Positions 1 to 64,000 of a stretch of DNA of 64,000 nucleotides are shown here, one piece after another. The first letter of the stretch is position 1, and every line of letters starts with the position of its first letter. The notes beneath the pieces are model-generated. The model worked only from the letters and a program-made list of their open reading frames with translations. It did not search any database and was not told the DNA's origin. Made by a program: the position numbers and the translations under genes. Source of the stretch: Gekko japonicus (lineage: Eukaryota); assembly GCF_001447785.1 (NCBI RefSeq), contig NW_015162031.1, forward strand, positions 66,075 through 130,074, written 5' to 3'.

Positions 1-745
1 CCCTTCTTATAGTACTCCACTGTGAGGGCTAAAAGTGGGGGCCCTGGTTCACTGCAGGTCACATTTGTGGTATTGTGTGATGTGGAGAGCCAGCAGGGTG
101 CTGGACAGATTTGGTGGCCATGTCCTGCAAGGTAGGACAGGCTGCTCAGGCAGTTTGGGGGTTGGTGGCAGCAGCGGTGATAAATCTGGGCCCTCCCCTT
201 CCCAGGTGGGCCTATGATGGGACCTGAACTTGGCTTGGGGAAGGGAAAAGAGGAGGGACCACCAGGGGGAAATAAAACATGCTGCACTGCCTTGTTACCC
301 CACCTGGCCTCGTAGTGAGAGGATGCCCGGTTCTTGTGGTGGTATCAGCCTGGGGCTGGAATGATTTTAGGAAAACCGATCCTTGCATATGGGGATCCCC
401 TTAAGGGATCTTGGGGTGAGGGCTTTCATGGACATGCCCAGCATGGGGCCTGCCAGGCTTTCAAGGGGCATGCCCGACTCAGGGATTGCCAAAGGTTTAC
501 TCTCACACTCAGGTGGCAGGGGAGTCCATTCAATGGTGGAATTCAGCAACCTGCCATCCCATGGCTCTCCCCACATCAACTAGGAGGCAAGTCAGTTGAT
601 TGAAGGATCCAGAGTACCATACTGTGTCATGGCTTCTTAGAGCTGTAAATAATAAAGTTGTGGCCATTTTATTCCACAATTCATTGCAAAATATTGTGTG
701 TCATTATATTATTGGCAGGTAGTTGTAAAGGGGTCCTTGCCTTCA
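1..745 (+). repeat. Degenerate terminal-repeat remnant of a probable DIRS/Ngaro-like or LTR retroelement
   Basis: GC-rich and non-coding, ending in AATAAAGTTGTGGCC (~651-665). Shares this motif and CTCAGGTGGCAGGGGA with 56250-56930. Confidence 0.3.
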
Positions 746-1329
746 CTGCCCTCTCCCCTTCCCTGGGCACTGGGAGTGCAAATGTGATGCTTCGATTTAG
801 GGTTCCCACTTGGAACAAACATTATTTAACAGACAGCTGAAATTAGGAGGTGGAAGACATTGAGACCTCCCTCCAGCTTTGATCCCATGCAGTCTTCAAG
901 CTCCAATGCAAAGCATCTTGCATCACGTGTCCAAGCCAATAGTTCTGTCCATGTCAGGGATCACTATCCCACCATTCAGAATCTTTGTTCCTATTTCCCT
1001 GTGTTTTGCTCATTTTGCATTCCTGTAGACTAGCACAAAACAGGGTGGGCGACACGTATTGTAAACATCACAAAATCTTGTGCTATTTCATTGTAAACAA
1101 ATATAGGGTGTGAAAAGGTATTGAGTTCTGATATGGAAAAGTGGATTTAAATTTGAATGTATATAAACATTACACTTTGTCTTGAGGGGTGTTTTTTGAT
1201 ATTGTTTCTGTGTTTGTTCTTTTTCGTTATGATATTAATATCAGTAAAGTTATAAAAAATGAAAACACAAAGAATAAATAATTTCTTTAAGTTGGGAAGG
1301 ATGACATAGCCAATGCTTTGGACCAACAG

Positions 1330-1531
1330 GATGACACCACATTATTCTTGCTTCCTGGTTCACTTCGAATCCCTCATTTTGGTTTCTGTCATAGTATCAT
1401 AATCTATGGCCAACTCTCACTTTAACAGTGGGTGGAATTCTTATATTGGATCATTTGCTCAGGTTTTTGTTTTGCTCTTTTTTGGAGGGTCAGATTTTAC
1501 ACACATGCACCAACAGTGATGGCACCTGATT
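1330..1531 (+). pseudogene. OR pseudogene, 5' part (TM2-TM3), interrupted by the Ngaro element
   Basis: Translates as LVSVIVS*SMANSHFNSGWNSYIGSFAQVFVLLFFGGSDF...TVMAPD. This aligns with LVSVLMPKAMANSFLNTRSISYSACVSQVFF...TIMAHD of the 50118 OR. Confidence 0.85.
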
Positions 1532-1534
1532 ATT

Positions 1535-1966
1535 GCCCCCCCCCCCAGATGGAAGAAATAGACAGACAAGAAGGTTGGATGAAATAAGGCCACTTTATTA
1601 AATTATTAACTTTTAACTTATCGGCAAAGGGCAACCATGAAAACAGCGGCACGGCCAGGCCTGGCATCGCTTCGACTCTCATCCTCAAACCATAGGAAGG
1701 CAAAACACAGCAGCCCCCCGGGTTGGAGCCAACCATAAGTCACTTAAAATCCCAGCCGTGCCAAGATTGGGATGCACCCTCAGGAGCCCTCAAACAGCAC
1801 TGCATGGCCAGCGCTGAGTCTCCGTCATGACCATCCCCATAGGCGGTCTGCAAGCCTCACGCAGGCCGCACGGCTACAAGGTTGGTCGAGCAGACCCCTC
1901 TACCCACACCCTGGGTTATTAAGTGGTACTTGCTGGCTGCTGAACTGTATTTTAACCTAATTCTGC
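1535..1966 (-). repeat. Ngaro split direct repeat B2 (3' terminal)
   Basis: Direct repeat of 2344-2769, with AATAAA on the minus strand near 1595-1600. Confidence 0.95.
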
Positions 1967-2163
1967 CCTAACAAAGTGACGAACTAGCCCCTAGGCACCA
2001 TCCCAGACCAATTCCTCAATCCACTGACCGCAGTGCAGGGTAAGCGAAAAAGACCCCATCTCAATAGCCAATGTGAGAATGGAACCAAAAAATTCCTACT
2101 CGGCTCCCCATTAAACAGGGCAACCAGCCTATGCTTACACTACATACAGGGCGGGTTGGTGGG

Positions 2164-2340
2164 CCGAGCACGAGGCGAGCTCCTGGCCGGAGAGAGAGCG
2201 GAGCAAGTCTATTAAGGCTTCCAGGCTCCGCTCCCCCTATTGGAGCTGAGGCTCCACCGCACCCTGCCTGCCTCCTCCTCCTCACGAGGAGACAAACGGG
2301 GCCCCACGAGGCACGCTTGGGCTGTCTCGTGTGGGGCCGA
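2164..2340 (-). repeat. Ngaro split direct repeat A2
   Basis: Direct repeat of 10133-10310, abutting B1 through ATT at 2341-2343. Confidence 0.95.
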
Positions 2341-2343
2341 ATT

Positions 2344-2769
2344 GCCCCCCCCAGACGGAAGAAATAGACAAACAAGGTTGGATGAAATAAGGCAACTTTA
2401 TTAAATTATTAACTTTTAACTTAACGGCAAAGGGCAACCATGAAAACAGCGGCACGGCTTGGCCTGGTGTCACTTCGACTCCCATCCTCAAACCATAGGA
2501 AGGCAAGACACCGCGGCCCCCCGGGTTGGAGCCAACCATAAGTCGCTTACAATCCTGGCTGAGCCAAGATTGGGATGCACCCTCAGGAGCCCTCAAACAC
2601 CACCGCATGGCCAGCTCTGAGTCTCCGTCGTGACCATCCCCATAGGCGGTCTGCAAGCCTCACGCAGGCCGCACGGCTACAAGGTTGGTCGAGCAAACCC
2701 CTCTACCCACACCCGGGGTTATTAAGTGGTGCTTGCTGGCCGCTGAACTGTATTTTAACCTAGTTCTGC
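2344..2769 (-). repeat. Ngaro split direct repeat B1
   Basis: Direct repeat of 1535-1966. Confidence 0.95.
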
Positions 2770-2810
2770 TACCACAAGGGGCAAGCCTCTGCTTAGGCCC
2801 CTGCGCCCAC

Positions 2811-3479
2811 TCAAACACCTATAATTAACCTAAGCCCTTGCCGCAAGTCCTGAAGGAAGATGTCATTTCCCTTCTCGGAAAGGTGCACACCATCCCCTCT
2901 GTACAGATCCAGAAATTCAAGCCAAATCTGGGGATGAGGCAAGTAGTGGCCCAATCCAACCTTCAACATTTTATAAAACTCCCCATTGGCTCTATGCCAA
3001 GCCCTCTCAATCCCTTTAGGGTCCCAAGCGTTACGCCAAACCAGGCGCGGAATCATGGCCAACCAAAGGATTACCGTGTCTGGCCATCAGCGCTTAATGC
3101 ACTTCAGGTCCTCCCTGGCTTGCAACACAAGGGCCTTCCCCTTCAGGTATCCCAAGTCGTTACCCCCTAGGTGGAGAACCAACACATCTGGTAGCAAGGC
3201 TGAACCGGCCTGAAATAAAAGAAGGAGAAGGCCCGGCCAACGAAGGCCCCGGCGGCCCCTCCACTCTACCGTAGCCCACTGGCTGAGGCCCAGTTGCGAA
3301 CCAATGGCCAATCGATTGGCCCGATGAGCCCCCCGGACGATGTAGCTGTGTCTGGAGATGAGAATCCGTCTTCTGCCACAAAACACAGCTCCTAGGAAGA
3401 AACGACAGTGAACTCCGGAAACCAACAGCATGAATAGCATTGCAAACAGTAACTCAAACCAAGGAAGGAGGGTGCACAT
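2811..3479 (-). pseudogene. SGNH/GDSL hydrolase-like ORF of the Ngaro element, with one premature stop at 3087-3089
   Basis: ORFs 3087-3479 and 2811-3062 are in the same frame. Motifs: (R)HSY, WRGRRG, PDVLVLHLGGND, DGVHL. Confidence 0.85.
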
Positions 3480-4101
3480 AACGTTTGTAAGCGGCAGAAC
3501 GCCACCTGCCCACTCTCTGAATGTCAGTAGTGGGATAGCCTAAGGCCACCACCGTGGAAGCAGCTCCTATTCTGAAGGAATGAGTGCCAAATTTCACTCC
3601 AGAAAGGCCTAACAATTCCAAAACCCGGGCCATAACAGCCCAAAACTGGTGCTTTGTCAGCGGACCACCATCAGCATGGATAAAGAGGTATCCATCCGCC
3701 ATGCCCCTAAAAGCCCTGTACTGAGATGAAGCCAATACAGGGCATAGCTCAGAGTTGGAACAGACACCCAACTTGATCACCGACCCTTTATGCCGCTGGT
3801 CAGTTTTGGATCCCCTGATCGTGATGTGCACCTCCCTTCCCTTAAATTGAAGGTCCCAAATGTGCAAAGCCCTGCCCGACTGGTCAGTCTTGGACATCGC
3901 TACAAGCTCGCTTACTCTAAGCGCCCCAATGAATGCCTGCAGCGAAGCCGCGTGGAACTGGCAAACTGACCGTTCATAGTCTCTTCGCATGCTAGGGGCG
4001 ATGGCAAGGCCTATTGCCCTGCAAGCCTCGGCCCTCCAACCTGCTATAGCTCCGGGGGCATCCTTGCCGGCAGAAGATCGGTGTCTGGAGCAAGCTGACA
4101 A
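3454..4101 (-). pseudogene. Tyrosine recombinase of the Ngaro element, internally deleted at about 3955
   Basis: Catalytic motifs ALRVSE, GSKTDQ, HSFRIG, GRWRS and AYKRY are present. The N-terminal segment seen in the 6193-6540 copy is missing. Confidence 0.9.
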
Positions 4102-6018
4102 AACCTCTCCATCTGTTTGCGAGAGAGAGCGTCAGCTACCCCATTGTTCACCCCCGGCACATGATTACCTAAAAACAGTGTGTTGAGTTCAGGCATCACA
4201 GTGTAAAGCCTCGAACCAGGCACATTACCAGTGGCGATTTAGATTTGAGGGAATTGATGACGTGTACCACTGCCAAATTTGTTGTAAGTTAATCTCCAGC
4301 AGGAAGATCAGTGTGATCTAACTGACAGCTACCTGTCAGCAGGTGGTGTGATAAGACTGGTTCTAACCGGTTATGACTGGCACTGGACAGTGCGCAGTCA
4401 CCATGACTCAGCTTGTAGCTGATTGGTGGCCAATGTATATATGTGTTGTACAGAAGCCATGTACATCTCTTCTGATGAAACCGAGTGTCTGGTGAAGCAG
4501 TTTGTCTGTATATCTTGTGAATAAAACCCTTGTACATAGTGTACCACTGGACTGTTGCAGTGTGGTTACTATAAGGGACTTCACAGCAAAAGATTGCAGC
4601 AAGAGCTGCTAAGGCTGAGAGGCTGGAAAGACCTTAAGTTGCTAACTTGCTTTAAAGGCTGGTGTCTTGGACTGCTACATTCTCGCTCCCGCAACAAAAT
4701 TATCGCACCAAAAGTGCACCGTGTGATTCGCCAACTTATTCCCCCACAGCCAAACCGACACTAAAATGGGGAAGAACTCCAGGTATGTCAGGTCTCTGGT
4801 AAACCCAGCACAAACCCATTCCTCAGGCCAGTCCGCAGCACACCAGTGCCTGCGAAAATAAACTCCAAAGCCCTGGGACCCTGCGGCATCTGACATGACC
4901 TGCAACTCTGCTTCGAGCTTTAAGTCCTCCCACCAAAAAGAGACTCCATTAAAGAAAGTCAAAAATTCCTGCCAAACCATGAGGTCATCCTTCATTGCGC
5001 AGTTCACACGCACCTTGTGGTGCGGCCGCCAAAGCCCAGCCATGGCCTCACACAGCCTGCGCAAGAAGGCCTGAACAGGGGCCACCACTTTACATGTGAA
5101 GTTAAGGTGCCCCACTAGCTGCTGGATATCCCTCGGTGAAGCCTTCCTCAGAGAAAGGAATTCAAAAATATGATCCCTCAAGTCTGTGATTTTTTCCAAG
5201 GGCAGTCGGGATGTCTGGGCCACTGTATCCAGCTCCACGCCCAGAAAAACCAACTTCTGCTGAGGGCCTTCAGTCTTTTCATGGGCCAATGTAACCCCCA
5301 GCTCCATGGCCAAATCCTGAAACCCTTGTAGGAGCTGGGCACATCTACCTGTTCTTTGAGGATCTACAAAAAGAAAATCATCTAAATAGTGTGCAACATC
5401 CTGAAGGCCCATCTTGGCTCGTAAAGCCCATTCCAGGAATGAATTGAAGCGCTCAAATGCCGCGCATGACACAGAACATCCCATGGGCAAAGCCCTGTCC
5501 AAAAAGAACTGGCCATCAAAGGAGAAACCCAGCAGCTCGAAATCATCTGGATGCACGGGGAGGAGGCGAAATGCAGACTTAATATGGCACTTCGCCAACT
5601 CTGCCCCCCGACCACAGCGCCGCACAATCCGTACTGCCTGGTCAAAGGAGGTGTACCTCACTGTGCACAGATCCTCAGGAATGGCATCATTAACTGAATC
5701 ACCTCGAGGATATGACAGGTGGTGAATTAAACGAAATTCACCAGGTGCTTTTTTAGGCACAATCCCCAGAGGTGAACCTCTCAAATTAGGAATCGGTGGT
5801 GCAGAAAATGGGCCCAGAACACAGCCCTCCTCCAATTCTTTGTCAATCTTTTTTCTCACCACCGACTCCATGTCCTTAACTGATTTAAGATTAGAGGCCA
5901 TAAACGGGGCCCTAACTCCCTGAAAGGGGATTCGAAAACCAAACGTGAAACCTTCTAATAAGTAAACTCCGCCCTCTACTTTAGGGTACTCCCGCAGCCA
6001 TGCTTCAAGAGCCGTCAG
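4011..6018 (-). pseudogene. RT/RNaseH copy 2 of the Ngaro element (5'-truncated, RNaseH interrupted by a solo LTR)
   Basis: 408-aa ORF with FRLIHHLS, LPMGCS, HYLDDF, SDAAGS and WCDN. The RNaseH tail continues at 4011-4274 beyond the insertion. Confidence 0.93.
4280..4696 (+). mobile_element. Solo LTR (417 bp; Gypsy/BEL-type)
   Basis: TGTTG...CAACA termini, 5-bp TSD AAATT (4275-4279 and 4697-4701), AATAAA at 4520. The empty site CCAAATTATCG is present in copy 1 (~6757-6767). Confidence 0.92.
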
Positions 6019-6192
6019 CAGGGGTCATTTCGTAGAAAAAGAGCTAGGGGGACTCATTAGCATAACTCATTAGCATATGCCACACCCCCTGACATCACCG
6101 GAAGTGTGTCATAAGGCCACACCCCCTGACATCACCGGAAGTGTGTCATAACATCTACATATTATAATATAGTGTAAGAACTTCACAGTACT
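6019..6192 (+). mobile_element. Single end of a hAT-like DNA transposon at the junction of the two pol copies
   Basis: Starts CAGGGGTCATTTCGTAGAAAAA (hAT-type terminus; similar start at ~62109). Internal 36-bp tandem repeat at 6079-6114 and 6116-6151. No second TIR. Confidence 0.6.
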
Positions 6193-6540
6193 GAACATCT
6201 TTCTGATCTGAAAGTCCCCAGTGACTTCCTTAAAACCCATAGCCTTGCTAGCGAATGCAAGGGCAGAAAGACGTCCCCGTATGGAGCTAACAGCCAAACC
6301 TGCATCCTTTAAATAAACACAGTAATGCATCAGCTGCTCCAATGCAATGGGCCAGACCCTGGGATAGCCCTCTAGCTTTCTAAACTCCTCGAATTGGCGA
6401 ACTGACCGTTCATAGCCTCTTCGCATGCTAGGGGCGATGGCGAGGCCTATTGCCCTGCCAGCCTCGGCCCTGTGCTAGGGGCGATGGCGAGGCCTATTGC
6501 CCTGCAAGCCTCGGCCCTCCAACCTGCCATAGCTCCGGGG
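6193..6540 (-). pseudogene. Truncated N-terminal part of the tyrosine recombinase, copy 1
   Basis: MRRGYERSVRQFEEFRK...SIRGRLSALAF...DFQIRKM matches the start of the 3454-4101 ORF. Contains a 47-bp tandem duplication at 6426-6518. Confidence 0.85.
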
Positions 6541-8090
6541 GCATCCTTGCCGACAGAAGATCAGCATCTGGAGCAAGCTGACGAAACCTCTCCATCTGTT
6601 TGCGAGAGAGAGCGTCAGCTACACCATTGTCCACCCCCGGCACATGCCTAGCTAAAAACAGTGTGTTGAGCCGCAGGCATCGCAGTGTAAAGGCTCGAAC
6701 CAGGCACATTACCCGTGGTGATTTAGATGTGAGGGAATTGATGACGTGTACCACTGCCAAATTATCGCACCAAAAGTGCACCGTGTGATTCGCCAACTCA
6801 TTCCCCCACAGCCAAACCGCCACTAAAATGGGGAAGAACGCCAGGTATGTCAGGTCTCTAGTAAACTCACAGTCCTCAGGCCAGTCCGCAGCGCACCAGT
6901 GCCCGCGAAAATAAACTCCAAAGCCCTGGGACCCTGCGGCATCTGACATGACCTGCAGCTCTGCTTCGAGCTTTAAGTCCTCCCGCCAAAAAGAGACTTC
7001 ATTAAAGGAAATCAAAAATTCCTGCCAAACCAGGAGGTCATCCTTCATTGCACAGTTCACACGCACCCTGTGGTGTGGCTGCCAAAGCCCAGCCATGGCA
7101 TCACACAGCCTGCGCAAGAGGGCCTGACCAGGGGCGACCACTTTACATGCGAAGTTAAGGTGCCCCACTAGCTGCTGGATATCCCTCAGTGAGGCCTTCC
7201 TCAGAGAAAGAAATTCAAAAATGCGATCCCTCAGGGCTGTGATTTTTTCCATTGGCAGTCGAGATGTCTGGGCCACTGTATCCAGTTCCACGCCCAGAAA
7301 AACCAACCTCTGCACAGGGCCTTCAGTCTTTTCATGGGCCAAAGGAACCCCCAGCTCCGTGGCCAAATTCTGAAACCCTTGTAGGAGCTGGGCACATCTA
7401 CCTGTTCCTTGAGGACCCACAAAAAGAAAATCATCTAAATAGTGTGCAACATCCTGAAGGCCCGTCTTGGCTCGTAAAGCCCATTCCAGGAATGTACTTT
7501 AGCGCTCAAATGCGGCGCATGACACAGAACATCCCATGGGCAAAGCCCTGTCCATGAAGAACTGGCCATCAAAAGAGAAACCCAGCAGCTCAAATTCATC
7601 TGGATGCACGGGGAGGAGGCAAAATGCTGACTTAATATCGCACTTCGCCAACTCTGCCCCTCGACCACAGCGCCGCACGATCCATACCGCCTGGTCAAAG
7701 GAGGTGTACCTCACCGTGCACAGATCATCAGGAATGGCATCATTAACTGAATCACCTCGGGGATATGAAAGGTGGTGAATTAAACAAAATTCACCAGGTG
7801 CTTTTTTAGGCACAATCCCCAGAGGTGAAACTCTCAAATTAGGGATCGGTGGTGCAGCAAATGGGCCCAGAACCCGTCCCTCTTCCAATTCCTTGTCAAT
7901 CTTTTTTCTCACCACCGACTCCATGCCCTTAACTGATTTAAGATTAGAGGCCATAAACGGGGCCCTAACTCCCTGTAAGGGGATTTGAAAACCAAATGTG
8001 AAACCTTCTAATAAGTAAACTCCGTCCTCTACTTTAGGGTACTCCCGCAGCCATGCTTCAAGAGCCGTCAGGCTTATTGGACTGGGGCCT
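6494..8090 (-). pseudogene. RT/RNaseH copy 1 of the Ngaro element (in-frame stop at 7499-7501)
   Basis: ORFs 7499-7954 and 6494-7420 share a frame. YLDD and RNaseH motifs through ADALSR are present. Confidence 0.93.
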
Positions 8091-8094
8091 TTTA

Positions 8095-9364
8095 CTAGCG
8101 GAGGAGGATGAACCGCCCCTTCCTCTCTGCCTCTGATTCCTGCCAGGCCTTCTTTGTGGACAAGATTGGAAGAAGTGGGGGCTTCCTGTCACATACCCCC
8201 CGGTACCCAAAAACAGAGCAAGCGGGGTTGAACCGCCTGCCCTGTGACACCATGGGAAGTATTGGCCCCCTGTAAACGCTGCACGATGTGGCCACTATGT
8301 GAGCGTTCAACAGCCGCTAAGTCAGGCGTGGACATAATTTGAAGCATGGAATTCATAGCAGCCCTCATCCGGAACTCCTCATCATATTTAAGCCATGCCG
8401 GGCCCGGAAAGCCCGTATAGGCCTTATAAATTATGTCCAGGTACTGGGACAACGCATGGTGACCTCAAAGGCTGAGACCGGGACAACACACCGGCATAAA
8501 TTAAATATCCAGCCTGCCAATTGGCCCAGGTCCTATCGATCTTCTTCCTCCTAAGTATCTCCTTTTCCTTGTCATCCATCTCCTCTTTATCCTTCTTCTT
8601 TAAATCCCGGTAGAGAAGGCTAAAGAGGTCGATGAACTCACCTTTAGATATTTTTTCTTTTGTTGCAGGTAAAAGGTGATCGCCCAACGGCAAGGCGGTA
8701 TCACCGAAAGGCATAGCTGATGCAGACACAGCAGTGTAAGGGTTCACCCACAGGGGGGTACACCCTATATTACCCCAAGGGCCAGTTGGAACAGACCCCC
8801 AAGGGGACTGCATAGCTTGTGCAGGAGGGCCCCAAGCCCAGGACTGTGTATTATCACCAGAGCTTTTTGCAGTGCCGGTATGTGAGGCAGACGATGCCCC
8901 AGATCCAGCACCTTGACCCCACGGCCCCATGGCCACATCAACCTCATTTGAAGTGCCAGATCCCACGTACCACTAGGACCAGGCTGGACATGCTCCACCA
9001 CTTCCACTGGCATGGAATCCGCCTCACCTACAGCCACTCCAGACGCCCCAGTATCACACCCATCATCAGGCACAACAGCCCCAGACCAAGAAAGTTGGTT
9101 AACGATCTCATCCCTAAACTTCTTTCTCTCAGCCCGTTGTTGTTGCCTGCGGTCCGGCACCGGAACCACTTGATGGGGGGCGGGAACCACAGCAGACTTG
9201 GCTTGCTCCAAAGCAGCAAGCCTATCCAAAATTGCACACTGCTCTGCCCTCTTGTCCTCATCATCAGATGATGAAGGCACAGTTTCGGGGGGTGGAGCCG
9301 GCGTGGGCCTCTTAGGCGCAGGCCCTTTTCCCTTCACCCCTCCTTTTCCTTTCTTAGAAGCCAT
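8095..9364 (-). pseudogene. gag-like ORF1 of the Ngaro element, frameshifted
   Basis: Overlapping ORFs 8765-9364, 8424-8966 and 8189-8452. Basic N-terminus plus KEKISKGEFIDLFSLL and AWLKYDEEFR, typical of DIRS/Ngaro ORF1. Confidence 0.8.
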
Positions 9365-10132
9365 TATAGTAATTAATTATCAAATGGCAGCCTGGTAACC
9401 CAAATGTACCACCCCAAATGGCCACCTACAACACCTTAAGATGGCCGACTCCGAAATGCCCCCTACCCAGCAACAGGGATCAGGCTTAAGATTGGTCCTC
9501 AAAATGGCTGCTCGACTCCCTAAAAGCAAATAGAAAAAAGGGAGGGGGGAATGACACCACCCAAGTCACCAACCGCCTATATCAACAAGGACAGGGGCTG
9601 AAAGCAGGCCAGTGGGGTGGGTGGCAGGGTTGTGTAATTTTTCCTTAACATGGTGGAGCAGCCCGCCAAGGGCTGCTCTGCGCTGCGCTGCCCACCACAG
9701 CCCTTCCAAACAGTCAAAGACGGGCCCAACGCTCTCTGCCCAATGCTCTCTGCAAGCACAGCCCCAGCTGCTTCCAGGCCGCGTCGCCCGCTCGCTGTTC
9801 TTCAGCCCGCCTGCCCAGCCGCCAATGCGGCTGACTGCTCCCGGGCCCAAACTGAGCTGAGGGCTCGTCGCCGGAAGGCAAGCGCACTTCACCCTGCCTC
9901 CGGGGGGGGGAATCCCCGCCAGCCCAGCCCGACACTTCCCGCCCTCAGAAGCTCCGACGTGCAGCCACGAGCCGAGCCGACTGAACCGGGGCCCTTTAAA
10001 AACCATGCGGCACAGCCAGACAGCCCACAAAAAGCTTCGTTGTCACACTAAACTCTCCTGCTGCCTCAGGCTCAAGGTGAGCCCGAAGATACAGAAGCTA
10101 TCATGCTCGGAGCTCCACTCAAGCTGTCAAGC

Positions 10133-10310
10133 CCGAGCACGAGGCGAGCTACTGGCTGGGGGGAGAGCGGAGCAAGTCTATTAAGGCTGTCAGGCTCCGC
10201 TCCCCCTATTGGAGCTGACGCTCCACCGTAGCCTGCCTGCCTACTCCTCCTCATGAGGAGGCAAATGTGGCCCCCACGAGGCACGCTTGGGCTGTCTCGT
10301 GTGGGGCCGG
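10133..10310 (-). repeat. Ngaro split direct repeat A1 (5' terminal)
   Basis: Direct repeat of 2164-2340, followed by ATT at 10311-10313. Confidence 0.95.
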
Positions 10311-10313
10311 ATT

Positions 10314-10530
10314 ATGTTGCTATCTGCAGTCCTGTGCAATATGTAACAATTATTCACAAAGGAGCGTGCAGTCAGGTGGTAGTGATTTCATGGATTAGTG
10401 GTATACTTTATGCCATATTACAACTGTGTTGACATTTTTTCAGTTAACTTCTTCTCTAAAAAAGTAAATCTATTCTTTAATAAAATCCCAGAGTTAGTAA
10501 GGCTTTCTTGCTCTGAAATTATCTAGTTAG
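10314..10530 (+). pseudogene. OR pseudogene, continuation after the Ngaro insertion (TM3-ECL2)
   Basis: YVAICSPVQYVTIIHKGACSQVVVISWISGILYAIL...VNLFFNKIPELVRLSCSE, with stops and frameshifts. Confidence 0.88.
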
Positions 10531-11079
10531 CTATATGTGTACCTCATACATATCAGAGCAGGAGAACTTCAATTAATGTGGAATTCAGAGAAGAATGGAT
10601 TTGACCACATTTGAGCAAAAGGTGGTGAAATCAGTGCCAAAGTACGCAGTGTAGCAATCAACAAACCTTTCATTCACACAGTTACTGTCATCTGAATGCA
10701 GGTTCCTTTTTGCATAACTGTCTCATGTTATCAGGGATTACAAATAGCAGGGCACCAATAATATATTACCATTGTTAGTTTAACAGTGAAAGAAAAGTTG
10801 AGCTGTGCATCTGTAATATGGAATTGACCTGCTGTTCATAAGAGAATTGGCCTTAGCCATTCTTCCTGTGCCCTCCTCAAACCTTGAACTTGCCTTTTAT
10901 AATTTTTAATTCCCGACCATAGTTTTGTTCCTCACATGGAATCTATTATGATAGCTCAGTTCTTCAAATTAGTCAGACAAGGTCAAGGTCTACTAGGGCA
11001 AGGCATGTATACCATTGCTCTGATCTTCTTGGGGTTTTTTTGGAAGCTAGGAGTCACTATTGATTAGACATTCTGAACT

Positions 11080-12075
11080 TAATTCAGGTCATTCAAATCA
11101 GACCTGTAGAGCTGGAGGACATTTGTTCCAAACTGCAATCCAAATTTCTGAGGAAAATTCTGGGGTTGCCTTCGTGCATCTCCTACGCTGCTATTTGTTT
11201 GGAGCTTAATCAGAGAAGGTTGGAGACAAAGGCGTGGACCTTTAGATTTTGGTTGCATTTGCATTTTAGATGCACTCATAATAGCCTTGTTGCCTATATG
11301 TTGAAAGATTCCCATCCCTCTGCCTGGCTCTCGGCTATTGAAAAGAAAATTAATTCTATTGGTTTTAATCTGAACGATTTTGTCACTAACAGAGCCGGAG
11401 GTTTTTATTCTGCTTAAGCAGAGACTTATTGATATAAAACTCCAAGAGCTCAGAGCTCTTGCTTCCGTTATGTGCTCCTCATTTAGATGGGTTTATCCGC
11501 TATCTGGTGCTCCACCACAATATTTTATCTCCCTGATATCACCGCAATTTTGCAGAGCTTATATGCTAGCAGGGTTTAATGTTCTCCCCTCTGCTATTCT
11601 TGAGGGGAGGTATAAGAAAATCCCTTATGCAATTAGATAATGTGGATGCAATAAGAGAGAAATAGAAACAGTTGAGCATGTACTTCTACGTTGTAATTTG
11701 CTAAATGACATTCGAACGAAATTTCTGGAAGTCCCCCTTAGCAAGGTGGCATGCCAACCGGACGGAAGCAAGCTACACTACCTCCTTACTTCTCAAGATT
11801 CAGAGATTATTGAATTGACTGCCAAGTTCTTTTATGGTCTTATAAAATGGAAAAATGTCCCTGATCATTCTAATTGAGTTCAATGAGTTTGTATAATTTA
11901 ATTCTAGGTTTTGCGGTTGGAAAAAAATTTATATTGCTATAATTTAAGTTCATACAAATAGACATACCTTTGTAATGCTTTAGAAGTTATCTATTTTTCA
12001 CAAATTTTATAGGATTGTTTTACCGTATGGCAACTGTTTAATATTTTATGCCAATAAAGGTATTTGTTTGTTTGT
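11080..12075 (+). mobile_element. 5'-truncated non-LTR retrotransposon (ORF2 C-terminus, clade uncertain)
   Basis: QSKFLRKILGLP, zinc knuckle C-G-C...ETVEHVLLRC, then AATAAAGG and a (TTTG)n tail. Confidence 0.75.
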
Positions 12076-12181
12076 GACATTTGTTCCAGGGGATCTTGGG
12101 CAGGCCTGACCATATTGGTAAGTGAATTAGGTGGTTGTCTGGGGTACCAGGCATCAAATAGGAAGAAATGAATCTCTTGTC

Positions 12182-12183
<2 letters not shown>

Positions 12184-12220
<37 letters not shown>
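12184..12220. repeat. (CA)n/(TA)n microsatellite
   Basis: Direct reading. Confidence 0.95.
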
Positions 12221-12222
<2 letters not shown>

Positions 12223-13694
12223 GTTGTCACCAAACTTCTAATTTTTCTCTATATTGTTGCAGGGGAGGCACAATTTGCCTAGGGTACCAAAAACCCTTAG
12301 GACAGTCCTGAGGGAATCTCGGGTACAGGAGCTATGGATTTTAATTTGTGCATAAAAATTATGTTTGCCCCTCAGAATGTCCTAACAAAGCATCAAAAAA
12401 TAAGAAAAGAGAACATTTGAAACTAGTGCTGAAAGACACCAAAGCTCGCACTCCAAGGGTGCCTTGTAGCCCTGTCGACCTCTTCAATCCTGAATAAATA
12501 GCACTTCACAGAACCTTTTTAAATGTCAAAAACTAGGCAAATGACCAAAACAAATCACTATCCCCCAAGTAAAATAGCATTGTTCAAAAATTGTAACTGG
12601 AATTTCTTTTCAGATGTTATTAGTGCTAAAAACAAAAACAGGACAGCCCATAACTAACTATGCCCTGTTCTTTAGTTTTGAGTGAGTGGATTGGCAGACA
12701 GTTCAGAGGCACCCAAATGGATCCATAGCATGATTACCAACCATTATCACACGAGGTCATCAATTGTTTGCAGCACGCCCTGTCTGTTGCAGCCAAAAAG
12801 CCCAATTTTTAAAATGACAAAGAGTAAAATGAAGAAAAACAACAACAACAATGAGTTTTAGTTCAGATTTACTACTTAGTGTCCGTATGTGTCTTTGGTG
12901 TCTATCCATCAACTCAGGCAATCTTGCAATTAGTTCTTGCGATCAGTTCTCAAATAAATGCTGCTGACTGTGCAGGCATAGAAAGCAATGCAATCTGTTC
13001 AGTGTTATTCATTGGGTAAAGAGGCCTCTGCCTACTAAGGTGCAAAGAGCTAGTGAACGGCAAGTTCTTCAGTGTTTCATGCAAGACTTTCGTCGTGGTG
13101 GTGAGTGAAATTGTTTTCTGAATATCGTTTTACACATATATCTTGTTGGATCCCTGCCTGGACACCACTGCAGATTTACTTTACCAAGGAATGAGCAGGA
13201 GGGGGAAAGACAAGACTTACAAAAAATAGGAAAAATAATAATACAGAAGGGAAAAAGACTTCAGCATCCCTTGACATCCTTTAGTGAGGTGACCTAGCGG
13301 GAGAAAGTTGCCAACATCAATTAAGCTCTGTCTCATTGGCACAACTTTTTTTTTATTATGATTTGACAGAAATTAGAAGTGAACATTGCACAACACCCCA
13401 GAAAAATCTCTATGGAATGGCATCAGCAAAAGAATATATTCATTTAAAAAGATGATGAAGAAGAATTGAATCTGACCTTCTCTAATGTTCCTTATCCATT
13501 GGGCTATTTCCATTCTGAGGATGGAAAACTAATACTTGGTGACATAACTACAGCAGCAATTAAGACAGAGCATTTAAGATAAAGGGGGATGAAGAAGAAA
13601 CAAGACTCCAATGTATTCTATTCAGTAATGTTTGATATTGAAAAATCAGTAGTCAGTATAGAATGTATGGATCACAGTGCCAAAGATACTCCTT

Positions 13695-14290
13695 CCAATC
13701 TTCCCTTCAATGAAGGGAGCGTGCCACCTTGGTGGCACAACTCAAAATTTAAAGTTTAAATCCCCCCGAGTTGCACTGCAAAATGGCACGCTCCCTTCAC
13801 TAAAGAGAAGACCCTCTGCCCCCAAGCTAGCCTGACCTGCCTCTCCTGGCCCGCCTGTCAAAGCTGGCAAGTTGGGGAAGGCTTGGTGTGAGCCTCTCCA
13901 CCTTTCTTGGTCCACCCTCTGAGGCGGGTGACCCAGGGAGGGCCCTGAAAGGATTGGGGAGGCATTTAAATACTTCCCTGAGCTTTCCCCAGCCCTCCCG
14001 CTGATGTGGCAAGCTGGGGAAGGTCTGGAAAGTGCCCCCCAGCCTTCCCTTTTAAATGCCTCCCTGAGCCTTCCCTACCTGAAGGCTCGGAAAGAGCCCC
14101 CACCTTCCCTGACCTGCTCTTCTTCTGGCCCAGCAAAGGGATTCCCCAAATGGATGCCAAATATACGTCATCCATTCAGGGAATGCTTGTTCGGCCAGTC
14201 GAATCAGATTTGGGAATCTGATTCGCCTTTAGGCAAGCCGAATAATATTCATTCTTTCTAGTTCATCCAAACCGAATGCACATCCCTAAT
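13695..14290. mobile_element. Non-autonomous DNA transposon remnant with internal inverted repeats
   Basis: ~30-bp inverted repeat at ~13700-13731 and ~13781-13811. GC-rich core ending in GCACATCCCTA. Confidence 0.45.
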
Positions 14291-15304
14291 TATTATTAAA
14301 AGGGTACAGGTCAAGAAGATGCATTTTCCCCCCTGCATGGTGCATTCAAAGCATCTAGGCATCATGGGAATTGTAGATCACATGATAGTATAGCATTAGG
14401 AATAGGCATTGGCCAAAAAGTTTTAAAAACCTTTTTGGTCCCATTTCAGAGTCTGTGGCTTTCAAACTCTTAGAAGAAGGGTCAAAATAGACCCCTCAAA
14501 TCTGGTGGGGGGATTTGGACTGAGTCTAGATATTCCCTATCACTAGTAAACACCTTTAGATACCAAGATAATTTTGTCCTTCCCTTACCCCCTTGTCAAC
14601 TCCTCTTAACCCAAAGTTGTTCACTTTTGTTTAGTTGATCCTCAGAAACCACATTTTAAAGGAAAAAGATAGTTTACCACATTTTGCACTTCTTGCAGCT
14701 CCATGTTCAACTGTCACTGTGTTTGTGAAGTTTAATTAAGTCTTTTCATCTAGCTGCTTCTTTATTTCATTAGTCTGGATATCATGAGCAATTTTAAATA
14801 GTCACAACAACTGCACTGCTAGAGCCTTTGATGATGTGTCTGAGCGCCTCTCTTATGTTTCCCCACATGCTGTCAACAAACCGTGTATTTCTATCAACCT
14901 TTTTCTCATATTAGTGGTATTGTGCTTTGAGAAGGCATTAAATAAAATTTATTTTAATTAAAATATCATTTGCAGGGTTTCAGTCTAGCACATGTTAATG
15001 TTCATTACAGAGCACCATGGAGAATATTATATGACATAATGATATTATTCATTTATTATATTCCATTTATCGGCCTCTTTTCCCTGCAAGCAGGGCTCAG
15101 GTCAGCTTATAGCAAAGGTAAATACAATATAATTGAATTAAAACAACATTAACAGTCATAAAAACAACACAAAAATGTTATGTGAATATTATGAAGACTG
15201 AAATAAGCAATGCACATTGAGTACACACTGGCTATGTATTTCAATGTGAGTTTTATTGTGAAAGCAAGCAAGCAAACAAACAAAACTGTACAATAGCAAC
15301 TGGA

Positions 15305-16240
15305 TCATGTATTTGTTGCCAAGGTCCTAAAACCTAAAACTTTTGCCATGGCTTTTTTGATCTCCTTGTTTCTTATGCTGTAAATTACTGGATTCAGCAT
15401 GGGTGGAGCCAGGGAATACATTACAGCAAATATCAAATCCAGCTGTGATGGAGTGTTAGACACAGGCTTCAGATAGGCAAAACATACAGTGAATAAAAAT
15501 GTGGAGCAGACAATGAGATGGGGAATGCAAGTGGAGAAAGCCTTTTGACGTCCCTTTGTAGAAGGCAGTCTTAATACAGTGGTGAAAATGTGAAAGTAAG
15601 TTACAAGGATATAGACAAAACAGCCCAGCCCAAGGAAAACTCCAATCCCAATAGCTGTTGTTTCAATTAGATTTAGTTCAGAACAAGTCAATTTTATTAG
15701 CTGTGGAATTTCACAAAAAAATTGATTGACAATGTTAGAGCAGAAATGGGTTGCAAAAGTCCCACTGGTGTGCCATCCAGCATACAGAAAACCAGCGATC
15801 CATACACCAGTAATCATTTCATTGCAGACACGCCTATTTATTATTATCTCATAATGTAATGGATTGCAAATGGCCACATACCGGTCATACGCCATGACTG
15901 TGAGGATGCAGTAATTGGATATTGCAAAGGAATGAAAGAAGAAGACTTGAGCAATGCATCCTGAATAAGAAATGTGCCTGGTATTCAGGAGGGAATTGAT
16001 CATGGATTTGGGGACAGAGACTGAAATTTGACCAAGGTCCTGCATGGCCAAGTTCATCAATAAGAAGTACATGGGGGTGTGCAGGTGGTGGTCTAAAGCT
16101 ATTGAAAAGATGACGAGGAGGTTCCCTGTCACCGTGGCCAAGTACACCATCAGAAAAGCAATGAAGTGTAGAAACTGCCGTTCCCGAATCTGTGAGAATT
16201 CCAGGAGCAGAAAATCGAACACAGTGGTTTTGTTGGACAT
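15305..16240 (-). CDS. Olfactory receptor, OR14-like, 311 aa, intact
   Basis: MSNKTT N-glycosylation site, LHTPMY, MAYDRYVAIC, KAFSTC, PMLNPVIYS. The likely ATG is 16240, with a splice acceptor at 16269-16270 upstream. Confidence 0.95.
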   Translation of the reverse strand: MSNKTTVFDFLLLEFSQIRERQFLHFIAFLMVYLATVTGNLLVIFSIALDHHLHTPMYFLLMNLAMQDLGQISVSVPKSMINSLLNTRHISYSGCIAQVFFFHSFAISNYCILTVMAYDRYVAICNPLHYEIIINRRVCNEMITGVWIAGFLYAGWHTSGTFATHFCSNIVNQFFCEIPQLIKLTCSELNLIETTAIGIGVFLGLGCFVYILVTYFHIFTTVLRLPSTKGRQKAFSTCIPHLIVCSTFLFTVCFAYLKPVSNTPSQLDLIFAVMYSLAPPMLNPVIYSIRNKEIKKAMAKVLGFRTLATNT

Positions 16241-16399
16241 ATTTGACTCTGTTTCATGATGTATAATCCTTGAAGGGGGGGGGGGGGGGAAGCACATATG
16301 GGAAACTGTAAGAATTACCACCTTGCCAAATCCTGAAAGCTTGCATATGTTTCTGATTGCCTAGCAGTGACCACTAGTGGCATGACTGAGTAGCATGTT

Positions 16400-16865
16400 G
16401 TATAATCCTTGATGAAGGGAAACTGCCTTGCCTACGATAGAGGAATGGCTAGTCAAGGTGATGGAGCTTGCATAGCTGGCAAACTTACATTTTTTGATAA
16501 AAGAAAAGACTTAACTTAAATTTATATCTGCATGTAAAGAGATGGTTTACATGGAATTCTTGTGTAAAAAGGGGAAAAAATGAACTGATGATTTATGGGT
16601 TTGAAAACTAAAAAGCAAATTAATAAGTTTACATAGAATGTGATATATTTTCCTTGGTCTGACTTTGGACTAAGGGTTTAATAAGTAAATATATGGACTC
16701 CTGTAGCAGAGAAAATCAGATACTATTCCTTTTTTCCTGCTCTCAGTTGTGTTAATTAGTCTGCTGTTTAGTTTCTATTTTTTCTTGTGTTACTTTATCC
16801 TACCTTGTTCCTTTCCTCCTATTTTATTTCATGCAGAAAAACCTTTATAAAACTCATATTTTAAA
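16400..16865 (+). mobile_element. Degraded L1-like LINE 3' fragment
   Basis: EEWLVKVMELA-like C-terminal motif, followed by a T-rich 3' UTR and an A-rich end. Confidence 0.5.
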
Positions 16866-17540
16866 AAGAAGGAAAACTGTCAAAATCACAGTCTTTTATA
16901 GTAAGGGTTTTAACTGGTCTCATAGAATTGGATTTGGATGAGCATATTTCCAGTCCCATCATTTAGTTCCTGTTTTTAATGTGCAAGAACAATCTCATTA
17001 ACGCTGAACTCCACAGTAGCACCTACATCCCATAATCTCCCTCAAAGTGGTCCTGGTTTAGGTAGAACTGCTGAACAAATATGTAAAGAGCCTGCCCTGT
17101 TCCTAGTCTGACATTCTAACCACCACACCTTGCTGGCTTTCAACAATGAGAGAATCTAGCCCTTTACACACAACCCTTCCATTTATTGCCAATTACTGGG
17201 TCATCTGCATGGTGCAAATATCTAGGGGAGCTGTCCACATGTGCATTCCATCCCCATAATTGGAAACCCTGCTTTCCTAATGTTGCTGATCATAAGAAGA
17301 GAGCATATGTGCAGACAATTTCTCTCTACGTAGGTGCTCATGAGCTGGTGGGAAGGGGTCAGCGCCCTCCTGCCTGCTCTCCCTCTCTGTGCATTCATGC
17401 AATGCATGGAGGACTCATGTGTGTACAGGGCTTCTGTGGCTAAAAGAATGGAATGTAATGGACTAATGAAAGAAACTGAAACATAGTGGGAAACATCACC
17501 ATTAGAAAAAGTATGACTGAAAGAGATGTCATTCCATAAA

Positions 17541-17610
17541 ATCATAGAATGTTAGAGTTGGAAGGGACCTTGCAGACCATCTAGTCCAACCCCCTGCACT
17601 CTGCAGGAGT
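17541..17610 (-). mobile_element. CR1-type 3' end fragment
   Basis: The reverse complement reads TTGGACTAGATGGTC...TTCCAACTCTAACATTCTATGATT. Confidence 0.65.
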
Positions 17611-20299
17611 GTAGCAGAAAGAATATGAATGCTGTGTATGCCCCAGTACAGAAACTAATACAGGACATGCATACCAATATGGAAATTGAAACTGGTGCCT
17701 GTGTGTGTATGGGGGAGATAATTCAGCCTTTATATAGGGAAAAAAATAAGGAAACCTTTCTTATGCAAATGACATGGGTGTCAACCAACAGACATTTTCT
17801 CATGAAAGTTGCTTGAGGTAGCCATAGGTGAGATAAATATAAAGTACACACTACAGTGGGAGTAAGCCCTTTTCAACTGACCTGAGTAGGATTCTCAGTA
17901 GACCTGCTTAGGACTGCTGATGGTCGATGGACTGGCAGTGAGCTGCTTGCACAGATCTTGGCAACTGCCAGAAGCCCTTGCCACCAAGGGTTGAGGTGGG
18001 TTTGGCAGAAGACATGCCACTTACTAAACAAAAAGAGGTCCGGAATAAATCCTGCAATGATCACTAGATCAAATAACTTACTAACTTACCATCATTCTTT
18101 ATGGATGCAGTTTTTTATGTCCAGATGTAAGCTTTCCTCCATCCCTTCAGAACTATATGTTTCTTTCTATCATCCATGTGGTTGAACTTGTCTGTTCATC
18201 CTATTCTCTTGGAGATAAGCCTGTCAAGAATGCCAAGAATGAGCTGCTGTTTGAGGGCAGCAGTTAATGTATATGCTTTGCGTGCCCATAAGATTAGTCC
18301 CCAGAGATTTTTGCGAACTTATTGAGCACCGGAGAGGTCAGTGTAAGATATGAAATGACACAGAGCGCTCCCGAAAGCCAAGTCCTTCTTATCATTATTA
18401 AGAATCAATGTTTACTTTAAATTTTAACTTCTTCATATGAAATATAGGGACAAGTTCTATGTCTTGCTGTGCAGAAAATTAAATGGTGCGAATCTTCTCC
18501 CTCAGTTTTTTTTTAAAGCAAAGATTATGCAATCTGGCACTCCAGGGCATTCTTTGTGCAGCTCCCACATTATTAATATGCTATGACTGTGATGGAGTGA
18601 GGTGCATCTTCACCCTAAGAATCGTACCTCTAGTCCAGATAATCATCTGAAATCAGCCAGAAAAACCTCAGGTTTAACCCAAAGTTTTAGTCATGGATGC
18701 AGCCCCCTTCTGAAGCAAGGTGTCTTTTCCATCGGTGGAAGTGATACATTCAACTCATGTAAAGATCCTTGTGCCAGAGGATAGAACAGTACTAAGAAAG
18801 TAAGAAAAAAAAGTTGATATGGAAGGAATAAACTTCCCAAGTATAGCTGCACTTTTGAAAGGTGTGGATCAGCAAAACAGTCCATCTGGTTATTCTTGTT
18901 GTTAGATTTATATAAGCAACTTACCCTTTTTTTATGTAGTTCTTTGAGGTCCAGATGCAATCTGTTTTCAGCCACTGTGCAGCATTATGTACCTTCCAGT
19001 CATCCACATATCTTAGTCCACCACTGGCACTTCACCCATTTCTTTTTGAGTCAAAAATATGCCTCGCTAACTGTCAGTAAGCAGTTGATACCATGGGGCA
19101 GAATTTAATTGATACATATATGGTTTGTGTTCTGGGAGCCTTACTCCCATGCAACCAACACACTTGGGAAGTGAAAGCATACAGAGAACAGTTGACTCAG
19201 TTTGCACTTTAGAGATTTTAAGTAGCTCCAATGTTCTTCTCATATCTGGTGGATGTAAGCAGTAAAGTTCGGGGATTTTAGTATCTGGAATTAATGTTGT
19301 TATGGGGGCACTCCATTAGATAGGAATGCATGCTTTAATATTAAATCCAGCACCCCTGTATTTCAGGAATATTCAAGCAAGAGCATGCACTTTCATTCAA
19401 AAGAATGGCCCTCTCAGCACCACTGTCAGGAAAAGAAGACAGGATATGGGAGTGTTCAGGGAGGGGAAAGAAAAAAGTAGCAGGGAAGGGAAAAATGAAA
19501 ACGCAAAATGCAAAGAGCAGGCCCTGCAAACATGGAAATACAGTGCCCTGTTTTCTTGGGAATGAAAAAAATGAGTCAGCTCCAGACAACTTTCTAAAGC
19601 CCCATCCCATGTGGCCTTTCCTCCCATGAAGTTCCCATGATCTGTAGCCTTTTGAAGTAGTCCAAGGGAATTACTCTGTCCTTTTTCACTAGCAGAACAG
19701 CATTGGGGCTCCAAACCATGGCTTCAGAAACATCTGCAACTCCTCTGTTCCTCTGTTGCAATGAATAACAGATTACTCCATCATGTTTTTCTTTTTGCTC
19801 TTTTCCCCTTTGGGTGAACAAATGCAATCACTGAACAGTTATCGATGCAATGAACATGGAATTGAGTGGACTCCAGAGGGCGGAGGAGGACAGGAGGGTC
19901 TGGCGTAAGGTGCTCCATGGGGTTGCGAAAATCAATCTTGACTGTGCGACTGAACAACAACAAGATATTAGGGTTTTTCAAGTCATACTACATTCCTAGA
20001 ATTATTAGTCAGTGTAGTGAAGTGAGAAAGTAATGTGGTAAAAAGAACTAGAGTGAAGGAATTAAACTGAAAATATACTATACCTTCATTCAGACATCAT
20101 AATAAGCTTCATCTATACATGCACAGCCCCAACCCAACATAGTAAATAATGCCTCCTAGGTGTGTTTGAGGTCAGGAATACATTGTGGGGGAAGTTTGAA
20201 CTACCCCCCCATTCTGTGGTACCAATTTAAATCATGGCCCCATGTGCTCTGGAAATGTGTTCCCTTGCACTTGACATCTATCTCAACAACAGTCAGGTT

Positions 20300-21379
20300 T
20301 GTTAGCCAAACTGTTTTATCTACAACAGAGGCCAGATTAAAATCTTTTTTGGGTCCTTGCCTGTGTATACAAAGGTCCAATTCCACCCCGAGAATTTTCC
20401 CAGTAATATAGAGAGACGAGACTTGTATCTTAAAATCAAGTTGTTATTTTTACTGAATATTTGGTTCGCATACAGACAAAAACAGAATCTCACACACAAT
20501 CACACAAGATCCTCAGTGTTACAGGAATAGAAAAGAATCACTTTTACACTAAATGGATGGGGAGGGAAACAGCAAATACTTATCTGATCCGAAGATTGAC
20601 CTTCCCAACGAAGAATACAGGAATGAGAATAAGATAACTAAAGAGAATCTAAGTTCACACAGTTGAAACCTGCCAACAGTTGTGGATCTCTTGGCTGCAG
20701 TCCAAAAGACCAAGTAAGAACAAAAGATTACTTATATAGCAAGACTGTGAGTAAATATCTAAGGAGAAAAGATGGCTAGCAGGGTTCAAACTGTTGAACC
20801 TCGCTTTTTATAGGGGGGGTCCTTGGGGGCTGGAATCTGCGCCATCCTCCATGGTCCCACCTACCTGTGGTCCGTCCCAAGAACTAACATTATTGGCTAT
20901 ACCTTAGTGACGTATCTAACTAGAAGGAGTGGGCAATATTGAAATCTAAACCTTTAACTCAAGGAATGCATCTGGTCAAGGTGTGAAGCTGGGTACCAGG
21001 GCAACCATTGAAGTGCAGATGAATCTTGCTTGGTCCCAAGCAATAAAGTACCCATTTGTCAGGAAACTATCCCTTTAGATGCAAACCAGATATCAGGGTT
21101 ACGTGTTCACTAACAGTTCATCAATGGTGGTTGCAACCATAAAAAGCTGTTGTTTTGTGCTTTCCACAACGGCGATGCAGCCTTCTTCCTCAAGCTGGGC
21201 TGTGAGAGTGCAAATCCCATTAGCATAAAATGCAGGCAGGGTCCTTTCCAGGTGAAGCAAGAATGCAAACAGCTTTCCCTCAGCCTGCAGGTGTTAATAG
21301 GCACAGTCCATGGATGTGTGAGTGCACTTCAGTAAATACACAAATACATAAAAGCAAATAATAAGTTCATCTCCCAACA
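20300..21379 (-). mobile_element. Solo LTR (1080 bp) with 4-bp TSD, ERV1-like
   Basis: TGTT...AACA termini, TSD GGTT (20296-20299 and 21380-21383), TATAAAA on the minus strand at ~20806-20812. Homologous along its length to 22473-23939. Confidence 0.85.
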
Positions 21380-21659
21380 GGTTGTAGGAAGCCAGACACC
21401 AATGTTACATATCACGACATGAATTTGGCCCTCCTGCCCCTGAACACAGATTCTCCCCCAGTGTTTAATCCATAATGCAGAGTCCTGCAAGCTCCACTTT
21501 GCACAGTAGACTGCAGGAGTACTTCATGAAAAACCAGTCTGGAATAAATTTCCAATGGGCAAAATTAAACAGGAGTCCAATAGCACTTGAAAGACTAACA
21601 CAATTCATTCCAGCATAAATGTTTTGACATTAGAACATAAGAGAAGTCATGTTGGATCA

Positions 21660-22050
21660 GGAAGATTTTATTGGGAACATTTGGCTGTTCAGTTTCAGGA
21701 GAATGTATGGTTGACCAGAGAGAAGTACTACTTGACATGTGATTGCACTGGAGGCTTCATTTGTATTTTTGTATTTCTTTTCTTTGCCCAGTGGTTAAAC
21801 ATTGGAACAATTGTTTTCTGGTCTTTATTCCATATTTTGTATATGTATGATTGTATGTATATTTTTACATATCAGCCAGCATGTTCTATTTGTATTAGAC
21901 CTCTGAAAAAGGCCTGTAAAGGCCAAAACACGTTAGATCTATTTCATTAGCCCTTGTATGTTTTTATATTTGTATATGAGATATGAATGGGCCCTTGTTA
22001 GTTATTTTAATTTGTGTTGAATAAATACATGTATATTTTTGTATGTTTCA
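21660..22050 (+). mobile_element. Penelope-like element 3' remnant
   Basis: Degenerate ...REKY...PSGLN C-terminus, hammerhead-like CTGAAAAAGGCC...GGCCAAAAC at ~21903-21930, then AATAAA. Confidence 0.5.
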
Positions 22051-22472
22051 TAATTAGATTTTTAGAGTTGGCCCTCTTCTATTCTTGACTAACCTTTTTA
22101 GGTTCTGAATTCTAGGTTTTAGGTTCAGTTTTTTCCCCCTTTTCTCTTTTTTGTCCATACGGATCAGACCAATGGCCTTTCCAGTCCTATACTCTGTGTC
22201 ACACAGTGGCCAAAACCCAGATGTGAATAACAACAGCAACAACAACAGCAGCAGCAACAACAATATAATCATTCCAGTTGTTGGTTGTCTAGCATAAGTG
22301 CCTAGAAATCTCATGAGACACCTGGGAATTTTGGGCACTGAGCAGATAATACCATTTCAGATCCAGAATAATCCTGCAAAGAAAGCAGAATTGGTTGGCA
22401 GCCCCACTTTACCTCCTACTATAAGGATGCCAGTCTCTGAGTGGGACCTGGGGATCCCCTGGAATTTCAGCT

Positions 22473-23939
22473 TGTTACGCCAACTGCTTTATTTACAGCA
22501 GATGGCTAACTAAATTTAACGTGAAGTTCTGGCCAACGTTTACGGAGGTTGTGTCTACCCACAGAGTCCCAGTGATGGAGACGAGACTGGTTGTTTTTCC
22601 AAAACAAATAGTCCTTTTACTGAGCAATATCAAAATCACATACACGCAAAATCAGTCTCTCATTCTCGCATGCAATCAAGTTCCTTTAGAGTTACAGAAA
22701 GATATCAAGATAGTTTCTTTTACTTTAGGAGGTAGGCAGGAAAATCGGTTCATGCTTGCCTGTTTCTAGAAGTCTGTTGTAATGAAAAATAGGAGTGGTT
22801 GGAAAAGTAAAAAACCTAGGGGTTCAACTAAATCACACTGTTCCAGAACCTGCCAGTCAAGTGTGTGTGTGGATCCCTTTGGCTGCAGTCCAAAGAGTTC
22901 CATAATAGACAGAAAGGGTTGTTGAATAGCAAGACAGGAATTCAAAGTATAAAGGAGTAGATGAGAGGAGAAGTGACTAGCAAAAGCCTAACGTTTGGTC
23001 TTTACTTTTATAGTTGAATCTCCAGGTGGGTGGCACCTTGGCAAACTGTAATCCCACCTACTTACAAGTCAATCTCATGACCTCCCTCATTGGTGCATGT
23101 AGAAAGGGGCAGGTATTCTATGGGTTGGGCGATATTTGAAACTCTACACTCTATCTCATGGAACACCATCTGGCCAGGTGTGAAGTCTCGGCTTCCTGTG
23201 CCCTCGTTGATGTGCAGATGAATCTTGGTTTTACCAGGCGGACAAGGCACCATCAACAGGAAATGGCAATTCAGATGCAAATCAGGTCCATTGTTATGTA
23301 CTGATACTATTATGTGAATCGCCTAATCCACCTCCTATGTTAAGCTTTGAGCCAGCCAAGGCTCCGACAGCCCTAACAGACTATTGGTCGCTTCAGAACA
23401 GTGACCAATCACAGAACGGCTATTCCCCGAGCGGGAAGAGTTTGCATTGGACTTTATCCTTGCAATCTTATTGGTTGTTATGTATATAGTAGGTGTAGCT
23501 ATGTTAGCCCGGGAATGTTTAAAAGGAGCCCAGCTCCCTATGTTTGTTGTCCTGGTTATGAAATCGTTTGAGTGCTTGTTCGTTCCTTTATTAAAGCTGA
23601 ATCACTTGCTGAAATCACTCTCTGAGTCTTTGTTAGCACGATCTAACATCCATGTTTTGCATGACATCTAGTTTCCTCAACAATGGAGGAATTTCTTCTT
23701 CTTGGTTGTTGCCTCTGTCCACAATGGCTAACATGTGCTTCTTCTTCCCATAAGGCTTTGAGCTGAATGTGTGCAAGCTAAATTAACATGAAATGCAGGC
23801 AAGTGTTCCCTATGTGAAATCTCTCACAGTAGATGATGCAAACAGCTTCCTCTAGGCCTATGACATACAGGTGTGTGCAAAGTCCATGTGTTGCATGTGT
23901 AAGCAGATATAAAACCATAAATTAGTCCATTTCTCAACA
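22473..23939 (-). mobile_element. Solo LTR with 4-bp TSD, related to 20300-21379, containing a nested LTR
   Basis: TGTT...AACA termini, TSD AGCT (22469-22472 and 23940-23943). The empty site is seen at ~35168-35175. Confidence 0.9.
23292..23648 (+). mobile_element. Solo LTR (357 bp) with 5-bp TSD, Gypsy-like
   Basis: TGTTA...TAACA termini, TSD TCCAT (23287-23291 and 23649-23653), CCAAT box, TTTAAAA and ATTAAA signals. Confidence 0.88.
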
Positions 23940-24643
23940 AGCTGATCTCCAGACTACAGAGATCAGTTCTTCTGGAGAAAATGGATGCTTTGGATGGTGG
24001 AGTCTATGGCCCATCTATGGTCCACAGAGGTCTCTGTCTTCCCTGGGCTCCATCCCCAAATCTCCAGAGGTTTCCCAAACTGGGTCTGGCAAACCTACCC
24101 CCCATCCCCCAGCAGTGGTCAGGGGGGATCTGGCCTTTTGTCCTCATCAAGATACTGCCTTTTGTCCTCAACAAGATTCAGTAAGAGGATTTCCTGGAGC
24201 TGATAAGGTGCTTAGCATAAAGATGTGAAATTTTGATGGTTGATGTGAAATTTGGGAGTGGTGATTTCTTGGCCATGGAAACTTCAGGCTCTAAGTTTTT
24301 GTGTGTGTGAGGAAGGACAATCCAGTTTCTGGAGTCATTATATGTTATCAACACCATTAATTCTTATGAAACAGACAACAAAACAGCAACCAAAGTGTAT
24401 GTAATCATCTTTTTGTTGCACTTCATTTTAATGGAGCCTACATAAATTCATGTGTTTTATCTTTTCCACTCATTGATTAGTTTCAAGTGTGTGTATATTA
24501 TAAGTATAAAATGATTATAAATATAAGGTTATGAATAATAGATTTCACTGTATTATTGGGTGACTCTACATAGACACTAAAATACATATCGACAACTGGG
24601 GTTGAAGGTAGAATTCTAGGTTGTTATCTTACATAGGAAGCCA

Positions 24644-25609
24644 TCAGTGTTTCCCATTTATTTCTTCAAAGCCCACCCAAGAAATGCAAGGGAAATTAGT
24701 CATGGCTCTGCCCAGAGCCAACTGGATGTCTTTGTTTCTCAAGCTATAGATGATGGGATTCATGACTGGGGGCAAAACTGTGTACAGAACAGCAGCCAAC
24801 AAATCCACAGTTGGAGACGACAAGGCTTTGGGCCTCATGTATGAAAATGAAACAGTGAAGAAAAACAAACAAAAGACTGTCAAGTGGGGAGTGCAGGTAG
24901 AGAAAGCTTTTTGCCTGCCCTGAGCTGACTGAATCTTGAACACAGCAGAGAAGATGTAAGCATAAGAAACAAATATGAATGTAAAGCAAAATGAGCCTAA
25001 GATAAGTATATTGGCAAGAACGAAACTCTGAGCAGTTGCTGTATCACTGCAAGATATCTTAAATAACTGAGGGATATCACAGAAATATTGTTCAATAACA
25101 TTGGACTGACAGAACTGTAATGAAAATGTGTTCACAGTATGTACCAATGAAAGGATGAAAGAGGTGACCCAAGACACAGCTGCCATTTGGAGGCAAACAT
25201 TCCAGTTCATGATCCGCTGGTATCGTAGAGGATGGCAGATGGCTGCATAGCGGTCGTAAGCCATGGCAGTGAGAAGCAACAGCTCAGAACCTGCAAACAT
25301 AATCACCAGGAAAACCTGAGCGACACATCCAGAGAATGAAATCTGCTTGCTGCCCATCAAAGAATTGACCGTGGATTTGGGAACTGTAGTTGAAATGTAG
25401 CAGGCATCAAGAATGGAAAGGTTGACCAAGAAGAAATACATGGGGCTGTGGAGGTGGTGATTCTGGGCGACAGTTGCAATCAGGAGAAAGTTTCCCATCA
25501 GGGCCACTAAATAAATGGCGAGAAAGACCACAGCATATAGAACCTGTAGTTCCTGAAGACTGGCAAATCCCAGAAGGACGAATTCTGTCACAGTTGTTTT
25601 GTTCACCAT
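24644..25609 (-). CDS. Olfactory receptor, OR14-like, 321 aa, intact
   Basis: LHSPMY, MAYDRYAAIC, KAFSTC, PVMNPIIYS. Splice acceptor at 25629-25630. Confidence 0.96.
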   Translation of the reverse strand: MVNKTTVTEFVLLGFASLQELQVLYAVVFLAIYLVALMGNFLLIATVAQNHHLHSPMYFFLVNLSILDACYISTTVPKSTVNSLMGSKQISFSGCVAQVFLVIMFAGSELLLLTAMAYDRYAAICHPLRYQRIMNWNVCLQMAAVSWVTSFILSLVHTVNTFSLQFCQSNVIEQYFCDIPQLFKISCSDTATAQSFVLANILILGSFCFTFIFVSYAYIFSAVFKIQSAQGRQKAFSTCTPHLTVFCLFFFTVSFSYMRPKALSSPTVDLLAAVLYTVLPPVMNPIIYSLRNKDIQLALGRAMTNFPCISWVGFEEINGKH

Positions 25610-28268
25610 TTGATTACTTGGACAAAGTCTGTGAAGAGGAAAGAAAATGTGCTGTCAGAATGATGATCTCAGTAGAGATAGCATTTGAGGATGTGTATGT
25701 AAGCCTTTTTCAGAAACTGAGAAAACAACGCTCCCGGAGACCCGGCGACGCCACTGGTCGCCGGGGGCTGATTTGCCACTCCGAGAAAGACGGGCAGCAA
25801 CAGAGCCTGATGCCTGGCATCAGAATGCAGGCAGGGGACGGAGCCAGCCTGAATGACTCCCATCCAAATACTAACTGAGGCCCATCCTACTTAGCTTCTG
25901 AGATCTGATGGTACTGGGCAAGCCTGGGCTATCCAATTTTTTAAAAAATGTTACATTTTGATTTACCGGATTCTCCCCAAAACCTTCTTTACTTTATTGC
26001 ATTGCTGTTTATTTCTTAAGATTTTAACAGCACAGACCTAAATAGAGTTACATCCTTCTATATCCACTGATTTTAATGGGCATAAAAGGGTATAACTCTT
26101 CTTGGGATTCCACTGTAATTTTTTTTAAAAATTAAGTTCCTATTAAAACATGTATGTAAAAACCCCTTTCACAAAAGAGAGTAAAACATATTACATAATG
26201 CCTGGAATGGATTAGTACCATAAACACTGAAGAATAATAATTATGATTTCATGATGAACCACTAATGAACCACTAATGAACCACTAATTTCATGATGAAC
26301 CACTAATGAACTGTTCCTAGGCAAATGATTTCATGATTCCCACAGAGTTCAATGGGGTTTATTTTCAGTAAGTATACATAGGTTTTCCAAATGTATCATG
26401 TGCCATACAGGACAAATTCACATAAACTTGAATGAGCATAACTATCTATTTAAACAACAATGATGATTTGCAGATAATATGTACAATGATAATTCCTTAT
26501 GCTGGAATAATTATGGTGGAATAATTGTGGTGGAATTATTATTTCAGTGAGTTACCAATACCTGAAAATGTCTTATGCCTGTAAGTCAAATTACAGTTTT
26601 CTCCTCTGTGATCCACTGCTCCAAAGACCCTCTTATTATTGCACAGTATTAGTCAAAGCCTGTTTGAACCCATCCTCATACTCTAGCATGTACAGATTGT
26701 GTATGCATCCTTTCCTGTCTTTTTCCTAGATGAATATTAGAACAGCCCTGCTGGATCAGACCAAAGGTCTATCTAGCCAGCGTCTTGTTTCCCACAGTGG
26801 CTAACCAAATGGTCCAGATCACCACAACAGGGGTACAAAGCCTCCTCTACTGCTGCTGCACACCAGCAACTGGCCTTCAGAAGAACTGCCTCCAACATGG
26901 AGAACTTATGGTGCTTTCCTCTCAACTCATATCATACAGTTGGGGGAGACAATCTGGTCTACCCACCAAAACTGGGCATCAGTATTATGGATATTTGATA
27001 AAATAAACAGGAATCTTGTCTCACCACAAAGGTTAATGCATTTTTATTCTAGCACAAGCTTTCTTGGACGAAAACCCCATTCCATCACGAAGTATTGTAA
27101 CAAACTCACACATCCGTCTCCTATGGATATTTGTTGAATTACAATTGTTCCCCCAGATTCAGCCCTGTGTTCATCACCATCCAGTTCCATCCACCTCTTG
27201 TCCCTTTTTTTCTTTCACTAAAGCTCTGCTACTCTTGAAAATTCAAAACTCAAACTGACCTGACAAACCATTTCAAAGCGGTATTATGAGATTATTCATC
27301 TCTTCCCTTTCCTTCAGATGTTCTTTTAGAGCAATAAGAGTACAGGAGATGCATTCTGCTGTACTGTTGTGGATGTTTGAAGAAAGTACTCTCAGCAATG
27401 TCATATATGTTTCTATCTGAGTCCCAAGAGATACACGTATATCAGGGTCATGGGAAATGCACGAGGAATCTGCAGGGTTTTTTTCTGCCTGTGTTATAAA
27501 TCCATGAAATTCAGTGGTGGGGGTTAACCATTTCCATACAGGCTACTTGTAAAATCACAAACATCCCTTAAGTTGCTTTATCAGACTTTGTAAATACATG
27601 GAAGCCAATTGTGGTTGTTTGGTCCCGGTGCCCCCCCCCCCCCGGCCCAATTCCGGCTCGTAGAGTGCCTGGTGGTAACTATTCTTATCAAGGTTCCTGG
27701 GACTTAAGAAATGTCCATGCTGAACTTTGAGACTGTATATACAAAAGCCTGCCATACAAGTTTGAAAATAGATGGGAAGTTTTGAAAATACTAGCCAACT
27801 TTGACACATAAAACAAATAGCCTCCAGCACCAGCTGTCATTTTTACAAGTAACAGTGCAAGTTAAACACGGCTGGGCTCAGGAGGGAAGGTCTCATGTAA
27901 AGTGGATAGCCAAGAGAAGAAGCTTCCCCCCCCCCAACTTTGCCATAACTATAAGTGTGTTAGCTTCCTTCAAAATGAAGTCAGATACCACCAGATCAGG
28001 GCTTTTTTAAAGCTAGCTCAATATGTATACTTACTTTGTGTATGCAATAAAATATGTTGAAATGATATGTTTATTTCAATAGGCTTATGGTTAAACAGAG
28101 CTTCTGCCTCAAAAAGCTACTATGAGAGTTATGCATAACCTCACTCTCTGACATTGTGTGGTTGGCTGAATATCTCACAGAAGACATTTTGTAGCTGTGC
28201 CCACCATATTCTGTTAGAATTCCAAAGACAGATTAAAGCTTCAGTGGAGGAGAACATCTCTCAGACAG

Positions 28269-28374
28269 ACCTATTACCTTACACAAATAATGGAGGAGAA
28301 CATCTCTCAGACAGATTAAAGCTTTAATCTGTTTTAGAGATGTTCTCCTCCATTATTTGTGTAAGGTAATAGGT
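28269..28374. repeat. 106-bp spacerless palindrome
   Basis: 53-bp arms centred on AAG|CTT (28321/28322), with 2 mismatches. Confidence 0.92.
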
Positions 28375-28633
28375 AAATCTGTTATCAAACTCCATGTGAA
28401 TTGGGCAGCTTTTCCAATGAAGTGCAATTTTTCATACATTATCAAACTATTGGTTAGAAGAAGACGTCTGTCGAAACGGCACTGCATTCCAGAGACTACC
28501 GTCCCGTTGACCTTCTATCTTTATGTACCTGAATTTATAACTTGAATGTATTATTATTACTTTTGTACTTTCATATTCATAACTTCACAATTTTTGTTAA
28601 AGAAATATTGAGCGCACTGTGCACAGTCTTTGC

Positions 28634-28907
28634 GGATTTATTTTTGCACTATAATTTAGACACCTATGATGAGTCCTAAATAATCCTGCTATAGAATTTA
28701 CATCTTTTCAGTACTGTCCATACTGCCACTTGGATATACTTGTTTCTGAGGCTGTAAATGATAGGATTCAGGATTTATTTTTGCACTATAATTTAGACAC
28801 CTATGATGAGTCCTAAATAATCCTGCTATAGAATTTACATCTTTTCAGTACTGTCCATACTGCCACTTGGATATACTTGTTTCTGAGGCTGTAAATGATA
28901 GGATTCA
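28634..28907. repeat. Perfect 137-bp tandem duplication of an OR 3' end
   Basis: 28634-28770 equals 28771-28907. Confidence 0.93.
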
Positions 28908-29229
28908 GCATAGGTGGCAAGACATTGTACAAAACAGCAAAAAGCAAGTCCACAGTTGGAGAAGAAAGTTCTTTTGGCCTCAAGTAGGAAAACATACCTG
29001 TAAGCATAAATAAACAGAAGACTATCAAGTGGGGAGTGCAAGTAGAGAATGCTTTGTATCTGCCTTGAACTGATGGAATTCTCAGCACAGAGGAAAAGAT
29101 GTAGCCATAGGAAACAAAGATGACCACTCGATTAGCTTCTGCATCATTGCAAGAGGTCATTTCTAGCTGAGGGATATCACAAAAAAACTGATTGATAATA
29201 TTGGACTCACAGAAGTGTAAACTGAACAA
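28813..29229 (-). pseudogene. OR pseudogene, 5'-truncated, with a TM5 deletion
   Basis: INQFFCDIPQL, KAFSTC, PMLNPIIYS. No N-terminal half, and ~19 residues are missing before IFVSY. Confidence 0.9.
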
Positions 29230-29234
29230 ACAAA

Positions 29235-29560
29235 GCCATTATTGTTTATTTTGCATTTAAATTTATACATATCAAAGCCATATTAATTATGGGTGTATTT
29301 TTTAAAGAATTCATTTTTGTATATTTACTTCCAGATTCTCTGGAGGTAGATAAAAATCCCTTAAAGCATCCAGTTCAGAATTTTTTGTTATATTGGGGTC
29401 AGTGATTGTTGTAACTCCCTCTCGGTTATAAATGTGGAAGAGTTCTAATAATGTATTGATTGTACATACTGCCAAAGTAATATCTGGTGCAAATGGAAGA
29501 TTAAGTCTCACTCCTTTTTCATCCCTTCAAAGTTCTATGAAAGTTTTTTGGTTGCAGAAG
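29235..29560 (-). mobile_element. Degraded L1-like RT fragment
   Basis: KGVRLNLPFAPDITL resembles the FADD region. It abuts the truncated OR. Confidence 0.4.
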
Positions 29561-30626
29561 AGATCTTACGAACATTTTAAAGCAAAAACCAATAACCACA
29601 ACAAACTCACAAAGCCTCTCCCAGCACCTAAGTATCAATATTTGGTGAACTTGTTACAGGGGAAATGTCTTAAGAAATAAAACAACCTTTTTTAGATATA
29701 AAAGACTCAAGAGTGGCTTGTATCCTACCTTGTCATTCAGCAATATTCGAAGCCTATTTCCAGACCAAAAAGCCTTCCTCTGACAGAAGTGGTCATTCTG
29801 CCAAGGACAAAATTTCAAAATCACTTAGGAGGTGATGCTATACATCCTCACATGAAATGTTTTCTAACCATGGCATTCTAAGCAGAGTTATACCAGTCTA
29901 AGCGCTGACTTAATGGACCCAGTGGTTTGTAGTTCTGTTTCAAACTGCACAGTAAGATGGCAAAACCTGGACCTTGGTAAGGAAGGCACTGTACACTGCC
30001 TGGACTTTCTCTCCTTCATGCCTTTATGAAATTCAGCAAAGACTCAAAAGTTCTGAAGGATCCTCATTATCATTCAAGTTGCATATGTTTTTTTTTTGGC
30101 CCCCCGAAGGGGATTTTTTAATTGATTTTCTATAAACTACAAAGAAAAATAGGAAAGAGAATCTAATATCTGTGGGAGAAAGAAAAGTTAACCACTAAAA
30201 ACCCAAGTTGTGAAGATGATTAAGTTGCATATGTTAAATACCCAACATTAGTTTCCCAATGATATTGATCCTATCCCCGCCCTTTCAACCAAAACCCCCA
30301 CTTTCTTGCAAATCTACTCAATTGCATGTAGTATCACATTGTAATTCTGTACTTGCATCTAATGTTACATCTAGGAAGATTGCTCCTTATAAAGAAACAA
30401 ACCCACACATTCAGAGATCCCATTTTACTGAGGGAAACCAGAACATTCCTTGGAAGTGCGTGTGCATGAGTGCCTTCATTCACCAACATGGATGAAAGGA
30501 AGAATTCTCCTACTGTGGGGGAATCAATACTAATTTTGTCTACCCCACTTGTATAATTTGTCCTATTAAAAAGCAGGAGGTGAATAGTTTTGAGACCTTT
30601 TTATCTGCTTGTATGGTAGTCTTTAC

Positions 30627-31231
30627 GGGGAATTTCACATTACCAGTTTTCTCCCGGTTTCAAACCGGGAGTCTTCCGTTTCCAGTTGAACCGGTACAGG
30701 ACTGCCGTTTCACACACGGCTTGCCCCTACCGGAAAGGAGCCGATTCACAAGCGGTTCGGCGTTTCACACACGCACCGCTTCGTTTTCCCGCCATTTTCT
30801 TCCCACGCGGGCGATCGTTTTTTTTTTTAAAGGTTCGGCTTATAGCGATATATCGCTATACCAGAACCTCAAATGGTCACAATAACGATCCCATTGGAAT
30901 GCGACTCCTTAGAGGTTCCGGTATAGTGATATATCGATATATCGATATAAGCCGAACGTTCAAAAAAAAAAAAAAAGCCCGCGCGGGCGAAAAAAGGCGG
31001 GAAACAAGCGTATCGGAACCGGGAGAGGGAACGGGAGACTCCTCGGAAGCGGTTGACAGGTAAATCACTTCCCTCCCGGTTCCTATACGGAAGAGAGGCT
31101 TCTGTGTCTGAAATGCCACTTAGATCCCGGTAGGGAACCGATTCCTAACCGGGTTCTGTCTGAAATGACAGACCACAACCCAGTTGAGAATCGGTTCCCT
31201 ACCGGGACATAGCGCCTGTCTGAAATTCCCC
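30627..31231. mobile_element. PIF/Harbinger-like MITE, CpG-rich and young
   Basis: TIR GGGGAATTTCA, 3-bp TSD TAC (30624-30626 and 31232-31234), internal palindromes. Empty site in the paralog at ~42630-42645. Confidence 0.9.
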
Positions 31232-32139
31232 TACATTTGCCACTTAAATGCTATTTCAAGTTCAGACACTATATACTGTACTTTAGTTCTTAAAAATAGT
31301 TCCTGAACATTGATAGTGTGTTGTTTGTTCAACAAGGATAATGCTCACCTCTGTAGCTGCTTGTCACAGATGACGAGTGTGTTTGAGCTCCAGATTGTTG
31401 TTTACTGGGGAAGCACATTATGAAGAACATAAGAAATCATTTGTGGTTTTGGTGGTCTCTCAGGGAGTTGCATCATGGAAATGCACCCTGAGGAACAATG
31501 TACCAAAATGATGTCACTGAAGAGTATTTTTTCTCTCTCTCAAATCTTTTCTGTTCTGGCTCAGAAACTTTGGTTTTAAGTACCTGCTACCTACAAGAGA
31601 GTATAATCACTCATGCATGAATGGAAGGGGTACTCTATAGTATATTTTGATGCCAGTACATATCTGGTCCTTGTGGTGGCCTCAAAAGTGGAGAAAGATG
31701 AATGGATGGCTGCAGTGCTTACCTGACTCTCAGTCTCTGTTAAGGGGGCAGGTTGTCCCCATTGACCAGGTTCCTATGCTGCTCAGTAGAACACTGGGGG
31801 CGAAATTGGGGGGACAGGTGTAACGTGATGCCATGATGTTGCTTCTGGTTGAGTACCCAGAAGTGATGTCATGGTGTCTCCCATAACTGGAGACACCGCT
31901 TTTCTAATGCTGCTGATCATAGGAAGACAGCATACGTGCAGGCAGTTTCTCTCTGTGTAGGTGATGTGTTCATAAGCTGATGATCATGCAGATGGTGGAG
32001 AGGGGTCAGTGCCCTCCTGGCTGCTCTCTCTCTCTCTGTGTGCATCAGGCAATGCATGGAGGAATCATGTGTGTACTGGGCTTCTGTGGCTAACAGAATT
32101 GAATGGAATGGAATAATGAAAGAATCTGAAACATAGCTG

Positions 32140-32476
32140 AAACTCCTGCTGATGTGATCTTGGGTCAGTCACAAGCTCTGGCACAGCTGTCCTTGAAAAA
32201 GATCAGTTTGTGTCAGAGATCTCTCAGCCCCACCCACCTCACAGGGTGTCTGTTGTGGGGAGGGGAAGGGAAAGGAGTTTGTAAGTCGCTCTGAGACTCC
32301 AAGTGAAGGGCGGGGTATAAATCCAATCTCCTCCTCCTCCTCNNNNNNNNNNNNNNNNNGAGACTCCAAGTGAAGCGCGGGGTATAAATCCAATCTCCTC
32401 CTCCTCCTCCTCCTCCTCTTCTTCTTCTTCTTCTTCTTCTTCTTCTTCTTCTTCTTCTTCTTCTTCTTCTTCTTCT
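32140..32476 (+). mobile_element. Squamate tRNA-derived SINE (Squam3-like), 5'-truncated, with a (CCT)n(CTT)n tail and a 17-N gap
   Basis: Homologous to the full-length copy at 37845-38126. Confidence 0.75.
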
Positions 32477-32617
32477 GGAAATATCACCATTAGAAACGTA
32501 CGGCTGAAAGAGATGCCATTTGAATGCTGTGTGAGGCTATGGGAATGTTCAGGAAAGGGAAAGAAAAAAATAGCGGGGAAGGGGGAAATTAACATGCAAA
32601 ATGCAAAGAGCAGGCCC

Positions 32618-32824
32618 ACTGCCTTTCAAATGGAATATCAAACTCGTACCAGTATACTGGTCCCATCTGGTTCTTAGCACCTTTTTAACGTTTAATTATT
32701 AATTGGTTTTATGACTTTTACTATTTATTGCTATTCTGTTGTTTTATCTTGTTGTTAGCCACCCTGAGCCAGCCATGGCTGGGAGGGTGGGGTATAAATA
32801 TAATAAATAAATAAAATAAATAAA
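32618..32824 (+). mobile_element. L2-like 3' end
   Basis: TGTTAGCCACCCTGAGCC...GGGTATAAAT(AAAT)n. Absent from the paralog at ~19522. Confidence 0.65.
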
Positions 32825-33082
32825 CATGGAAATACAGTGCTCTATTTTCTTAGGAAAGACAAAAACACTGGATCAGCTCCAGACAGCTTTCTACAGCCCC
32901 ATCCCATGTGGCCTTTTCCTCCATGAAGTTCCCATGATTTGTAGCCTTTTGAAGTAGTCCAAAGGAACTACTCTGCCCTTTTTCACCAGCAGAAAAGCAT
33001 TGGGGGTCCAAACCATGGCTATCACCTCTTTGGAAACAGGTACAATTCCTTTGTTGCAACAAATAACAGATTACTCCATTAC

Positions 33083-34010
33083 ATGAACTCTCTGACCTTC
33101 TAATGAATAACATCGAGTGGTGGGCAGCACCTTTAGCCATGTTTTTCTCAATTATTGACTCAACAGGATGTATCCCAGAGGACTGGAAGCAGGCAATCAT
33201 CATACCAGCCTACAAGAAAGGGAGGAGAGCCGATCCAGCCAACTATACACCCATCAGTTTACTTATTATTATAGACAAATTATACGCTGGCCATTTATTG
33301 GATAAACTGAAATGCTGGATTGATCAAGAAGATATCCTTGTTTTGGAACAGGTGGGTTTTAGGGAGGGAGTGTCCATGTTGCAACACAGTACAACTATGC
33401 AACACCTAAGAGAGAAATTTGTATCCAGTAGGTCAGTTTCGCTATATGCTGCCTTTCTTGACCTGAGATCCGCTTTCGACTCCATATCCAGGGGTCTGTT
33501 GTGGGAGAAATGGAAAGCTATGACTACTTATCTTAGACTTTTATTTTTAATACTAACCCTTCCCTTACAGTTAGATGTGACACGGCTGGGTACCTTTCCA
33601 ACCTGGTTAACTACACCTGAAACAATTAAACAGGGATGTGTTTTAGCACAAGTGTTGTGTAACCTATACATTAACGATTTGGTTAGTAACTTAAGCTCCG
33701 TTGATACCCGCCCCTCTACTATAGCTAATAGGAAAATCCCAGCTTTGCTTTTTGCCAATGATATGGTCCTATTGGCCAGAACCCCAGTGGGCTTGAACAG
33801 AGTGCTCAAGGTGTTCAGCTGTTACTGTGAGGAGATCCTTTTAAAGATTATCTATCAAAAAACTAAAATCTTATCATTCAGCAAAAGTCGGAAAAGAAGG
33901 TCTTGGAACATCGATGGCAATAAACTGGAACAAGTTTCTTATTTTAAATGCTTAGGAGTGATGATTCATTTCTTCAGGTGTGGAACTGCTCACCATGACT
34001 ATGTTGCAAC
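33083..34010 (+). mobile_element. Non-LTR retrotransposon RT fragment, degenerate
   Basis: PANYTPISLL, QVGFREG, FLDLRSAFD, KQGCVL, LLFAND (a decayed YADD). Confidence 0.9.
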
Positions 34011-34976
34011 AACATTGCACTTGTTCCAATATCTCCAATTGGCTCATTTGTTACGTACTCCCACTATCAAGAAAGAACTGATGAGACCACTGATGAAATT
34101 TGAAGTTCTGTTAAAGGAACCATGATATTCTTATAAACATCTTATCTCTATTTTATACTCACTGATATTTTTAACATGCAGAACCCTCCAGTGCTCTTTT
34201 CATCATACACTGCATATTGGCAGGACTGTACAACGGTATTTACTCCCTCCATTTGGCAATCCCTCTGGCAATCCATGCTGGTTCAATCTAAATGTATTAT
34301 TGTTAGAACACAGTCCTTTAAACTCATAACTAGGTGGTACCTCATGCCACAAAAATTGCATCATATACCATCATCTCTATCCCCCTTATGCTGGAGAGGT
34401 TGTGAGGAAATAGGTTCTTATCGACATTGTTGGTGGGATTGCAAATATATACACACATCTTGGCAAGAAATAATCCACTACATTTCTGATACCACAACAT
34501 ACAACATGCCTTTTGATCCAGAATCATTACTACTGGTTGCTTGGAAACTTAATCTTCCTCTCCCACCACACAAAGCAAACTCTTGGAAAAATAATACACA
34601 TCTCACCATCTCTGAATGGATAAAGAAACTATGTGAATTTTGCCTTATGGATAAACTTTCTGATACTATCTTTTTTAAGACTTCAGACTTTACTGATTCC
34701 AATTTTACTTCAAATTGGTTTCCCTTCTTGGTATATTTATCTGCCAAAGATGATTATGCTTCAATCTTAGATACAATAACGATGCTTTATTGAAGTGTTA
34801 TTCATACTATTTACAGTTGTTGGCTCTTCTCATGATGTATTATTTTTATTCAAACAATTGTATTCTCACTGTTCTTACTACAGCTGTTATTAATGTAATG
34901 GTTACACATATTGTTTTATATGTTATTGTATCTATTTATTGACAATAAGGTTTAATATATTTTTTTTTAAAAAAAG
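34010..34976 (+). mobile_element. L1-like LINE 3' fragment
   Basis: FKLITRWY and the zinc finger CWRGC...HCWWDC, followed by an A-rich tail. Confidence 0.8.
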
Positions 34977-35833
34977 AGGAAGAACTCTTAAGAAAGACCT
35001 GGGCATTCTGGGCATTGAGCAGATAACACCAGTTCAGCTCCAGAAGACAATGTTGCTTGGAACACCAGGAATCATGTGAAGAAAGCAGACTTGGTTGGCA
35101 GCCCCACTTTCCCTCCCACTGTAGGGATGCCAGCCTCTGAGTGGGACCTGCAGATCCCCTGGAATTACAGCTGATCTCCAGACTGCGGAGAGCAGTTCCT
35201 CAGAAGGAAATTGATGCTTTGGATGGTGTTGTATGGCATTGTGTCCCACAGAGGTCCTTGTCTTCCCGAGCTCCATCTCCAAATCTCCAGGAGTTTTCCA
35301 ACCTGGGTCTGTCAACCCTATTCACACCCCCAGTAACTTGGGAGGGGGGGACCAGGCAACTGCCTTCTACTGCCTTTTGTCCTCATCAAGATTCAGTAAG
35401 AGGATTTCCTGGAGCTGGCAAGGTTCTCAACATAAAGAACAAACCTTCCCTGTTTGGTATGAAATGTGAGAGTGGTGATTTCTTGGCCATGGAAACTTCA
35501 GGCTCTAAATATCATACTGGGGATGATCCAGTTTCCAGGGTCGTTACATGTTACTAACACCATTCTTGTGAAACAGACAACCAAACAGCAACCAAGGTGT
35601 ATGTAATCATCTTTTTGTTGAACTTGATTTTCATGGAGCCTACATTAATTTATGTGTTTTAACTTTTCCACTCATTGATTAGTCTCAAGTGTGTGTTTAT
35701 TATAAGTATAATGTTCCAAACTTACATACAATACATCTCACAGTATTCTTGGATGACTTTACATAGACATGAAAATAAATAGATAGCTGTGGTTGAAGGT
35801 AGGATTTAGATGGTTCTGTTAGATAGGAAGTCA

Positions 35834-36799
35834 TCAACGCTTCCGGTCTATTTCTTCAAAGCCCACCCAGGAAAAGCAAGGAAAATTAGTCATGGCTCTG
35901 CGCAGAGCCAGCTGCATGTCCTTGTTTCTCAAGCTATAGATGATGGGATTCATGACTGGGGGCAAAACTGTATACAGAACAGCAGCCAACAAATCCACAG
36001 TTGGAGACGACAAGGCTTTGGGCCTCATGTATGAAAATGAAACAGTGAAGAAAAACAAACAAAAGACTGTCAAGTGGGGAGTGCAGGTAGAGAAAGCTTT
36101 TTGCCTGCCCTGAGCTGACTGAATCTTGAACACAGCAGAGAAGATGTAAACATAGGAAACAGATATGACTGTAAAGCAAAATGGGCATAAGCTAAATGAA
36201 CTGGCAAAAATGAGGCTCTGAACAGTTGCTGTATCAGTGCAAGATATCTTTAATAACTGTGGCATATCACAGAAATATTGGTCAATAACGTTGGACTGAC
36301 AGAGCTGTAATGAAAATGTGTTCACAGTATCTACCACTGCTATGGTGACAGAGATGACCCAAGAAGCAGCTGCCATTTGGAAGCAAACATTCCAGTTCAT
36401 GATCAACTGGTATCGTAGAGGATGGCAGATGGCTGCATAGCGGTCATAAGCCATGGCAGTGAGAAGGAACAGCTCAGAACTTGCAAGCAAAATCACCAGG
36501 AAAACCTGAGCAACACATCCAGGGAATGAAATCTGCTTGCTGCCCATCAAAGAATTCACGATGGATTTGGGAACTGTAGTTGAAATGTAGCAGACATCAA
36601 CAATGGAAAGGTTGACCAAGAAGAAATACATGGGACTGTGAAAGTGGAGATTGTGGGCGACAGCTGCAATTAGGAGAAAGTTTCCCATCAAGGCCACTAA
36701 ATAAATGGCGAGAAAGAACACGGCATGTAGAATCTGTAGTTCTCGAAGACTGGCAAATCCCAGAAGGACAAATTCTGTCACAATGGTTTGGTTTACCAT
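35834..36799 (-). CDS. Olfactory receptor, OR14-like, 321 aa, intact; paralog of 24644-25609
   Basis: All OR motifs present. Splice acceptor at 36819-36820. Confidence 0.96.
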   Translation of the reverse strand: MVNQTIVTEFVLLGFASLRELQILHAVFFLAIYLVALMGNFLLIAAVAHNLHFHSPMYFFLVNLSIVDVCYISTTVPKSIVNSLMGSKQISFPGCVAQVFLVILLASSELFLLTAMAYDRYAAICHPLRYQLIMNWNVCFQMAAASWVISVTIAVVDTVNTFSLQLCQSNVIDQYFCDMPQLLKISCTDTATVQSLIFASSFSLCPFCFTVISVSYVYIFSAVFKIQSAQGRQKAFSTCTPHLTVFCLFFFTVSFSYMRPKALSSPTVDLLAAVLYTVLPPVMNPIIYSLRNKDMQLALRRAMTNFPCFSWVGFEEIDRKR

Positions 36800-36929
36800 T
36801 TGATTACTTGGACAAAGACTGTGAAAAGGAAAGAAAGCATGCTGTCAAAATGATGATCTCAATAGAAATCTAAGCCTTTTTCAGAAATGAAGAAAAATAA
36901 TTTGTGTTCTGTTTCAACTTCCCCCCCCT

Positions 36930-37095
36930 TTCAAGTCACAGCTGATGTATGGCAACCCTATGGTAGTTTGCCATTGCCTGCCTCTACAGAGTAACTCTGG
37001 TATTCCTAGGAGATCTCCCATCAAAATACTAACCAGGGCCAATCCTACTTAGCTTCTGAGATCTGATAGTATTGGCCAAGCCTGCACTATCCAAT
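36930..37095 (-). mobile_element. 5S rRNA-derived SINE
   Basis: The reverse complement has CAGATCTCAGAAGCTAAG...TGGTTAGTATTTTGATGGGAGA (5S A/C boxes) plus a non-5S tail. A partial paralog lies at 25855-25935. Confidence 0.7.
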
Positions 37096-37844
37096 ATTTT
37101 TAAAATGTGACATTTTGATTTACCTGACTTTCCCCCAGACTTTCTTTACTTTCTTGCATTGCTGTTTATTTCTTAAAAATTAACAATACTGTCCTAAACA
37201 GAGTTATACCCTTCTACATCCATTGATTTTAATGGACATAAAAGGGTGTAACTCCACTAGGGATTCTACTGTAAATTGTTAATTTTCACTTCCTATTAAA
37301 AACTTCTATGCAGAATCCTCTTTCACAAAAGAGAGTAAAACATATTACATAATGTGAAGAATGGATTAGTACCACATACACTGAAGACCATTTCCCCACA
37401 GTCTACTTGTAAAATCACAAACATCTCTTAAGCTGTTTTATCAGACTTTGGAAATACATGGAAGCCAGTCTTTGTAGTCGGGTTTCCCCCCTCTGCTGGG
37501 AACAAATGGCTTGTAGTGTGGCAACCATTTTTGAGAAGTCATTATAGTGTTAATTTGTTGTTGTTAATTGTCACAGTTATATATTTGACTGGTAGATGGT
37601 TTTCTGTAAGGATGGACACAAACTTGGTCATAAACTAAAGTTCATAATGAATTTTTGCCAGTTTGTGGTTTGCCAAGTGATGTTCATGGCATGTCAACCA
37701 GCATGAACTTTCGAAGAACTTTTCAGACTTTTGTGGTGTTTTGTGGTGGTTCGTGAACAGATACATTTCCAGACAGACTGTCTCCACTCAATCTAAATGC
37801 TTACAAAACTTCAGAGCAATGGGGGGAACTTGGAGGGCATGTAG

Positions 37845-38126
37845 AGGAGGAGGAGAAGAAAAAGAGATTGGATTTATACCCCGTCCTTCACTCAATGTCA
37901 CAGAGTGGCTTACAATCTCCTTTCCCTTCCCCTCCCCCACAATGGACACCCTGTCTCAGGTGGGGCTGAGAGAGCTCTTTCAAGAACTGCCCTGTCAAGG
38001 ACAGCTCTTGTCAGAACTATGGCTTGCCCAAGGTCATCCAGCAGCTGCAAGTGGAGGAGTGGGGAATCAAACCTGGTTCTCCGTGATTAGAGTCTGCACA
38101 CTTAACCACTACACCAAACTGGCTCT
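37845..38126 (-). mobile_element. Full-length tRNA-derived SINE (Squam3-like)
   Basis: A box TGGTGTAGTGG, B box GGTTTGATTCC, L2-like tail and a CT-rich end. Confidence 0.8.
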
Positions 38127-38129
38127 TGC

Positions 38130-38940
38130 CCATCTGAGGGTGGTCCCCTGCAACTTTCATATCTCTTACTTGCACTGGATGGTAACTTTCTTTCCCCCAA
38201 GATGCTCTAAGTCTACTCGTAGGTCAATTAAAAGGATGAAACAATTGCCCACATGGTCACTGTCAGCGACAAAAATTGCTCAGGCTGACTATAAATAATG
38301 TCACAATAGAGTTGCAGCTGTGTTGCACTGGAATCTTTGCAAGAAATATGGCTTACTATTAACCAGAAATTCATGAGAGCACAAACCAGACAAGATCATG
38401 GAAAACGATGAAACAAAGGTTCTTTGGGACTTCCAGTTAGAAACAGATAAACAAACACCTGGAACATAACATCCTTCATATCACAATTGTGTGTGTGTGG
38501 GGGGGGAGAATGCGAAATAGGGTTTGGATCATTAACACTGGAATCCCAGGAGACAGCAGAACAGAAAAGAAAAAAAAAACAGGAAAATATTAGATATTTG
38601 ACTGGTAGATGGTGTTCTGCAATCTGAGATCTAGCCAAGTTCTTGGGAATTGCAAATGGGTCTTCACAGGATTCTTGCTGTTCCAAGCAACTCTGTTGTC
38701 TGGAGCTGAGCTGGTGTTATTTGCTCAATGTTCCAGATGTCCAGTGTTTCTTGAGACTTCTAGACACTGCACTAAGGGCTCCAATGACAACTGGCATGAT
38801 GGTTACCTTTTTCTCCCATAGGTGCTCTAAAATTCTATTTGTATGTCTTGGTATTTAATGGTCTTCTTCTTTCATTTCTATTCCATTGCCTCCTGGGATT
38901 CCATTGTCAATGATCCAAACCCTATTTCTCTCTTTTTCTT
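38130..38940. mobile_element. R4/Dong-like LINE 3' fragments in both orientations
   Basis: Plus strand reads KIAQADYK*CHNRVAAVLHWNLC...VLWDFQLETDK. An overlapping region recurs inverted at ~38600-38940. Confidence 0.7.
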
Positions 38941-39671
38941 TTTCTTTGCCCCAGCCCTAATGACCTATTCCCCTACCACCAAAGGTCAAAGAAAATCATG
39001 GTAATTTGATGAGACTTTCAAAAATGTACACATTCCCATCCACACCATGTACAAGCCCAATGTCACCCTTATGGTGGCAGAGGCCTCAGACTAGGGGCCC
39101 AGGACTTTGGACTCTGGATTACCCTTCACTTTCTTCCCTTGCTTTTTACTCATTTTTGTGTTATTTCCCTTTACAGGCTCTGGGTGCTTCCCCTGGTCCT
39201 CCACCAGCCTAGCTCCCTTACCACCAGCATGCCTTTCTCCATTCTGTGTCTGTGCCACCAAGTCAGTGTTGTTGGTGGGTCAGAGGGGGCCTCATCCCCA
39301 TCTGATGGCCTCCCTTTCCCCTTCCTGGGAGACCATGAGGCTTATCCCTGCGCAGGAGGTCTGCACCATCTCTGTTTGGACTCACAAACTTTCTGCATTA
39401 GCAAAAGGAAGTCCTTCCTCAGCAACTTTTTGGAGTCCTTTGAGAAAGTGAACCAGCATGTAGACAATGTTGACCAGTAGACATTATATACCTGGACTTT
39501 CAAAAAGTTTTTGAGCTCAATAAAACTCCTGAGTAAACTTAGCAGTCATGGGATAAGAGGACAGGTTCTCCTATGGATTAAAAACTGATTAAGTGTCAGG
39601 AAACAAAGACTGGAATAAATTTACATTTCTCAAGCAGTGGGGGGTCCCACAAGGGCCAGTACTATTTAATT

Positions 39672-40238
39672 CAGGGGTGTTGAACTCATTTGTTATGAGG
39701 GCTTGATCTGACATAAATGAGACCTTGTTGGNNNNNNNNNNNNNNNNNNNNNNNNNNNNNNNNNNNNNNNNNNNNNNNNNNNNNNNNNNNNNNNNNNNNN
39801 NNNNNNNNNNNNNNNNNNNNNNNNNNNNNNNNNNNNNNNNNNNNNNNNNNNNNNNNNNNNNNNNNNNNNNNNNNNNNNNNNNNNNNNNNNNNNNNNNNNN
39901 NNNNNNNNNNNNNNNNNNNNNNNNNNNNNNNNNNNNNNNNNNNNNNNNNNNNNNNNNNNNNNNNNNNNNNNNNNNNNNNNNNNNNNNNNNNNNNNNNNNN
40001 NNNNNNNNNNNNNNNNNNNNNNNNNNNNNNNNNNNNNNNNNNNNNNNNNNNNNNNNNNNNNNNNNNNNNNNNNNNNNNNNNNNNNNNNNNNNNNNNNNNN
40101 NNNNNNNNNNNNNNNNNNNNGTGAATGGGCAACAGTGTGGCAAATGACACAGCAGAGGACACCCAGTTCTACTATGGGCCTGATAGAAGCCAACCGGGGG
40201 TCTGATCCAGCCCCCGGGCTGCATGTTTGACACCCCTG
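39672..40238. mobile_element. hAT DNA transposon/MITE nested in CR1, spanning an assembly gap
   Basis: TIRs CAGGGGTGTTGAAC and GTTTGACACCCCTG, 8-bp TSD ATTTAATT (39664-39671 and 40239-40246). Confidence 0.9.
39732..40120. other. Assembly gap (N run)
   Basis: Run of Ns. Confidence 1.
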
Positions 40239-43200
40239 ATTTAATTTATTAATCAATGAGCTGGAATTGGGGGGGGGGGGAGTAGTGTAATGACCAAGTT
40301 TGCAGATGACACAAAAGTATTCAGGATAGCAGAAAACAATGCTGACTGTGAAGCGCTCCAAGAGGACCTCCACAAATTGGGTGAATGGGCAACAGTGTGG
40401 CAAATGAAGATCAGTGTTGGTAAATTTAAGGTGATGTACACTGGGACAAAAAAATCCCAACTTCAAGTATAGGCTAATGGAGTCTGAACTTGCTGAGACT
40501 GAGAGGGAAAAAAGATCTTGAGGTCGTAGTGGATAGCACAGTGAAGGTATCAACCCACTATGCTGCAGTGGTGAAAAAGGCAAAATTATGTCAGGGATTA
40601 TTAGGAAAAGGATTGAAAATAAAATGGCCAAAATTGTAATGTCTCCGTATAGATCTATGGTGTGGCCTCATTTGGAAGACTGTATACAGTTCTGGTCACT
40701 GTATTTAAAAAAGGACATTGCAGAGCTGGAAAAAGTACAGAGGAAGGCAACTATGATGATTAGAGGGTTGGAGCACCATCCCTATGAGGAAAGACTTTTC
40801 AGTTTTAAAAAGAGACAACTGAGGGGGAACATGATAGAGGTTTATAAAATTAGGCATGAGGTAGAGAAAGTTGACAAAGATACATTTTTTCTCCCTCTCC
40901 CAAAAATACTAACTCGAGAACATCCAATGAAACTGATGAGCAGTAGTTTCAGGAGAGTGATTAACATGGGGAATTTGCTGCCAGAGGACATAGTGATGGC
41001 CAGAGGACTAAGCAGCTTTTAAAAGGGATTAAACATGGAGGATAAGTCTATCAATACCTACTAGCCATAGTCACTGAGAGGAACCTCCACATTCAGAGGC
41101 ACTCAGCCTCTGCATCCCAGAGCCAGGAGGCAACATCAAAGGAAGGCTTCGGCCTCTCTGCCCTGTTGTTGTCTGTCCAGAGGAACTGGCTGGCCACTGT
41201 GTGAGACAGTATGCTGGACTAGATGGACCATTGATCTGATCCAGCAGGATTCGTCTTATGTTCTTACGCCTGCCAGGTGGTCCTCCTCTTTTGTGCTGGA
41301 AAACCATGGGGACAGACCCCATGTCCTTGTCATCATCATTCTACCACATCCAGCCTTCTTGTGTTTAAATCTGGTTGGGCCAGTTGGAGTGCCTAGCAGT
41401 TGCATGGAACCTGTAAGGCTGGTCCTCGGCTCACACCCATTGTGACTGTGATCTTTCAGGAAAGATGGCAGCAATGCAGGTTAGAAAAAGAACAGAGCAA
41501 TGCAGTAGAAACCTGACAGATAAATGAAATGAGGCTGATGAAGTGTGGATACTTTTTTAGAAAAATAAACACACAAAAATAAAATTATCCACCAGTATGG
41601 GGTTGAATCTAGATAGCTTTTCCACTTAATATTCTCCAATTGACTTCTTTATTACTGCTCCTGTAACATGCAGCTTTTGTTCATGCCAGTCCCCTGAACT
41701 CCAGCATAGTCTTTTTGGTGGTCAAAGGGTGCTCATGGCTTCTCTTTTCACTAGCAGAAAAACTGGTTTGATCCAACCCAAATTCTAAAAAGCAAAAGCT
41801 TCTTGTGGAAGGAACCCTTGTTTTATGGAAGGGAGAAGATTCTAAGCAAAGTTAATTAAGGATAAAGCAGGAATAACTGACAGTACAAAAAAAAAAGTGT
41901 TAATATGTAGAGGGAAAGCTTGGATGCAATGGGAAAATTTGCAACATCAGAGCATGGCTTATTCATTTCCAACCAACTGGAGCCCCAAATGTCCACCAAA
42001 ACATACTCCTGAGGGACAGGGGACCCCCCACCCGGAAAAATCTTTGGTAGGATCCAACCCAAGCAATAGAATGTGAGAAAACAGGCGGAAAGGCAAATTT
42101 GCTGGTTCTAACCACCTTGGAGTTGAGTGGAAGATGCAGAACAAAGGATTCCTACCTGTTCTCTGAAGCTGCATCACACAGATTTGCTAAAGTGCTGCCT
42201 CTAAGTTTCAGGGAACCCCCCCCCCCCAAGGAACCATACTTAGTTTGATACTCAGCTGTTAGGAGAGTAATCAGGTAATATATTTCCCCTTCTTCTCCTC
42301 CCTTTCATCCAATAAAAACCGCTTGCAAATCTACTCAATCGCATGTAGTACCATACCATATTTTTTACTTGCGTAATGTTACATCTAGCAAGATTGCTTC
42401 ATAAACAGATACAAACCCACACATTCAAATATCCCATTTTACTGAGGGAAACCAGAATATTCCTTAGAAGTGTGTGTGCATGAGTGCCTTCATTCATCTC
42501 CATGGATGAAAGGAAGAATTCTCCTACTGTGGGGAAATCAATACTAATTTTGTCTACCCCATTTGTGACAGTTGTCCTACTAAAAAGCAAGAACAGATAG
42601 TTCTGAGATCTTTTTATCTGCTCGTATGGTAGTCTTTACATTTGCCATTCAAATGCTATTTCAAGTTCAGACACTATATGCTGTACTTTAGTTCTTAAAA
42701 ACAGCACATGAACATTGATAGTGTGTTGTTTGTTCAACAAGGATAATGCTCACCTCTGTAGCTGCTTGTCACAGATGACGAGTGTGTTTGAGCCTCGGGT
42801 TGCTGTTTATTGGAGAAAGCACATTATGAAGAATGTAAGAAATCATTTGTGGTTTTGGTGGTCTCTCAGGGAGTTGCATCATAGAAATGCACCCTGAGGA
42901 ACAATGTACCAAAAATATGTCACAAGAGTATTTCTCTCTCTCTCAAGTCTTTTATGTTCTGGCTCAGAAACTTTGGTTTTAAGTACCTGCTACCTACAAG
43001 AGAGTATAATCACTCATGCATGAATGGAAGGGGTACTCTATAGTATATTTTGATGCCAGTACATCATGGAAATGCACCTTGAGGAACAATTTACCCAAAT
43101 GATGTCACTGAAGCATTTCTCTCTCTTTCAAGTCTTTTAAGTACCTGCTACCATAAAGAGAGTATAATCTCTCATGCATGAATGAAAGTGGTACTCTATG

Positions 43201-43699
43201 GAATAATTTGTTGCCAATACATATCTGGTCCTTGTGGTGGCCTCAAAAGTAGATAAAAATGAAAGGAAAGCTGCAGAGCTTATCTGACTCTCAGTCTCCA
43301 TTAGGGGGCCAGGTTGTCCCCATTAACCAGGTTCCTATTGCTGCTCAGTGGAACAGTGGGGGCAAAATGTGTGGGGGGGCAGGTGTAGTGCAATGTCATG
43401 ATGTTGCTTCTGGTTGCTCTAGGAATTTCCTAAATCTCTATGGTTAAGATCATAGTTAGTTGGGAACTTTCTATAATGTTGTGCAACACCCTGATGACAC
43501 TTCCATCTAAGCAAGTAAAAGTGATGTCATGGTGGCATGTTAAAGTCTTTATTTCAAGTCTCTGCCCCTTGGAAGCTTCTGGCTTGCATTGTTTATCTGC
43601 TTTGGGGAAGAGGCATAGAGCCGGGGTGGGACTTGGGCAGAACCAAAAGCAGGAGAGGAAAATGGAAAACCTTGAACAGGGATGAAGAAAACCTAGATT

Positions 43700-43850
43700 T
43701 AGGGGTGTAAAGCTTGTGTACTCAACATTTTTGGCCCTGGCTCCAGCTTGGTGGAACTCTTTGCCTACCAACATCAACGCCCTGCAGGATCTGTTACAAT
43801 TCTGCAGGGCCTGTAAGACAGCGCTGTTCCGCCAAGCATATAGCTGAGGA
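43700..43850 (+). mobile_element. L2-like 3' fragment
   Basis: GCCCTGGCTCCAGCTTGGTGGAACTC... (APAWWNSLP), similar to 59990-60100. Confidence 0.6.
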
Positions 43851-43995
43851 CAGCAATGGTTTCAACATCAATGGTATTTAACATCAATGGTTTTAACATC
43901 TATTCTTTAGTTCCCCACCAGACGAATCCAATCATCTACAGCATGCAGAACAAAGAAAACAAACTGTCAATGTGGGAACACTTTTTCTTCCTTAA

Positions 43996-44147
43996 TGCTG
44001 CAATCATACACACTAAGTAATGTATTTTCAATTCACTTTCAATGCTCTTTCCAACTGGATTTTGCCAGTTCACACAGTAAAATTCAGTTGGAAAGAGCAT
44101 TGAAGTGGTATTGAAAGTGCATTATTTAGTGTGTGTGATCACAGCCT
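43996..44147. mobile_element. Fully palindromic MITE, Harbinger-like
   Basis: ~70-bp imperfect inverted arms flanked by TAA on both sides. Confidence 0.75.
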
Positions 44148-44728
44148 AAGTTAGTCTTTCGTCATAAATGAAAATCTGTTCATAGGTGTTCATTTGTTCA
44201 GAAACTCCTGATGTGGCACTGGCATTACTCACTCATTTTAAGCACAACTTCCCAAATATGACACAAAGCCATTGGGTTGGATCCAATCCATTTCACCACT
44301 AGTGAAAAAGACAGGATGTGGGTTTTGTTTTGTTTTTACAACCAGAAGGCTATGCTGAAGATCATGGAAATAATATGAACAAACACCATAAGAGAACAGA
44401 GGCTCTAATAAAGTGAGGAATTTGATGAGGTTAATCAAGAAAGCTTGCTGTATCCAAAACATTGTTCATTGTTATTGTAGTTGAGGATCAAATCATGGTT
44501 TAAACTCAGAGTTTCAGGGTGGGCCACAGTTGCTACCCAGCTGCTATTTTCATTTGACTACAGAAGATTGAAAAAGACAGATCAAAGATCTGAGCAGGTA
44601 AAATTGTGTCCCATAATTCAGCCCATATATTCTTTCTTCTAGCAATGGCTATCTACTGGATGGACAATGTGGAGATGGATAGCCAGTGAGAACAGTGTAT
44701 CTTTATACACAGGCATTTGCTATACAAT

Positions 44729-45490
44729 GGCTGCGGTCACACGGAACAGTAGCCACACTAGAGAGACGGAAGACATGCGGAGTTTCCGGGCGCGATCTCA
44801 CCGGCACATCTGGGAAGCGTAGCGCTTCCGTGGCTCAACTGCGGCTTCCCGCCGAAGAAGCGCAGCAAAAAATTAGTACCTCTGAGGTACTAGTTTCCGG
44901 AAACTGCGGGGCAAGGGCGGGCGTCTGATCGCGTTTCTGGTGGCATCCGGTGCCCACCCATGTCCCCTCGCAAACAGGTTGTTTTGTTTTCCCAAGGCTC
45001 CACGGATGCGCACAGGCACCCAACAGAGCATGTGCACACTTCCGTTTTAAAACGTAAACAAAACACAACGATCTAACCGGAGTGACGGCCCTTTTCTTTC
45101 TTTGAAGTTTCGGGAGAATGGGGGGGGGGAGGCATTGCCCCTGAACCGCAGGTCTCCGCGCTTTCGCTCTCTGGTGAGTGTTGAGATCAGCCCCCTCCGA
45201 AGGGAACTGCCCTGGCTCCAAGTCCAAAGCCGTTTAAGTCAGCGAGGGGGGGGGGTCGTGCTTCCGAAGAACCGGGCCTGTGTGTTTCTTGCCAGGTGTA
45301 GCTGTCTGCAGCTAGGCTCCGCAGGCGAGGGGGCCCACTTCTTTGCTTGTGGTGTGATTGGCACCCCCCCTCCCACGGAACTTTGACGGAACCTCCTCGG
45401 GAAGTCTGGTCGTGAACCCGCGGGTTTGTTTGCCCCGGGGCTAACTGCTGCACTTCCCCGCCGCAGTTTCCTGGCCGTGTGACTGGGACC
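44729..45490. mobile_element. CpG-rich MITE, Harbinger-like
   Basis: Imperfect TIRs GGCTGCGGTCACACGG and CCGTGTGACTGGGACC. The TSD is not clean. Confidence 0.6.
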
Positions 45491-47229
45491 TAAGTAGAAC
45501 AATTCTGAGTGGCCAATAAAAGTGAGCATTTCTTCTATAATTCAAGATTCTTGCAATTTGAACAGAGGAGTGGCCACATATCTCTGCCTCCCCCCATTTA
45601 TCTTCCATTCTCTGTATCTTTTTAATAACTTAAAACTTTCAGGAAAGGCACAATATCCTAAAATGTCAGGTTTCTGAAACAGTAACTGGAATTAGTAAAA
45701 AAAAAATAGTTTCCTGAGAAAGAGCAGGGAGAAGTTGAACATTGTGTTTTAGAATGATGAAACATATACTTCCTACAGCAGGAAAATCCCACACCAATTT
45801 TACTGTATCAAGGTTGATTTTCACCAGAATTTAATAGTGTTTTTTTTTTGTGAAATTAGGAGAAATCTATGATCTCAACAATGTATCGTCCCTCAGGTTT
45901 GATTTTTGTTTCTTTGTTTTTAATGCTTGATTTGATAGGACATGGAAAGCTAAAATATTTTCTTTAACATTGGAACAGACTCTAGAGGAGCTTAGCAGCT
46001 TTATTTGGGGGTGGAGTGCTCTGTATCTCCCAGTAATGGCATATCCATGTTGTTTCAAAATGGCTCCACAATGGATCTATTATAGTAATCTTGTATATTG
46101 TATCTAACAGTCAAGTTTTTTTCACTCTTTGTTTTGGCTGTAGGGCATCAATGTAATTTGAAAATGACTTCTCAACACTATTTTAAACTTCACATTCTCA
46201 GTTAAAATAGCACAAAGGTTCAGGGGTGTCCCTAGAGAAACAATTAAACTTAATTTTAAATGAGTTCATAGACATTTGGTAAAACGGTCAGGTAATTACA
46301 CTTCATTAATGTAATTGGGAAGTACTGCAATACTCGACATGCATTATTTTCTCCTTGATTTCTCTTCACAGCATTAAACAAACATAATATGAATACAAAC
46401 TTTTTAGGGTGGTGGTTACAGCTAATATTTGAATATTAGTCTCCTTAGGTCATGAGAAGTTATTTTAAGGTCATGGGAGCTACATCATCTTATTGTAGCT
46501 CTGAAAACTGTACAAGCATTACATGAGTCACCATGAAAGGATAATTTCTGTTGATTTTTCTCATTTCCCTGAGAAATTAATTAAAGCAGTAGGTAGTACA
46601 ATTTTCTTTTTGTTTTACTCTTCCAAAGATTATTCTTTTCAAAATGAAGACTTTGGGGCACTTCAGGCAAAAACGTATGATTTAGTTTCAAAGGATGCAC
46701 CTTAATGATTAAACAAAAATAAATAAATCAGGCTTTCAACTCCTATTGCAACAAAAGCAGAGGAATGAGAAGTGGTCTTCAGTTGATTATAGCCATAAGC
46801 AGCAGCCCAGCCCAACCACTGTTCTGGAATAAACTGCATAAATCCAATATATATAGGACTGCTAGGGCTAATTCTTTATTTTAGCATACCTGGAATCTTG
46901 GCCATCTAGGCCCATTACAGAGGCACATCTTACTGCAGATTTTCAGAACAGTAAGCCTTTAATCTTGACTTTGGATTCTGTGCCCGCCTTACACACCAAT
47001 CTTTTTTCTCTGGTGTATTTCTTATGCAACCACACTTTTAAAAAAACCATGTTTCTAAATAGGAATGGAATATCACTTGTGAAATGTGGGGGGTTGCATC
47101 CATTAAAAACAACAACACGTAATTGCCCTATTGCAACTGTGCAGTAGCATCCAGCAAGACCCTTCCATTTAAATCCTTGTGGTTCAGTGTTTGTACATGC
47201 TTTATAGCATTAGTTTGTCAAATGAAGGG

Positions 47230-47230
<1 letters not shown>

Positions 47231-47271
<41 letters not shown>

Positions 47272-47790
47272 TGATGATGATGATTATGATGATAATGATA
47301 ATGATGATAATAATAATAATCTTTTGATTTATTAATCGCTCAATCCTTGCAGAGCTGCTGGCTCTGAGTGATTTACAGTTACTCATGTATTCACAAGGGA
47401 CTAACAATGATAGGGGTAAGGGAGGACCACATATATCATTAAATCGCACACATTTCACAGCCGACGGGGAGTTTATCCAGCTGTAAGCTTCAGACGTGTT
47501 CCAATGGCATTCTCCCTCGGCATGGCTTGATGTCGTCAGCTCTCTCAGTTGCAGCGCAACACTGCCACCGCCTGGCTGGAATTGCCCATTACAGGCCATG
47601 ATGCTGAATATAGCTCTCCAGGCTTTTGATCTCACGTGCTGGACCTTCCATTCGTCGACTAACACCTCCCCCACCGGGGGGTTTAGTGTGCCCGCCCTCT
47701 CTAAGGAGTGGTACCCATTTCATCTACTCGTCGAAGTGCCCATTTCATCTACTCGCCCATGTGGCTCCCCCAAACTTTTTCACTAAATCA
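47231..47790 (-). mobile_element. SINE-like retroposon with a Sauria-SINE-like core and an L2-like tail with (ATT/ATC)n
   Basis: Minus strand has GCGAGTAGATGAAATGGG (duplicated), TGTAAATCACTCAGAG...GAGCGATTAATAAAT and a microsatellite tail. Confidence 0.55.
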
Positions 47791-48011
47791 TTAAAGGGGA
47801 AAAATGTTTTTAATTTTATTTATTTCCACAATGGGCCTTATTGCTAGTAAGATATAAAATCAATACCAAAACATTAAACCCAAAAGCTGAGGGGTGGGGA
47901 GCTCACAGCTGCTTAGCTGTTTCTCATGAAGAGCTTTCTGTCCTTCATCAACTGTCAAGAAACACCATGAATTGTGCCAAAAATTCATGGAAGTTGGTCC
48001 CGGTTCTTCAG

Positions 48012-48012
48012 T

Positions 48013-48047
<35 letters not shown>

Positions 48048-48709
48048 TTATTTATCTTTCTACTTACTACCCCGCTTGAACCCCCCAAGGGGTCTCTGAG
48101 TGGCTACAGTTAATCAATCATCCCTAACCTATGGCCACAAGTACTGGGGTGGGGACAACCCTACCGGCACCCAGTGGAGGGACTGGTTGTTCTTTTCTTC
48201 CCGGGTCGGCATGTCGGCTTGTCGGCTTGGCTTCTGATTCCTCCCCTTCTGGTGGTCTTTTTCGGCTGCGGCTCAGCAGGGTCCTTCCGTCATGTGGCAC
48301 GCTCCGGAGCAGCTCGGCTCAGTCCTCCAGGCTCTGCCACGCCTGCACCTTTCGCGCTCCCCGCATCTTCCTGGCTCCGCCTTCCGCCACCGTCTGTTCC
48401 ACCGGAGATGTTATGCCTGGTCGCCATCTTTCGCCACTCGCCGCTTGCTGTTTCGCCGTTCGCTGTTCACTGCTTATCCGATGCTCCAACGACCCCCTCA
48501 ATGGGGGAGGGTGCCCCCTACCATCTAAGGTAGATACCCATTTATCTACTCGCGCATTGATGTTAATTATCGCTTTCGAACCGCTGGGTTGGCAGGAGCT
48601 GGGACTCGAGCCAGGTGCTCACCCTGGCCTCAGCGGGTTTCGAACAGCTGTAACAGCTGTTCATAGATGTTACTAGCAGGCGTTTAGCCGCCTGTGCCAC
48701 CGCTCCCTG
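48012..48709 (-). mobile_element. Long SINE-like retroposon: Sauria-like tRNA head, GC-rich body, L2-like tail with (TAAA)n
   Basis: Minus strand reads GGGAGCGGTGGCACAGGCGG (A box), GTTCGAAACCC (B box), CTCCTGCCAACCCAGCGGTTCGAAAGC...GCGAGTAGATAAATGGGTA, then the tail TGTAGCCACTCAGAGACC. Confidence 0.65.
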
Positions 48710-50117
48710 AACTCTGGTTCGCAAACCTCAAGCAGACCAAAATTCATTATGAACTTCATTTTGTCAGCCTGCTCATGCCCATCTCCACTTGACACCACGG
48801 TATGTGACAGACTGTCTTCTTCAAGTTCCCCCCCCCCCATTCATATACACCTTCTTGGCTCACCCTGGCCTATGTAATTTATCAGGTGAATTAAGTAATC
48901 ACAGAAAAAAATCTGATGTACTAATAGGTGTGGATTTTTCTCTTGTGACTTTGATCTTATTTAATGTAATCAGACACAGATATGTTGTATTAGTTATCAA
49001 GTTATGCTTATTATGAAAACAGAAGAAATAATATAGCAAAGGGGGAAAGGTTTCAGCCTCAGCTCGCAATTAAGTGAGCTGAACTCTTGGGAGTAAGTTG
49101 TCAGGTGCAGAATATAAATGGATCTCTTTCTCATTGATACAGCCCTTTTGCTTTGGGTTAGACAGAAATTGGGAATGTACATTGTAGCAAGTCCCACAAC
49201 TAGATGTAAGGAATTACACTGTTGAAAGAATATATTTATTTTAGAAGCTAGAGAAGAAATTGAAGCTGATGTTATCAAGGTTCTTATACATTTTCTCATT
49301 GTACCATGTACCATATAGCTGATGTTTTCCCCTCTGTATCACAGCCTCCAGAACTCTCTTTGAGCCTGAGTTTTGTGTTTATAATACATGATATCCATCA
49401 ATCTGACCATATGAGCATACGGAATGAAAACACAATATTTGCAAACTCAGTTACAACCTCGGCAGAAATTGGAACAAGAGATCCCAGGATGAAAAGAAGA
49501 GGAAGTACTTGGAATACTGCTTCTACCAGGGTATTCAATCATTTATGATCCTGGACAATCAGTATGTTTGTTTGTACCAAATTATTGTAGAAAACTGATA
49601 GTTACTCCTTCCCATCATCTATTTCCTTTTATTTTACTATTTCAAAATGTTGCATTGAGCAAATACCCTAGTTAAAAATAAAACTTAAAGCAGAACCTTA
49701 AAGTATAGAATAAGTGTGGATCATGGCTCAAGAAAGTATCCACTACCTATTTTCCATGAACAATGCTGTATGCACAATGGCAATGCGTGCACAACCTGCA
49801 GACACATAGAGTCACTTTGTGAAGTTTGATATAGTTCCAGATCAAGTGGCTAGAATCTATAAGCATGGAACTTGTGCAAGTGTAGTTCACTGCCATTTAA
49901 TATGAGGAAGTTGTGTTTGAGCACTGCAGGTGAGAGACTGTTCTCTGGCTATTTTGTCCCTGATGAAAAATTTGCCATTTTCCCCACGCTCAATTCAATG
50001 CTGGGCTGTCTCTTAGACTGAGATGGTGAAACAGTCTAATTGTTAATTGGTATTATGAGAATAAAATGGTTTCTCTAATATATTCTACAGGCAGACTGCA
50101 GTTGGGATATTGAGGAC

Positions 50118-51063
50118 ATGATGCCCAACCTTACTTCCACACCTGAATTTCTGCTCCTGGAATTTTCAGACATCCGAGAACTACAGATCTTACATTTCTT
50201 TGTCTTCTTAGCAGTGTACTTGACTGCAGTGAGTATCTTCTCATCATCATTGCTGTAGCCCTTGATCATCACCTGCACACCCCCATGTACCTTTTTCTCA
50301 TAAACCTGGCACTTCTGGATCTTGGCTTGGTTTCCGTCTTGATGCCCAAAGCTATGGCCAATTCCTTCCTGAACACCAGGTCCATTTCTTATTCTGCATG
50401 TGTATCTCAGGTTTTCTTCCTCTTGATCCTTGAAGTTCAGATTTTGCTGTCTTAACAATAATGGCACACGATCGGTATGTTGCTATCTGCCGTCCATTGC
50501 AATATGAGACAATTATGCACAGAGAAGCCTGCATTCAGATGGTAGCCAGTGCATGGATTGCAGGCATACTCAATGGTATATTACACTGTGGAGGAACTTT
50601 TGCCATCACCTTCTGCTCCAACAAGATCAATCAGTTCTTCTGTGAAATTCCACAGATTCTAAAACTCTCCTGTTCTGACATGTATCTAGTTGAAGTTGGT
50701 CTTATTGTGTTTGGCTGTTTCCTTGTACTAGGATGCTGCATCTTCATCATCGTCTCCTACATGCAGATTTTTGCAGCAGTGCTCAGAATCCCTTCCATTC
50801 ATGGTCAGAAAAAGGCCCTCTCTACTTGCCTTCCTCACCTCACTGTCGTTTCTTTGCTTGTATTGACTGGCATCTTCGGCTATGTGATGCCTCGCAGTCA
50901 GGCTTCATCTGACCAGAATGTTCTTTTTGCAATAATTTATGCTGTTCTCCCTCCCTTGCTCAATCCATTCATCTACAGCATGAGAAACAAAGAAATCAAG
51001 ACTGCATTGTTGAAGCTCTCTGACTTGAGGCACTTTTCAAAACTAATTGCAGCTTTTCTGTGA
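50118..51063 (+). pseudogene. OR pseudogene, full length, with two frameshifts
   Basis: MMPNLTSTPEFLLL from 50118, with frame changes at ~50235 (GN motif lost) and ~50435. MAHDRYVAIC...PLLNPFIYS is intact downstream. Acceptor at 50089-50090. Confidence 0.92.
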
Positions 51064-51145
51064 AAGTGAGGTTCAAGAATCTTGTGCTGAAAAAATGTTA
51101 ACCTCAGATATCATATACTAGAAAGATTATGTTGACTTTTTTTAA

Positions 51146-51590
51146 AAAATTTTTTTATTAATTTTCAAATATTTAACAAACAATACATAATAACATTTAT
51201 AACAAATACCAAAGCCGTAGCTCGTAGATCTTATACATAAATCCAAAATATTTGTTTTAACTAGTAGGACATTATTTTCTCATAGTTTTGTGGAAGTATA
51301 TAATCAAGTTTTGATGTGAAGTTACATAATCAAAAAATGTAAACCACATTTCTATAAAATTATTATGTCTTAGCATTCCCTGAGCCACTTTTAATTGAGT
51401 AGCAACTTTATCTGCTATTATTACATCCCGCAGTTTTACATACCACTGAGATACATCTGGAACTCTGTGTGTATTCCATTTCTGTGCCAAAATAGATTTT
51501 GCTGCATAAAGCATTAAAACCAAAGCTTCTGTTTGTTGTTTAGTTAGTTTTAAGGTAGGCCAATAGTTTAATAACACAGATTCATATAAA
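51146..51590 (-). mobile_element. L1-like LINE 3' fragment
   Basis: AAKSILAQKW...W...WFTFFDY C-terminus with a poly(A) tail. Confidence 0.75.
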
Positions 51591-51832
51591 AAAATGAGTT
51601 TAAATCACTTCAGAAGCTGCTGACAGAGTCAAGGGCCAGTTCCGTGTTTTGATGGGCCTTGGGCGAAGAGTGCTCAAGGGCCCACCTCTCCTCCTATGTC
51701 CATCATCATGATCTCTGCCCCCTCCAACATACCATCCACCTCCCCATGCATCCTTTGCCTACTTGCTCCAGACCACTCCCACAGCCACCTGCATGCCTTT
51801 TCCTCAAGGGCACCATGACATGTGTGTCCTGA

Positions 51833-53440
51833 TTAGGGTTGCCAGGTTCCAGTTGCGAAATTCCTGGATATTTTGTGTCTAAGGAAGCAAGTCTTAGGAA
51901 GCCAGAGTTTAGGGAGGGGAGAGGCCTTACTTGAACAGAATGCCATAAAACCCACCCTCCAAAGCAGTTATTTTCTCCAGGGGGGGAAGAGATCTGTTGT
52001 CTGGAGTTCAGTTGTGATAGCCGGTGATCTTCAGGCTCCACCTGGAGGTTGACTACCCTAGGCATAGCAGTTAGCGCTTCAGAGCAGGGTCTGCCAGACC
52101 CAGGTTCTTGCTGTGGAAGCTGTGATTTCACAGACTTTCACTGTAACCCCCAGTCACTACCAGCTTGGCCACTTTCTTGGATGAATAAATTATGAAAACG
52201 GCTCTCTCCTGCTTGGCTCCACCATGACTGGCTGGCTACTGAGGTAGGCCAGTGGCTGTCAAACCATTCGTTTCAAACCCCTGCTGTGCAACGGACTTTC
52301 CCCTAGGATTGCCAATTTCCAGGTGGGACCTGGAGATCTCCCGCTGTTACAATTGATCTCCAGATGACAGAGATCAGTTCCCCTGGAGAAAATGGCTGCT
52401 TTGGAGGGTAGACCCTATGGCATCACTACTGTTCCATCATAACCTGGCCCTGGAAGAGAGAACATCAGTGTTTCCCGAAACAGATGACGCTGAGTTGGCA
52501 GAGCAGTTGCAATACACCATCTTGTGGAAGATCATGCTAGAACATACAGAGCACTTTTGTTAATAATAATGTTATTGTACTGTAGAGATTTTAAATGGTT
52601 TTTAATATGTTTTATATTTATTACTGGCTTATGCCTGATTGTAAGCCGCCCTGTGCCCGCGTAGCGGGGAGGGCGGGGTATAAATTGAATCTATAAATAA
52701 ATTAAATTAAAATATACCCTGCTGAGTCCTTCCCCTCCCCAAACACTGCCTTTCACAGGATCTGCCCCCCAAATCTCCAGGTATTTCCCTACTCAGAGCT
52801 GGCAACCCTACTTTCCCCTCAGTGCTTGTTGCTAGGCAACCAAACTTGGGTCTGTCAGTAAAAGGTGTGGGGGGGAGACCCTTTCTAAGCCTATTTTGGT
52901 CTTTGGGAGAAAACTCATTGAAGCCAGTCCTAACTAGCATTGACAGCTTCAGGTGGGGAAATTCTTGGACATTTTATGATAGAGTCTAAGGAAGCTAGGG
53001 TTTGAGGAGGGGAGAGGCAGCTGAACAGAATGCCATAGAGCCCACACTCCAAAGCAGTTATTTTCTTGGGGGGGGGGGAGAGAGAACTCTTATCTGGAGT
53101 TCAGTTGTGATACCTGGCGATCCCTAGGCAAAGCAATCAGTGCTTCAGAGCAGGCTCTTGCTGTGGAAGCTGAGTGGGTAATTTTGGACCAGTAACAGAC
53201 TTTCAGCCTAACCTACCTCACAGGGTTGTTGTGCAAGTCAAAAGGGGGAGAGGAGAACGATATAAGCTGCTTTGGTCTCCATTGCAGAGAAAAACTGTAC
53301 TTTTCCTCCTTGGGAACTATTGTTGCCAATTTCCAGGTGAGAGCTGGAGATCACTCAGAATTACAACTGATCTCCGGATGGCAGAGATCAGTTCCCCTGG
53401 AGAAAATGTTGGACTCTGTGTCATTATACCCTGCTGAGGT
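51833..53440. mobile_element. Cluster of TAGGGTTGCCA-type MITE copies in both orientations
   Basis: Repeated core GAGATCAGTTCCCCTGGAGAAAAT or its reverse complement at ~51970, 52370, 53060 and 53385. Confidence 0.7.
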
Positions 53441-53569
53441 CACCACAGCAAATTGACGCTGAGTGCCCAAGGAAGGGGCACTCTCCCAGAGCCTCTTTCT
53501 AGAGCTCATTGCATTTATTTCCACAACGGGCCTTATTCCTAGTTTCTTATAATAACCCAAGTTATTCCA

Positions 53570-53990
53570 TGCCAAGAACCTGCAATGAGAGTTTATTCAT
53601 CAATTCACTTCTCTTACCTCAGCTCCAGTCCTGTTCCACAAGAAGTATGTGAAATTCTGGCTATACAATTACTATCATATCTTGAATAAGATCACCTTCT
53701 GTGACAGATACCCCCTCTCTTGGTTCCTGAACTGCTGAAGTGACTCCCTGGTGTCACAATTTACACTGAGCTGGATCTTCAAGGATCCTAGAACTAGGTC
53801 TGCATCCATCATGGCAATGAGTGGAAAGCCCCATTTTGCACCCAGTATCTCCAGCATGAATACCTGGTGATGCCATTTGGCCTCTTTAGTTTTCCCACCA
53901 TGTTCCAACAGCAAATGCCAGTCTTCCATGACCTGCTATATTTATGCATCACCATCGACCCTGACAACATTCAGGAAACATTTTATTCCA
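53570..53990 (+). mobile_element. Highly decayed Ty3/Gypsy RT fragment
   Basis: With frameshifts it reads SAPVLF..KK, LNKIT..DRYPL, PELL, IYTELDLQG, GNEWKAPF, EYLVMPFGL...FQ. Confidence 0.8.
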
Positions 53991-54047
53991 AGAAAATTGA
54001 AAAAACAAGCCATTCATTGGAAGGGTTTACAACCCCACTCTCATAGA

Positions 54048-54130
54048 ACAGCTTGGTGTAGTGGTTAAGAGTGGTGGGCTCTAATCTGGAGAACAGGTTT
54101 GATTTCCCAGTCCCCCACATGAAGCCTCCT
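54048..54130 (+). mobile_element. SINE tRNA-like head fragment
   Basis: A box TGGTGTAGTGG and B-box-like GGTTTGATTTCC; same family as 37845-38126. Confidence 0.65.
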
Positions 54131-54522
54131 GGGAGAAACACATAAACATATTAACAAAAGTTGGCTTTAGTTTTGTATAGAATTTAAAGTATGGAACAGA
54201 CATGTGAGGAAAATATTAATTAACACATGCTGCTAGCATGGTCTTTTTCTTTCATTTTTGCTTGCACAAGAGCTCCAGCACAAGTGGAAATTTTTTGTGG
54301 GTTCTAACCCAAATCTTTTCAAAAATAATTTTAAAAATTAAGAAAATATAAGCCTGTGAGGGAACCTAGTTGCATATCCCTCACATTGCAACTAGATTGG
54401 TCCTTAATCCTATTTTTTAAAATAAAAATAGAAATTCTTGAAATAAAAATTAGTTTCCATGGGAAGTATCTTTAATTATATTAGGGAAGAATTAACTGTG
54501 GCAAGACGTAAGGGCCCCTGAC

Positions 54523-54728
54523 CAATGTTCCCTCTAAGCTGTAGAGTCCTGTGAGCAAAAATTCTACTTTGTGAGCTACTAGCATTAAAGTTGTGAGCAG
54601 GTGATTTGGCTACTGCATAAATTAGTGTGTTCTGGAGCCCTCCTTCCTGAGCCGAGACAAAAATGTGTGAGCCAGAGGCTAAAAAACTGTGAGCTAGCTC
54701 ACACTAACTCAGCTTAGAGGGAACACTG
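54523..54728. mobile_element. hAT MITE (206 bp)
   Basis: 19-bp TIR CA(A/G)TGTTCCCTCTAAGCTG, 8-bp TSD CCCCTGAC (54515-54522 and 54729-54736). Confidence 0.93.
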
Positions 54729-54761
54729 CCCCTGACTTGCTTAGGGCATCTTTGCATCTAT

Positions 54762-55090
54762 GGCCCAATCTGCATCTAGTATTTGCTGCATTGTTGTACC
54801 AAACCCACACTGGAACAGAAAAAGATGCAGCTCAAAACCACATTCAAGTACCCCAGGTTAATGCTGTACTGACTGCAGAGTCACCCCTGGCCATAAAACA
54901 GCCATAAATCTATGCAGACAGCCACCATAAAACCAGAGATCTAAGGAAGTGAAAGCAGCATGCAGTCTGGATGCTGCTATAAAATTCGACAATCAATCAA
55001 AGTGAAAGTGGCATGCAATGTAGATGGAAATTTCTGTTCCAGTGTGGGTTTGGTAAGACAGCAGAGCAAATGCTAGATGCAGATTCAGCC
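54762..55090. mobile_element. MITE with ~60-bp TIRs
   Basis: AATCTGCATCTAG...CCAAACCCACACTGGAACAGAAA recurs inverted at ~55030-55087. The interior resembles 58810-58895. Confidence 0.75.
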
Positions 55091-55173
55091 TTCAGGGATA
55101 GAAGCAGGCCAGAAAAGGAGGTCTTCTTCCTCCTGCTGTAAGCCCGCAAGCCTGCTATGGTGTTTTTATAGAC

Positions 55174-56157
55174 TGTGTTATACTGTACCTGATGAAGTGT
55201 GCCAACGATGAACTGTGCCTGAAACTGACATGCTGAGAATGCCCAGTGAGAGTGCCTACAGAAGACAGTGGTCCTCCAATGGTTGCTACTCCAGAGGTGT
55301 CCCCGTGTCTAGTACATGCCATGGATCAACGCACGTGGTGGTCCCAGAAAGCACACAGCGCCATTTCAAACTAGCAAAATGCCATTTCAAAACAGCCACA
55401 TGGTCTCCTACCTGCAGGGCCCCCTCCCCCTCGCACCAACGAAGCTGCACGTACTCCCAACGACCCTGCATTCAGCCCTGGCCGCATGGGCATGAGTCAT
55501 CCATCTACATACGAATATCCCTAGCCCAGGTGTCTTGATTGAGTTAGCAACTAGATCTCAAATTGCCCTCCAGTTTCCTGGCCCACCCAGAGGAATACAG
55601 TAGCCAATCACTGACCTTTTGGCTATGACAGAACACTGTGTCATAGGGGAGGTCCCCTGAACCCAGCTCCTCCTCTGACCCCCTCTGATATAATCAAAAA
55701 CGCACCTCATGTTCGCTCTCTTATTATCCCCCATCGCACCCCATCTACGTCCTCTATAGAACCTGCTTTTCCTCTTAAATCCAGCTTGCTATCCAACATC
55801 CTACCCACCTCTCTTTACGCTCTAGAAGTGCACATCTAGAGCTCTCTTGGCACGTGGTCTTAGCTGGTCTGAGTCCATTTGCCATTCTTTTCCAATTTTC
55901 TTCACATCCTTATCCCTTCACTGGAAGTTTGGAGCCGCGCAGTTGCAGCTAGGTAATTATAACCCAGAGCATCAACCATCGTTTTCCTGCAAATTGCAAC
56001 TGTGCTGTATTATTCTATCTTGATTTCTTAGTTCTTGTGTGTTGGGATTGTTGTATGTTATTGTGTGAAGTGTATCAGTAAACTACAATTATTATTAAGG
56101 AAGACTGCCTCAGTCTCTCATTGGGAACCTCGGAAGCAGTGCCATCCTCCGTAAACA
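55174..56157 (+). mobile_element. Probable solo LTR (~984 bp)
   Basis: TGT...ACA termini, imperfect TSD TAGAC/TAGAT, CCAAT at ~55604, TATAA at ~55689, AGTAAA at ~56077. Confidence 0.55.
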
Positions 56158-56249
56158 TAGATGGTTGTTCCCGAAATTAATAAACTGTACCAATTGTTTC
56201 CATTTTGGAGCAATTTGGCTAACACTGCCACTGCAATTGCAAGGAGCCT

Positions 56250-56930
56250 CTTGATGGCAGCAAAGAATGTCCTGGGCAGGCCTGGCTGTAGCACCATCCA
56301 GCCCATCATTGGCTGCCTGGGTCAGCCTGGAGGGGCACGGATTGGGAGGATCTGAGGAATGAGGTCTTTCTTCCCCCTCCCCTGTACAGGCCAGTGCTGC
56401 TGCTGGGCCCAACTCAGTCAGCTCCAGCAACCTAGCTTTCCCTCTTTCAGTTACTGTCTGTAGTGTGAGTTATCCTCTTTTCTGTTGTGTTTTATGTTCT
56501 TGTCCCAGCTGTGGGCATTGGTCCAGATACATTTTTTGGGGAGGCCATACCTACATGCCCATCGCCTCCATTTGCGGAACCCCATTAAAGAGTCTTGGAG
56601 GGGGAGCCATGCAGTGTTATGCCCAGCTTGGGGACTGTCACCCTGCAGCACTCTCAGGTGGCAGGGGAACCATGCAGAGGCTTGTGCCTATGTGGGACCA
56701 CTAGACTTGCTACTCTGTATCCAACCCCAGCAAGTTGGCTAGAGAGTCATTCCACTGGTTGACAGGAAGTTCACCCAGGGCCTGGATCTAGGCCCTATGT
56801 CATGCCAATGCTCCAGTGGCTGAAATCAATAAAGCTGTGGCCTGTTTTGTCCCACCTTTGTATCAGTTTGGGTATGTTCCTCCACATCCCCCCCCTCACC
56901 TCCACCCCTGCCTTTAGGATCACAACTAAC
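56250..56930 (+). repeat. Degenerate repeat related to 1-745
   Basis: Shared motifs CTCAGGTGGCAGGGGA and AATAAAGCTGTGGCC. Confidence 0.35.
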
Positions 56931-58111
56931 ATTTTCTATATACTAGTGTGCTGAATTCCTGAGATCAAATCTCCAGAGAGAGAAAACCAATAGTAATGAT
57001 CTACATCACATGTATGTATTTGCAACTTAACTCCAAAACAACGAGGGATTCTGCTGCCCTCATTTGGACAGATTCCATTCACTTCAGCATTTATACAATC
57101 TGGTAGCATAGTTATCAAGCTCAGGGTATATAAGGAACTTTTACAGAAAAAAGTCCTGAGAGCAAAGACTTGTCACTTTCCTCTCCTTTTATTTTTTGGA
57201 AAGGAGTGATATGGGATATTACTACTAGATGAGCATACAGTAGGGAATGAATGCCTGCTTGTTTCTCTCCCCACACATATCTCTGGTGGGACTGTCAATC
57301 ATCAGATATTGGAATATGTGAACATATTAATACAGTTCAAGGATCCGGAAGTTTCAAGTGAATTCTAGTGAGCAGTATCCCCTGATTCTAAGGGTGCAGA
57401 GGTAAGAGTCTGTCTTTTATTTGGGCAGCATAATAATGTAACATTTTGGTGTATAGGTGTAAATTATGTATTAATGCTCTTATGTAGACTTTCTTCTTTT
57501 TATTGCTATGCTTTAACATTTTGAACTGGTTTCTGAATGACTGAAGTTTGGACTATAGTGAAGAAATTGGGCTAACAGCTCAATCAGCAAATATATTAAG
57601 CTGGTTGATTGAGTTCTACCAACTGTTTCAGTGGTGAAAGAGGAAGGGAGAGCTCCTTTTGACCACCCAGATGCTATGATAGGGAGTGTAGGACTCATAT
57701 GGACAATTGCTGTGTGATGCTGAAGATCCACTGAAGACAGGGATCGAGCTAGAGCAATCAAAATAACTAGTAGGATCCAATCCAATGAAATTAAATCAAG
57801 CCACTCTACTCTGCTCGAATCCAGGGAGGTAATGAACATACGTTCTTTTCCTGCCCCATCCTGAAAACTGCACTATTGCTTTCATCCTGCAAACAGCCAG
57901 TTTTGCTAATTTATTTTGCATGGAAAATAAATTACAAAAAGTACAATACAAGAGAAGAAAAACACACGAAACACATAATGGGAGAGACAAACAGTGGAAG
58001 AGACAAACAAGAAACTTTATTTCCCAAAATACAAACACAAGACCTGTCCTCCCATCAAGATTGTCAGAAGTTTTATACTATATATATATATACTACACAC
58101 ACACACACACA

Positions 58112-58625
58112 CAAGAAGGGGAACCCGCGATACTCATGGGGGACAGCTCCATGTGGAGAAGAAGGAAGCATCCGCAGGTGAGCCTTCTCCCTGCCCCCCA
58201 CACCAACGGTGAGGCCCCGTGCGGGCCCACCAAGCCTTCTCCCTCCTCCTCCCCCCTGGGACCGAGGCCTGAGCTCGGCCCGCCAAGCCTTCTCCTTCCT
58301 CCCCCCCCCCACGGCAGTGGTGGTGGCGAGACCTGAGTGGTTCACAGCTACCGGCCCACCAAACCTTCTCCCACCCCCTCCTGCCCCATAGGTGGTGGCG
58401 GCGGGACAGTTGCCGGGGCATTCTCTGTGCATGTGCAGGGAATGCTCAAGTACTTTTGGGAGGATTTAAATATCCTTTGTAAACTTTTTTCAACTTTTTA
58501 GATTTTTCTGCACATCTGGGGATTGCCCCAAATGTGCAGGAAAATCTCTTTGCCCCCTAGGTGCCTCTGATGTGTGGATTTAGATATCCGCATGCAGGTG
58601 GCACCTTGGCTATTAGATATATAGA
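58112..58625 (-). mobile_element. Probable non-autonomous Helitron
   Basis: Minus strand begins A|TCTATATATCTAATA and ends with a decayed hairpin (CCCATGAG..TCGCGGG) then CTTG|T. No TSD. Confidence 0.5.
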
Positions 58626-59319
58626 TATTTGGCGGAGTCAGACAGCAAAGCAGAGGTGTGCGATTTGGGAGAAGACAGGGTGAGCTGGCAGGGGGCAGAT
58701 AACCAGAAAAAAGGAGATGGTTTGAGGTGGTGGGGAATTCTAAGGACAGACAGAGGGCAATCCTGAGTCTAGCATTTGCTCCACATTTTCTCAACTAGGA
58801 GGAAAAAGTACAGCTCAAACCCGCATTCAGATACCTTGGGGGCAATGCAGTACTGACAGCAAAGTCACCCTTGAATGGCCATAAATCTATGCAGAAAGAA
58901 GGAGGAAAAAAGGGTGTGGGGGCACAAAGCATACTCTAACTGTCCTGTTGTGTGTTTGTGTGTGTGTGTTGTCCCTGTCATGATGAAAGATGGCTTAGAA
59001 GGGAAAGCTAACCTAGCAGTCTGTGGTGCTTTACTCCCCAGTGGGGACTGAAATCAGTTTGCATCATTTTCCACTCCTCCATTTTATCCTCACAATAATC
59101 CTGTGAGGTAGGTGTAGTGGAAAGTGTGTGACTGGTCCGAAGTCAACCAGTGACCTTCCAAAGCAGAATGGGGATCTGAGCCTGGATCTCTCATCTGACA
59201 TTCTAACCACTATACCGCACAGGCATGGATAGGTCAGAGAAGATCAGAATAACTGTCTAGTCTGATACATGTGACAGCCCACATTTCATTCATTTCATTT
59301 ATAGTCTGGCACACAGAGT

Positions 59320-59720
59320 GACAGTTAGAGTCCAGTAGCACCTTACAGACCATAGATTCAGGTAGGTAGCTGTGTTGGTCTGAAACAACAGAACAAAGTT
59401 TAACTCCAGTGGCACCTTTAAGACCAACAAACGTTTATTCAAGGTAAAACTTTCCTGTATATGAGGAAGTGTGCTTGCACATGAAAGCTTATACCTTGAA
59501 TAAAATGCTGTGGGTCTTAAAGGTGCCACTGGACTCAAAAAAACTTTGTTCTACCTTAGAGACCATCAAGGGTTTAAAGGTATAAGCTTTCAAAAGTCAA
59601 TGTTCCCAGGGAGCTTTAACATCAAAAGCTTATACCCTGAAACTCTTGTTGGTCTCTGAGGTGTACTGTACTTGAAACTTACTGTTCTACTGCAGAGCAA
59701 CACTGATACCCTCTGGAACT
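59320..59720. mobile_element. Nested Penelope-derived inverted-repeat elements
   Basis: The inner unit (59354-59552) has inverted arms around a decayed hammerhead-like core. It is flanked by a 14-bp TSD ACCTTA(C/G)AGACCAT inside a related outer unit. Confidence 0.7.
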
Positions 59721-59934
59721 ATCTACACAGAGTGAGTCTTGCACGTGCATGCCTACATCTGTCTGTGGCCAATGTGTATTCACTTTAAACATTAAACCAA
59801 GGGCAAGTATCTGGATGAATGTGGGGTTCAAATCACAGGTTCAGCTCTAAATTAATTGAACTTAACATGAGAATTACTCAACATACAGATCAAGAAAAAC
59901 CAAGTATATGCTGTAAGATTGTAAATGTATAAAT

Positions 59935-60357
59935 GGTTACCCCTGACCAAAAGGATGTCCACTTAGCCTCAACCAGGACCAAGGCTTTCTCTGCCCTGGC
60001 TCCGACCTGGTGGAATCAGCTCCCACTGGAGATCAGGGCCCTGCCAGGACCTTCTGTCATTCCACAGGGACTGTAAAATGGAGCTTTTCTGCCAGGCCAT
60101 CAGTTGAGGGGACGGGCATCTTTTTTAGATTGCCTCCCTGCCCTTGCTCCCAATCTGCTGAAAAGGCCCATTTGATCCCACCTGTTGCTCTAAGAGATAT
60201 GAAATTTTTGCTACCTGTATGCATTTTTATTGTTTATTGTTTTAACTGATTTTAATGTGACTTTATTGTAACTAGCTTTGGACTTGGCCTTTTGTGATAT
60301 GATCTGAGCCTGCTTTGGGGAGGGCCAAATATAAATCTCAAAAATAAATAAAATAAA
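59935..60357 (+). mobile_element. L2 LINE 3' fragment
   Basis: AFSALAPTWWNQLP, followed by an (AAATA)n tail. Confidence 0.7.
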
Positions 60358-60491
60358 GTTGTGAATAGGGCTAACCCCTCAGATCTATACTACTCTCAGC
60401 ACAATTTAATATTTATTCTTAAGACACAATTGTAATATTTCCCTTCTGTTTCCTTCCAGAAGTGGCATTCATTTTTTGAATGTGCTAAAAA

Positions 60492-61445
60492 ATGGCGAAT
60501 GCAACGTCCATTTCAGAGTTCCTGCTCCTTGAATTCTCAGTGATACGGGAACAGCAGATCCTTCACTTCCTTCTATTCCTGGCACTGTACTTAACAACAG
60601 TCACAGGGAATCTTCTCATTATCACTGCAGTGGCTTGTGACCGCCACTTGCACACACCAATGTACTTCTTTCTCATAAACTTGGCCATACAGGACCTTGG
60701 TTCAGTGTCAGCCATTATCCCAAAATCCATGGTCAATTCACTCATGAATACTAGAGACATCTCTTATTCTGGATGTGTAGTTCAAGTTTTCTTTTTCGTG
60801 TTCTTTGTAGGATCTGATTTTTTTCTCCTCACTGTCATGGCATATGACCGGTATGTTGCCATTTGCAAACCCTTACAATACGAAATGGTGATGAACAGGC
60901 AAGCCTGTACCCAAATAGTTGCCACTGTATGGATCATTGGCCTTCTTTATGGAGCACTGCACACTAGTGGCACCTTTGCAGCTACTTTCTGCTCCAATAT
61001 TGTCAATCAGTTCTATTGTGAAATTCCACAGTTGCTCAAGATCTCCTGCTCTGACTCATATCTAACTGAAGTTGGTGCTCTTGCAGTCAGTGTAATTGTA
61101 GAGTTTGGTTGCTTTGTCTTCATCATTGTAACATATGTGCTGATCTTTTCTACAGTGCTAAGAATGCCCACTATCAAAGGAAGGCAAAAGGCCTTCTCCA
61201 CTTGCCTTCCACATCTCATTGTTTTCTCTACATTTATAGTTACTGGGTGGTTTGCTTACCTGAGGCCTCCATCTGAAACACCTTCTGATCTGGATTTGGC
61301 ATTAACTGTGATCTATACTTTTGTCCCACCCATGGTGAATCCCATTATTTATAGCATAAGGAACAAGGATGTCAAGATTGCCCTGTCAAAACTGTTTGTT
61401 CAGTTGTACTCTTCTGAGAAAATCTTACCTAGTATTTGCATCTAA
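60492..61445 (+). CDS. Olfactory receptor, OR14-like, 317 aa, intact
   Basis: MANATS, LHTPMY, MAYDRYVAIC, KAFSTC, PMVNPIIYS. Acceptor at 60458-60459. Confidence 0.96.
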   Translation: MANATSISEFLLLEFSVIREQQILHFLLFLALYLTTVTGNLLIITAVACDRHLHTPMYFFLINLAIQDLGSVSAIIPKSMVNSLMNTRDISYSGCVVQVFFFVFFVGSDFFLLTVMAYDRYVAICKPLQYEMVMNRQACTQIVATVWIIGLLYGALHTSGTFAATFCSNIVNQFYCEIPQLLKISCSDSYLTEVGALAVSVIVEFGCFVFIIVTYVLIFSTVLRMPTIKGRQKAFSTCLPHLIVFSTFIVTGWFAYLRPPSETPSDLDLALTVIYTFVPPMVNPIIYSIRNKDVKIALSKLFVQLYSSEKILPSICI

Positions 61446-62039
61446 GCCTGTATGTTGTGTATGTTACATGATTCTCATTTATATGGGGGAAAGAAGTTTC
61501 ATTTGGACCTAGAGCTAAGATAGAAACAAAATCTAGACACCAATGACCACCCTGGTATCAGGAGATTTTAGAATATTTATCCCCTATGTCTTCTTTTGGC
61601 CTAACTGTACCCTCATGATTGTTTCCCAAAGAAATCACTGGGAACCTTTGAATTTTGTAGGAAATGGGAAGGGCTACAGTAAAGGATAAGCTGAGGTAAA
61701 GGCAATACCCAAACTCAGCCTAAGATTCAGGAAGGAACCTTTCTTCACAACTCAATAGGCCTTCCCTTGGTAGCTTTCTACAAAGTCAGTAGAACCACTG
61801 ACTTCTATGACAGAAGGACACATCACGTGAAGCTGTTTAGTGCATAGAGACATATTGCCTCTCCTTTTTACTTCAGTTTCCATGTGAAGCTCAGCTTCTT
61901 ACATTTATAAGAGAGCATACCACATTTTGCACCAAATGACTAGCATTCTCCTCAATTACTGAGGTTTATAGGGAAAGAAATCAGTTAATTCAATAAATGA
62001 TTACAACATACTACTTAATTTCAGAGGTCTAAAGGTTTT

Positions 62040-62400
62040 GGGTAGCACCTTAAAGACTAACAAAATTTGTGGTAGTGTATGAGCCTTTGTGAATTTGTTA
62101 GTCTTTAACAGAGGTCATTTTGGGGGGGAACGTGGGGGAACGCAGTTCCCCCGGGTGAGGTACAGGGGGCGGGGCACACGATGAAGCCCCGCCCCCTGCT
62201 TCTGGCCGCCCCGCTTCCAGCCCTCATTCAGCCAGGAGGAGGCAGGAGAAGAGGGAGGGTAAGTTGCTTCCCCCCCGCCTCTCCCCACCCCTGCCTGCCT
62301 GGGGCCAGGGAGAGCCTTGGCGGGGCTTCCTCGCACTTCCGTACTAGATTCTTACTCTTTTCTACTGCTAAAGATTAACATGGCTACCCATCTTGATCTA
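62040..62400. mobile_element. Penelope-derived repeat interrupted by a one-ended hAT-like fragment (62109-62340)
   Basis: Flanks resemble 59320-59720. The insert begins CAGAGGTCATTTT. Confidence 0.5.
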
Positions 62401-62663
62401 AAGGTGTTGAGATTTTTGAGACTGTTGGCAGAGTTTAAATATGCAAAGAGGAGTGGAGTTCAAGCTGCTGAAAAGAATAAATAGTTTTCTTTAGGAGAGA
62501 AACAACTGTGCAAAGCAGAGAGGAGAGAGAAGGTTCTAACTATCTAACTGTGTAATGAACCAAGGAGGAAGTAGACTCAAAAAGAGAGGAAGTCTCAAAT
62601 CAGCCAATCAGGTCACAGAAGGGGATTATTAGAAAAATACCAGGAAGTCCTTAACTTCACTAT

Positions 62664-63107
62664 GGCCCCGTTAATACGAGGGGTTTTGGTCCGGGAGCGA
62701 GACAGAACGGGGGGCGGATCAAACAGGCGCGATCCCACGGCAACATCTGGGAATCGTTGCCTGTCAGTCCCCGATCTGTCTCTTCCACGCAAAAACCCGA
62801 TCTAAAAAGAACCACCTACCTGGGTGGTTCATGCGAAGTGGAGCGGCTCAAACCGGCCGTGGGATCGGCCGCGCGTCCTTGCAGCGGCACATCCCGGCCT
62901 CCGGCCAAAACTGTGCATGCTTGAGCATGCGCAGTTCGGTGGCCTCCCCCTTGCCTCTGACACTTCCTCCCCGGCATGTGATCGTGCCGGGAAGCAACGG
63001 CGCACGGTGCACGGGATCCGTGCGATCCCGCTTACGCGTATCTTTTTTGATGCGGCTCTCGTTAGCCGTGCTTCGCCTCGTGTTTTCCCTGCCGTGTGGC
63101 AGGGGCC
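62664..63107. mobile_element. CpG-rich Harbinger-like MITE
   Basis: Termini GGCCCC...GGGGCC with 3-bp TSD TAT (62661-62663 and 63108-63110). Confidence 0.7.
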
Positions 63108-63235
63108 TATGCTAGCTACCTAACCCCTCTGATACCCCCTGAAGGGGTATTATTGCTTTATGCCCACAGATGATCTTGTGAATTCTAACAGAGACAGGGG
63201 TATTTGAAGGGTCATATAGCTGAACCTGCCATGAC

Positions 63236-63432
63236 TTGGATAGCTTAGGCTAGCCAGATCTTGTCAGATCTCAGCAGCTAGCAATGTTGGCTCTGGCTAG
63301 TATTTGGGCAGGAGACCATCAAGAAATACCAAGGTCATGATGTGGAGGCAGGTAATGGCAAACCACCTTTCAACATCTCTTGCCTTGAAAACTCTATGGG
63401 GTCACCATAAGTCAGCAGTGACTTGATGGATC
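63236..63432 (+). mobile_element. 5S rRNA-derived SINE
   Basis: GTCAGATCTCAGCAGCTA...TGGCTAGTATTTGGGCAGGAGACC plus an AATGGCAAACCAC...GACTTGATGG tail. Confidence 0.7.
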
Positions 63433-64000
63433 TTTCTACCACCACAGATGGACCTGCATACATCTGAGGTAATCTGCTGAACTCCAGTTCCAGGAACCTT
63501 CTGTTACCAAGGTTAGGTAGGTGGTGATCAGAAACAGGGCTCTTTCTGTGGTGGCACACTGGTTTTGCAGTAAATTTTCTACTGATAACACTGGGGTAGA
63601 ATCCCTGGTTGTCCCAGGGATTCCACTATTTAACACCTTCTTCTGGCCAAGAAAAGGAATACCTCAGGTTTATATGAGCCAGAAAGTCCATCCAAGTGAG
63701 GCAGTGAAATAATTCACAGGAAGTAGTTTGTATGCTTGAGGCCTCACAGGGGAAAAAATACAACCAATTTCAACAAATAATACATGAAAATAAACAGAAT
63801 GCAATGCATCCTGGGCTGGTCCCAGAGGTTGAGAGTCCTGGAATAAATCATCTAAGGACTCATGCCTCTGAGTCCACCCAAGCTTTTAATACAGGAATAG
63901 GAAAATAAATTAAGCCCACACTTATATTTCCTGTATATTTCCTGTATACTGGAAATACATTCATAGATGAATTTGTTTCCAATGCTATCCATCTATCGTA

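Follow-up and report, generated by a model that had tools for sequence, protein, structure and literature searches.

For DIRS1-like retrotransposons, the accepted model of integration involves a 3-bp sequence common to the circle junction and the target; no target-site duplication (TSD) is made, and the triplet is NTT, mostly ATT (PMC3266345; PMC7192593, citing Goodwin & Poulter 2001). The sequence-only reading of the locus described here treated integration of a circular cDNA as established. The circular double-stranded intermediate is, however, a model, and DIRS-1 cDNA was found to be mostly linear and single-stranded (Malicki et al. 2020, PMC7192593). For Ngaro elements we found no statement of a triplet rule in the open literature, and Muszewska 2013 is silent on targets. 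Here we analyse an Ngaro copy within a 64,000-nt stretch of Gekko japonicus DNA (the window). We consider it probable that this old copy was joined to a host ATT by recombinase crossover at a shared core, at the DRY motif of an olfactory receptor (OR) pseudogene fragment.

Positions 1535-10313 of the window are a single old, dead copy of an 8.8-kb Ngaro (DIRS-order) retrotransposon of squamate lineage, coding on the minus strand. A Pfam scan of nine minus-strand ORFs detected RVT_1 (2e-10, on the pol copy at 4678-5901) and Phage_integrase (1.4e-9). The same nine ORFs gave no match to rve, the DDE integrase, and no methyltransferase family was among their matches, an absence that is not absolute given that the copy is decayed. 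The lack of a methyltransferase sets Ngaro apart from DIRS1-like and PAT elements. Lipase_GDSL_2 scored E 0.007, under its curated cut-off, and the GHS, GGND and DGVH blocks were read by eye in the translations. Over an alignment of 546 aa, pol is 60-67% identical to 'ribonuclease H'/Ngaro pol proteins of gecko, anole and other lizards, and its RT and RNase H are of the Gypsy-related DIRS type. The tyrosine recombinase (YR) is 55-61% identical to squamate Ngaro YR proteins, and residues 1-84 and 123-292 of the gecko homologs are recovered in the element. The RT, the YR and the split direct repeats, together with nearest relatives among the pol and YR proteins of squamate Ngaro, support the assignment to Ngaro made earlier from the letters. 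Within the 64,000-nt window there are no further copies of the element and no solo repeats. Scanning a viral contig collection with the element RT yielded no match, and a metagenome pattern scan yielded one match only, a chance one in an unrelated GC-rich contig. The parts of the element are as follows.

1535-1966, minus strand: repeat A, outer copy, the 3'-terminal repeat in element sense; opens with G and C11; K2P 0.069 against the inner copy
1586-1591, minus strand: AATAAA signal in outer repeat A, roughly 50 nt short of where the element ends
1967-2163, minus strand: 197-bp spacer between outer repeat A and inner repeat B, single-copy within the element
2164-2343, minus strand: repeat B, inner copy, ending GGGGCCGA-ATT; with 2344 onward, the internal circle-junction template
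2344-2769, minus strand: repeat A, inner copy, starting with G and C8
2811-3479, minus strand: putative SGNH/GDSL hydrolase remnants in two ORF pieces (Lipase_GDSL_2 below cut-off, motifs by eye)
3457-3963, minus strand: catalytic half of the tyrosine recombinase, residues 123-292 of gecko homolog P0124 (the Phage_integrase match)
3955-6018, minus strand: duplicated block within the YR gene, comprising residues 36-556 of pol and 1-19 of YR
4280-4696, no strand assigned: 417-bp solo LTR, TGTTG...CAACA, a later insertion with 5-bp TSD AAATT
6079-6444, minus strand: N-terminal (core-binding) half of the tyrosine recombinase; Phage_int_SAM_1 E 0.008
6518-8146, minus strand: pol (RT/RNase H) copy of full length, matching gecko homolog P0001 over residues 11-556 in a single frame
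8189-9364, minus strand: Gag-like ORF1 remnants, start MASKKGKGG..., three overlapping ORF pieces recognised by eye
10133-10313, minus strand: repeat B, outer copy, the 5'-terminal repeat in element sense, ending GGGGCCGG-ATT; K2P 0.089

By blastn and alignment, the two copies of repeat A (1539-1966 and 2345-2769) are 92.8% identical with homology beginning at ATTG, and the two copies of repeat B (2164-2343 and 10133-10313) are 91.2% identical with homology stopping exactly at ATT. A repeat divergence of K2P 0.07-0.09 suggests that the insertion is tens of millions of years old. Repeats B and A abut at 2343/2344, giving the split direct-repeat arrangement A1-[ORFs]-B1A2B2 plus the 197-bp spacer. 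Read depth was highest, within the stretch examined, over this spacer. In element sense, on the minus strand, the order is 5' repeat, gag, RT/RNase H, tyrosine recombinase broken by the internal duplication and putative SGNH hydrolase, followed by the inner 3' repeat joined to the inner 5' repeat, the spacer and the outer 3' repeat. The duplicated block is 93% identical to 6391-8071 (K2P 0.064-0.072). YR residues 1-84 correspond to 6444-6193, the remainder of 6079-6444 being decayed, and the Pfam scan of the Gag-like remnants was without a match. The solo LTR has a clean 5-bp TSD, and the other pol copy still retains the empty site (6759-6763), indicating that integrase-type insertions are recognisable at this locus.

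The left end of the element reads CCTGATT-ATT-GCCCC, with the ATT at 1532-1534, the internal repeat junction reads GGGGCCGA-ATT-GCCCC, with the ATT at 2341-2343, and the right end reads GGGGCCGG-ATT-ATGTTGC, with the ATT at 10311-10313. The junction letters reported from the sequence alone are therefore correct at all three places. A 3-nt direct repeat thus borders the element, and the triplet at both ends is identical to that at the internal (circle) junction, as in trinucleotide-core integration of the DIRS type. Given that the frequency of ATT in the flanking host DNA is 0.026, the triple identity at a single locus exceeds chance modestly (p about 0.03). At 2340 the majority of reads from other copies have G, the letter found at the right end of the window copy. 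The internal joint of the family, GGGGCCGG-ATT-G, is therefore identical to that end, and this G is element sequence.

The flanks are the two halves of a frameshifted, truncated OR pseudogene fragment of roughly 425 bp, into which the element inserted antisense at the DRY motif. The sequence-only reading had proposed a hidden OR gene; the OR-derived sequence and the DRY position hold, but the fragment is no gene. The halves were searched and mapped separately, not as a joined sequence, and the ruler against which they were placed is the set of paralogous ORs in the same window, in place of an ortholog.

1325-1534, plus strand: OR pseudogene, left half, from TM2 as far as the D of DRY (translations, paralog match, BLASTP)
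1532-1534, no strand assigned: left ATT, paralog bases 375-377, that is, former Arg codon bases 2-3 and the T of the Tyr codon
10314-10528, plus strand: OR pseudogene, right half (YVAIC ... SCSE), frameshifted and carrying a stop; 7tm_1 E 7e-4
10546-10860, minus strand: second OR fragment, inverted and more decayed, tail-to-tail with the first
50461-50489, plus strand: motif of the nearest paralog, ATGGCACACGATCGGTATGTTGCTATCTG, the ruler

The left half is interrupted by a stop and, about 15 nt ahead of the ATGGCACCTGAT motif, by a +5-nt indel. Its flank is 66% identical to paralog positions 50327-50445, and by BLASTP it corresponds to residues 80-110 of an intact window OR (E 0.006). The right half, YVAICSPVQY..., corresponds to residues 121-157 of the intact OR (BLASTP, E 5e-12), and its flank matches paralog positions 50476-50691 at 73% (E 4e-32; 2.8e-30 in the whole-window search). 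The intact OR used for comparison scores 7tm_4 at 1.2e-45. Homology thus extends over TM2-TM4 with the MAYDRYVAIC motif, which in the fragment reads MAPD-Y-YVAIC. The inverted fragment at 10546-10860 was considered as an internal empty site and rejected, its DRY region being different and more decayed.

We find that the left flank, ungapped, reaches paralog base 377 at 1534, and that the right flank aligns from paralog base 377 at 10313, so that 10314 is base 378. Therefore no host base was gained or lost except the repeated ATT; the overlap in paralog coordinates is exactly 3 nt, a single target triplet by this paralog-based measure. The motif ATGGC-N4-GAY-NNN-TAY-GTN-GCN-ATH-TG, for which 0.01 chance matches are expected, is present in all five other window ORs with exactly 3 nt between the GAY and TAY codons. 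Insertion of linear DNA independently of homology, by blunt or end-joining or with a 3-bp staggered-cut duplication, would make the identity of the triplets a coincidence. With one locus to judge from, a probability of 0.026 for ATT at any particular host position cannot be neglected, and the mostly linear DIRS-1 cDNA (PMC7192593) agrees with such a route. Yet end-joining usually removes or adds bases at the target, whereas every target base is retained here, and the element has a tyrosine recombinase without a DDE integrase; we regard linear insertion as improbable.

The same coordinates bear on a longer duplication. GATTAT is present on both sides (1528-1533 and 10310-10315), and other indels lie near in the pseudogene, as would suit an element TGCCCC...GGGGCCG flanked by a 6-bp duplication within an OR that lacked the arginine codon beforehand. 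However, this needs a 3-nt deletion where five of five paralogs have 3 nt, and DIRS-order elements are classed as being without target duplication. Moreover, four of the six letters (G-ATT) occur also at the internal junction, family-wide in view of the G at 2340, and are therefore element sequence rather than target. The 6-bp duplication is in our judgement very improbable. It is incompatible with an orthologous empty site reading CCTGATTATTATGTT, one triplet longer; the shared-core crossover, in turn, is incompatible with an orthologous empty site reading GATTATGTT.

At the arginine codon the window paralogs carry CGG or CGC, so 2-3 substitutions are needed to reach TAT, of which at most one is a CpG transition, and the earlier suggestion of CGT turning to TAT by CpG decay is weak. 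This cost, with the host codon CGG/CGC/CGT having become TAT, falls on the shared-core reading. It would drop to one host substitution if ATT belonged to both element ends as a terminal redundancy and the insertion deleted 3 host bases, for example GGT from GAT-TGG-TAT, TGG being one CpG transition from the paralog CGG. No mechanism is known for such an event, though, an exact 3-nt loss would have to mimic a conservative exchange, and only one ATT, rather than two, is present at the internal junction; we regard this reading as very improbable. With the ATT taken as a shared core, the DRY arginine would have been lost before the insertion, the host codon being already NAT, so that the receptor was probably dead when the element inserted.

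The ATT at the internal junction together with the 3-nt paralog overlap fits a crossover at a shared core. Because the polyadenylation signal lies some 50 nt inside the element, the last bases are presumably absent from the RNA; they would be restored from the inner joint, GGCCGG-ATT-GCCCC in the family form seen in reads, which is a copy of the joined element ends. DNA with joined ends, presumably circular, would then recombine with a host ATT, with the tyrosine recombinase of the element family as the putative catalyst and a core of presumably exactly 3 nt. Such an exchange would leave an ATT at either end and otherwise neither add nor remove host bases. The exact overlap and the ATT at the internal junction accord with the conservative crossover proposed in the sequence-only reading, although that inference is not new. 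Against it, the shared-core reading rests on one locus, the other indel 15 nt upstream in the pseudogene makes a local 3-nt loss conceivable, and DIRS-1 cDNA has experimentally been mainly linear and single-stranded (PMC7192593).

The family numbers tens of copies in the genome. On the A-repeat side, about 4 nt, TTT+G, are conserved at the read ends of other copies and the flanks beyond them are unrelated, which indicates many independent insertion sites with a short conserved boundary block. Such a block, in place of random letters, also speaks against homology-independent insertion of linear DNA. In a plurality of other copies TTT, not ATT, stands beside the A-repeat end, so the prediction that other copies carry ATT fails as stated, and a strict 3-nt ATT core may not extend across the family. 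Across four read sets the loose ends have a consensus finishing in CTTTG, with T rather than A most frequent at the third base ahead of the G. This consensus would follow if the same recombinase inserted the element with a core of only TT, or with a loose NTT preference, the A on the left being a host base by chance; in DIRS1-like termini (NTT) the first base varies and the two ends sometimes differ (PMC3266345, Table 3). Yet A is present at all three junctions of the window copy, reads spanning the internal junction have no change at 2341-2343 among the changes listed, and two subfamilies, each with a core of its own, would account for the data just as well; we hold the shorter or looser core to be unlikely, if less so than linear insertion. 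Across the family, then, NTT, TT or a subfamily-specific sequence may serve as the core. Tentatively, the locus, taken with the read data, could be the first base-resolved conservative 3-nt-core exchange of a vertebrate Ngaro, in a family whose subfamilies differ in core within one genome (ATT here, TTT mostly), each matching its own internal junction. If true, the core would be copied from the element and would retarget the recombinase.

Compared with described Ngaro elements (Goodwin & Poulter 2004, cited in PMC7192593, PMC8547959), the window copy shares RT/RNase H with a tyrosine recombinase, the split direct repeats A1-[ORFs]-B1A2B2, the lack of a methyltransferase and, probably, that of an integrase-type target duplication. 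An SGNH/GDSL hydrolase ORF downstream of YR is an optional extra of vertebrate Ngaro, present in those of fish and amphibians, and the putative hydrolase remnants here would correspond to it. The window copy differs in its 197-bp spacer, which separates the inner copy of the 5' repeat from the outer 3' repeat, in the 2-kb internal duplication that splits the recombinase gene and in the later solo-LTR insertion. Cryptons, tyrosine-recombinase DNA transposons (PMC3212892, PMC13465315), likewise have short direct repeats at their ends that represent junction/target microhomology, not duplication, but, unlike the window Ngaro copy, they lack a reverse transcriptase and terminal repeats and do not pass through RNA. 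With DIRS1-like elements (Goodwin & Poulter 2001; Piednoel et al. 2011, PMC3266345; PMC7192593) the copy shares a trinucleotide at both ends that equals the internal junction; in those elements it is as a rule NTT, with ATT commonest, and the model is an exchange with the same triplet in the genome that makes no target duplication. DIRS1-like elements carry inverted terminal repeats and internal complementary regions, whereas the window copy has direct repeats and a simple B/A joint. The codon motif conserved in five window paralogs serves as a ruler for an insertion without host gain or loss beyond the shared triplet, and the later integrase-type solo LTR in the same element provides, with its ordinary 5-bp duplication, the contrast. 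The accepted model is unchanged, and the hint of TTT versus ATT between copies is testable with tens of copies and public reads. The locus is a tidy example of the published tyrosine-recombinase insertion model and not a new mechanism.

Judged from sequence, the element that interrupts the olfactory receptor (OR) sequence is a Ngaro of a squamate lineage, given its domains, its relatives and a repeat plan, A1-[ORFs]-B1A2B2, that is known for Ngaro elements (PMC8547959, PMC7192593). Its coding capacity lies on the minus strand throughout, and Pfam gives no match to a methyltransferase or DDE integrase among its scanned ORFs. The nearest pol proteins are those of Eublepharis (67%), Anolis, Rhineura, Hemicordylus and Podarcis, followed by frogs at about 50%; the nearest recombinases come from the same lizards. 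G+C content is 52.8% in the element vs 42.0% in the remainder of the window.

Domains and terminal repeats of the element
4678-5901, minus strand: RVT_1 (Pfam, 2e-10)
3457-4101, minus strand: Phage_integrase (Pfam, 1.4e-9)
3090-3479, minus strand: weak GDSL match (Pfam, 0.007)
1539-1966 and 2345-2769: repeat A, 92.8% identical (self-comparison)
2164-2343 and 10133-10313: repeat B, 91.2% identical (self-comparison)

On re-reading, the letters that the sequence-only reading gave for all three junctions are exact: CCTGATT-ATT-GCCCC on the left (ATT at 1532-1534), GGGGCCGA-ATT-GCCCC internally (2341-2343) and GGGGCCGG-ATT-ATGTTGC on the right (10311-10313). In pairwise alignments homology between the repeat B copies ends precisely after ATT, and homology between the repeat A copies opens at ATTG, then enters a C-run of unequal length (11 in the outer copy, 8 in the inner). 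We mapped the OR halves one by one, never joined, onto the paralog whose motif lies at 50461-50489 (plus strand). In the left flank, ungapped, window 1525 falls on paralog base 368 and hence 1534 on base 377, the T of the Tyr codon, and the right flank alignment begins at 10313 (377), with 10314 at 378; therefore the flanks overlap by exactly three paralog bases, 375-377, with ATT on either side. Exactly three bases separate GAY and TAY in five of five other window ORs (0.01 matches expected by chance). Retention of one ATT, as first proposed, reproduces the OR family spacing; retention of none or of both does not.

A 6-bp target duplication, GATTAT at both sides, fails: it requires a missing codon, and given that G-ATT also stands at the internal junction and that reads of other copies have G at 2340, those letters belong to the element. 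If the insertion was blunt or made a random 3-bp duplication, the ATT match has to be a coincidence of about 0.026, whereas shared-core recombination, a crossover between the ATT of the joined element ends and one host ATT, would require no coincidence. In a DIRS1-like survey NTT was present in 23 of 28 elements, ATT being the commonest (PMC3266345), and Malicki et al. repeat the shared-core idea, crediting Goodwin & Poulter 2001 (PMC7192593). The initial interpretation is thus largely right, but its mechanism was already published; the insertion here would be an example of it, and the one point of doubt is an ATT/TTT question.

That question comes from raw whole-genome reads of Gekko japonicus aligned to window 1300-2900. 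Read depth is about 1-5 in the unique flank and 20-250 in the element, indicating tens of copies. In each run 62-70 reads cross the outer A boundary and enter sequence that differs from the window, and their 30-nt consensus, with an agreement of only 0.42, varies between runs save for the last letters CTTTG. Other copies have about four conserved letters at this boundary and then unrelated flanks, so that a short boundary block is conserved across many independent loci. ATT had been expected beside other copies, but the block reads TTT; near window 1540 other copies read CTTTG followed by C7, vs TATTG and C11 in the window copy. Reads over the internal junction give GGGGCCGG-ATT-G, the triplet being unchanged among the rows listed. 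The difference would come either from subfamilies of ATT type and TTT type or from a core that is in truth TT/NTT. Read depth in the aligned stretch peaks, at up to about 250, in and around the 197-bp spacer (1967-2163) and there exceeds that of the repeats.

The host, taken earlier for a hidden OR gene, is instead a pseudogene remnant with stops, frameshifts and a +5-nt indel ~15 nt upstream of the motif, and it stops at about 10528, where an inverted OR fragment takes over. Its right flank, translated as YVAICSPVQYVTIIHKGACSQVVVISWISGILYAILQ, aligns with residues 121-157 of an intact window OR (E 5e-12; 7tm_4 of that OR, 1.2e-45) and its left flank with residues 80-110. In nucleotide comparison the right flank has its match in the OR at 50476-50691 (73%) and the left flank in 50327-50445 (66%). 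The second fragment (10546-10860, minus strand) lies tail-to-tail, 18 bp past the end of the first, and is heavily decayed, more than the first; this arrangement points to a past inversion or deletion within the OR cluster. The closest paralogous OR (50100-51063) is probably a pseudogene too, given a frameshift just upstream of MAHDRY and that its C-terminal 200 aa alone lie in one ORF.

Intact ORs in the window
15305-16321, minus strand
24644-25609, minus strand
35834-36799, minus strand
60492-61445, plus strand

At the DRY arginine the window paralogs have CGG or CGC. The suggested CpG decay of CGT to TAT may account for one substitution, a CpG transition, but CGG or CGC to TAT takes two to three. 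Under shared-core recombination the arginine would have been lost before insertion; thus, the element probably entered an OR that was already a pseudogene.

Mapping of gecko homologs onto the element gives its gene layout.

Gene layout of the element
8146-6518, minus strand: full pol, one copy
6444-6193, minus strand: recombinase N-terminal half, decayed beyond
6018-4696, then 4282-4035, minus strand: second pol, with an abrupt start at residue 36
within 6018-3955, minus strand: second copy of recombinase residues 1-19
3963-3457, minus strand: recombinase catalytic half, residues 123-292

This order, with two pols and a split recombinase, marks the block 6018-3955 as a duplicative insertion within the recombinase gene. 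The 2-kb duplicated block (3955-6018 vs 6391-8071) comprises pol residues 36-556 and recombinase residues 1-19 and is lodged between recombinase residues ~122 and 123. The block differs from the first copy by a K2P of 0.064-0.072, the same level as within the terminal repeat pairs (0.069 and 0.089), so the duplication is about as old as the insertion. Perhaps it arose by template switching in reverse transcription, and this copy probably relied on a recombinase supplied by another. Positions 6079-6444 are mostly recombinase N-terminal domain, and only ~60 bp (6019-6078), next to the duplicated block, are unassigned. Where pol and YR overlap, the upstream copy carries a 47-bp tandem duplication (6391-6518) that the downstream copy (3955-4035) lacks. 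Inside the second pol lies a 417-bp solo LTR (4280-4696; TGTTG...CAACA, internal AATAAA) that has AAATT as its 5-bp target duplication; the other pol copy keeps the empty site uninterrupted, CCAAATTATCGC, at 6759-6763.

The terminal bases of the element would be restored from the inner joint, which fits a polyadenylation signal at 1586-1591 (minus strand), ~50 nt short of the element end. AATAAA in the element sense is present in both repeat A copies, at 2398-2403 and at 1586-1591 on the minus strand; therefore a transcript spanning the internal junction has to pass the first signal, a read-through problem that LTR elements share.
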